Assembly: GCF_000315625.1 (NCBI RefSeq)
Contig: NW_005434658.1
Location: forward strand, 215,482 to 275,241
Source of the DNA: Guillardia theta CCMP2712
Lineage: Eukaryota > Protista > Cryptophyta
Length of the DNA stretch: 59,760 bases
Reading direction: 5' to 3'
Part shown: piece by piece, positions 1-59,760 of the stretch
How the letters are laid out: each line of letters opens with the position of its first letter
How positions within the stretch are numbered: position 1 is the first letter of the stretch
Notes under the pieces: model-generated
Databases searched by the model: none
What the model saw: only the letters and a program-made list of their open reading frames with translations
What the model was told of the DNA's origin: nothing
Translations under genes and position numbers: made by a program

Positions 1-3870
<3,870 letters not shown>

Positions 3871-3948
3871 GGATCCTTCTGGTCGAGCAGGGCCAACATT
3901 CGAACTTTTCAAGTTTTCAAGTTTCGAAGTTTCAAATCCTGTGCCGCA

Positions 3949-5193
3949 ATGGCGGGAGGAGTGGAGGCGGTGGCGGCGCGGGTTGTCGGGTATGGCCTGA
4001 AGAGCGCGAGAGACGAGGGGCTTGACCAAGACGCAGAACAAGTGAGGGAAGTCTTCAGGATCGCTGTCCGGAGGCTGGATGATTACACCTCCTCCTCCCT
4101 CCATGCTACCATCCTCGGACGATTCCGAGCGTGCCTTCTTGGATTCGTCTTGGGCGATGCGATAGCGGTAGCCAAGGAGGGCAGAGACATCAAGGATCTG
4201 AAGAGTTTGGAAGGCTCTCTTGGAATGGGGGGGGATACGAGTCACAAAGTGGTTGCCAGTAAGGCTGCTGTGGTGTCCGGAATGTTCGAACTCCCTCTGG
4301 GTTCTTGGAGCGAGCGAACGGCCACGATGCTGTGTGTTGCGGAGAGTATATGCCATCTCAAAACTCATGACAGCAACGACATCATGATGAGACTCTTGCG
4401 GCTCTATCGCGTCGGGGTCGGGTCATGCCAGCCTGGTAGGTGCATGCAATTCGACAAGTTCATGGTGAACAGCTTAGAGTCTTTCGAGCGACAACAAGGG
4501 CAGAAGCAAGCTAGGATGAATGCTGCAAACAACAGCAGCGCAGCATTGTCTCGAGTGCTTCCCATCGCCATGTTCCTGTACTCACATCCAGCTGTAGCTA
4601 TACAGACCGCCTCCGTCGACACGTCCTCTACACACGAATCTCTCAGTTGTCGCGATGCATCGCGTTATCTTGCTGCCTTGCTCGTGGGAATTTTCTCGTT
4701 CCCTCTGGACTACAAGCTTGAAGAAATCAAGGAAACAGTATTCTCGAAGCGCTTCTGCCCTGCCGGCCATTCGTGGTCATCGAAACCTCTCTCGAGCGAA
4801 GTCCGAGACCTTGCAGATGGTCGTTTTGATGTGGAGAAATGCCCTGCGAACTTGAAAGATGCCGCACCAGACGTCTTGTGTCAAGCTATGTGGGCCCTCA
4901 AACACTCGCAAGATTTTGTGTCCGGGATCGATCTGTTGCTCAAAGAAAAAGCAGGTATTGTGACTCATTTGTTGTGCTTGTTCGTAATCGCTTGTGCTCC
5001 TACAGATCGGGCAGTACTTTCAACCTACGGCTGTTTAGCAGGAAGTCTTTATGGTGAAGGACAGCTGCCTGAAACCTGGATTTCTTTGCTGCACAAGGGT
5101 GAGAGCATTGGATCTCTCGCTGAGAAGATCCATGAAATCGCCGAGAACGTACAGGTCGAAGTGCAAGGAAGAACAGCAGGATCGAATGAGTGA
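3949..5193 (+). CDS. ADP-ribosylglycohydrolase (ARH/DraG) family protein, probably catalytically degenerate
   Basis: ATG at 3949. RFRACLLGFVLGDAIA, SRVLPIA, THES...ASRYLAALL and YGCLAGSLYGEGQLPETW follow the family pattern. Probable in-frame 51-nt intron at 4955-5005. Confidence 0.85.
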   Translation: MAGGVEAVAARVVGYGLKSARDEGLDQDAEQVREVFRIAVRRLDDYTSSSLHATILGRFRACLLGFVLGDAIAVAKEGRDIKDLKSLEGSLGMGGDTSHKVVASKAAVVSGMFELPLGSWSERTATMLCVAESICHLKTHDSNDIMMRLLRLYRVGVGSCQPGRCMQFDKFMVNSLESFERQQGQKQARMNAANNSSAALSRVLPIAMFLYSHPAVAIQTASVDTSSTHESLSCRDASRYLAALLVGIFSFPLDYKLEEIKETVFSKRFCPAGHSWSSKPLSSEVRDLADGRFDVEKCPANLKDAAPDVLCQAMWALKHSQDFVSGIDLLLKEKAGIVTHLLCLFVIACAPTDRAVLSTYGCLAGSLYGEGQLPETWISLLHKGESIGSLAEKIHEIAENVQVEVQGRTAGSNE

Positions 5194-5307
5194 AGACCTT
5201 GAGATGCCTTGTGATATGGAATATGCCAGTGATTTTGTTGTAATATCTAGATAATAGTTTTGACACACCATGCTCGCCGATGCTTCTTTGGCCGAGCATT
5301 GATCGAT

Positions 5308-6646
5308 TTAGTCCGTTGATACCGTGACTCTCTCGCCAGGCTTGAAGGGTGGCAAACCCTTGTAAGGGCAGGAAGCACACCGGAATGCATCGCCAAGATA
5401 GCACTGCGCACAACAGTTCTCAAAGTCACAACCCAGTCGCTTACGCATATGACAGCGCAGAACATGATAGTGGAATGGAAACGCACATTCCCACAGGCGG
5501 ACGTCGGGGCTGCAGCCGCTGCCTTGCCTCCATTCTCTTCCATCTCAGCTCGGCCACAAGTACAGTTCTTGCAAGCCTTTCCTGCTCTTCAAGTTACAAC
5601 AGCACAGGACCCCGCAACAGTGAACTCACTTCCTCCGGAAAGCTCACAGTCACTGGCAGGTTTGGGGGCTGCCTTGAGGTCCTGGATTGCAGTCTTACTC
5701 TCCAAACTTTGGAAACATGGTGTTGTAGGGTACCTTCTCACTCAAGAGAGAGTCTTCGTCCATGATCTCATCGTCCTCATCCGCTGACACTTTCCAAACC
5801 TGGGCAACGCAACCTTGCATGTTAACCTCCATGCATGCCGGAGTGAATCAAGGAAGACAGAGGTTATGCCTTTTTCGTCTCTTGCGCCTCCTGCTTCGAG
5901 CGCTTTATGCTCAAAGGCACCGCAGAGCCTACTTCCCATGGTGGCTTAATCGCTGACGTCTCCACCATAACACCGTCGCCGTCGTTTTCCGTGGTGTCCA
6001 CAAAACCAGCAAAGATCTACAAGAAGAATTCCGTCAGCATGTGCAGAGACATGTGGTCATGAAACACATACCAGATTGCTCGGCCAAGCGTTCTTGGAAT
6101 CATCAGCCTTGCGATGCCGAATACACACGCTTCCTCCCTTCTTGAGCACTCGGAACAATTCTCCCATAACGCTTGAGTGGAGAGCAAAGTTCAAATCAGG
6201 CAATTCCACATAGACTCGATCTGCCCATTCACTCGAAGCTTGAATCGTGACTGCAAAGGAAAAGAATCTCTTTTAGAAATGAACAATCATAGGAACGAAG
6301 ATGGCGCAAACAACAAATTGATGCAAATGTGAGTTGTTCATGATGAAAATGCATGATGTGGGTGATTTACACGATATCTTTGCAATATATTCTGTGTCAT
6401 GGTAATATGTTTCAAATGTTGTTACAAATCCCAAGCACAACACGAACGAGGGACACACAAAACTTTCGAAAACAGACAACAAACACGTTCTTCGAGCGCT
6501 TTTTAGCTCGAAGCATTCACAAGATACTCACAATTTTGCGTGAGAGCCTGAGCAGGTACAAGGACGAGGTCGACACTCGTGCCCAGCATGGCCGAGATGC
6601 GCCCGAAGGCTGCCGGCGGAGCGCACGCGACGAGGGTTGCGAGCAT
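5308..6646 (-). CDS. CIAPIN1: Anamorsin/Dre2 (cytosolic Fe-S cluster assembly), multi-exon; missed by the ORF track
   Basis: Spliced reading gives [48 protein letters not shown]|[26 protein letters not shown], with stop at 5308. Start codon (6646) is less certain. Confidence 0.92.
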
Positions 6647-7334
6647 GGCAGCCCGTGGAAAAGGAGCGGAGGGTTCCTTCAGGGGTAGGGGTACCCATGG
6701 GGGGTCTGAACAGTGTGGGTGCAAGTAAACTACTTCATGGGCACCCACATGAAGGACACAGACCCCGTAAATAGAGGGTATTTGAACGGGTACTAATCAA
6801 TTTCATGGGGTACCTTTGGCATGCTACCTTCGGAGAAGGGGTAGTGATGAGAATCTGAGTTTGTGGGAGGGGGTGGGGTAGTACGTTCGCTGGGCACCAA
6901 ATCACGCAAATTTGGCCAAGTTGTGCAGCAAGCAGAAAGAAGTTGAAGGAAGCTAAGAGGAAGGCAAAGAGATTGTGAAGGAGACAGAGTGAAGATGGAG
7001 TTGAGGACGAAGGATGACATCAAGGACAGGATGACCTACTCAGCAAGACATGACGGTCAAGCCAAAGTCTTGTGACTGATAATACAATGTCACACTAGCA
7101 GACAAGGAGCGTGAAAAGTGATCCACGGTCTCTGTTGTGTGAAAGATTCGCATACTACATGCATGAAGCGAGATTCAAGGTCATCCACACAGATCCGAAC
7201 TTAACGCGGTCTTTCAGCGTTCCAAGTCGTCCTGCACCTTGTCTTGCTCGAAATACTCCTCCAAACCTCGACCACAAACGAGAGTGTCTTTCCAAAAAAT
7301 CTTACATTATTTCAAGATTCCAGGGCAAAAGAAT

Positions 7335-8257
7335 TTAGAATCGGAGCTTGCTGAAGAACCACCTGTTCTTTCCCTGTGTGTATCGCTCCTGGAAAGCCTG
7401 CTTGATAGCCTTTCTGGCCTCCTCCCTCTTGGACGGGTTGGTAACTACTTCTGGGGAAATTCCCATGGGCTTGAAGTCAACATCGACAGAATAACTGATT
7501 TCAGATGTCAGAAGGAGAAAGTGGAGAGAAAGTTTGCATCTAGACAGACCGGGTAGGCATGAGATGGTTGAAGTTGACAAGTTTCAAGAAGGGTTTGACA
7601 CGGGAGCGCTTCTGGACCTTCTTCTCGGACATGGACTTCTTCACCTTCAATGGCGCCCTGTCGATGCCCGCTACAATGGCATGTCCGTATTTTCTGCCGT
7701 CGGTGCCATCGTCGAAGGTCTTAACAATGATTCCCTTCTTTCCAGCCATGCGGCCGTTCAAAACAATGACAACCTTCCCCTGCTTAAGGCTGAAAAAACT
7801 TTCGTCAGCATCCACCAGATGATACCACAGTTTCCACCACATAGTTTAACAGTCATGACCACGTTATGTCATAATACAAAAGAGTTTCGGTGCGAGCAAA
7901 GGGAAGCATAAGGAGTGATTCTTCTCACAACATCGTTCTGCATACGTAAAGCCAGCTCGTCCTGGCCAACAAACTGAAAACAAGAAGCTAAAACATTCCA
8001 TCTCACACCAATATACGACACGGAAACATCGCTTTGGACACCAGGAGTTCTTGAACACCTCAGCTTACTCCAACAGCTCTCCCGACCACAAAACATTCAC
8101 ACCCATCGAGCAACATGCTGAACAACATCCAGCTCTACGAGAACCGGGCATTCAGAATCAAAGCAACACACGTTTCTGTGATCTTGTCCTCTTTCATCTC
8201 CTTCTCTCCCATCGCTTGCGCATGTTCATAGGAGGGGAGCACTTACAACTTCACCAT
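7335..8257 (-). CDS. RPL27: 60S ribosomal protein eL27; three exons (8257-8247, ~7789-7550, ~7499-7335)
   Basis: ATG GTG AAG TT|gtaagt joins to C CTT AAG CAG, giving [22 protein letters not shown]...NHLMPTR|YSVDV...[12 protein letters not shown]. Confidence 0.96.
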
Positions 8258-9065
8258 GGCGGAACACGAGCTCCTGTGCACGAGGGTTTTTTTTTAATCC
8301 ACCCCCGCCTCCTCGTGGCCCCTACCCTCATGTATCGACTACCCCTCAAATGCACAACCTCGTGGGAATACTACCCTACCTAATATTCAAATACGGGTTG
8401 TTTTTCGATGCAATATGGCTAATATGTACCGGTATTCAATTTGCTCTACCCACCCTTATTCTTTGTAACCCCGGAGTGAATTAGCAGCACCCACCCAGGC
8501 CAACATACCTAACAATTTTAGTCATGGAGCTGTGATCAATAGATAATACAGTCCGCCTCAGAATTTGAATAGTGGGCACCTTCTTGATTTCACTTAGTCT
8601 ACTCTTTCCTCTGACTTGAGATAGAAACCATTCCGGGGGCAGCAAATGAGTCTAAAGGTGAAGCAAGGGTATAACGACAAGTGAACAATTAATAAGAAAT
8701 TGTCAAGCACCGGTACATTCTCGTCATAAATATGGACAATTGTATGGTAGGGTAGTCCCTTTTGCCTGAACGATCCGTAGGGGAATGGAGGGACAGTGAG
8801 ACAGGGGGAAGCGACAAACGAAGGCGCGCATTGGAGGAGAGCGAGAAGAGGCGAAGCGTTGAAGAGGACGGGGAGGAGGAGGATAAGAAAAGAGGGGAGG
8901 TGAGGAGAGATATTGTTCCTGCTGAATATCCCCCTCATCAGTAGAGTCGCGCTCTCTGCACAAAACACGTAAATTTTGATCCGACTGCCGCACCTTTCCG
9001 CCAGAAAGCTTGAGTTTCAAGCGTTAAACGCCATCTCAGCCAAAGACTGTCTCCAAGTCTCAGAT

Positions 9066-10407
9066 ATGGGAATACTTGCAACGATCACTGAGACCGTGTA
9101 CTTTATTGCGGAGACATTCAACCCTTTCTGGTTCATTCCAGGATGGTTTCGATCGTGGATCACGTATGCTTTCTCAACGTTGGGGATGCTAGGCTCGTTT
9201 CTTGCTCTGTTTCTCTACCGTAACCAGGTGCACTGACTGTATCCACATGCTGACTGCATGCTTATCTCTTGTGTGCTCAGAACTCTCTATTGTATCATCC
9301 TGAAGTCCCTGGTATTCCCAAAGATCCCAGAGAGAATCCTGAGAGGTATCGGAACCCCGGCGAATGGAATATGCCGTATGAGGACGTCATTGTAGGAGGC
9401 TGATCATCGAATGATATTTGTACTCACCACTTTGTGATACCAGGTTAAGGCTGAAGACCAAACTGAGTTGCATGGTTGGTTGATCAAACAGCCAGATTCT
9501 GCGGCGGCGCCCACCATTGTGTTCTTTCAAGAGAATGCAGGCAAGTTTCCCATCCATGATTGATATCGGAAATCTGACTCCAAATTATTCCTGACAGGCA
9601 ACATGGGTCTGAGATTGCCCAACATGTACGAGCTGTGGAGGCGCCTATCTGTGAACATTTTCATGGTCAGCTACCGTGGGTATGGCCGTTCACAAGGCGT
9701 GCCGACAGAAGAGGGACTGAAGATGGATGCCGATGCGGTTGTCTGACTGCAGCTCCTCGTGTGTTGGTGACTGAGTCGAGTTTATCACTTTCCAGGTGCT
9801 CAAATATGTTTCCACGCTGAAACAAGTGGACCCAAAGAAGATCGTCATCCTGGGGAGGTCGTTGGGGGGAGCTGTTGGAATTCACATCACCAGCATGTAG
9901 CTTTTCATTGCTCCTGCGTTACGAACTTCTTATCGCGCGAATCTTGAGGTATCCGGAGAAGGTGAAGGGCCTTATTGTGGAGAATAGCTTCACGAGTATC
10001 GCAGACATGGTGGACGTTCTGATGCCGGTTGGTTGTTTCACTATGTTTTATTGGAACTCATGGCTGTTTTGCAGTTTCTCGCCATCTTCAAGGGTTTGAT
10101 TCTTCGCATTGGGTGGAAATCGATTGAGAGCATTAAGGATATTACGACTCCTATCTTGTTCATATCAGGAGCAAGAGATGAACTGGTGCCGCCAAGCCAG
10201 ATGCGAAAGTTGTATGATGCTGCGGTGAGTTGTTCTCTCCCGAGTTGGTTCTGGTCGCTGGTTTTGACCCTCCTGGCATTGCAGCAAACAAGCATCCATA
10301 GAACATGGTACATAGTCCCAGATGGAGGCCATAACGATACGTGCATGCGGAATCCTCGAGAGTACTGTGAGAAAGTCAAGGAATGGATGCAAAAAATCGG
10401 TTTATGA
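9066..10407 (+). CDS. ABHD13: Alpha/beta hydrolase of the ABHD13/Bem46 family, multi-exon
   Basis: N-terminal TM segment then QNSLLYHP, LHGWLI, FQENAGNMG, SYRGYGRSQGVPTEEGL, nucleophile GRSLGG, IVENSFTSI, DELVPP and GGHND. Confidence 0.9.
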
Positions 10408-10452
10408 ACCAAAATAGTATTAAACGGCATATTCACATAGTCCTATCTTGCT

Positions 10453-10950
10453 TTATTTGCAGATTAGTTCACAGGCTTTTTCAACTTCAGGCACAACAAT
10501 TTGTGGAAGATTTGGTCTGCAAAAGGTGCAAACCAACATCATTCTTGCTGGCAAGTTGTGAATGATCACCCCCTCTGATCTGTTTCTAGTAACCGCACAA
10601 AAACTGTTGAGTGTTCTTCTGATGACAACAAAACGCTTTGAATGAAGGTCAAATGAATGGAGATACGAGCTTGACTGTGATGAGGATTCGTCAAGACCCA
10701 ACTCAATACAAGAAAATGCTTGCGAGAGCTTATTTACTAGTTGGACGTTGGCTTGCATTTCTTTCTCCAAGTCTGTGTTCGGGCGTGAAAGCATTATCCT
10801 CCCTCCAGTTGTCAGAATTACGAAGTCCTCTATGACTTTCCTTTTGATCAGAGCATAGAAGTTTTCTGTTGCAAGGTCAAGAGATCTTTCAGGCTCTTCG
10901 ACCTCGTCCACCTCCTGGGTTGACTCCGAGGACAGTGCCCGATGAGCCAT
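10453..10950 (-). CDS. Small hypothetical protein, possibly a divergent profilin-like fold
   Basis: Single 165-aa ORF. The pattern FDLHSKRFVVIR...GVIIHNL...MLVCTF...VEKACELI resembles profilin strand/helix order. Confidence 0.55.
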   Translation of the reverse strand: MAHRALSSESTQEVDEVEEPERSLDLATENFYALIKRKVIEDFVILTTGGRIMLSRPNTDLEKEMQANVQLVNKLSQAFSCIELGLDESSSQSSSYLHSFDLHSKRFVVIRRTLNSFCAVTRNRSEGVIIHNLPARMMLVCTFCRPNLPQIVVPEVEKACELICK

Positions 10951-11829
10951 GGAAACGATGTCACCAGCTCTGCGAGCACTCTTGCAACGGAAGGGTTGCT
11001 ATGCTCTCCAAAGAAATTATGATACACGGAAGAACTCTCCTCACAACAAGCTGAGCAACCTCACTTGTGTTCTGCTACTTCAAGGAAATCCTTTAGTTGT
11101 TGTTTCCCCATTCCCGCCAAAACATGCTGTTTGTCCGAGTGACAGTTAGATCGGTTACATTATTTGAGAAGTCGTTACATCCGTTATGGTACTATATAAA
11201 GTTATAAAGTTTACTAGTTGCCATAACCCCCTAGAAAGGGGGGTGGTAATGTGAATTTTAAGGGTCCCCAGGTCTTAGTAAGTGACTAGGAATGTCCTAG
11301 GATCTTATGAGAAGTAGGTCCTTTCCGCCCAAGTTTGATTTTCAAGCAGGCGGGGGCGAATGGCGGGAGGGGACTGACACTGTGAGGACTGAGCGAAGCG
11401 AGAAGGGAGAGAGGGGAAAGGAGAACTGAAGAGGAGGTCCAGGAAGAGAGAAGGAGATTCTCTAAGAGAAGTAAAGCCGAAGAGTGCGAGGGATTCGGAA
11501 CAGAACACTGAGCCTTGAACCTTGATCAGGAAGTTCAAGACTTCAGACTGTGACAGTATTGGGTCGCAAAATAGTTGAGATTCAAAGATCACGCGGCGTG
11601 TGGCCTGTTTTTCTGCTAAAGAATATGCAACTTAAAATCAGATTACATTACAGAACTGAAAGATCAGCCTAGTAAGAGCTGAAAGTAGACGAAGGAAGAA
11701 GGTTGTAAGTGTATCGAATGCAGTGCTGGCGAACCAGGAGCATCGCAAGCGAGACTTTCGATCTGTTTTTATCCATTCCCCTTGCCACTGTTCCATCATC
11801 CTGACGCTTGTTGAAAGTTGACAGCTTGC

Positions 11830-14800
11830 ATGCTGCCTGGCGCATTACCGCCTCTCCCGCGGGCAAATGTTCTGGACATCAAGTACGACCTGGAGAAAAG
11901 GAGAGAGTGGGAGTCGACGAGGACGAGGATCGGCGATGAGCATGCAGGCCTAGCCAAGTCTCCTTTCGTCACGAGTCTTTACATGCAGGCAGATCGCCAT
12001 GACCATGAGGATGTTGTTTCCCAGCAGCCCGTCCATGAGCTTCTGCCGTCGTTTCAAGAAATTAGGTACCTGATCGAACAGCATCGGAAATCTGCTTTCA
12101 ACTCGGAGTCAAACAAGGATGGCAACGTACGCACATCCATTGCACTGCTTACCTGTCTGTGCTCTAAGCTTCCTCTGGCAGACTGTATCAACCCCGCAGA
12201 CTACGACTGGGCTCTTAGTCAAACCGGACGCGACCAATGATGGTGTAGGCCGCGTGACGAGCTACATTAGCGGGAGTCCAGCTGACCTGAGCGGGGAGAT
12301 CAACGTGGGAGATGTGCTTGTAGCTGTGGATGGACTGCCGTTCAGTCACCCCGAGGCTCTTGTCCGGATGAGAGGAGGAAACCTGTTGAGATCCATCGGG
12401 ACTCAAATCCGCCTGACGATCCAGCGGCCGGGCCATGGCGACGCGTTTGATCTGACTCTTGTCAGAGACTCGTTTTCCTCAGTCAAGATCAAGAGAGATA
12501 TCTTTGAAGCGATCTACTCCGCCCTTGAAACGTCAGATGATGCACTTGAAACTGACGGGCAAGCAGCGATGCTTGAAGACTTTGCCAGCACCATACGAGA
12601 GAAACTGATAGACCTTGAGAAATCACACGTGGATTCCTTGCAGGCGCTTCGATCTCAGGTAGAACTTTCATTATTGATGACGTCTTGGCGTGTTTTCCCT
12701 GATCATCTTGTTATGATGAAAGATATTGGGAACTGAATCTTTGATGGATCAAGTGGCCATGGCAGCAGATCGAGCAGTCGAAGAGGGTGAGTGTAGTATC
12801 CACACTCATTCTTGATGAATGCTCATGGGGTTTCCATACAGTTCAACAAGTTGTCGCCGAGCACAAGTTTGCGGGAAGCAACCATGTATTTGAATATTGC
12901 TTGTTGATCAATGTAGAATGTGATTTCTGTTTCAGGCAACAAGTATGCAACATAACGAGTAAGCCTGCAGGAAGTTATTTCGCGTGCAGAACCTCACTTG
13001 TTTTTTCAGCAACACTGCAAGTGATCAGAGCTTACGACTGGTCATTGATAATGTGATGTTTCTATAGTTCTTCAGAGTCACTGACACTTTCATCTCGGCA
13101 GCTTCAAACCAAATGCAAACACCTTGAGGAGAAACTGAGAGAGAAAGAGAGCTTCACTTACGTTCAACGGGACTCAGAAGTTTACGACAAGGAAGTGCTA
13201 GATCTGCAGTCCGACATACATGCACACGAGGTAGTGACGATGAAGACTGAGATCATCAGCCTCCAAACTTCCATAGAAGAAGAGAGAAAGAGACATCTAG
13301 AGGAGATTGCGAGCATGAAGCAGGTCATATGGCTGCATGCGATCCGTCGCTGGTTGAACAACTCTTGCCGATACGTCATGAGGGGGTGGTACTACTCCTG
13401 CCAGCAAGTGAAAGCCACCAGAAGATGCGGTGAAGTGCTCAAAACCAAGTACTGGAGGAGCCTGACGAAGCATGCCCTTTCGTGCTTCTGCAAGTATGTT
13501 GACCGCGAGCACAAGCACCAGCACTTGGGCGTGGCGATCACGTCTCGACGGATTTTTGGGAATGCGAGAAGGTGGATAGACGTATGGAATGAGCTTGCAC
13601 AGGGCAAGAAACTGCAGCGCAGGTTGACTGAGACGATCTCCAGTCGAAGATTGCGATCTTGGTTTGTTTGTCTGAGGAAGAGGGTCCGAGAGTTGAGGTC
13701 CGACGGCCAGCCCAGGCCGCAAGGGACTCAGTCAGATCCAACGGTCAGTGCCCCTGAGCAGAAGCAAACGCATGATGTAGATTGCCAAGTCAAGTGCGAC
13801 TTTATGTCTGTCGAGACCCAGTGCGATCAGGCGCATCCTACTGCATCAGAGGATGTAGGCTGCCAGTGTGAACTGAGCCGCAATCATTTCCATGGGCCCG
13901 ACATTTCTCTGTCAGGAGCAGAGTCACAGAAGAAGCAGGAGGAATCTAGTGCTCGGCTGGAGCTGGACCTCTTGACCGAAGCCTTGTTCAAAGCACAAGA
14001 AACCATCAAGTACAAAGATGAGTTGTTGAGAGACGCATACTCAGCCGACATGGATCTGAAGAATGCTCTGCAAAACATGCACAACCAATTCCAGAAGGCC
14101 AAGCGAGAAGCCGATGATGAGAGGAGAAATGCTACCAGGCTGACGTACGAGGTTGAAAGGTTGGAATCTCGGATATCCTCCCTTCGTGAGGAGAGAAATT
14201 CACTGAGGGAGCAAGTAGAGGACGGAAGGAGTTCAGCGAAGCATGATTCCCAGGATTGGGGGAGGAACTGCGGGAAATGCAGCATGCAGGAATTTGAAAA
14301 TACTATCAGCTCCAGGATAAGATCTCCTCAGCCTTTGACACTGGAACCGCTCTCCTCCAGCACCCTGCTGAGCAGACGGAATGGCGGCGGGTTGATCGAC
14401 GGTCCATCTCAGGGCGAGAGAGGGGAGGATGTGCTGGACAGACAGAGACAAGGAGGCTCGAAGAGGTCGTGGATCCTGTGCCTGAACAAAGCTCTGACTC
14501 GACAGAGTCGTATGATCGGAAAATCGTTTCGACTTTGGCGGGCGGCGGCTAGGGATGCCGTTGTGTCCCGCAGGATGAGAACGAACTTGGTCCGCAGGCA
14601 GTATCTTTCCAGGGTATCCGATTACTTCGATGTAAGTTGTGAGAGCTGGGGGAGAGGAGCTGACTATGATGTGCAAGATGTGGTTTCATACCATCCTGTA
14701 CTTGAGACACATCTGGATTGTGCACTCTGTCATGATACATAGAAATCAAAAGAAAATCAGCAAGAAGGTGCGACGGCAGAAACTTTCACCCCTCTTCCGC

Positions 14801-15839
14801 AGGACTGATGTGTGGAAAGCAGGCGATTGCTGTGTGGCGACATCACTCTCGGAGTGAGAAAGCAATCATAATCAAGCTGGAAACCTTTGAAAGCAGGAAG
14901 CTGCTGTGGAGAAAACGAGCCGCCTTCTCCAGCTTTGGGTTGTTCCTGCTTCGGAGCACGCGCGGCAACACGTCGCAGAGCAACAGACTCCAGGGCCTCG
15001 TCAGGGAAATCTCAACGTCATGGAAGAAGATCACGGTTCTCAAACAACTGGGCCCCAAAGAAGAGAAGCAGGTACTTCGTGCCAGCCTGTACCGCTACTT
15101 GCATTCTGATCCATCCCCTCCCCTTTCCAGGTCGCCAAGTTCGAGATGGCGTTCAAGAGCGCTGAGAACGTCATTCTCGAGCTCTGCTCCAGGTGTCGTT
15201 GCGGCGGCTCAGACGCGCTTGCCTGACAGCTCCTGCTCAGGCTGCAGGTCATGGAGTCAAGAATGAGACAAAAGGCGGAGATGTCGATCTCGCCGACCAA
15301 GACGGAGCCGCTCAACACAACCTTCAGTCCACAGATTGCCCGTCATGCTCCTCCGGCGCCCGGAGATGTCTTGGCCTCCCATGCTCAAGGGCGAGGGAAG
15401 AGGAGGAAGGAATTCCTCCTCAAGGCTGGATTGCCTTCAAGCCGATCGAACAACTTGGGGTTCGAGCCCTCCCATGACGTCATCGTCACTCCCAGGCATG
15501 CTCTTCACCCGCATCAACTGCTTCACTGACGACCCACCGCAGGACCGTCGAGCCCAGCATGAGCTCGGTTATTGCTCTCGTGAGCTCTTGTGACCCTGTG
15601 ACCGTCTTGTCTCGCAGATCCTCAGGCGCGATGTTCCGTCAACCCCCAGCAACTACACCACTGGACCTGGACAGGTGAGAAGGAGGCGAGGTGGCGCCGC
15701 TGCTGCTGCTCAGTCAAGGAACGTGCAGGATGGGAGGAGGAGCAACATTCTGGTCGCCAAGTCGCCAGGGCTGCTGACACCGAGTGGCAAAGGGATCGAG
15801 ATAGACGAGAACAGCGACCCAAACTTCCGCATCTGCTGA
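11830..15839 (+). CDS. Large multi-exon PDZ + coiled-coil protein with Trp-spaced (Sfi1-like) helical repeats
   Basis: RVTSYISGSPADLSGEINVGDVLVAVDG...IRLTIQR is a PDZ signature. A long heptad-rich exon spans 13100-14630 with repeated F/W-x-x-W-R motifs. Exon structure is approximate. Confidence 0.7.
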
Positions 15840-15971
15840 GGAGGAAAACAGAGACTAGAGCTCCTCCTCCTCGAGGCCTCAGTTGACATCATGTCATTTT
15901 TAATCTGGTAATCTTTCATAGAAAAAAAGATCGTGTTGACGAAAGCATCGCTCTCGTGAACGACTGGCCGT

Positions 15972-17922
15972 TTATCCCAGTACGATGTCCTCCTCCTCCT
16001 CCTCGCTCTCCTGGTTCTCAGCCTCTGCGTTCGCACCTTCCTTCGATTCCTCGTTGGCAGGTTCTGCATCCTTGTTTGCGCCATCCTCGTTGTACTCAGG
16101 CCTCATTGCTAGTGCCTGCGCCCTGGCTTCCAGCTCAGCCTGTCGAGCTGCTTCAGCCGCGAGATCCTCTGCCCTCTCAGTCTCGAGGCGCTCAAGTAGC
16201 GCAGCGAGCTCTTTCTCGAGGCTCTCTTCCGTCTCCTTGACCATCTTCTCGAACTTCTCGAGCTGAGTGTCCTTGGGGATCCAATAAATGTGGGGTTCCG
16301 ATTTAGTCCTGATGAATCGCGACTCCAGCTTAGATTGCTTCTTGGCTCGCATCAAGGACAGCTGATGAAGCATCTCCTGCTGCTTGGAGCGGATCTCCCG
16401 AATCTTCTCCAAATTCTTTCTGCGCTCCTCACGCTGTTGGATCTTGAACTCCTCCTTGAGCTTCTCACTGTTCTCTTTTGCCTTGGTCTCCACTTTGACT
16501 TCAAGCTCATGTCGTTTCTGCATGATCTGGCTTTTAGAGATGTCCTCCTCTTGCTTTTTAGCTTTTTGCAGCTGTCCCAACAGATTCCCGAACATTCTTC
16601 TATTTCGGCCCCGAATGTCCGTCTTCTCGGCAGACCTAGGGGTTTTGATCTCTTTCTCCCCATCCTTTGCGTCATCCTTCTCTTTCTCCTTCTTGGACTT
16701 TCCATCCTCGTTCTCCTCGTCCTTGTCCTCCTTCTCCCTGGCCTCCTCCTTCTCCCTGTCTTTTTCCTTCTCTCTGTCCCTGTCCCTGTCCCTGTCGTGC
16801 TTGTCATCCCGATGCCTCTCGGAGTTGGAATCATGACTCCTTTTAGGCCTAGCCCTGGCACGATCGCGATCATCGAAATCTTCGCGCATTCTGCCAGGAT
16901 TGTCCATGCGGAGTTTGGGGTTGTAGTCATCCTCCTCATCCTCCTCCTGCTTGTCCTCAGAGCCTCTTTTGCGCCTTCTCCTTCCACCTCCCTCCTCACG
17001 ATCCTCGTCGTCCGAGGCTTCTTCTTCCTCCTCACTATAGTCCCTCTTCCTCTTCCGAGGCCCTTCCGACGCACGTGTCACCGCGGACTGCACAGAGAAC
17101 TTTGGAGCATCCCATGGATGGGGGGCCCTGTCGTGATCTCGGTCCATATCTCGATCCCTGAAGTCCCGCCGAAAGTCCCGACGGTCAAAGTCGCGATGAT
17201 CTCCTCTATCATTGCGGTCGAACCTCCCTCCGAGACGATCGCGCAAGTCTGTGGAGTCCCTGCCGTGCGCAAGTCAGTCTCGACCCTTCTGACGATGATC
17301 GCAGATCATGCTCGTACGCTTGCGGACGGAAGGGCCTCCGTCGACCATCCAGATCGCGAAGTTTCAATTCAGCTTGCCTGCAACGAATCGTCATGATAGT
17401 TACCGAAAGATCGAAGAGGATCGTCCCCGGGGGTAGAAATAGGACAGAGAGAAAGGAGGAGATGAATAGAAAAGGAAATCGACGATGTAGAGAGTTGAAA
17501 GTATAACAATGTTGATGATGCCGACAGCACTATCATGCCAAGGCAACGCAAGTGAAGTCGGGGCGCAACCCTGCAGAGGATAGCAGAGGAAGAGGATGAG
17601 GCACAGTAGCCTTTATCTCGCAGACATGATGTGCCCAACAGACAGATGATTGCACGATCCAAGAACAGCACAAAGAAAGGAGGAGAGCAATATCATGACC
17701 CGCAGGGGCTCCACCACGAACAAAGGATCCCATAAAGACCCATGGAGGGAAGGCTTTGGAGGTGGAGCGAGCGCAAGCACAGGACGGAGGCCGACGCACA
17801 TGCGCATCAGGGCAGATGAGGAGGAGAGAAACAGTCTGCATTGCGACATGAGCATGGCCATACCTTCGCTCCCTCTGCAGCGCCTGCAGGTCCGAGTAGA
17901 TGCTGAGCGGCTCTCCCGCCAT
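15972..17922 (-). CDS. PNN: Pinin/SDK/memA-domain splicing-associated protein
   Basis: RGRNRRMFGNLLGQLQKAK...FIRTKSEPHIYWIPK is the pinin conserved domain, with an RD-rich N-terminal region. Probable first exon MAGEPLSIYSDLQALQRERR at 17922. Confidence 0.85.
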
Positions 17923-18706
17923 CCTCTCACGCGCCACCTGTCTACCCCTACCCACCTTATCAATACCCTCTCGTACATACCACCCATGTCATCATCACCC
18001 CTACCCTTATCTACACCTGGTCGTGTGACACCCACCGGTGTAAATCGACAAGTATCACCCCGCTCTCAAAATTAGTACCCCCATTCTTGATGAAAATGTA
18101 TGGGGTACAAAGGGACCATTTGGTTGATTGCAATGTGTTCACTTGAGTACCCACTCAAAGACATCATAACCCCCTTCGACAGGAGTAGTACCCGTGATAA
18201 TGTGATGGAATAAGAGGAGATTTGGTTGTGGGGGTACATCGTCACATGCCCGTAGAAGGGGTACTTTGACTAATGAGGGACCCCCTAGGATGGGGGTACT
18301 TGAGATGTAGTAGGGTCATGCGTACACCGGTGATAGATTATTCTGAACGAAGCTTCTATGAAAGGGTCGGTCCTCAGAACTATTTTCTGGGGGTAGTATC
18401 AATAGAATAATTTCGTGTCAGGGGTAGGGGTCCTCCACCCAGGGGTGCAATTCTTTTCTCATCCTCACCCCAGTCCTAGGATCTCATATGCCCCCACACC
18501 TGGAGTCCTAGCATTGGGAACCGGTACAATTGAGTGTAAGTATCTAGCCTCCGGGTTTGAGTCCCCCCCCCGGGCCCGGCCGGGCCCGGGCCAGCTATGT
18601 CTGCAAAATTCATGCTCGCCTCAGAGAAATGTATTAGTAAACTATAGGGACATCAATTGATGTCAAGGTGACTGATTGAGGCAGCAGGCCGAGAGCCGGG
18701 GGGGGC

Positions 18707-20481
18707 ATGGCGGCGCTCGGGCCGCAGAGATGGCAGAAGAAGTTCGAGGAGGCGGTGGAGCTGGACAGCTGGGGGCAAGTGGAGGAGGCAAGAGAAGCGT
18801 ATGAGAGGTTAGATGTCCCGCAATGTCCTCCCTCTCTCTCGCTGCTTCCTCGTGAACGATGGGCTCCTCACGTTTCCTTGCCTTCTTCGAATCGCACCGA
18901 TGAGTTCGGGTCGTTCTCCTCACCAACCCTGTCTAATGCTCCGAGAACTCACCTCTTCCCGCTGATATGAAGATCCTCTCCTCCCCTGATGCTCCTTGCG
19001 ACGAATCAACATCCTGCCTCCATTTTGCTTGCAGCTACTCCTGTTCGATCCTTGCATCCATGCCGTCAACAACGCGCGTTCGCTTTTTCATGATGCCAGT
19101 GCATGGAGTGATGAATGTGTCATGCTTGTGGTTCTGTAGTCAGTGTTCCTTTGCGAGATCTGGTGGAATTTCAAGGAGGTGATCTTGTGTTCTTGCTCAT
19201 TGCGCTCCCGCAGTGTCGCCCAGTCGTTACAACAGGAGCTGGCAAATGCGCAAAAGAATGCGAGAACTCAGAAGCAGATTGTAGCAGTGAAGAACCTGAT
19301 GGTAAGCCTCCGTCTCAGATCCTTTGCGATCCGACGAGGAGACGACATGATCAGCTCCGAGAATATGAAGGCCCTCAAGCCAGGTACTGTGGCCTGAGAC
19401 TACACGCTCAGCTGCAGCGTTTTTCCCGTTGCCCCTCCTGCAGTGAGATTGAGGATGTCTGACTTGGAATATTCTATCAGTGTTTGAGAACCTCTTCATC
19501 AAGGACAAGAAGTTCCCTCTCGACCTGAGCGAGGTCGACGAGGCCGAGCTCAAACGAGCGTGAGCGCATTCGGATACAGCTCGCTTCCCATCCACTGACG
19601 CCTGTCCTCCCTTGCGCAGGCTAGGTATGGAGCTCGAGGACGATGAGAATGAGGCCGAGCTGTTAGATTCTGTTCCCGTCGCTGCTCCTGCGATCAGCAT
19701 ACCGAAAGCACGCGGCGCCGCAACAAGGGAGGTAGAGGGGGACAACGACTCTGATGAGCACAACGTGGCCGGGCAGGCATCGAAGACGAATGGATCGACG
19801 AGCAAGGTGGCGAGACTTTGTGTCAGCCTCCTAGTTTGACCTCTGTAGCAGAAGACAAGGACAGTGAAGATCACCATTGTGAAGATAGGGTTAAAGGACT
19901 TCGAGAAGTACCAAGATCCTTACATCACCTGCTTCGTCGCATGTAAGGCCAGTAAAGGAGCGTGTGCTGCAAGCTGATCGCAAACGCTCTTGTGCAGCGG
20001 GTGGCCGTGTGCTTGAACCGAAGCAAGACACTCCGAACTCGACGTCGCGCTTTGACAAGCACATCAACTTCGGGCATACGATCACCCTGAAACAAGGGTA
20101 TGAGACGATTCTGCCAGGTTGGTCTGCATGAAGGAGGTCGGCATGATGGAGCGATTGAATGCAGGTGCCGCCATTGTGTTTGAGTTCAAGCACTTCAAGC
20201 CCAAGAAGGACAAGATCAGCACCAAGTGCTGGGCGTTCTTGGAGAGAGAAGACGTCAAGGAGGGTGTGCACAACCTCGAGCTGTGAGTTGTACATGTGGC
20301 ATGTTTCGCCGACGTCACCATGTGCGGCATCAGGTACAAGAAGCCCACCGACGTCAAGTGCAAGAAGTTGAGCCTTCTTACCGTCAAACCTCTGTAAGTA
20401 TTCCCTAAACTCCTGCTGCTCCTCCTGACGGCGGTTGGCAGTTACCTCCAGATCCAGATCGAGATCGGCGAGCCCAAGTAG
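18707..20481 (+). CDS. AIDA: AIDA (axin interactor, dorsalization-associated) homologue with C-terminal C2 domain, multi-exon
   Basis: N-terminal QRWQKKFEEAVELDSWGQVEEAREAYE; C2 region KIGLKD..KYQDPYIT, AAIVFEFKHFKPKKDKISTKCWAFLE, LELYKKPTD. Confidence 0.9.
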
Positions 20482-20643
20482 ACGCGGAGAAGGGAGTGAC
20501 ACAACATTTTATTCCCTTCCCTTCAGACCGAAATCTTCTATGACACCCTCCTCTCCTTCTTCCCCTCCTCCTCTTCCTCTCAATCAAAGACGCAGTGAAA
20601 TCAACAACGTGACGACTCTCTATCCTCAAAGTGACGTCCTACT

Positions 20644-21646
20644 CTACATTCTCACAGCGTCTCTCAAGACGCCTCCCCAGGGGTTCGACGCCGACATGGA
20701 TCTGAAGTCCGCTCCCACGTAGCAGACGGTGCCCAGGTTGTACTTGATGTAGAACACAGCAGACACTCTGAACGTGTCGTACATGGAATATCCTGTGAGC
20801 GGGATACTCTCGATCTTGACCCCGTACACAGCATTCCCCGACCCCTCCTCGAGCCTCGATGGCCCGTACTGGAACGGAGTCCCGGGAGTGTTGCGATCAT
20901 TCTTCCACCAGGGCCCAGGAACGTATGGGACGTATTCGAGCTCGAAACCGAACAGCTCGTTCATGGTGGACAGCGACGTGTATCCTCCTAGGAAGACGAC
21001 GTTCTTCCCCGAGCTCACCCACGCAAGGAAGTCCTTCCTCCCCATGCCCCCTAGCCCCACCGCTCCTGTCAACACCGCTGCTGGAGTGTCGTAGTTGTCC
21101 CACAGGGCCACACGCAGTGCCTGGTCGTTGAAATGGACGGGGAGAGGGATGAGCTTGACGGCGTAGTGATGCCGTTGAAGGATAGCTGCTGGCGCTCCCC
21201 CGTCAACGAACACCTGGTTCACATACGCTGGAAGGTGCTCATCAGATGTGGTAGGCAGAGAAAGAGGGCAGAAGAAAGAGGGCAGATGAAAGAGGGAGGA
21301 AGCGGATCAAAGATAACTCCTTCAGCAAGGGAAGAAGGAAGGATTTGTGGCGGCGTGGGGAAAGAGAGACTCACTGGAGTAATCTGAGTGCTTCGGCTTG
21401 GAGACAGCAAAGAAAGGAACAACATTGTAGTCTATCTCGGAGGTCGACCCCGCCTTCTCACCCCCATCCCTGTCAACACGTCACAGTCAACATGCCGACG
21501 CACATGCGCATACCCGCTGTACGTGTACACCACAAGCGCCAGAGCGAGAACACCTGCACACCACGTCAGGGCCTGTTGCCCTCGTTCGTTCGTTCGTTCG
21601 TTCGTTCGTTCGTTCGTCTACCTGTACACAGTAGCAATCTCCTCAT
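20644..21646 (-). CDS. Hypothetical secreted or membrane-anchored protein, multi-exon; possible class I glutamine-amidotransferase-like fold
   Basis: Long last exon 20644-21222 with coding-like codon bias and FLAWVSSGKNVVFLGG. Upstream micro-exons give a hydrophobic leader (MRRLLLCT|GVLALALVVYTYS). Confidence 0.6.
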
Positions 21647-22389
21647 GGCTTGACTCTTCTCTCTCCCGCTCCTGACGTCCGAAGGTCAGCGCCCCCACCT
21701 CAAAGAGCCCGTGGGGCACGGGCGAGAATTACCAGGCGGGACGCACTGCCTCATGAGGCGACAGCATTCCACTCATAGCGCACAGCCCTCAATCAACTCT
21801 GGAGAGGATCAAGAAAAATTAGAGACGTTGCAAGCACCCTATCACAGCGAAGATGCTGCCTCTTCCTTGCGAGACTTGCAAGTTGCTTCCTTGAGCAAAC
21901 CCAGCACTCCACACAATCAACGCTCTCCATGCTCTCTTGCGGGCTCTGCATCGACACATTTCCTTCTCATCGGCATGTCTCTTCTCATGGATAACTCATC
22001 GCGTCTCCTTCTTCTCATTCCTCTTCACCTCTACCTCCCTTCCTATCGACGATCTCCTGCCCTGATCATTGTGGGCCATCGTACTATTTCCGTCAACTCA
22101 ATTAGCTAATCTTGTTCTGGGGAAGTGGCAAGATGACTCCCGGGGGTTCGGAAGTTCCGGCCGCCGGGCCGGGCAGGGCCGGGCGCCCGGTGACGGTGCC
22201 AGTACGGTGGGCCTCGCCGACTCCGGTCGGAGCCCGATCAGCAGTCCGACCCGGACCATCGGACCGTCTGCGGGCCGGGGCCTGACCGTGCTCAGTGACA
22301 GGCTCCCGAGCCTGGCAGTGCAGCGGCAACCCGGTGCCCCACTGCAGTGCCGGCGGCAGCGGCCGGCGTGGCCCGGGTACCCGGGCGGC

Positions 22390-22946
22390 GGTGCTTTTAT
22401 GGCAGCTCTCTATGAAAACGTCATATATGGGTGGTACTCGTAGCCTAGAGAGGGGGTAGTGCTTTCCCTCTCAGAGGTAGTCTCCGCATAATATATAACG
22501 GCTGTATCGTTCTTCACACACTACCACTCTAGCATTAGGTACCGGTGCTTTTATGGCAGCTCTCTATGAAAACGTGATATATGGGTGGTACTCGTAGCCT
22601 AGAGAGGGGGTAGTGCTTTCCCTCTCAGAGGTAGTCTCGCCGCATAATATATAACGGCTGTATCGTTCTTCACACACTACCACTCTAGCATTAGGTACCG
22701 GTGCTTTTATGGCAGCTCTCTATGAAAACGTCATATATGGGTGGTACTCGTAGGCTAGAGAGGGGGTAGTGCTTTCCCTCTCAGAGGTAGGTAGTCTCCG
22801 CATAATATATAAAACGGCTGTATCGTTCTTCACACACTACCACTAGCATCCGGTACCGGTGCTTACGGCAGCTCTCTATGAAAACGTCATATATGGGTGG
22901 TACTCGTAGGCTAGAGAGGGGGTAGTGCTTTCCCTCTCAGAGGTAG
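22390..22946. repeat. Tandem array block 1, ~154-158 bp unit (3 full units + 1 partial)
   Basis: Units start GGTGCTT at 22390, 22544, 22700 and 22858. Confidence 0.95.
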
Positions 22947-23891
22947 GGACCTACCTGTCCGAGTGCGCACTCGGACGGATGCGCACTCGGACGGATGCGC
23001 ACTCGGATCAACCTGTGGCCCCTGTATGTCGCGTGCTTCCCATTGTGAGACAAGAGGATTGATGCCTCAACAGCTAGGGAATGTCAAGACCTTCAAACTT
23101 GAGGGATAGGGTTGGAGACCTCATGGACCGTGAGGGCAGTGGAAGCGTTTTGAATTCGAACATGCGATGCGAATGTCACAGTGTTCATGGTGAGGACTCC
23201 TATGATGAACGGTTTTCATGAGGTAAACTTGTATAATGGCAATCAATCAATCAATCATTGGCTTCGCCTCGACGCATGATTGACAAGATTTAGCAACACA
23301 AATGGATACCGCCTTCTCATGGAGTTCAGCAAGGCAAGCTTCCTATTCATCCTGGATTCGTAAAAGAACCGTGTCTGACACCCTCATAACGGATCTGAGT
23401 AAAAGCGAGTTGAGCTGAGGTGTGTGGACATCGTTGCTCTGAAGTTTAGCAACATATATCCAGTACATGTGATGGTTTAATGTGCATCTTAACTTTGTTC
23501 CTGTGTTCATTGTAATTAGAACATGAGTAATGTAATTGGACCATGCAACACCTCGTGTGCATAGAGCTGTTCTTCATCCTGCTTGTACTTGCTTGCAACA
23601 TCAACTACAACAGCATAAGCTAACATCTCACACACCTTGCAAGCGCTCGTTCTGCGCAAGCATTTCAGTTTCACTGCTAATCCAACACTTCCAAAAATGA
23701 ATTAAAAAGAGAATAAAACTCTAAAAGTTAAGGTCATGGTACAAATTATTGACTGATTTTAGAAGGAAACTTGAGCGCTTTCTTCCTATATCACAACGTC
23801 TCAAAATCAGACTAAGGTTAAAACCGCCGTGTAACGACAAGGACAGCTAATAATCCTAAGGTCTAAGGTCTGTGGCGCCCATAAGCCCCCT

Positions 23892-24588
23892 ACTAGCATC
23901 CGGTACCGGTGCTTACGGCAGCTCTCTATGAAAACGTGATATATGGGTGGTACTCGTAGCCTAGAGAGGGGGTAGTGCTTTCCCTCTCAGAGGTAGTCTC
24001 CGCATAATATATAACGGCTGTATCGTTCTTCACACACTACCACTCTAGCATCCGGTACCGGTGCTTACGGCAGCTCTCTATGAAAACGTGATATATGGGT
24101 GGTACTCGTGGGGTAGTGCTTTCCCTCTCAGAGGTAGGTAGTCTCCGAATAATATATAACGGCTGTATCGTTCTTCACACACTACCACTCTAGCATTAGG
24201 TACCGGTGCTTTTATGGCAGCTCTCTATGAAAACGTCATATAGGGGTGGTACTCGTAGCCTAGAGAGGGGGTAGTGCTTTCCCTCTCAGAGGTAGGTAGT
24301 CTCCGCATAATATATAACGGCTGTATCGTTCTTCACACACTACCACTCTAGCATTAGGTACCGGTGCTTACGGCAGCTCTCTATGAAAACGTCATATATG
24401 GGTGGTACTCGTAGCCTAGAGAGGGGCTTTCCCTCTCAGAGGTAGTCTCCGCATAATATATAACGGCTGTATCGTTCTTCACACACTACCAATATAATAG
24501 CATCAGGTACCGGTGCTTTTATGGCAGCTCTCTATGAAAACGTCATATATGGGTGGTACTCGTAGCCTAGGGGGGGTAGTATATAACG
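23892..24588. repeat. Tandem array block 2, same unit (4 full units + 1 partial; 145-158 bp)
   Basis: Units start at 23908, 24060, 24205, 24363 and 24512. Confidence 0.95.
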
Positions 24589-24614
24589 GGTCATTTACCG
24601 GTAAAGCTTCTGGC

Positions 24615-25910
24615 ATGGAACATTCGAATATGTTGAAAATGTTGATGAGAGGTTTCAGTCTCAGCATGCAGAGAAGAAAAGGAAGACTAGGAGGAGATAA
24701 GCAGCTGGTTTACAGTGTTGGTTGGAACAGGTTACGGCAGATCACGCTGTCAAGACCCCAGCATGTCCCCAACAGGATCAGCAAGCTGGTGGCCGTGGCA
24801 GTCAAGCAAACTTCGTATGGTCATTGCCCACAAGGATGAAGTCATTGCCCTCAAGGAAAAAGTCATTGCAGAAAAGGAAACACAGCTGAAAGATCTCAAG
24901 ACCTTAATGGAAACACAGCTGAAAGATCTCATTGCAGAAAAGGAAAAACTCATTGCAGAAAAGGAAAAACTCATTGCAGAAAAGGAAAAAGTCATTGCAG
25001 AAAAGGAAACACAGCTGAAAGATCTCAAGACCTTAATGGAAACACAGCTGAAAGATCTCATTGCAGAAAAGGAAAAACTCATTACAGAAAAGGAAAAACT
25101 CATTGCAGAAAAGGAAAAATTCATTGCAGAAAAGGAAACACAGCTAAAAGATCTCAAGACTCACGAGGAAAAACTCATTGCAGAAAAGGAAAAATTCATT
25201 GCAGAAAAGGAAACACAGCTGAAAGATCTCAAGACCGAAAAGGAAACACAGCTGAAAGATCTCAAGACCGAAAAGGAAACACAGCTGAAAGATCTCAAGA
25301 CCTTAATGGAAACACAGCTGAAAGATCTCATTGCAGAAAAGGAAAAACTCATTACAGAAAAGGAAAAACTCATTGCAGAACAGGAAACACAGCTGAAGGA
25401 TCTCAGGAGCCAATGGGTGCAACTGGAGATGCAAACTCTCCAAGAATTATCGCGGGTCAAGGTCATAGCCAACAACCGAGCTCTGATTGAGATCGCCATG
25501 AAACAGACAAGAGCGGCAAGTCTCTCACGAAAGGTTTGGAGATGTTTGTGAACGAGCATTTGTTGACGGTAGCCTCCGACAAAAAGACATTGAGTATGTA
25601 TGGCAGAGAAGTCTGTAAGAAGCTGCGAGACTTTGGCTTCGCAGGGAAGGAAGAATTTGTTCAGAAAGAACTTGAAAACCTCATGCACGAGATCTCAAAA
25701 CCTTTACACAGACCGCACGTATCGGGTAAGATTTACACAGGGTATGTGGTTGGAGGGGAACCACCGCTTGCAGAAGCGCTTGCGATCGTGATCTCAAAAC
25801 TTCAAGAATGCAAGTTCGTGCAAAACCTGGATGTCCTGCTAGTCGATGGGGAAGGGAAATGCAAGTGCGTGATAAGTAATGGAGACATCGTTGAATACGG
25901 TGAAGCGTAG
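24615..25910 (+). pseudogene. Frameshifted gene: basic N-terminal leader, heptad coiled-coil tandem repeats (IAEKEKL / ETQLKDLK) and a globular C-terminal domain
   Basis: Three consecutive ORFs in different frames. Adding one base near 25506 joins AMKQ to (Y)KSGKSLTKGLEMFVNEHLL. A second frame break lies near 24816. Confidence 0.7.
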
Positions 25911-26014
25911 TCAACGATCTACATGTCGTTATCAACGTGATGTATTGCTTTCTGCCAGTGAATGAGCCGGTTCCTCCCCTTTGAGAAGCCGATGCAGCCT
26001 CTTCGGGATTTTTT

Positions 26015-26182
26015 TGCATATAAACGAAAACAAAGAAGCGTATCCTTGATAGCAACGAGTTCCCTGTCCGTCGTGTCATAATTGCGCTCGGTAGCAGTCA
26101 ACAGCCTGCTGTAGTATCCAACGACGCGAGGTTCGTCTGGTCGCGCGAATGAGGAATCACTGGCTAAAAGATAGGCTGAAAT
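26015..26182 (-). mobile_element. Fragment of Ty3/gypsy-type retrotransposon RNase H
   Basis: Translation PRVVGYYSRLLTATERNYDTTDRELVAIKDTLLCFRLY matches the canonical P-V-A-Y-x-S-R-x-L-x-x-x-E-R-N-Y-x-x-x-x-x-E-L-x-A-I pattern. No RT, integrase or LTR was seen. Confidence 0.85.
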
Positions 26183-29100
26183 GATTCATTTCAGAGAGTA
26201 CGCACACAGGATTGCAGCAGGTCAGAATGACATGCAAGTAGTCAACGAGAATACATCAATGCACGGCAGCAGCTCGTGTGCCAGCTGCTCGTTGGTTATC
26301 CGGCCGGGCCGGGCAGCGAAGACAGCCCGGACGCATTCGTCGAGGACGGTAGCTCTGCGAGCCTAGCTCTGCGAGCCTTACAACTTGCATCATCTTACAA
26401 CTTGCATCATCTTACAACTTGCATCAGCTTTGTGGACATTCCATGGATTTATATTGCTCTTTTTATCATTACTATGTTGAATTGAATAATGCTCATGCAT
26501 AGTGAAAACCTCGACTACAAAATGTCACAACCATTGAAGGTGTTGGAGGTTTGAATCATCGAACATTTCCATGCTTTCTGTTCTTTGTCACTGTCCGAAA
26601 ATAAGCCTGAGACTATTCATATCAGCATTTTAACCCATTGCAGCAAGAAAATTCCCAGGCTGTCGATCACTGTTGCATTCGTCGCTCCTAGTTTCCATCA
26701 AACGACGAAACAAACCTTCTCCCGGTAGATCTACTGGCAAAGTGCCATGTAGGGCTTGACAACGGTCTTGCATGGCACGGTACGAAGAGCTTCCTTGTCA
26801 AGATGCGCCATGTTGCAGTTATCTGTAACTCAACCTTGCACAGGCCGTGAGCGTGTGTAAGGCATGAAACTCAGGAGGAAAGAAATTTCGGAGGAGAGCA
26901 GAGAGATCCAGAAGCGTTGTGACTGAGAGGGCTGAAGAATGCAGAGCGAAGAGTACAACTTGCAAGGGCAGGCAAGGCCCGAGGGAGGAGGGGAAGCTCG
27001 GGGGGAAGCGTGGAAGGGGGGGAAGGCGTGTGCCCCGGCTTCAAAATTTAAAAAGCCATTAATAAACAGGATTTGGACAAGAACCTGAAATATTACTAAT
27101 TAGATTTCAGGTATAGCTAAAAATCGTCGAATGACCCCCCTTTCGCCACCCACTACCCTCCAGACTACAACTTCCACAAAAGCGTGACCCCAGAATGGCC
27201 GGGCCGCGCCAGCCCGGATGCCAGGCCGCTGACGGACTGATCATCGGATCCCGGCAATGCGGCTACAACTCAGTGTTCCGAAGACCGGATCCGATCGGGC
27301 CGATAATCCGGGCCACCTGAGTCCGATGGGATGATCCGGGGCTCCCCGGGAGCGGGATCGTACCGTCGAGCGGGTGACTCCGAACTCACTGACACGGTCA
27401 GGCTGTAACTAAGTTCAAGTACCGTACTGTAGCCTAGTAGTGTAGTAGCCTGACGGTCGCTCGGAGGCTCGCCGCAGGCTCACCGTCACAGTCCGACCAC
27501 GGCATGCTGCACTGCCCTCACTGACGAGCTGAGCGGCCTTCAGAACTTTCACAACTCGCGCAGCCAGCGCGCCGCCGGACTCACGGGAGTCAGGAGTGCC
27601 GCAGGGCCCTCAGCCTCGGCGGATCATCGGTGGACAACCGTGGCATTAACTCAAGTTGTGATCGGACACTGCAGTGTGGCTGCCCGGGAGTCTGGCGGCT
27701 ACCGACTCAAGGAGAAATCTCAACATCATTACTTTATTCCAGTGCCTTGAAGACTCGGAGGTCATTCTCATCGCTTTAAATTATGTGGATATCCCCCTGT
27801 TGTAAGCAAAAAATCTAATTGGTATCAACTGAGCATAAAAAAAGGCAACGTGGTAGAGAATATGACTAATCTGGCTTATTGCTTATACACACACAGGGAC
27901 CAGTTTCAGATTGAAATTCCCGGGGAAATCACTTGTTCTCTTCATCTCAAGACTTGCCACGGAACAAGACCTGAGTCGCATTAATGTTCTTTTTCAAATC
28001 ATAATGACAACATCTTTGCAGGCTAATCAACTTCAAAAATTTCTTGAGAGATTGTGCATTCTTTCGTCAAAGAAAGTATTGCCACATTGACTTTGTCGTG
28101 AGCTGGTCTAAAAATCAATGTATTGGTCCAACGCAGAACTTTCCCAAAAACAAATTCCTGAACTCTTTACTTCGCAACTCAGCGTTCATCTACCAGTACT
28201 TGAAAACACCTCTTTCACCCTTTCCTCGATCTAGTAGACTCCTCCTTGTCGAGCTTGATCTCTTGAGAGCTGCATGGCGAAGGCTCTTGCGGTATATCAA
28301 GACCTTCCAGCCACCCCTTGCCCCTGACCCCCCTCGTCTCCCCTTCGACCGTGCTCCCCCGGTTTCTAATCTTTTTTTCCTCCAAGATTGATGACGTGTA
28401 GTAAGGATGCTTATCGGCACTTGATGACAGCCTGCTGAATCCTGGAAGCTTCACGACGGTATCTTTCGGAGCTCATGGTCAGCAGCCCCGTGTAGTAAAA
28501 CGTCAGGTTTCCAGGCGCACGATCAGTTTGCACCTAGGAATACCCGTTACTCAGCCGTTATTCGGAGGAGCAGACTTGAAAGTCTCAACGCCCTGAAAGC
28601 TTTACTCAAAGTTGAGTTAAAAATCAGTACGAGAGCACGTCGGTACGGAACACCGCCTCGGCCCCCGGGCCGGCCCGGCCTGGCAGTGCGGCAGGCTACT
28701 ACGCTCAGCCGAGGCAGTCAGACTCAGTCCGGCTGACTGACGGTGAGGGCCCGGGCCGGCCCCGGAATGCGATCATTCCGTCATAGTTGATCAATGGTTC
28801 AGTGCCGTGACCGTCACTTCCGAGGCTCCTCCAGCAACTCTGGTGACGAGTCCGGCTGGCAGCCCACTCGGCGTCCGACCGTACCGTACAGTACGAGTCC
28901 GCCGGCCGAACAGTACGAGTCCGCCGGCCGACTCAGGCTCGGATCACTGAGTCGGCAGTGGTCGCATGAATCATCCACCGGTGGCACCGGCCAGTCCGAC
29001 GGCGCGGCCCGGGGCCGCGGCTTACGGCGGTACAGTACGGTCAGTACTGTACGGTAGCCTCCCGGTAGTGATCCGGCCCCGGTCCGAAAGTCAGACTCTG

Positions 29101-29285
29101 AGACAGGTTGACTCTCTCAGTGATAATCCTACACACTACTCAGATAGCAATCAGGCAGCTCAAACGCACAGAGGTGTGTTACAAACTCCCGGAGTCCAAC
29201 TCAAAACTTCGGACGGTCACCAGGAACGGTTAAATCCTATCGTCACATGATTTGTAAAATTTCATTAAATGGAGAAAAAATAGAT

Positions 29286-29756
29286 CTATTCGTCGAGAAG
29301 GTGTGCAGCGTCAGTGTAAAGAAGACCCGCCTGCTCGCTCTTGTCGGAGTCCCTTCTTGCATGCTCGAATTTCAAAGCCAGCTCCCTGCCTTGTTGGCTG
29401 TTATTGCCAGCACCCATTGTAGACTTATCACATGCTCTGGGAGTGTAGGAACGGTTCTCGACAGCCTCTTGAGCATACCTCCTTGACTGGATGTTCTCGA
29501 CGTTCAAGGTGCCGTAAGAGACAGGCTGGGCCCGCTGCCTGACCGGTGAAGTAGACCTCGAAGAGTTGACAGACGATTCTCCCCGACAGCTCTTCAGCCA
29601 TTTCTTTGCCTCAGTCACCCCCATAGAAGTAGAGAGCTCTTCAAAAAAATATAGATCTGCGCTAGACAACACCCTTGCTGTCTTCTTCTTGGTGAGAATT
29701 GACATTCCTTCCTTTTCTGTGTACTCGTAATACAGCCTGGAGCTGTCCAGCATCAC
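29286..29756 (-). CDS. Hypothetical Ser-rich protein (ORF or terminal exon)
   Basis: 156-aa ORF sharing the YFFEELSxSxG...W motif with 32403-32984. Confidence 0.55.
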   Translation of the reverse strand: MMLDSSRLYYEYTEKEGMSILTKKKTARVLSSADLYFFEELSTSMGVTEAKKWLKSCRGESSVNSSRSTSPVRQRAQPVSYGTLNVENIQSRRYAQEAVENRSYTPRACDKSTMGAGNNSQQGRELALKFEHARRDSDKSEQAGLLYTDAAHLLDE

Positions 29757-32402
29757 CAGCTTGTCTCAGGAAGACTCCGAGTAAGGAAGAGAGTGGGAGC
29801 TTGCAGTGTAATGTTGACAACAATGGTGAATCAGGGGGGATTTTGTGGCAGGGTCCCGTTTAAGAGAGCCTCCCCTGGAGCAAACTGTTCTCCGTAGAAA
29901 CCAGTTCCCTACGAATTCGTAGCAATGGATGTTTCTGGCCTCGTATGCACACAGCAGAGAAGAGTGCACCAAGAGAAAGAGTGGCGAGGATGAGATATAA
30001 GAGGAGAGAATGTATTTGAGTCAAGGGAACAAATAGGGGAGGAATGACAGGAGGGCGTGTGAGCAGGTCGAGGAGAAGGACGGGAGGCAGCAACTTGATG
30101 AAGACCGAGGGCGGCGTTCGTCATGATCCGTGATTGTGCTGACACATCTTCAGATACTTCAGATACGGAGCTGTTGTCAAAAAGACTCTTTCCGCTTCCA
30201 AGACTTCTTGGTGGCTCACGGGATCAGTGCTGAGGTGTCTGAATTTCTGAGGATATCCCCAGTTTTTATCGATATTGAGGGGGTGGGGGGTAGGAGTTTT
30301 AGAGGATCGGGACTTTACCACAAGGTCTGCTGACTTGTAAAGGAAGAAAAAGTCAGCAAGGTGTTGCTGACATTGAAATCTGAAAGGTTGTGCATTTCGT
30401 CAACACAATGGTATCCGGTACATTGCGCCCCAAGGATTGCTGACGTAACCAGTCGGTAGAAAAGCGCATCTTCTCGTCTTGCTGACCATACATTCCGCAT
30501 CCCTTCACATCAAAAAAAAACAATTTTTTTTGTATGGTCTTGTCGTTCTCCAAGGTAGGGGTGTAGGGACCAAAGGGATCTGGGGGGTGGGGTAGTTCGA
30601 GTGACCGAAAGGATTTGACGAGGAACAATCGACGATGCGTCAATCCGCATGCAGGCAGTGGCACGGGGAGAAAGTTTCTGCCAACATGAAGTCTTGTCTT
30701 GTTACAATCGTTTCGAATCTGATGTCTGATTGTCATCAACAGATAGCATGGCGGAGTTTGTTGACATGACATGAATTGCTTAGGCCTTGCGCAATGAACA
30801 TGAGTATGTGCTTGCCTGGAACAAATGATAGACAAAGGGGATGATTATTCATATCATCAACATATATTGATATCACTGAAAGGTATGATATGTCTGCTGG
30901 CCTCAGTGTCGAGGGTCCATGGAAGATAGTTTGTATAATTTGTTGTATTTATAGTGCTGTTGTCACGACGGCAGTCTTTTTCCTTGCTTCTTGTCTCCTT
31001 GCAACGAGTATCCATGTTGCACTGAGGATACAGCCCTTATTATTTCGTATCTTGATGCAATCAAAAGCATTGACATTTGAATTGCTTCAAGGTGTTGATT
31101 TCCGTTGAAATGTCCAAACGTTTGACGATTTTCCCTAGTTTGTCCTGCTAAATTACTAGTTCCCTCGTGTCGCCCATCTGACTATCATAGATTTTATTCT
31201 TCAAGGACATCCTGAAAAATTCCAGACGAATTGATATGAAGTCTTGCTTTCCCGTTTATGTTCTTATGTTGCGGTGCTAAAGTACTCAACAAAGCCCTTG
31301 AGTGAATTGCTCTGTATGCGTGTCTCTGACGCGCAATGTTCACGTACCAGAGATATTACTGCGCTACTGCGGTTGGAATCTCGATCTTGTACCTGCAGCG
31401 ATACTCCAATAGACAGTTGGCTGTAAGGAACGTATCTTTGCCCTCACTCAGTCAATTTTGCACTTGGGAGCATGCTTTTTGCTCGGATGCACCTTAGTGC
31501 CGTGAGATGTTACTAAACACTGAGACATTGATGCAACAATGCGCATCATACACGACAAGCAAATTCCACAGATAGATTCAGATTGTGTGGAATGTAGAGC
31601 TGAACGAAATATACGGGATATTTTCAGGTCGAGATCCTCCAATCCTCGCTGACGACTAAGTTGAGAAGCTAGCTGGGGAAGGGGGGCTTCTCGTCAAGGC
31701 TAAATGTAGGAACCGAAATTCGTTTCGTTAAATTTGTTCAACAAGATCATGTCATTTGTCGCATCGTGATAGCACAGAATCTGAGGATTTCTCAAAATTC
31801 AACAGATCGTTCTATCTCGCCACGTTTTCCTCTGCCAAATATCGGTGTTCTTCCCAGTGTTTCGCGATGGATGAAATTGATGCACACGTAGAAATGGATT
31901 CAGTTCATAAATTTCAGAATAAACCGATGTGATTTGACTGATTTATTATTGTCGAAGGAACACAGAAGTGTACCCTGTTGCTTTACTGTGTTGACACCTC
32001 AAGACGCCACAGGACGTGATCCAAAAAGCTTGCATTGATGCAGTTTTTGGTGTAAAGTGCCACAGGCAAGTTATCAATCAACAAGAGAGCTAAGAAATAT
32101 CCTCAATGAGTTATTGGTACGGTTTGGGAATTCGGTTTGAGAGGCTTTGCCCCTCTCCACCGACTGCTCAGCGTGAATCTTTTCCACCTTTTCATTTCAA
32201 GGAATGCTCCGGCTTTGTCTAGATTCCTGATACACTTCGTCCGTCGCAAGAACAGCAAACCTATTGAGTGGGGCATCTCCAACGAAAAGCCACAAAGTAA
32301 TCTGGTTTGTCCAGGAGTCTCGTTGTACGGGAAGCCGATCAGTTCATATTTTCGCCCTGCAACCATGCTGCGAACAGCAGCTTGCGAAGCAAGTCATGGC
32401 AA

Positions 32403-32984
32403 TCAAGTATTACTGTCTGAAGAGCTTTTGGCGCCCATTCGATCATCGCTACCTTCACTCTTGTCCAACGAGATTTTCTCGATGCTCTGCGCTATCTGAG
32501 CCGGACTGCTATCACTCATGCCGTGCTCCTTCTCATGAATGGAGTTGAGATTGGCGGCCTGCTTTGCTTCTGTGCTCTTGTTCATTTTCTTCAGCTTGCG
32601 AGATATCAAGTTTCTGATCAGAGGTGAGTTGGCCGAGGGTTGTGGAAACAATCGGGGAGAATGGGAAGGGGATAAGCCAGGATTGACCTGCCCTGCATGT
32701 CCTGGACCATCACCTGACTTTGGTGATGAAGAGACACTTCTAGACTGAGCTGATGAGTTCTGATACCAGACAGCAGCTCTCTGCCGTCCCAAAGAGCGCG
32801 ACAGTTCTTCGAAGAAGTACGAGTTGGTGACTGCGTTCATCGATACTGCGCTTTCATTCTGAAATTGCTCTCTTGAGAACGAGTCCGAGCGGAGAAGATT
32901 CGATGAGCTGGCAGACTCAGAGTCAGAGTCATCCCTTCGTTGGCCATCCTCGCCGTCCCTTGGCCGATTGGGTTCCTCACTCAT
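32403..32984 (-). CDS. Hypothetical Ser-rich protein
   Basis: 193-aa ATG-initiated ORF sharing the same motif with 29286-29756. Confidence 0.6.
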   Translation of the reverse strand: MSEEPNRPRDGEDGQRRDDSDSESASSSNLLRSDSFSREQFQNESAVSMNAVTNSYFFEELSRSLGRQRAAVWYQNSSAQSRSVSSSPKSGDGPGHAGQVNPGLSPSHSPRLFPQPSANSPLIRNLISRKLKKMNKSTEAKQAANLNSIHEKEHGMSDSSPAQIAQSIEKISLDKSEGSDDRMGAKSSSDSNT

Positions 32985-35068
32985 TGTTGTATTCTCTCAG
33001 TTTAGCACCGCGCTGAATCACATGAAGATAATGAAGCCCTCCACATTGTCTGATCCCGCGAAGCCTTCAGAATGCTGTGCTCACAATCAACTGTCTGTTT
33101 GCCCGTGTGCCTTGTGCTGCAAGACGCCGATAATCTCAAGGGACCTGTTGCAAGGGATAGGCAACGATGTGAAGCCTGGAACGTGTAGTGCGCTGGAGGA
33201 GGGGAGGAACGGAGCGATCTGAGAAGAGGAACGATGTACGTGTAAGTCGATGTTTGTGCTTCGGCAGCTCTACCGCTCGCCAAGAACAAGATCCACGCGG
33301 ACGATGCATGCGCCGTTGAAGGTCTGGGTCCTCGCCATCGGAATGATCTTTGTCACCGAGGGTCCGTCGGCGCTACAAGTCGGAAAGGGAGTGGTGGGTG
33401 GGGTAGTCAGGATTTTGAAGTACGGGTGTGGGGTCATGGTCGGATGAAGTGAAGAAGGGGTGAGTTTCACAGAGAAATGATATGGTGGGGAGGGGTACCT
33501 GGGGTCATGACGATTGGTCTGACGGGCAAGGAGATTGGGTGGGTGGTAGGGGGTCGTCGTCGTTTTACCAGGGAACGACAGGGTGGGGGTGGCCTTTTTT
33601 TTGAGTTGAGGTTTAACCCCTGCAGTTTACCCCGTGCACAGCCCCCACCCCCACCCCCTAGGGACATATTACACGATCAGGGTACTACCCCCGCCAAGTC
33701 CAAGTCACGAGGATATGGGTGGGTACAAAACAATACGAACGAGATTGGCCAGGGACCCAGCATACAAATGGTGGACAAGGTGGGGGTGGGGGTGGGGCAA
33801 AGAGGAAGGAGTCGAGCCTGTGGAGAGGTCGCCAACGGAGATACGCCCCTCTGTAAGCTTGCTGACTCAAAAATATTATTAAGAAGTTTTAAAAAGATCT
33901 TTTGAAAGTTTATTTTTCTGTTTTTGTCTTATAATCTTCTTTTATGTCAGCAGGCCCTTCACGATCTGTTACTACACTTTCGACTACCCACCCTACCTTC
34001 GAATTTAGACTACCCCTACCGTAGGGTTCAATTTTGAAACGGCTCATTTCATCTCCCTCATACCCTTCAATTGCGCCGTGACACCTCAGCCGATCACCGA
34101 CCGCTCATTGTTCCGGGCCCGCCGCAGCGACTGTAACAATCGGAAACGGAAAGATCCGAGTGGCGGGGCGCCGTCCGATCCTAAATGGATCGGATGATCA
34201 CCGTCGTCACCGTCACTCAGTCGGCCGGGCCAGGCCGGGGGGGGCGGGCCGGGTCGGACCGTTGTACTATGCCGCACCACGGTACTGTAGTAGTTGAACG
34301 CCGCCGCCGGTTTCTACGGTTGAACGCCGCCGCCGGTTTCAAGTTTGCTCACCCGGGGGGGGGGCGGCCGCGGCAGCCCGTACGACGGTCACCGGGCCGG
34401 TGCGGCGCTATGCCGCAAGTTCAAACCGCGGCCGGGCAGCTCAGGCCGGGCTCGAGGAGCCGCTCCGCCCGGCCGCCGAGTCCGGCCCGGCGGCGGCGTC
34501 ACGGGTTCAACGGCCCCCGTTACACTGCGGCACTGCGGCACTCAGGCTCAGTGCCATACGGTCGGCCGATCATGCGCCCGGCCCGGCGGCGGCCCGCGGC
34601 AGGATCACTGATGAGCCTCGGAGTCGGACTGTCGGAGCCTCCGAGACGGTGCGGCACCGCCCGGCCGGCGTCAGGAGTCCGCCGAAGTTTATAGTACCGT
34701 GGCCTAACTGACAAACGACACGCGGCCCGGCCGCGGCCGCGCCGCGGGCTGGCGCCCGGCTCGCCGGATCTGAACTGAGCCTGAGGGACCAAAAAAAAAT
34801 TCAAGGGACCAAAACAAAATGAATGTATCCCAAGATGTAGGGCGCCTCCAAAAAAAGCTTAGGATTCTCTTTTTTGGTAAAATTTGAAAAAAGTGCCCTA
34901 AAATCTCAATTTGTTGTCTATTTATGTTTTAGAGCGCTGGCATCGGGGGATAAAATGATTAATAGGGACCGGTCCTACAAGAGAAACCTTGATCAAGAAC
35001 GTCATATCGCAGTTTTCAAGGGCGTTAGTATGTAAAAGGACAATTGAACAATTTTAAACTTTATATCG

Positions 35069-38000
35069 TGGTACTAATTTTCAGTACGACCGGTACACAA
35101 GGGAAAGAAAAACACAGGGATAGAGGATCGCACAAGTAGGAAGGAAGGGGGGTGGGGGGTGATACATGCCTGTAATCCCATGGGGTGGGTCAATTGATAC
35201 CCCATCTAAAACCCACTGCAGAAGGGGTGAAGGTAACGGTTACATTTTGAAAGTACCGGTGCTACAATGCAAACTACCACAGTGGTACAACCAAGTGGTA
35301 CAACCAAGAGCACCACAAGCATTCCATCGTCGCCTTCCAGCTTATTTCATCCTTCATCATCCGGTATGCACTCATTTCTTGCTGTTCGCCAAGCAATCCC
35401 TTCCATCTTACACCAGTCTTCAGGATTGGGCCTGGTCACATTGCAGGATTGGGGCAAAACATCGCTATATATCATCGGAACTGAAAACACGCAGCATCAA
35501 CATAGGGTGACATGGCGACTGAAAATGGCAGCACATGCTTATTTGGACCTGATTGTCAGTTGCGGGAAAGAGATGATGCACAGTTGAAGGTATGTCGAAG
35601 TTGCCAAAAAAAATTCCATATTCTATGTGCCTTTCAACGTGCTAATAGCGATCAAGGGGACTATTGCGGAACATGTCAGAGAGGCGGCAAGAGACTTGGG
35701 GTGGGTGGCAGGCCACGTAAACGGACGCGGGAAGGAGATGAGTTTGACATACTGTCCGTTTTCAATGATCCCGACGCACCGATGGCAACGAACAGTGACA
35801 GCAACGTGCAAGCATTCAGGAACTTAGAATCGCACAGGGTCAGCATCAGCACGCAGAAAACCTACGCATATCGCATATTTGCAATGATACTTTTCTTCAA
35901 ATCCTTTCCAGCTTATCATTGCGCTTTGACTGAGTCTTTGGATAATTTGAAGGTACCACTTCCATATGAACCGCTTCTCGCTTTTTTCGGATATTTGTCT
36001 GGAAACGACCAGTTGGCCCGAGCAAGGAAGAGACCACGAGGTCAAACTGGCAACCATGATAGTAACGCATCAATAGCATTGGAAGAAGCTTCATCGTCTA
36101 TGCACATCAACCAAGACATCGGCGAGGATGATGGACAAGAGGAAGATGAGGTCCCGGAGGTCCCGGAGGTCCCGGAGGTCCCGGAGAATGGCGAAGGATC
36201 TGCTTCTACAAAAGCATCAGAGAAAGCAACCGTTGCGGTGTCCACCATCCGAGGGTACAAAAGTGCTTTGAAATATCTGTACAAGCGAAGGAAAGTACCC
36301 TTCACAGCGACGGGGATACCAAAAGATGTTTCATTGGACCTTGAATTGGAGGACAGTATGCATTCATACAAGAAGGTGGTCGCACAAAAGAAGAGCAAAG
36401 GGATAATGTCCATGGAAGAAGGTCGAACTGCTATCAACATGCAGCAGTATCGAATGTTGTGCAACTTTGTGAGACATATCAAACCTCGCAGGGGAAGCAC
36501 AGAACCCGGGGACTCATGGCTTTTCGGTTGGCTATGCACCAACCTCATGTGGAACCTGGTATGTCGGAGTGAATCACTGGACATCCTTCATTTGGAACAC
36601 CTGTCGTGGGAAGAAGACGCCATGAAAGTAGTGTTGCTTCGAACTAAAACGGACCAAGCAGGCATAGGCACGGATTTGAAGAGCACTCGTGTGAAACATG
36701 TTTTTGCGGCTCCGCACAGCCCTGAAATTTGCCCGATCCTCATTCTTGGGCTTTACACCTTTGCATGCAGGGGGATTTGCTTGTCAGAGCAAGGCAGCAA
36801 ATTGTTTATTGGGAGGGACCAACGACATCGATTTCAACAGCTTTTGCAAAGGGTTCTACGCGAGGAACAACCTGACAACTTTGGGATTCCTGGCACGCAC
36901 TCGTTAAGAAAGGGTGGTATTTCCCACCTTCTAGGGATGCTGGATGGCCCAGGTTTGATGTTTTATCAATCTGGAATGACTGCTGATTTTAACATGTTCA
37001 GGAGCACCCACAGTGTACATAAGAGCCAACTGGAAGATAGGTATGGCATGTAGGGATTTGGACTTCACTTCATGATACTATTATGTTTAGGAGATACACA
37101 GGATCGATACATTCTTGGTGGGACGGGAGGAGATCAGTTCGCGGGAAGAATACTGGCAGGGAACGATAGCACCACGGCCAATTTTGGGGTTTTGCCTCCG
37201 CATTTCACACAGGAAGGGTTGAGACAGGTGAAAGAGATAGGGTGGGAGCGTTTTGTCGATGGATACGAGCAATTCCCGAACGGTTTTAAGAAATGTACCG
37301 AATTCTTCCTTGCGAGCATTCTGTATCATCTCCCTACCTTACAAGGATGGTATCCTGACAATGATCATTTCATATGGGGCATGCCTATGTTTGGTATATT
37401 TGGTGCGGACACGATGAGAAGACTCATGTTGCTTCGAAAAGAGGTTGTCGTACCCGTGCACAGATGTACAGAATGTGGGATGACCGCCAGTGGAACCCCG
37501 TCCAAGACTGACATCTTGAGAGAACTGGGAGAAATCAGGCAGGAGATTAGGGCGCATTTCACCGGTTCAGCACTTCCATTCACAGTCGTTCGAAGCACAG
37601 AAGGAGGCGAGACGGTGGCAGGGCAGGCACAGGAATTATTCTTGTCAAACAGCAGCAATGCTACAACTTCCAGTGGACAGTGCAGTGCAACTAACAGACC
37701 AATGATGCAGGGAATTGAGACAGATGCAGGCATGGGCAGTGGTGGTGTATTCGGCCAATTGATGGCGGGATTCCAAGGTATCGTCAAGAAGATGGCGGAA
37801 TTCGAAGGTATGGTCAAGAACGTGGTTGAGGCGCAGAATCAGAAGCAAACGGAGAGTATCAAAGAGTTGATACGGGCAGAGGTGATGCAGATTCTGGGCA
37901 GATTAAACATCCCCGCGATACAAGATGACCGAGTGGCCGGCCGCAATGATTCGAGGGAGATGATGGAGGAAGAACTGGATTCTCCAGCAGATGGACAAGG

Positions 38001-39295
38001 AGCTGAGGAAGAAGTGAACTCGAACCAATCCGCTCGCAGTGGGCAGGGAGTGCTACGTGCGAGCAGTGAATTGGAGGTAGGGGGAGACGATTTCGAGTGG
38101 GAAGGGGAAATGGATGGACGTGCTAAGCACATGGTTCCAAGCAACTTTACCTTCCCTTTGCGGGTGCCGACGAGGAGCATGTTCATGTGGTGGAATATTG
38201 GACAGGACATAATTGATGACACAGGTCAAGTGCGGAGGATCCGGCCATTCAAGTACCTTGGACTTGCACGGTACCGGGACGACATAACAGACTACAACAC
38301 AAGGAGGAACATCAACAAAGCGAGGGTGGTCATGAATGAAGTGGAGAGGATTTGCCGGGAACGGGGGGTGCTTGCACAAGGAGAAGAGATTATGCCACAG
38401 AACTTGATGCAATGTTACAGAACAGGATTTCGTGAAGTGGTTGAGACAGTTTATGGGAAAGACGCATGGGTGGACCTTGGCACGCGGAAACGGTTTTGTT
38501 CATATTCGTACATTACTTACTACAAGAATCTGGGAATTATATGGAGAAGCAATCGGAGTGAAGGCGCTGCACCAACAGCTGAACAGATTGTTGCAGACCC
38601 ATCAGCAGATGATGATGATGTGACAGGTGGTCCCGGTGAGGAGACACAGGCTGATGACCCTGCTGTGACCGACAGCACAGCCGGGAGCTATGCGGCGATG
38701 TTAAAGAGAAACTTGCCAGGGAAGTGAGCGGAAGTGAAGTTTGGTATAAAATAAAGATGCCAAAAGAGACGCGGACAAGAGAGGTTGGGATAGGTGGATG
38801 GAAAGAAGTCGCAAGCATAGTCTGTGAGGAGTGGGAGGGAAGGCTCGCAAGAAACCATCATGAATGCCAAGGAAGGAGGGGAGGGAGGGAAGAGTAAGAG
38901 AGATGAAACCTACCACCGGAGAGAAGGTAAAGGAAGGGAAATTTAGAATGGGACAAAGCAAGGAAGGGGCGGGGGGGGGGTGATGGGTGTAGATTAACAG
39001 AAGCAAATGGTAGGAGGAGGGATTGGAACATCATGATCATATGCACTAGACAGAAGAAAGACAGGAGTGAAGAAAGAGGGAAGTCCAGAGGATAGTTTAG
39101 GTTCATGCAAAGCCAAAGCCTGGAAGCCTGGAATGTGTGTGTAGATGATGAACTTGAAGGTGAACATGAATGGCTTTGAAAAAATTGCAGTTGATGGACA
39201 CATTTATCGCGAAACATGCATAGTTTCAGTACCTTGCACGCATTGTTGGCGTGATCGTTTGAAATGCCTAAGGTTCAAAACTCTGGTACTAATTT
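35069..39295 (+). mobile_element. Candidate extent of the Crypton element, bounded by direct repeat TGGTACTAATTT
   Basis: Identical 12-mers at 35069-35080 and 39284-39295 flank the YR gene. Confidence 0.5.
35512..38727 (+). CDS. Crypton-type tyrosine recombinase with N-terminal PHD-like finger and C-terminal GCR1_C-like region; exons 35512-36952, 37002-37040, 37091-38727 (1038 aa)
   Basis: Removing two GT-AG introns (49 and 50 nt) fuses the 513-aa and 551-aa ORFs and restores the YR catalytic set: R (LVCRSES), K (TKTDQ), HxxR (GTHSLRKG), W (IRANW), Y (QDRY). GDQFAGR...FGVLPPHF is typical of Crypton-like proteins. Confidence 0.9.
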
Positions 39296-39481
39296 GTACC
39301 GGCGATCAGTACTGATAATTGAGTAAATTACATATATATGCGGTACACTTATTTGTACCAGTTACTCTCTTTAATATTAATATATATAGAATTCTCTCCT
39401 TTTTTTTTGACTTAGTGAAAGAATCTTGAAGCGCCCTGCGAGATCCAGTCCTTGTATTCACCAATCGCGCGCGCATCAACC

Positions 39482-40522
39482 ATGCAGCAACCTATGCAGG
39501 CTGAAGATCCCCACGGCGCTCCACTACGTGTTGGAGCAGGCGATGAAGAACCTAATGCAGTAGGCGTGGGAGAGCCATCTGAACTGTCCCATGCGGCCAT
39601 GCAATTCAAGGGGGATGGGGAACAGCGCATGGTAGAGATCATCAAATGTGTCATGCAATACAACGATGGTGCCATATTTGAATGGGGGAAGAAGGAGAAG
39701 ACGCTGAAGGAGGCTCAGGAGGCGCTCAACGGGCATCCTGTGTTTGCAGGGCAGCTGAAGTTGAACACCTTGAAGGACAAATGGCGCAAGATTGAGAAAC
39801 AAGCTGAGGAAATCGCTAACGGAGGTGAGGAAAAATGGGTGAAGCTGTGGCAGAATGGTGGCGGGGAACTTTCAGAGATGCACCAGCTCATGCTCGATCT
39901 GGCCGGCCGGATGAAGGCTATGAAAGACCGGAAGGAGAGGGAGAAGAGGGATGCTCAGGATGAGGAGAATGACGCCAGGGAGAGGCTACAGGGTGCTATG
40001 GAGACCACCGCTAAACGTTGTGGTTATAACATCGCAGCACAGACTGAGCAGTGCTTAACTCCCTCCCCCGAGCCTGCAGATCCGAGTTCCGAGGAGGATA
40101 ATTCTGTTCAGAAAACGCGCAAGAAGAATGAACAGGGAGGCAGCTATGGGCGTGGCACCTCATGCGGTCTACAGAAGCGCGCCAAGCAGGATCCAGCTCT
40201 GTATCCCAACGGGAAAGGGCCCAACCGCAAAAGCGGCAGCCCGTCCTCCGACCATGTTGCGGGCGTTCTCAGTCAGCAAGACCGCCTGTGCGATCTACTG
40301 GAGTCCTCTCAGGCAAACGACAGAGCCGTTATGGAGCAGTTTGGGAAGGCACAGGTCCTCAAGGCCGAGGCAGATATCATCAAGGCCCAGGCAGAACGAA
40401 TTAAGGCGGAAGCTACTCGCTCGCAGCGGGCGGCCGATGCGATGAACGCGTTTCTGGCTTTGCATGACAGGGGTGTGAACATCCCAGATTATCTGGTGAA
40501 GATGCTGAAAGGGAACGACTAA
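39482..40522 (+). CDS. Myb/SANT-like (trihelix) DNA-binding protein with coiled coil; accessory ORF of a PIF/Harbinger element
   Basis: Intronless 346-aa ORF with WGKKEKTLKEAQEALN...LNTLKDKWRKI. It converges on the transposase, with 15 bp between the stop codons. Confidence 0.75.
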   Translation: MQQPMQAEDPHGAPLRVGAGDEEPNAVGVGEPSELSHAAMQFKGDGEQRMVEIIKCVMQYNDGAIFEWGKKEKTLKEAQEALNGHPVFAGQLKLNTLKDKWRKIEKQAEEIANGGEEKWVKLWQNGGGELSEMHQLMLDLAGRMKAMKDRKEREKRDAQDEENDARERLQGAMETTAKRCGYNIAAQTEQCLTPSPEPADPSSEEDNSVQKTRKKNEQGGSYGRGTSCGLQKRAKQDPALYPNGKGPNRKSGSPSSDHVAGVLSQQDRLCDLLESSQANDRAVMEQFGKAQVLKAEADIIKAQAERIKAEATRSQRAADAMNAFLALHDRGVNIPDYLVKMLKGND

Positions 40523-40537
40523 CGGTAGAGGTTTTCT

Positions 40538-41863
40538 TTATTGAAACTCATCTGCCAACGACAGGTAATCCTCCACAGACACATCCAGTACCATGTGCTC
40601 CCCTTCGAAGTATGCTGTTGTCTGGTTCCCATAAAACAGAGTGTGGATGTTGAAAATGAACATCGCAAGAGGAAAGAGCTTCCCAACCTGCTGGCTCCCC
40701 AAACGCAGATTGTGTCGGTGTTGCAGCATGCCGAAGTATTGAGTTGCCTCTCCAAAGCAATTCTCAATGACAATGCGAAAGCGGCCCATAAGGGCGTTAT
40801 ACCTCCTCTCCAGGCGCGTGAGCTCCCCTTCCGCTGGAGCCTTCAAGATGTGCTGCATGAAGCGGCTAAGGGGATACGCCGAATCCCCAAAACAGCAGAA
40901 GTCCACCCCCTGCTCCTCTGACACCTCGCGCAAGGTTTCAAGAACGTCAGACCGCCGAAACATTGTTGCATCGTGTTCACAACCCCTCCAAGGCCCCCAC
41001 ACGCAGCATATCCCATTCGGGAATACACAAGCCTGATACTTCAACCCGTGCAGCCTCTCCTTTCCGGCAAACGTCTGCCTGTCATGTAGGGTCAAGTTCC
41101 AGTTAGCATCACCCCCGGGTCGGCACGTGGGCTGTAAATGACCGTCAAAAATAGCGACAAGGTTGTCATGTGGACAACCCCAACTTCGCATGTGAGCAGC
41201 AAATTGGCTAAATCGATGCCTCCAAGGCCGCATGCTTGCCAACAAGATAGCGTACCTCTTGTGCAAGATTCTGACCATGTGATTGAAAGTTTCGGAAAGA
41301 ACTGTGATGGACCCACCTAGAATATATACCAGATCGCACCACCGCGCAGGATATGACAGCCGACGCAGGAAAATCATGAAGGCTGAGTCTGCACGCACGG
41401 ATGTCCTGTGCCCTCGCTTTCCAAACTTCAACAAGATTGGTTCGTCCCCTACCATCATTGGCTGCCCGTTATCATCCTTCAAGCATCGCAGAATGCGATG
41501 AAAATGTACTTTACGAAAACGGAACTGCTGCACGAATTCCACGTGCGAGAAGGAATCTGGCGTCTTCAGTGGTCCCTGCGATCCGGTCCGCTGAAAGGGC
41601 AGATTGACGATACGGTTGTTCATGTCCATCATAGACAACAAGCACACAAGCTCCCGCACCCGACGTTTTGAACGAAACAGCCAAAACAATGCATCACCAA
41701 CCCCCATGCCAAGAAGCCGCATGCTCTGCCGTGAATGCTGCGAAATCGTGAGCATGAGAATCTGCATGATGCGCGCTGATGAGCGATTGACCACAGCCTT
41801 CTCCAAATGGTAGAGGAGGGTGCGCCTCCCATACATCCGTGGCGTGTCTCGCTGAATCGGCAT
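40538..41863 (-). CDS. PIF/Harbinger (HARBI1-like, DDE_Tnp_4) transposase, intact
   Basis: QQFRF, FLRRLSYPARWCDL, IFDGH, HGLKYQ, GPWRGCEHDATMF, FGDSAYPL and RIVIENCFG show all catalytic acidic residues. First ATG at 41863. Confidence 0.93.
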   Translation of the reverse strand: MPIQRDTPRMYGRRTLLYHLEKAVVNRSSARIMQILMLTISQHSRQSMRLLGMGVGDALFWLFRSKRRVRELVCLLSMMDMNNRIVNLPFQRTGSQGPLKTPDSFSHVEFVQQFRFRKVHFHRILRCLKDDNGQPMMVGDEPILLKFGKRGHRTSVRADSAFMIFLRRLSYPARWCDLVYILGGSITVLSETFNHMVRILHKRYAILLASMRPWRHRFSQFAAHMRSWGCPHDNLVAIFDGHLQPTCRPGGDANWNLTLHDRQTFAGKERLHGLKYQACVFPNGICCVWGPWRGCEHDATMFRRSDVLETLREVSEEQGVDFCCFGDSAYPLSRFMQHILKAPAEGELTRLERRYNALMGRFRIVIENCFGEATQYFGMLQHRHNLRLGSQQVGKLFPLAMFIFNIHTLFYGNQTTAYFEGEHMVLDVSVEDYLSLADEFQ

Positions 41864-42022
41864 GGTTGATGGGAGCAAGGGCACGGTTTGAATCTTAAAA
41901 TGTTACTATTATCTTACAACATGACTTATTAAATTGCAATACCGAACACGTTTTCTGCGCGCGTTCTGAAATCTTAAATGTGGCCCACAATTGAGAATTC
42001 AGAATTGACCTGTAATTGGCGT

Positions 42023-42034
42023 ACCGAACACGCC
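42023..42034 (-). repeat. Putative right TIR of the Harbinger element (GGCGTGTTCGGT on the minus strand), with a subterminal copy at 41940-41950
   Basis: Resembles PIF/Tourist-type GGC.TGTTCGG ends. TACCGAACACG occurs twice and is followed by TAG at the outer copy. Confidence 0.65.
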
Positions 42035-42145
42035 TAGTGGAATGGGGCTAAGAGCTCGTTAAAGGGGTACTACTGATGTTGTAACGGTTAGTTTGATTTG
42101 AAGTTACAAGGGGAGGATGGGGTGGTCTTTGTGGGCTCGCCTCAG

Positions 42146-42220
42146 AGTTGAAGTTTGAGTTTAAGTTTGAGTTTAAGGTTTAAGTTCAAGTTCAAGTTCA
42201 AAGTTCAAAGTTCAAAGTTA
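42146..42220. repeat. Degenerate (AAGTTC/AAGTTTG)n simple repeat
   Basis: Directly visible. Confidence 0.8.
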
Positions 42221-42868
42221 ATCTAGTGATTAAGGTTTAGGGTATCGGAAACAGTCACTGAGTCGAATGAGTTTTCGTTCAAGTCAAGTTTATTGAAGAT
42301 CAAAGAGATTTTTAAAGTTAAAGTTAAGGCCTGACATATGCGGACGAACGATATGTTCGTTGATCAGCAAGAAGAGGAACTTATAGAGACTGAGGATAGT
42401 ATCGGGTTGTTGCTCAGCGCGACGCACTGCGGTCAGAGTCAAAGCGATGATGGTGTAGAGCTTGGTATGCTTCTGAGTTGCGATGGTGTAGTTGAAGACG
42501 GATCTGAGAGGTTGGTCTATGGCGCAGTGAACTGAGATGAAGATATCGTTGTTGGTTGACAATGTATCGACCATGTTGTTGATGTAATCCCTTGTTGGGA
42601 CGTGGGTAGAGTTGGGGGTCTGAGTGAGGTCTTTGTCCCAGAACATGATGATCTCGATGCATCTTTTTGCGAGTCCCAGGCTTCAAGAACCAGGCTCGCG
42701 TCCGATCGCCAGGTGACCGCCTGTCAGGAGGCTATCACTCAGACCCGGGCTCCGGGAGGCTCAGTAACGTAGTAAACGGCCCCGCCGGGTTGCCTGATCG
42801 GCTGAGTGAGTTGCATAGCTGATTGGGACAGCGCAGATCTGACTAGGAAAGAAAATTGCTGTCCTACG

Positions 42869-42968
42869 NNNNNNNNNNNNNNNNNNNNNNNNNNNNNNNN
42901 NNNNNNNNNNNNNNNNNNNNNNNNNNNNNNNNNNNNNNNNNNNNNNNNNNNNNNNNNNNNNNNNNNNN
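42869..42968. other. Assembly gap (100 N)
   Basis: Run of N. Confidence 1.
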
Positions 42969-43169
42969 GGACAAGGGACCAGAGGAAGACTGGAAGCAAT
43001 TGACGAGACGAGGTCAAGAGGAGGAGGAGAGCGAGGTAGACGAGCAAGTGGCGATCAAGGAAAAGAAGAGAGGAAGGGAGGAGGGGAGCCTATCAAGGAG
43101 GGGAAGAGGAGGGTAGACGAGTTAGGAAGGGGGAGGAGGAGAGAAGAAGGCTGGCAAGGGGAACATCGC

Positions 43170-46100
43170 AACCTGAGAACGTCTGCCGCACGTAGACATT
43201 GATGTAACCAAGACCGGGAAGGTCAGGGACGATGAAGTTGCCTGCGCTCTCAACCACCTCCTCCCCCTCCCCACAGGACAGGTTGAGGAAGTGGTTGTAG
43301 CGGACTGACACTCTGCCGTCGACTACCTCTCCTTGCTCGACGTTGAAACCTGCGAGGAGGGAGGGAAAGTCAGGGCTCCCTTGCGCCTGCCATGTCTTAT
43401 CCTGATCTCACCGGCGGCCTGCAGCAGCGGCAGGTTGTCAAGAGAGCAGGAGATGAGCTTACAAACGACGATCCTGTCCCAGCTGCACGCGGGCGAGCAC
43501 GAGACGGGGAACGGAGACGGGAGGAACTGCCCGGTCGCGACGTTGAGAGGAAGCGCTTCAAGGGGACAAGAAAGGAGCAGGGAGGTGTTGTAACTCGAGT
43601 TGAGAAGAGGAGAGGGAGGGAGGACGAACGGCCCCAGCGCTGCCTCGTTGAAGGAGCTGAGAAACGTCCTGAGCTGCTGGGAGTATGGAGGGCAAAAAGC
43701 TGGAAGGCATTGGGTACTTGAGAACTCTCCCGTCTGCTGACAAACGTTCTCGAAGTCGCTGCTGCAGTTGCTGCTTGCCGTCGTCTGATACCCGTCAATG
43801 CATTTTCCCGCCACCCTCGATCCTATGGGGTGCTCCCTCAACGTTGCGTTCACCTGTGGGGGAGGTCAGGAGAAAGAGAAGGAGGAGGAGGAGGAGGAGC
43901 AGCAGCAGCAGCAGGAGCTCGAGGGGGAGGGAGGAAGGAGGAGAAGGATGAGAAGGAGGAGAAGGAGGAGAAGGAGGAGAAGGAGGGAGGAGATGGGAGG
44001 AGGACGGTCACAAAAAGGAGGAAGTAGATTAGGACGAGGACGAGTGAAAAGAGACAAGAGACGAGAGCGAGGGCGAGGACGGGGACAAGAGGCAACTCAC
44101 GTCCAGAAGAAGGGAGTTTGCAGGAGGAGAGTATCTGCAGGTGATGGGAACGCATCTTGGGGCCTTGCTCCACGAGCATCTGCCCTCTCCTTCTCCTCCG
44201 CACGTGACAGCAGCCGATGCGACGGTTGGGCTCGAGTCAAACCTGCTCCCTTGCCGACATGTCAAGTTCATCGTTGAACCGAAGGCAGCAGAGCTTGTGG
44301 TGCTGTTGCTGATCTCAACGAGACTGTCCAGAGTGAAGTAGGGTGGGCAGGACGGTGGCAGGCAGACTGAAGTGAAGGAGGAGACAAGTTGGAGGGTGCC
44401 ATTGTCCTGGAGTGATGGGGTCATGCCCGCGTTGGCTCAAAGGAAGAGAGGAGGGGAGCGGAGCAGAAGGAGAGAGGAGGGAAGGAGAGAGCAGAGCAGA
44501 GCAGAGCAGAGCAAAGGTTGTTGTACCTGACACATGACAGTGAATTCATCACTGCAGTTGTTCTTTGCAAACATCTCAAACTGTCTTGACACAACAAGCC
44601 CATCATTGCACTTGTACGTCACAAGATCGCCGAACAAGACATTCAGAGATCCGTTTCTTCCCACCACAGACGCGTTTGTGACCTCAACAACTGGACATTC
44701 TCTCGGCCGGCAGGGCAACGTGCTGTTGATCGAACAATCGTCCTTGCAGACCAACGCGTCCTCCACGTCAGATATGTATCCCTTCCCACAGTCCAACTTC
44801 CCTCCTAGTTCGACCAACTTGCTTGCCCTGTAGTAACTGACGTTGCATCTGATCGCGGAACACCTTGAAGCAGCGCTCCAAGTACCATCGAGGTTGCAGA
44901 CGGCGGTGAAGCTCTTGTCGCACTTACTGTTGATCCTGGAGTTCTCCTCCGACATGTACCCAGCATCGCAGACAACAGTCAGGTTCTCTCCCGATCGATA
45001 CACCTGCCTCCCGTCCGAGATGCTCCCTCGGGGTACTGCCAGATCCGAGACGTTGCAGGTGACTGGAAGGCAGCGAGGGGACGGGGGAGCGAACTGGCAG
45101 TCTTGCTGGCATGTGAGAAAGGATGAGTTCGGCGATCGAGCGGGGCAGCGTTGAGAGGAGCACGAAGAGCTGGCTGGGCGGAAGCCAGGTCTGCAGGTGA
45201 AGGCGATGACCTGTTGGAAGACTGCGGAGGCAGAGGAGGAGGAGGAGGAGGAGGAGTTGATCCATATCAAGTTGTCGTCCTGAAAGCTGAGAGAGCAGAG
45301 GACGGGAGCGCAGATCTTGTCCGCAGCCACGGAGCAGTTCCGACACCCCAGTAGCACCTGGGCATCGTCGGAGCAGGAGCTGCTGGAGTTGTTGGGACTC
45401 GTTGCTCGGTACCCTTGTGGGCAGCGGGCGTACACGCTGCCGCCGCTGGGGAGGAGAGGAGCGGGGAGGCTAGAGAGGTTCACGTGCAGAGACGGCAGGG
45501 ACAGCAGGCCGCAGGCTGTTCCCCCGCACTCGCAGGTTGGGAGGGAGCAGCCGCTCCTGTCGAACTTACCCTGGTCGTTGCAGGAGACGTTCCACTGACG
45601 GACGCAGCGGCCCTGCTGGAGGTGCTGGAGGCTAACGAGCTGACCGTCACACGTGACCTCCACTTCGTCACCGAAGAGCAGGCCGGTCAGGTTCCCTCCT
45701 CCTGTCGCCTTCACGCTGGCGTTGGGGAGAGCGGTCAGCTCCTCGCAGCTGACCCTGTAGCAGATGGAGGAGGAGGAAGAGGAGAGCGAAGACGAGGAGG
45801 AGGAGAGCGAGGAGGAGGAGTTGGTGTAGCTGCAGTCTGCCTCACAGTGGAACGTGATGGAGGAGGACGAGTCGGCGTTCCTGTCGTACAGCCTGTGCCC
45901 AAGAGGACAGGAGTATGTAACGCTCTCGTTGTAGAGGACCTCACCACTGACTGGGTCAGCCAGAACCCTTGCCTCTGCTCCAACCATCCTAACTGGCCCG
46001 CAGCTCACCCTCTTGCAGCTGGCAGCCGTCTGCAGCGAGCAGTCGACGCACTCCACAGGGTACCAGCGGGGAAGGGAGCAGGAGGAGGAGGAGGCGTTGG

Positions 46101-49100
46101 AAGCAGCAGCTCGGAAGCCTTCCTTGCAGGTGACGTTGGTCCGTCCTCTGTTGAGGAGAGGGGAGGAGAGATTGACTGTCAACGCTCCCTCATCCTCGGG
46201 GCCTCTACAGGTGGAGGCGCTGCAATTGCATGCGATAGCCTCACACGCTACCGACGGGAGCTGTCCGTCCTGACACGTCACCGTCCTCCAGGTCTGGCAG
46301 CGGGAGCCCTGGATCTGATAGCCGGGGAGACAAGAGACGTTGAGCGAGTCCCCGTGGTAGAGGGCAGCGAGCTGCGACTGATTAGAGGAGGCAAAAAGAT
46401 TCCCAAGGAAGAGTGGAGGGCATCGTATGGGCCTGCAGACGTCCGTTGACGAGGGTAGGAAGGAGCAGGTGTCACTGCAGGTGGCGGTGTAGGAGGAGGA
46501 GGAGCCTGAGGAGGAGGAAGCAGGTAAGGGATGATGAGAAATTGATCGGGCTGCTTCCTCTGTACCTCTGTCAGAGGAGAAGGCGCGGAAACCGAAGGGG
46601 CAGGATAAGGTGACAGCCTGCGCGATCGGGGCAGAGCTGGGAAACTTTTGCGAAAAGATGAGAGGAAGGATGGAGAAAGGGAGACGGGGATGGGGAAGAA
46701 GAGGAAGAAGAGGAGGAGGACGAGGAGGATGAAGAAGAGGAAGAAGGGGAGGAGGAGAAATTCACAAATGTAGAGATGAGAGAAGGAGAGAGGGAGAGAG
46801 GGAGGAGGAGGAGTTCACGAGCATAGAGAGGAGAGGGGAAGACAAAGAGGGAGGGAGCAGGAGGAGTTGGAACAACTACGGGGAAGAGAGGAGGGAAAAT
46901 CAGACAGAGGAGGAGGTAGGGAAGGAAGGAGGATATGGCACCTGATCACTCCCATTGTAGAAGCGGCAGACAGCAGGCGAGCACGCCATGTCCGTCTCAA
47001 GTTTGCAGTCGTTGCACGTGAAGTTGAACTCACGGGATGCTTGACAGGTCGGCGGAGTTGAACTGGAGACAGGAGACGCTCTGAACCCTGGATAGAGTGT
47101 GAGGAGAGCAGGAGAAAGAGGAGGATCAGAAGGAGCAGGAGGTAAAGGCAGAGGAGCAGGAGCAGGAGGTGAAGTTAGAGCAGCAGGAGGTGAAGGGAGA
47201 GGAAGAGCACCTGGCGCGCACTCGACGCGGGCGAGGGAGCCATGGCTGATGGAGATGTTGGGAGAGACATTCAGCTCTGAAGCGATCAATGAGAACATCG
47301 CAAAACAACCTCAAGAATGCTCTGAGACAACAACTAACACATGATGACTCACAAGTGATCTCAAACGCAAATCACAATGTGAAGATCATCTCAACGTTAC
47401 AGTCAAGTCCATTCCACAAATCATGTGCGAGATTATAAGAAACTCGTCGTACCTCCCGTCCTGAGCTGATACTGCCTGCATGCTCCGATGCCGCAGCCAC
47501 AATCCGAGGTTGTGATAGCAACGCAGGTCTGCAGAGCAGGTTTATCGCTGAAGTCAGCATCGTCCGTTGAGGTGAGAATTCCCGTCCTCACCTTGCTGGA
47601 AACAAACATCCCATCGTAGCACAAGGCTGTGTAATTCGTGTTGCAACTTGAAGGGCCAGGCACGTGATACCCTTGGTTGCAAGAAACAAACACCTGGAAA
47701 CGGAAGAAGATCCGTTAGAATTCTCCTGTCATCCTGCACTTGTCCGACCTCCGTGTTGTGTTGAACAAGGGAGCTGTTATTGGTTGGGATCTACAAACTT
47801 GCATGTAAGAAATTCAGGTATGATTCTCTTGTTTGACTCACAGCTTTCCCGTCTTTTATCGTCGACGAGTTGCAGAAGATAGGAAGACAAGCCTGAGTCA
47901 CGTTGAACTGACAAGTAGACGTGCACTTGACCGTCGTCTGACGAGACTGAGAGCTGCAAGGTGAACGAGTCAGAAGAACAAGAACAAGGTTTCAGACCAA
48001 AGTTTTGAGAAGGTTGGAGCAAGAATCCATAACAGGCAAATTCAAGCAAAATACAGCATGGAGGAGATTAAGAAACAATCAATCAGTGAAACAAACAAAC
48101 AAAACAGGCAGGCGGCAGGCAGTTGAAAGAGATATGTCAAGAATCACATCACGGCCTTATTTCAAAATTGATTTTCTCACCCCATTGCTCGGAATCCCTC
48201 ATCGCAGACAACAAGGATAGTCGAGTCAACAGGAACAACTCCAGCACTGTCAGAGCTAGAGTTCCTGCTCGCGCTGACTTGGTTCCTGCATGCAATCTCA
48301 CTTACTTAGCATGTCAGCAAGCACTTGGTACCATGATGGGCACGAGAGAGGGAGGCATCTGTAGTGAGGAGACCCAGTCAGGACCATCAGCAAGGTTAAG
48401 AGTCGATTATCGTTCCGGAGGAGATGACAACAAAACATGTATCATGTAGAATCATGTGCGTGAAGAGATGATGAATGGTACAAGATATCCACGATCGCAT
48501 GACATGAACAAACATGTAATGAAGATGTACCTCATTGACGTTGAGTTGTAAGAGCAATCCGAACACAACAGGCTGTAGCCTGAAGGGTCGCTGCAGGTTG
48601 CATACTTGCTCCCAGACTGAGCCGCCCGATATCCATCCTTGCACCGAACTTCCACAAGTTTTCCTGCTCCCACATGAAATCAAGTCAGTTCAGCATCTAA
48701 CCATCAATCACATCAGATTGTAACAGAAAAGAATTCTTTTGCAGGGCCAGGCAGGAGATGCAAGACCTGAGTCGACATAGGAGGGCAGAGGAAGAGCGTT
48801 GGTATCTTGATTGAAACGCTCGCAGGGGAGACCAAAACCGCAGCTGAAAGATTTTCAGGTCAGATGTAATCTCTGCATGTTGTCCCTGAAAGCAGGACAA
48901 AGAGCACGAAGGGAAGTGAGCGAGGGAAAGTTGAGGGAGGAGGGATGGACGGAGGAAGGGAGTTAATTTGTAAGGGGCAGGAGATTGAGCAGGAGCAGGA
49001 CACGACACTGACCCGCACTGGTAGGGAACACATTTTGACATCCCGACGAAAGAGCCGTTGAAACAAGAGAGGTTGAAAGTTGTCTTACAGAACCTGTTTT

Positions 49101-50998
49101 GACTTCTCACAAACTGCTCAAAAAGCAAAATGCCAGTCGTCTCCTCGTATCCATCAGCATCTCCACCATGGGATATCGATTCTCAGCTCTGCTATCCAGC
49201 AGCAAATTCTCTATCACAAGCACTTCCTTACCTAGCATCGTCCGGTCGAGCGTCAACCATATATCCGCTCTGACCAAGGGGGTAAGCCAGGGAGGAGGAG
49301 AACTAGTCAAACGTACGTTGCACTTCACGATGATTGAATCGTTGTGGTACATCTTCAGTTCTTTCGTCACCGCATCCTGCATCAGCAAGGGAAAACTCAA
49401 CGAAACATCCTAGCAACATCACACCCTCTAAAGAGATCCACTCCGATCATCCTCTCAAACGAAAGGAGCAGTGCCTCCTCTACTCTCCCTCTTCTCACAT
49501 ATTCAATCGCGCTGGATGTGTAGGACACTGCCCTCTCGATCTGGCTGTTGGCAGGCAGGACAAGAGCAGGGCACATCTTCCTGTAGCAGGTCACGTCCCT
49601 TTGAAGGTCCCAAGAGCAGTTGGAGAGGCAGGAGACTGTCAAACTCGTCTCCCCTCCCTGCCCCAGCTGAGTGCCGACCTCACAGTCAATCTTCGTCGTC
49701 TCCCCGGGATAAATGACGCCAGCCCTGGCAAGATGACCGTTGAGGATCGAGTGAGGGAAGGCAGGACAAGGGGCCCGATTGCAGCTGACTGGACTGCCGT
49801 CACCCTTGAGCCGAAAGGAGCAATCAAAACACTGTGCTGTGAAGGAGGAGACTTTGTCGCAGGTCAAACCAGATGAGGGTAGCGCGTATCCTCTGTCACA
49901 GACCACATCGACCGTCTGCCCGTACATGGGATCCTGCAACTTGCTGTACTGGGCATGGCTGAGGTTGAGAGGGGGGCAGGTCAAGGGGGAGCAAGACAAG
50001 GTACTGATAGCAGGCGTCAGCTCCGTTCTGCTCCCGTCCACCAGCGAGCAAGTGAGGGTCCTGCTCCTGACGCAGCTGAGGCCGGAGGATGACTGGAACA
50101 CAAACCCTTGAAAGCAGGATAGCGACACGGTCGACAAGTAAGGAATCGACCCTGTCACGCCTTGCTCGAACTCCATCCGAAACCCTGTCAGGTCAGGCAG
50201 CGGGCATGACAGCGGTCTGCACGCTTGAGAGTTGTTGCTGTACTGACAGGTTTCGTTGCATCTCGGCGACTTGCCGGCATCAACTCTGTCGTATCCTGCA
50301 TTGCATACGATTTCCTTGGTGCTGGTGAAGGTGGCAGGAGCAGGGTCGGTGACCGCGGCGATGATGGTTCCTTCAGCTGGTCCGCAGTCGCTGGTGAGAC
50401 ATTTCAACGAGTCGCTGCCAGCGTCGTATCGCGGGCAAGTCACAGGGACACAGTGCGTGCTCGCATCCTCAAGCTGCCCCGTCTCCGAGCAGAGCTTGGT
50501 GTATGACGTGGAGCAAGGAAAGCCGCCTGTCGGTAGGGAGGCAGAGCTCCTGTACCCCGGTTTGCAGGTGACGGTCATGGACTCGCCATAGAGCAGAGAT
50601 CGGTTCATGAGCGCGCTGTCCCCGAACGCGTCAACGAAAGGAGGACATCGAACCATCTCGCACGTCATCCCCAGCTCGAACGAGCAGCTGGACAAGCATT
50701 TGGGCACGGGCGATCCAGGCCCGGTAAGACGAAATCCTTTGTTACAAAGTAACAGAAGGCTGCTTCCAATCGGAATCACTCCGGTAGATGGAGACACAGT
50801 TCCATTCGCCAGTAAGGGAATGTTCCTGCAAACCTTAGGAGCACACCTCAAGGTTTGGAAGCTAGTGCTTGCAAACGTAGAGTTTGCTCGGCACTGCACG
50901 CTCAATCTCTCCTGCAAGCATGCGTCCGAGCTCAGAACCTCAACTGGTTGCAACAAAGCCAGGAGGCAGTAGAGCATAAGAGCATGTGAGAAAGTCAT
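43170..50998 (-). CDS. Giant secreted or cell-surface protein with many sushi/CCP-like Cys modules; multi-exon, 3' end lost in the gap
   Basis: Signal peptide MTFSHALMLYCLLALL. Recurring C-x-x-G-[FY] ... C ... G-x-[WF] ... C-x-x-x-x-C units in exons at 49480-50998, 44525-46280, 43400-43855 and others, with many N-x-S/T sequons. Confidence 0.85.
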
Positions 50999-51660
50999 GA
51001 TTCCCTCCGTCAGAGATGAAGAGATCTTAGTTCGTTCGTCATCTCTACGTTCTTGGAATATCAGTGCTGTCCCTTGCCTTCAGGTCCTAATCTGAGCCAC
51101 TCGAAGCTCTTCAGCACCTCTCCTCCTCTCCTCCTGTTCTCCTCTCTCCCTCTCCCCCTGTCTTACCCTCGTACTCTCCCCTCTACCCTCTCTCCCCGCA
51201 CTCGCTCTTCCCGTTCTCTCCCCAGGGACCCAAAAAGTCCCGCGTTAAAATTCCCTTCACTGAAAATGCGTATCCAGAAAAAAAAAGTCAAAGTACCCAC
51301 CCACCTCCACGACCCTATGAGTACCCCTTGTTTCTCCTTCTATCATCAGCGACCACCTACCCCATCTCGCTACACCAGATAGAAATGAATTCTGGAAGGC
51401 AAACCAGAGGGGTGGGTAGACAAGGATAGGGGGTAGGGTGAGAAAGAGAAGCAGGGGTTCAGGACAGAGGACGATGGGGGGCATCTTAGTAGCAACCTGA
51501 CAGTGTCTGGATAACTGGGGGTAGGGGTAGTAAGGAGATCATCATCACGACCTGCCGTAGGATGGATCCAGTATGAGTCGAAGGTGGGGGTGGGTGGGTT
51601 TCAAGGATGGGTGGGGTATTTCCATGGGGTAGGGGTGGTGGACTTTGGTGTCTCTTGAGA

Positions 51661-51778
51661 ATGCCGGGCTTCAGCAGCACGATCATCTCATGCACGTCGG
51701 AGGGGGAGAAGACGACGTTCGTGTGGCGAGTGGGACGAGTGAATACAGTCAGGTATGATGAGAGGAGGAGCTGGAGCT

Positions 51779-51811
<33 letters not shown>

Positions 51812-54800
51812 AGAGCAGGAGCAGGAGCAGGAGCAAGAGCAGGAGCAGGAGACGAAGGAGAAGAGGAGAGGAGGACAGCAATTGTAGTGGATGAAACTTA
51901 CACTCAAACAACTAGAAGGAGGAGGGAGAACAGAGATTTGGGAAACCAGGAGCACGGTGGATCAAACAGAGGCATTAGAAGCAGTTTACATTCTAGGAAG
52001 GGAAGAATGTGTATGACGAGCTGTCTAACTTTCCTCCTAGTTTCGGTCAGTGTGTCACTTCTCCTATCGTACGTGTGGGAGAGAAGAGCAACTGGAAGGC
52101 GAACTACTTCCCTAAGGGGTTCACTGACCCTGACTATGCTTCTCTCTACGTTACGAACTTCGATTGCGAGAACAAAGGCGTCGACAAGCAGGAGCCCACC
52201 AAAGTGACCGTCTCTGCCTTTGCTACTGTGAATGTTGTTATAAGACCGAAACCTCCTCCTCTGGGCTCCGGTGCGTGCTGTCCTCTCGTGTCTGCCTGTG
52301 TTGACCATAGCTCCAGCCAAGGAGAACAAACCCAAGCCGAAGCCGGAAGTTGCTGAGGACGACGATGATGAAGACGATGCCGGAAGCGCCAAGACGGAGG
52401 TCTCTACCGTGAAGCCAACTTCAAAGAAGTCGAACAAGTCGGGGAAGGGATCCCAAGCGAAGAGCACGAGCAAGAGGTCTGGAGCCTCGGGGTCTAAGTC
52501 TGGCGGAGGAGAAGGCGGTGGGGAGGCGGCAGCTGACAAGCCGCCCAGTGCAGAGCCCATCATGCAGGAGCTCTCTCAGATGTACACTAACATAGATCAC
52601 TCTTGGGGTTGGGAGAAGCTGCTCGATATGGGTCAGTTGTATAGTTGGAAGTCCGGGCTCATGTTGGGGTTCTACAAGCCTGAGAAGGATGGATCGGTTC
52701 CCGAGGAAGCAAGGACGAAAGTGCAGGATGGGTGAGTCGAACATGAATCAAGGAGACCTCTCCTGTCTGACCTGATTGTGTTGTAGTTATATCGACATTG
52801 AAATCACAATCTTAGCGGTGAGCAATATCAGAACGAACAAGCCCAAGAAGGAGGGGCATCTCACCCCCTTGGGATACGAGAGGACGATATGGGTGGTGTA
52901 CGATTTGAAACGACTGTCTGAGTCGATCGGGCCAGACAAGAAGTTGACGTCTTCAGAATTCAAAAGTGATGGAGAATGGTGAGTCAAACCTGAGGTGCCG
53001 TGGTTGTTGACTCGCGTCGCCCGCAGGTACTTCACACTTTATCCGAGCGGCTATCAGAAAGGTGCAGACCCGGCCAAAGTGCAGAAAGCGGGGAAATTTA
53101 TCTCCTTGTTCCTGCACTCTTCCAAGAATCAGGTATGCTCCATCCTCACATCTTTGCCCTGTTGTGATGGATGACGACGATCAGGTCGAGCTGGGTTACT
53201 ACATGAAGCAATCATTCCGTCTTGGTATCAAGAAGTTCAACCCTGGAGATACTGATGTCAACCATCCTGATAAGATCCCGTGAGATCGTTGACTTCATGA
53301 TCGTGGACGCCTTGTTGACGCGTCGTTGCCAGCTTCGAGCCCATGTTCTTCCCCAGCCCCGACCTGAAGATCAACAAGAAGCAATTCGAGTGGAGCTCTC
53401 AGTGCTTGGCTCTCTTCACCCCGAAGCAAAGATGCTTCGGCAAGGTCAGGCCAACTCTCCTCCTGCCCTCGTGGCATCCTGACCCGGACTGCAGCGCTTC
53501 TTCCTTCCTCTCGAGATCTTTGAGTTCGGTAGAGACGAATTCGACAACCTTCCCGAAGGCCCTGCTGGCGCTGCAGGTGGAGCCGAAGGCGGGGAGAAGG
53601 ATGAAGACGCCCCTGCGGAGGAAATCTGGAAGCCAACGCCAGAGCTCAAGGCCAAGGAGTTCGTTGCTGGAGGCTGGAAGACCGGGGGTGCAGTAGCGTT
53701 CTGCTTGGAGATGCTGGTCACGGACATGGTCACCGGTACCGTCCAGCACATGCTTCACCTCACTCCTAACAAGGAGATCTTCCCCAAGGCCGAGCATGGG
53801 CCTCAGTCGGTCGAGTGGATCGAGCAGAAGGTGTGCAAGGAGACTAACGAGGAGTTTTCCGACGTCCCCTACTTCGGCAAGCCCAAAGTCATCTGCTACG
53901 AGTGCGGGCACGCGTTCACTCAGGAAGTGACGTCGTACCAAGCGAGGTTGGAGGAGTATGGGTACGAGATTGGACGCGAGTACATCCTTGACATCCTCAT
54001 GAGGGAGGAGGAGCACTGGCTGGACGGCCTGCTCAAGAACCTCAACGTGGCTGAGAAGGTTGACAACGTTGTTCGGTCCCTCACGGCACAGGCAGCGAGG
54101 TTCAAGTCTCAGATCAAGAAGAAGGAAAACGAGGAGGGGGAAGGAGAGGAGGTCGTGGTTGACCCGAAGAAGGAGAAGGAGAAGGAGAGGGCCATGGCGA
54201 AGGAGAGGGAAAAAGAGGTCAATCGGCAGCTGGCCTACGAGGACAAGATCCGCCTGCTGAGAAAGGAGATTGAGGACTCGCACTTCGGCAAACCGATCTG
54301 CCTCAAGTGCTTCTCAGCAAGGCAGAAACTGACGCACCATGAGACCAAGGTCGTGTTTGCGAATGAACCGGCCAAGATCGCAAAGAGGAAGGCCCACCTG
54401 GGCGCCATGCCGATTCAGAACTTGAAGGACCCGCTGCACGATCTCGACCAACCGCTCGGGAGATGGGAGTGCCCGGACCAGAACGCCATCACGGGCTTCA
54501 AGGGAGTCCATAGGATCCCTCCCAAGAACCCTGAAGGTGAGGAGAAGTATTTGATGCTTGAGTTGCCCTGCTCGTGGGACAGCCGACGACTACCTGCTGC
54601 TTGTTGTGCGGATCGCCTTCCCTCGCCCGATCCCTCCTTCTTTGTGGACTCTCCTTCCTCCCTATCCCTCCTCGTCACACTCCACTCTGCGACAGTTGCC
54701 TTGTTCCCCTTCCCTCACTCACTGCGCAGGCAAGTACCTCTACAAGGAGCACGGAGGCATCAATTCCATCAACGCTCGCGTGCCCGTCGGTGCCAACTGC

Positions 54801-55732
54801 GCGTGGGACGTGGGCATGCTCAAGTCCAACAACGTAGAGATGCATGACTTCTTCCGATGGGGAGGAAACTTCCGGTACAAGTGGAAGGAGATGCAGGCGA
54901 TCCTAGAGAGCAAGTTCCAAGAGATGGACGGGCCCAAGGGGATGTACAACGTGAAGCTCCTCGACGACCCCTGCCGGCTGCATGCCGCGGACCCCTGGAT
55001 CTTCAACTGCCTCCCAAAGGCCGTGCAAAAGCCGAAGCCGGGTGAGAAGCAGTCGGACGAGTCGGGGAGGACGGCGATCAGAGTCAGAGCTGCCCTGGAG
55101 GCGAGCACGGGCAGGAACTGCATGACCCTCGTCAGAGGAGGCGTTTGGATGGAGCCCAAGGAGCTGACGCGCCAGTGCCATGGCAGAGTGAACAGGGACG
55201 GCATCACCCCAGAGGAGGACGAGGATCAGCCCCTCGACGGCTTCTGCGACGTCCGGTTCGACCTCAAGGAGAAGGCACCCGAGCAGTTCCACTGCCTGTG
55301 GAACGGCAAAGTCTACTGCAACAGCTGCACCTCGTACCGCTGCATGATCCCTGAGTTCACCGACCCGCCAGACAAGGAGGTCAAGGAGGGGTACCGAGTT
55401 TGCTTCGAGTCCAAGGACTACCGGGGCAAGCGACCGGCCGGGAGGATACAGCCTGTCTCTAAGAAGCCCGAGGAGGAGGAGAAGCCAATGAAGACGCCGC
55501 TGCCGGTGAGACGGAGATGTGGAGGATGAGGCTGGAACAGCGGGGGAGGAGATGGAGTGAAGAGGAGGATGGGGGGAGGATGCGACGGAGAAACGTGTGC
55601 TGACGTGTTTGGCAGGAGGAAGATGAGGATGACGACAAGCCAAACCCGATGGTGGAGCTACTTCGAACCATCCCACTATGCGGCAAGAAGTTGTCCAAGA
55701 GTCTTGATGAGTTCCTTGACTCGTTGGAATGA
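51661..55732 (+). CDS. Multi-exon protein with two MATH/TRAF-like domains and a degenerate C-terminal FYVE-like zinc finger
   Basis: MATH1: TFVWRV...TSPIVRVG..NWKANYFPKG...YASLYV. MATH2: IWVVYDL...LTSSEFKSDGEWYFTLYPSG...FISLFL. C-terminal FCDVRF...FHCLWNGKVYCNSCTSYR...YRVCFES. Confidence 0.75.
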
Positions 55733-56039
55733 ACGTCAAAGTTTGACAAGCACTCGCCCTTCATTGACATTGACAAGCACTCGCCCTTCAAACAACAAAC
55801 CCTGCTGTCTGCCCTTTCTACATCCAACTGCTATGTACCGAGGGCTGTGATAACCATTCGCTTATCGCAGTTCGAGTCCCAGTCCGCAAGGGACCTAGCT
55901 CGCTCAACAGCAGCTCTGCATGAGCAGTCAGGTTGAATTCATCTCTAGCTCTCGACCATCAACAACACGTGCACGTTTCAACCAAGTCATCCACATCAGC
56001 GCCTGAGCGCAGCGGTATTACCACACACCATTTCAGACA

Positions 56040-56529
56040 GGGATAACTAATGAGATTGTTTCATCATCAACGTTGCTCTGGACTGCATGCAAAACGTCTC
56101 TGCGGATCTTACCAGGATGCGGTCATGTACTTGCACTGACGACGTACTGCATTGAGAGAAAGGCGAGAGATTCGGTATCCTGGTGACAGACGTCAGGAAC
56201 TGCTAGGGCGAGGGAGGGGGGGAGGGGGATGGGGATGAAAATGCCTCAGAGACTCTAGTCCGGTCGCTCAACATGTGCGATAACGCGATGCGACTTTCAG
56301 GAAACAGAAGAATTGTCATCTCCAGCATGTTTTGATGATGTGGTAGGGGAGGGAGGGAGGGAGGGAGGGAGGGGAAGGTGGAACATTCCTTCTTACCTTC
56401 TGTCTCGGATCAAAACTTCAGATATTTTGTTTTGATGTCATCGACACTGAGTAGATAGAATCACATCTTGTAGACGCTATCCAGTCCGTTCAGCCGTCTG
56501 GTCCCAGCGCTTGCCATGAAGGTGGCCAT
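56040..56529 (-). CDS. Possible small multi-exon hypothetical gene
   Basis: GCCATG start and several GT/AG-bounded segments separated by low-complexity tracts. No recognisable product. Confidence 0.35.
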
Positions 56530-57083
56530 GAAGTTGGAGGAAAATGAATCATAACGCGGGATATGTTGGGAAGGGTCAGAGCTAAAGGCACAGTGAGCTG
56601 AAGGGGCCGTAGGGGCCAGGGGGGCTGGAGGAACAGGAGGGGCTGGAAAGGCAGGAGAGCAAGGAGAGGCTGGTGGGGCTGCAGGAGCTTCAGGAGCAGA
56701 GAAGTTGGAAGGGGGAGGAGGAGGAGGAGGAGAAGCAGCAGCAGCAGCAGAGGCGAGGACGGGCACGTGCGATTAAAGTTTGAAACTTAAAGTTTCTAGT
56801 AAACGCTCTTCCCAAGTTTTCAAGTTTCAAAGTTTCAAAGTTCCCCTCCCCTCAAGAACCTTCTTTCCTTCAGCCTATCCTCCCTTCCCCTTCCCCTCCT
56901 GCCAACCCGCTCTCCCGCCCTCCCTTCTCTTCCTCCTGTTCTTCCTCTTCCTGCCTCTCATCTTCCTCCCCCTGCCTCCTTCTCTCCTCCCCTTCCACCT
57001 CCTTTCCCTCCCTGCTGCATTGCCGCTATTGTCAGTCGAGGCTACGAGCTGGTGCCAACGTGTTCCCTCCCCTTCCCCTCGCC

Positions 57084-58513
57084 ATGTCAACGATCTCTCC
57101 TTCTCTATGTTTCGCTCCTCATCCGAGCTGCCTGAGCTGCCTTCATGCTACCAGCGCCGCGGTCCATGGCAGGCGGCAGGCGGCGATCAGCTTGTACAAG
57201 CTGAGCATGCAAAAGAAGTCACAGGACGGGGGGGGTGGAGCATTATGGCGTCCGAGCATAGAAGGAAGCTCGCTGCTCACATGGAGCGACGGAAAACCAG
57301 TAAGAATTCATAGGAGGAGGAGGAAGCGACAGCTCAGCATGCTCATGTCTACCGCAGGTAGGAAGCGTCTCGTCTGTTGCAACCCTGGCTGCCTCCATGG
57401 TATCTATCCCCGTGCTCGGCGTCATGCTAGGTGAGAGCATGGACTCAGCTGCCATTCCTACTGACATCATGTGCATGTAGGAGCGCCTGACTCGCCCTCC
57501 TTCATCACTGAGATGACGCAGCTCAGCGCCGCCCTCCTCATCCTCCAGGCAGGAATTCCAAGCTTCCGCTCCAGGCTAGTCCTGCTTGCGACATCTGCAG
57601 CCTGCCTGCTGGATGTGCTTGCCTCCGGCATCGTGGTGGGCAACACCTCTCCCGCTCTCATCGCCTCCCTCCTCCTCTCCTCCTCCGTCTTCCTCGCGAT
57701 GAAGGATGGAAGTGCTAAGGAAGCTGCGGTTGGGTTGGGGGGGCGGGTCAACAGCGAGGAGGCGGCAGCGGCTGTGATGGCTGGAGAAGAGGAGGAGAGC
57801 AGTGACAACTTTGACCTCATGTCGTGGGAAGAAAACTTTGGAATCACCATGACAAGAGGAGAAAACCCGAGAGACTGGAACGTGGAGGAGTTCTGCTGCG
57901 CCCTGCGCGATGCAGGTCCCTTCGTGCTCCCACCTTTCCCACTTATCATCGTCGTCGTCGTCGTCATCATCATCACCACCATCACTACCACCATCACCAC
58001 CACCACCACCACCACCACCACCATCATCATCAACAACAACAACAACAACAACAACAACATTCCCCACATCCTGTATCTCTCTCAACTTTGACTCTTACTC
58101 TGCCTGTGCAGGGCTGGAGGAATGCGTACCTGCTGCGAGGAGAGCGAAAATCGACGGAATGGTGGCGATGACACTGACGGTAACAGAGGAGGGGGGAGGG
58201 GAGGGTGAAAGATGCAAGAAGTATGCGGAGAGGAACAACGAAGGGGAGGAGACAAAACCAAGAAGAGAAGAACAGGAGAAGGAGAAGGAGGAAGAGGAGG
58301 AGAGAAGAGGTGGGAGGGTCTTGGGCTAATGATTAGCAGGCGAAGGATGAGGCTGCCCTGAAGGAGGAGCTGGGACTTTCGCTTGTGATGCGGAGGAAGC
58401 TTCTCTTCTTCGTTGAGTCACTGAGGGAAGAGGAAGAGAGGAGAGGAGAGGAGAGGAGAGGAGAGGAGAGGAGAGGAGGGGAGGGGAGAGGAGAGGAGGG
58501 GCAGGGGAGTTGA
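57084..58513 (+). CDS. Membrane protein with C-terminal SAM domain, multi-exon, possible N-terminal targeting peptide
   Basis: Hydrophobic segments at 57360-57700, then spliced PRDWNVEEFCCALRDA|GLEECVPAARRAKIDGMVAMTLT|AKDEAALKEELGLSLVMRRKLL, which fits the SAM pattern. Confidence 0.75.
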
Positions 58514-58779
58514 ACAAATGAAATGATTGCAAACAGACTGTAGTAGTTCGAATATTTATAGCCTTGACATGATAATCCATTTCGCCAATTTACATCCTCG
58601 GGGTTGGAAAACAGGGGGGAGGGAGAGGAGAGGAGAGGGAGGAGACGGCGACATAGAGGAGAGAGGATGAAGATCGAGAGTGGACGGAGAGGTAAGGACA
58701 GAGAAGCAAGGGGACAGAGATGAAGAGGAGAAAGGGTATCGAGGGGGAGGGAGAGAGGAGGGAAGAGGGAGGGAGTGAA

Positions 58780-59525
58780 GGAAGGAGAAGAGATACGACG
58801 TGGCAAGAGGGGGAGGGGAGCTGAGGAGGGGAGCTGAAGGAGCTCATAGCAGGTTCTCGCTACGCGACGATGGTCGAGAGCCCTGCAGATAAATCTGTTA
58901 GCTCCTCCTCTTTCTCTACTCTGCCTGCCATGGTATCCTCATTCCCAGCCCGCCACCTTTCCCCTGCTGCCTCTTCCTCCATACAAACTTTCCTCAATCT
59001 CCGCGATCTCCTTTCCTGCCTACATCTCCATTTTCCTTCTATCCCTCTCTCCTCCTCCTCCTCCTCCTCCTCCTCCTCCTCCTCCTCCTCCTCATTCTCC
59101 TTCTCCTTCTCCTTCTCCTTCTCCTTCTCCTTCTTCTTCTCCTACCATGATGGAAAGCGCAAGGGACGTATGGGTCGGCGAGTCATTCTGCGGCCAACGG
59201 CTGAGGAGAGGAGAAGCAGCATTTTCGCGGAGGCTCGCTGAAGGACCAAAAAATTGACGGAAGGAAGAGGAGGGAAGAAGGTAGTGCAGTGCAGAGCAGG
59301 GAGCAATGAGAAGGAGGAGAAGAGAGCAGGGGAGAGGGAGAGGGAAGGAAAGGAAAAAGTGGGGAGGAGGAGGAGGAGGAGGAGGAGATCAGGATGGGGA
59401 AGGGATGAGGGGGAGGAACAAAAGTCAGTCAGCGGCTTCAATTAGCGTGATGTCCTCACCAGGTTTGTTCGTCCGAGACATTTTCTTGGAGGAATTTTGA
59501 GCGCGTTGACCGATCTGCCGCTGAA
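58780..59525 (-). CDS. Probable 3' exons of a gene entering from beyond the window
   Basis: Short complex segments (~59460-59520, 59145-59238, <58885) bounded by splice-like sites between pyrimidine-rich introns. Confidence 0.4.
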
Positions 59526-59760
59526 AGGAGAGGAAGAGGGAGTGGTGGAGAAGCACGAGGGAGGAGACGGCAAGCAACGAGAGGAGGGAGAGAGAGAGGA
59601 AAGAGCAGGGAGAAACGAGCTGTGAGCTGGGGCAAGGGGACACGGGCTGAGGAGCAGGGAAGACACAGGAGGGGTTCAGAGGAGAGGGAGACGCAGAGGA
59701 GCAGACGATTTGAGAATAAAGCAGAAGTGCCAATGTGGAAGGACGGGGAGGAGAAGGAGA

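What the first reader, a model, noticed from the sequence alone, without database searches (positions are those of the whole stretch)
35069..42037. Possible compound transposon: intact Crypton tyrosine recombinase joined to an intact PIF/Harbinger gene pair
Seen: three uninterrupted genes in 7 kb (YR, Myb/SANT-like, DDE transposase), with only ~750 bp between the YR stop and the Myb start and no host gene between them. A good Harbinger-type TIR lies at the right end (42023-42034), but I found no exact partner; there is only a 10/12 match, GGCGTGATCGTT, at 39248-39259. Known: Cryptons (YR, circular intermediate) and Harbingers (DDE + Myb, cut-and-paste) are normally separate superfamilies. Inference: this is either one element carrying two recombination chemistries, a Crypton that targets or replaced a Harbinger end, or chance nesting.
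Basis: partly seen in the sequence, partly recalled or inferred. Interest (0 to 1): 0.85.

Follow-up and report, generated by a model that had tools for sequence, protein, structure and literature searches.

The report
Crypton nested in a truncated Harbinger
Two unrelated jumping genes of the alga Guillardia theta lie nested here: a tyrosine-recombinase (Crypton-type) element that landed inside a PIF/Harbinger element, each with its own ends and separate copies elsewhere, so this is ordinary nesting and not a new two-enzyme transposon.

Summary
The three genes are real. They belong to two separate transposons, not to one compound element.

**Element 1 (window 34825-39457, 4,633 bp)** is Crypton-like.
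- It has one three-exon tyrosine-recombinase gene with all catalytic residues present.
- It has no long terminal repeats and ends in a short direct repeat, (CT)TGTAT.
- Its two ends recur on other contigs with other flanks, including a 347-bp internally deleted copy.

**Element 2** is a PIF/Harbinger.
- A complete copy on contig C13 is 2,855 bp with perfect 17-bp TIRs (GGCGTGTTCGGTACGCC) and no Crypton.
- C13, C51 and C127 carry the uninterrupted site gaatttCTTGTATTCACC.
- On C276 the Crypton sits exactly at that CTTGTAT, 271 bp inside the left TIR.

**The window copy** has only the right TIR. The Harbinger's left TIR and 271-bp arm are missing, and unique DNA abuts the Crypton's left end. It therefore cannot move as a Harbinger. 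How the arm was lost is unresolved.

**One odd point:** 3 of the 8 Harbinger loci in the genome touch a Crypton, from two Crypton subfamilies. This hints at a target preference.

**Verdict:** nested members of known superfamilies, of low to moderate interest. Other notes of this scan cover this same stretch and dead Crypton-derived genes elsewhere in this genome.

The parts
34825..39457 (+). Crypton-like tyrosine-recombinase element, 4,633 bp, one gene, no TIR or LTR
   Evidence: Own-genome matches start at w34824-34826 on C276, C601, C74, C66, C14 and C11, and end at w39455-39458 on C170, C74, C54 and C65. C74:33569-33915 joins w34825-34892 directly to w39179-39457 at 100% identity. Read contigs show several different flanks at 34824-34826. 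No long terminal repeats were found.
34825..34829 (.). Left copy of the terminal direct repeat / crossover core: (T)GTAT in the window, CTTGTAT on C276
   Evidence: Sequence read directly. C276 junction reads gaatttCTTGTAT|cccaag.
39451..39457 (.). Right copy of the core, CTTGTAT. It is the last 7 bp of the Crypton and is identical to the Harbinger target
   Evidence: The uninterrupted Harbinger has a single CTTGTAT.
35512..36952 (+). YR exon 1: N-terminal Cys/His-rich region, SAM-like core-binding region, and catalytic R (CRSES), K (TKTDQ) and HxxR (HSLRKGG)
   Evidence: R, K, H and R are invariant among 20 relatives. The splice donor at 36953 is confirmed by an RNA-like contig.
37002..37040 (+). 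39-nt micro-exon encoding APTVYIRANWKI, which carries the conserved Trp
   Evidence: Canonical GT..AG on both sides. The intronless paralogue L012 reads ...GGPVSTSIFQRASWSLGNTKDRYI. Intron 1 is spliced in run X9; intron 2 is not seen spliced.
37091..38727 (+). YR exon 3: catalytic Tyr (DRYI) and a long C-terminal region with no Pfam match
   Evidence: Poly(A) tails start after about 38769 in raw RNA reads.
39451..42034 (.). PIF/Harbinger element lacking its first 271 bp (left TIR and left arm)
   Evidence: 99.9% identical to the complete 2,855-bp copy on C13 from exactly w39451 onward.
39482..40522 (+). Harbinger accessory gene, a helical protein that is probably DNA-binding; the Myb/SANT-like identity is unconfirmed
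   Evidence: It sits tail-to-tail with the transposase gene, as in PIF/Harbinger elements.
40538..41863 (-). DDE_Tnp_4 transposase gene (441 aa from the conserved Met)
   Evidence: Pfam PF13359 9e-18. The DDE triad and the start Met are invariant among homologues. Identical to the C13 copy at protein level.
42018..42034 (-). Right 17-bp TIR, GGCGTGTTCGGTACGCC, followed by TAG
   Evidence: Copies on C127 and C51 diverge immediately after it.
42038..42663 (.). 'Flank B': a 626-bp low-copy unit attached to the Harbinger's right end here and on C13
   Evidence: No mismatch to C13 over this stretch, and both copies end at the same base. A 90% copy on C11 has no Harbinger.

Best explanation
The region holds two independent DNA transposons of Guillardia theta, one nested in the other.

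**The Crypton-like element (w34825-39457).** It encodes only a tyrosine recombinase. By analogy with other Cryptons it is thought to excise as a circle and integrate by conservative recombination across a few identical bases. Here the core is (CT)TGTAT.

**The insertion.** A copy integrated into the left subterminal arm of a PIF/Harbinger element. The site is its single CTTGTAT, 271 bp inside the left TIR and 24 bp upstream of the accessory gene's ATG.

**The Harbinger.** It is a cut-and-paste element with 17-bp TIRs, a DDE_Tnp_4 transposase and a helical accessory protein.

**The window copy.** The Harbinger's left TIR and arm are absent. Unique DNA joins the Crypton's left end directly. This copy is therefore a secondary product of the nested arrangement. 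Candidate routes are recombination or gene conversion between two Crypton copies, recombinase-mediated deletion, or templated repair.

**Consequence.** The pair is not a unit of transposition here. The Harbinger part is immobile but can still supply proteins in trans. The Crypton keeps both of its ends and an intact gene.

**Shown:** the boundaries, the empty site, the nesting, and the separate copies.
**Inferred:** the circle mechanism and how the arm was lost.
For: **The Harbinger exists alone.**
- C13 holds a complete 2,855-bp copy with both TIRs and no YR gene. It matches the window from exactly w39451 to w42663 at 99.9%.
- The empty site gaatttCTTGTATTCACC is present on C13, C51 and C127.

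**The nested copy on C276.** Its order is left TIR, 271-bp arm, CTTGTAT, Crypton, CTTGTAT, rest of the Harbinger. Independent read contigs contain that left-arm/Crypton junction (X2) and the uninterrupted Harbinger site (X1, X2).

**The Crypton has its own ends.** They recur on at least 8 other contigs, and internally deleted derivatives exist (C74 347 bp, C657). An 87-90% identical copy on C169 has no Harbinger.

**The window lacks a left TIR.**
- Only one TIR is present in the window, and only 11 exact TIRs exist in the genome.
- The window's left flank is unique and is not the Harbinger arm.
- A 6.2-kb DNA contig from another run reads from that flank 30 bases into the Crypton.

**The YR gene looks functional.**
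- Catalytic R, K, HxxR, W and Y are present.
- Relatives give weak Phage_integrase and Phage_int_SAM hits.
- Intron 1 splicing and poly(A) tails are seen in RNA data.
Against: - The window and C276 share the same Crypton/Harbinger right junction and three SNPs against C13. The nested pair has therefore been copied at least once as a block, or the same site was hit twice.
- C276 has a 100-N gap inside the Crypton and ends inside the Harbinger. Its right TIR and flank cannot be seen.
- Divergence between the window and C276 drops from about 0.55% in the Crypton to 1 difference in 2,249 bp right of that gap. This needs recombination, gene conversion or an assembly join to explain.
- The circle intermediate and current activity were not tested.
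- The second intron is supported only by homology.
Confidence: 0.85

Rival explanations
1. **A true compound transposon ('HarCry', like MarCry-1_FO).** The Harbinger TIRs mobilise a unit that carries both the DDE pair and the YR gene.
For: - On C276 the Crypton lies between the left TIR and the Harbinger genes.
- The window and C276 share the junction and three SNPs.
- Precedents exist for DDE plus YR in one element: MarCry-1_FO and Tec1/Tec2 (PMC3212892).
Against: - Only one assembled copy has the left TIR next to the Crypton, and the window copy has none.
- No two TIR-bounded composite copies with different flanks were found.
- Both elements are commoner apart.
- The Crypton part is about 10 times more diverged between the two copies than the Harbinger part.
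Confidence: 0.05
2. **Recombinase-driven transduction.** The Crypton's recombinase paired its left end with a pseudo-site 3.2 kb beyond its right end (..gaTGCATc at w42663). It then moved Crypton, Harbinger remainder and 626 bp of flank B as one 7.84-kb circle into the window locus.
For: - The block w34825-42663 is bounded on the left exactly by the Crypton terminus and lies between two unique flanks.
- The right boundary reads TGCAT against the core TGTAT.
- This needs fewer steps than the alternatives.
Against: - The 4-of-5 core match is weak.
- No donor with Crypton, Harbinger and B together is visible, because C276 ends too early.
- No second example is known.
- C13 ends flank B at the same base without any Crypton.
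- The divergence step at about w38900 is not explained.
Confidence: 0.1
3. **Targeted integration.** Cryptons of this genome prefer the left arm of this Harbinger family, so the association is not chance although the elements stay separate.
For: - 3 of only 8 Harbinger loci touch a Crypton. On C16 and C276, Crypton-1 lies 271 bp inside the left TIR. On C51, a 53%-identical Crypton-2 has its left end 12 bp outside the left TIR.
- My rough estimate of chance contacts genome-wide is about 0.006.
- The arm shares 9- to 12-mers (AATTGAGTAAAT, TAATTTGTACC, ATTTGTACCAG) with the Crypton's right 300 bp, beyond all 500 shuffles.
- The target shares a 7-bp core with the Crypton's right end.
Against: - There are only two independent events, and the distance threshold was chosen after seeing the data.
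- Transposons cluster anyway.
- Other Crypton flanks are simply A/T-rich.
- The colinear alignment of arm and Crypton end is only marginal (36 of 1,000 shuffles reach its score), and the reverse strand scores as well.
Confidence: 0.25
4. **Assembly join.** The window contig fuses a solo Crypton (unique left flank) with the right half of the C276 composite through the near-identical repeat.
For: - The divergence step coincides with C276's 100-N gap.
- A scaffold gap lies 205 bp right of flank B, at w42869-42968.
- DNA-run contigs show only the C276-type letters at w38633-38740 and only the C13-type letters at w40077 and w40144.
Against: - No other contig holds a long Crypton right end with a different flank.
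- The right junction is assembled twice.
- Read depth over the accessory gene is about 3-4 times that of the unique flank (the tool warns that depth is not copy number).
Confidence: 0.12

Closest known systems
Crypton DNA transposons, especially CryptonS of oomycetes and diatoms (Goodwin et al. 2003; Kojima & Jurka 2011, PMC3212892)
   Same: - A single tyrosine-recombinase gene with introns.
- No reverse transcriptase, TIRs or long direct repeats.
- Short (5-6 bp) terminal direct repeats taken as the crossover substrate.
- A long conserved C-terminal region without GCR1_C.
- Low copy number.
- Non-autonomous derivatives, as for CryptonI-1N1_RPro.
   Different: - The host is a cryptophyte; no report was found in the paper library.
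- The core is (CT)TGTAT rather than the TATGG common in CryptonS.
- The catalytic region is split by a 39-nt micro-exon.
- Placement among the CryptonF/S/A/I groups was not tested.
PIF/Harbinger superfamily
   Same: - DDE_Tnp_4 transposase with an intact DDE triad.
- A second, helical accessory gene.
- TIRs of the GGC..GTTCGG type.
- Internally deleted MITE-like derivatives (C51 626 bp, C127).
   Different: - Flanks read xTA...TAx (GTA..TAG three times, CTA..TAC once) rather than a plain 3-bp TWA duplication.
- The accessory protein has no detectable Myb Pfam domain.
- The window copy lacks the left TIR.
MarCry-1_FO of Fusarium oxysporum, and Tec1/Tec2 of Euplotes (DDE and YR in one element)
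   Same: A DDE-transposase element and a tyrosine-recombinase gene are physically joined. On C276 the YR gene lies inside the DDE element's TIRs.
   Different: MarCry has four copies more than 97% identical, all bounded by the Mariner TIRs and TA duplications, which shows movement as one unit (PMC3212892). Here no such set exists, the Crypton keeps its own functional-looking ends, and the window copy has one TIR only.

Membership tests
Crypton | Encodes a tyrosine recombinase with the catalytic R...HxxR...Y set (plus K and H/W) | tested here: met
   R (CRSES), K (TKTDQ), H and R (HSLRKGG), W (micro-exon) and Y (DRYI) are present. R, K, H and R are invariant and Y nearly invariant in a 20-sequence alignment. 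Relatives give weak Pfam hits: Phage_integrase 6.5e-4 and Phage_int_SAM_1 2e-5. A profile search of PDB sequences was blank, and the AF2 model of the exon-1 part was poor.
Crypton | No reverse transcriptase or other retroelement genes (unlike DIRS, Ngaro, PAT) | tested here: met
   The 4.6-kb element is filled by one 3.2-kb gene plus 0.7-kb flanks. Pfam finds nothing else.
Crypton | No TIRs or long terminal repeats; short (4-6 bp) terminal direct repeats | tested here: met
   No terminal repeat longer than 19 nt at 79% match. TGTAT is at both ends in the window and CTTGTAT at both ends on C276.
Crypton | Mobile: several copies with the same ends in different flanks | tested here: met
   Coordinates of end-matching copies on at least 8 contigs. 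Different upstream sequences at w34824-34826 in read contigs. An empty site exists in uninterrupted Harbinger copies.
Crypton | Excision as a circle and integration by conservative recombination | not testable with these tools
   No circle junction was listed among the joints. Assembled contigs drop rare forms, so this says little.
Crypton | Groups with a named Crypton clade (F, S, A or I) in a YR tree | not tested
PIF/Harbinger | DDE_Tnp_4 transposase with an intact DDE triad | tested here: met
   PF13359 at 9e-18. D247, D334 and E374 are invariant among 13 homologues.
PIF/Harbinger | Second gene for a Myb/SANT-like DNA-binding protein | tested here: inconclusive
   A second gene is present and conserved in related copies. 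It has no Pfam hit. The nearest Atlas cluster is named Myb/SANT-like at 0.92. The best fold match is the Sap1 DNA-binding domain at E 0.78.
PIF/Harbinger | Terminal inverted repeats at both ends | tested here: not met
   The family has perfect 17-bp TIRs on C13, C51 and C127. The window copy has only the right one. It is a truncated member.
PIF/Harbinger | 3-bp TWA target-site duplication | tested here: inconclusive
   Flanks are GTA..TAG (C13, C127, C206) and CTA..TAC (C51). These fit a TA duplication in a GTAG/CTAC target, or TA being part of the TIR. No empty site was available.
Composite DDE+YR transposon (MarCry-like) | Several copies in which one pair of TIRs with target duplications encloses both genes | tested here: not met
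   Only C276 shows a TIR outside the Crypton, and its other end is off the contig. The window copy has one TIR.

The most novel reading that the evidence does not exclude
Cryptons of Guillardia theta may recognise the left arm of this Harbinger family as a preferred docking site. The arm shares GTACC-type motifs and a CTTGTAT core with the Crypton's right end. The recombinase may then rearrange or carry along the adjoining Harbinger DNA, producing the 7.84-kb one-TIR block seen here. That would be recombinase-driven interplay between two transposon superfamilies.
Probability: 0.15. Interest if true: 0.6.

Novelty: new member of a known kind. Interest (0 to 1): 0.3.

Why it matters
The result removes an attractive but wrong reading, a transposon with two recombination chemistries.

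It also gives base-exact ends, the crossover core, an empty site, non-autonomous derivatives and a gene model for a young Crypton family in a cryptophyte. Crypton boundaries are usually hard to define. A filled site (C276) and empty sites (C13, C51, C127) in the same genome form a clean natural record of a tyrosine-recombinase integration.

If the repeated Crypton-Harbinger contacts reflect targeting, this would be a testable case of one transposon family using another as a landing pad.

Tried and rejected
- **Fetching more genome DNA.** Later own-genome searches gave coordinates only (onward). Flanks of most other Crypton copies, the C11 copy of flank B and more of C13's left flank could not be read.\n- **Folding the exon-1 part of the recombinase.** With 20 relatives the model was poor (pLDDT 56), so no fold search was run on it.\n- **Profile search of solved structures with the YR alignment.** Only noise was returned.\n- **Fold search of the accessory protein.** No significant match; the best was the Sap1 DNA-binding domain at E 0.78.\n- **Joined spliced YR protein.** It was not built or searched. 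Whether it is a relic of an old Harbinger end stays open (alignment p about 0.04, with the reverse-strand control scoring equally).\n- **C276 as a haplotig of the window.** Rejected: its flank beyond the left TIR has no match in the window.\n- **Flank B as a transposon interrupted by the Harbinger.** Rejected: C13's left flank does not continue B in the C11 copy.\n- **A polinton-like virus or DIRS-type element.** Rejected on size and gene content.
Full report
**Organism and setting.** The window is contig C16:215482-275241 of an 87.1-Mb, 669-contig assembly. A paralogue of the accessory gene is named GUITHDRAFT_103148 of Guillardia theta CCMP2712. The transposase's nearest outside relatives are from the cryptophytes Hanusia and Rhodomonas. 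Neighbouring ORFs look like host genes, with TMEM260-like and Sushi-repeat domains.

**The genes.**
- ORF 40538-41884 (minus strand) is a DDE_Tnp_4 transposase. Its DDE triad and its start Met (ATG at 41863) are invariant among homologues.
- ORF 39482-40522 (plus strand) has no Pfam match.
  - Its N-terminal roughly 90 residues fold into confident helices.
  - A language-model neighbour is called Myb/SANT-like.
  - The best solved-structure match, the Sap1 DNA-binding domain, is not significant.
  - It is the expected Harbinger accessory gene by position and by conservation in related copies. The Myb label stays unproven.
- The recombinase gene is two same-frame ORFs (35512-37053 and 37072-38727) separated by a stop.
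  - An intronless paralogue reads HSFRKG...GGPVSTSIFQRASWSLGNTKDRYI.
  - The window matches this only if 36953-37001 and 37041-37090 are removed. That leaves a 39-nt micro-exon (37002-37040) encoding APTVYIRANWKI.
  - The model is exon 1 35512-36952, the micro-exon, and exon 3 37091-38727, giving 1,038 codons by arithmetic.
- R, K, HxxR, W and Y are all present, and most are invariant among 20 relatives. Some relatives give weak Phage_integrase and SAM-like Pfam hits.
- An RNA-like contig splices intron 1 exactly but retains intron 2. Raw RNA reads carry poly(A) tails after about 38769.

**Two elements, each with its own ends.** Own-genome searches show a large YR family (at least 78 matches) and a small Harbinger family.
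- *Harbinger.* The TIR is GGCGTGTTCGGTACGCC. It has only 11 exact occurrences genome-wide, at 8 loci.
  - C13 has a complete 2,855-bp copy with both TIRs and no recombinase gene.
  - C127 and C51 hold internally deleted copies with both TIRs.
  - The window has only the right TIR (42018-42034).
- *Crypton.* Own-genome matches begin at w34824-34826 on six contigs and end at w39455-39458 on four.
  - C74:33569-33915 is a 347-bp copy that joins the first 68 bp to the last 279 bp at 100% identity.
  - Read contigs show several different sequences upstream of 34825 and a still smaller derivative.
  - An older copy on C169 (87-90%) has no Harbinger.
  - The element is therefore w34825-39457 (4,633 bp), with no long terminal repeats.

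**The nesting.**
- C13, C51 and C127 read ...gaatttCTTGTATTCACCAATCG... without interruption.
- On C276 the same arm runs from the left TIR for 271 bp to gaatttCTTGTAT and then switches to the Crypton's cccaagatg....
- At the other end the Crypton's ...ccagtcCTTGTAT is followed by TCACCAATCG.
- The right-hand CTTGTAT belongs to the Crypton, because other copies end with it. The left-hand one belongs to the target.
- The join is therefore a conservative crossover within 7 identical bases. This is what tyrosine-recombinase integration predicts, and it matches the short terminal repeats described for Cryptons (PMC3212892).
- The insertion lies 24 bp upstream of the accessory gene's ATG.

**The window copy is one-sided.**
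- Left of 34825 the window has unique GC-rich DNA, not the Harbinger arm. Only TGTAT is shared at the junction.
- An independent DNA run has a 6.2-kb contig running from this flank 30 bases into the Crypton.
- To the right, the window matches C13 through the right TIR and for a further 626 bp ('flank B'). Both copies stop at the same base, w42663.
- B also exists on C11 at 90% identity without a Harbinger. C13's other flanks are unique.
- The window and C276 share three SNPs against C13 in the Harbinger.
- The two Cryptons differ at about 22 sites plus an 18-bp and a 16-bp indel. The 16-bp indel breaks the C276 reading frame. Right of a 100-N gap in C276 there is only one difference in 2,249 bp.
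- I cannot decide between four routes: recombination or gene conversion between two Crypton copies, recombinase-mediated deletion or transduction using a TGCAT pseudo-site at w42663, templated break repair, or an assembly join.
- All four leave the main conclusion intact: no left TIR means no Harbinger-type mobility for this copy.

**Is the association chance?**
- On C51, a Crypton of another subfamily (53% protein identity) ends 12 bp outside the left TIR of a 626-bp Harbinger derivative. A 99.8% identical copy on C168 has a different flank.
- Its terminus (TTTAT, then about 9 nt, then TAGGGCGC) resembles that of the window element (TGTAT, then about 9 nt, then TAGGGCGC).
- So 3 of 8 Harbinger loci, representing two independent events, touch a Crypton. 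I estimate about 0.006 such contacts by chance. That assumes roughly 55 Crypton loci and a 300-bp distance limit, which I chose after seeing the data.
- The Harbinger arm is rich in TGTACC. It shares 9- to 12-mers with the Crypton's right 300 bp beyond all 500 shuffles, but not with the Crypton's left end or interior.
- A colinear alignment of the two is only marginal.
- This is a lead, not a finding.

**Comparison with known systems.** The YR element meets every testable Crypton criterion. Its placement among the named Crypton groups was not tested. The second element is a PIF/Harbinger, with an unusual xTA...TAx flank pattern. Composite DDE+YR elements are known (MarCry-1_FO, Tec1/Tec2). They are defined by several copies bounded by one pair of TIRs, and that is not met here. 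No paper in the library describes Cryptons or Harbingers of G. theta; Repbase could not be checked. Other notes of this scan describe this same gene's micro-exon and dead Crypton-derived genes elsewhere in this genome.

**Verdict.** This is ordinary nesting of two known kinds of transposon, followed by a secondary rearrangement. The junctions are unusually clean, and there is a modest hint that the Crypton targets the Harbinger arm.

Noticed in passing
window 42038-42663; L051:8603-9231 (C13): A 626-bp unit ('flank B', with a 118-aa minus-strand ORF and no Pfam hit) follows the Harbinger's right TIR in both the window and C13. There are no mismatches, and both copies end at the same base. A 90% copy on C11 has no Harbinger. 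Why it travels with the Harbinger is unexplained.
   Followed up: partly
L005:3819-4456 (C51:120929-121566): A 626-bp internally deleted Harbinger (both TIRs, 100% identical parts) lies 12 bp from the left terminus of a Crypton of a second subfamily. The same Crypton on C168 (L022) has another flank.
   Followed up: partly
Harbinger ends on L032, L034, L005, L035; window 42035-42037: Flanks read GTA|TIR...TIR|TAG (three loci) or CTA|...|TAC (one locus). This is not a direct 3-bp TWA duplication. It fits a TA duplication in a GTAG/CTAC target, or a 19-bp TIR that starts with TA.
   Followed up: partly
window 39240-39365 versus Harbinger left arm (L032:3935-4205): The Crypton's right subterminal region and the Harbinger's left arm share AATTGAGTAAAT, TAATTTGTACC and ATTTGTACCAG, with many GGTAC/GTACC motifs (about 17-22 per kb against 2.2 in the window). 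Dyads such as GGTACTAATTTGTACC resemble recombinase sites.
   Followed up: partly
window 37041-37090: The only RNA-like contig over this place keeps intron 2. If intron 2 is kept, the frame stops at a TGA that overlaps (ATGA) the ATG of the downstream ORF, which begins just before the catalytic Tyr.
   Followed up: partly
C74:33569-33915; loose end at window 34899; C657:6597-6831: Very short non-autonomous Crypton derivatives exist at about 100% identity: a 347-bp form, a form that joins w34899 to the last 20 bp or so, and one that skips w35134-38487. This suggests recent mobilisation in trans.
   Followed up: no
L017 (C76:97514-101287): An 851-aa open frame related to the recombinase has SSFRKG in place of HxxR and DQCI in place of DRYI. 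It is a catalytically dead relative, in line with other notes of this scan on domesticated Cryptons in this genome.
   Followed up: no
window 38633-38740: DNA-run contigs show only the C276-type letters here. Raw RNA reads show window-type letters at 38633-38670 but C276-type letters at 38724-38740. There may be at least a third copy, or the strains or consensus differ.
   Followed up: no
L051:8000-8220 (C13:52999-53219): A roughly 170-220-bp unit in C13's flank is a tandem satellite with many copies on C114, C282, C170 and C296.
   Followed up: no
window 1-2000 and 42869-42968: The first 2 kb has strong C-over-G and T-over-A skew (GC skew -0.56). A 100-N scaffold gap lies 205 bp to the right of flank B.
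   Followed up: no
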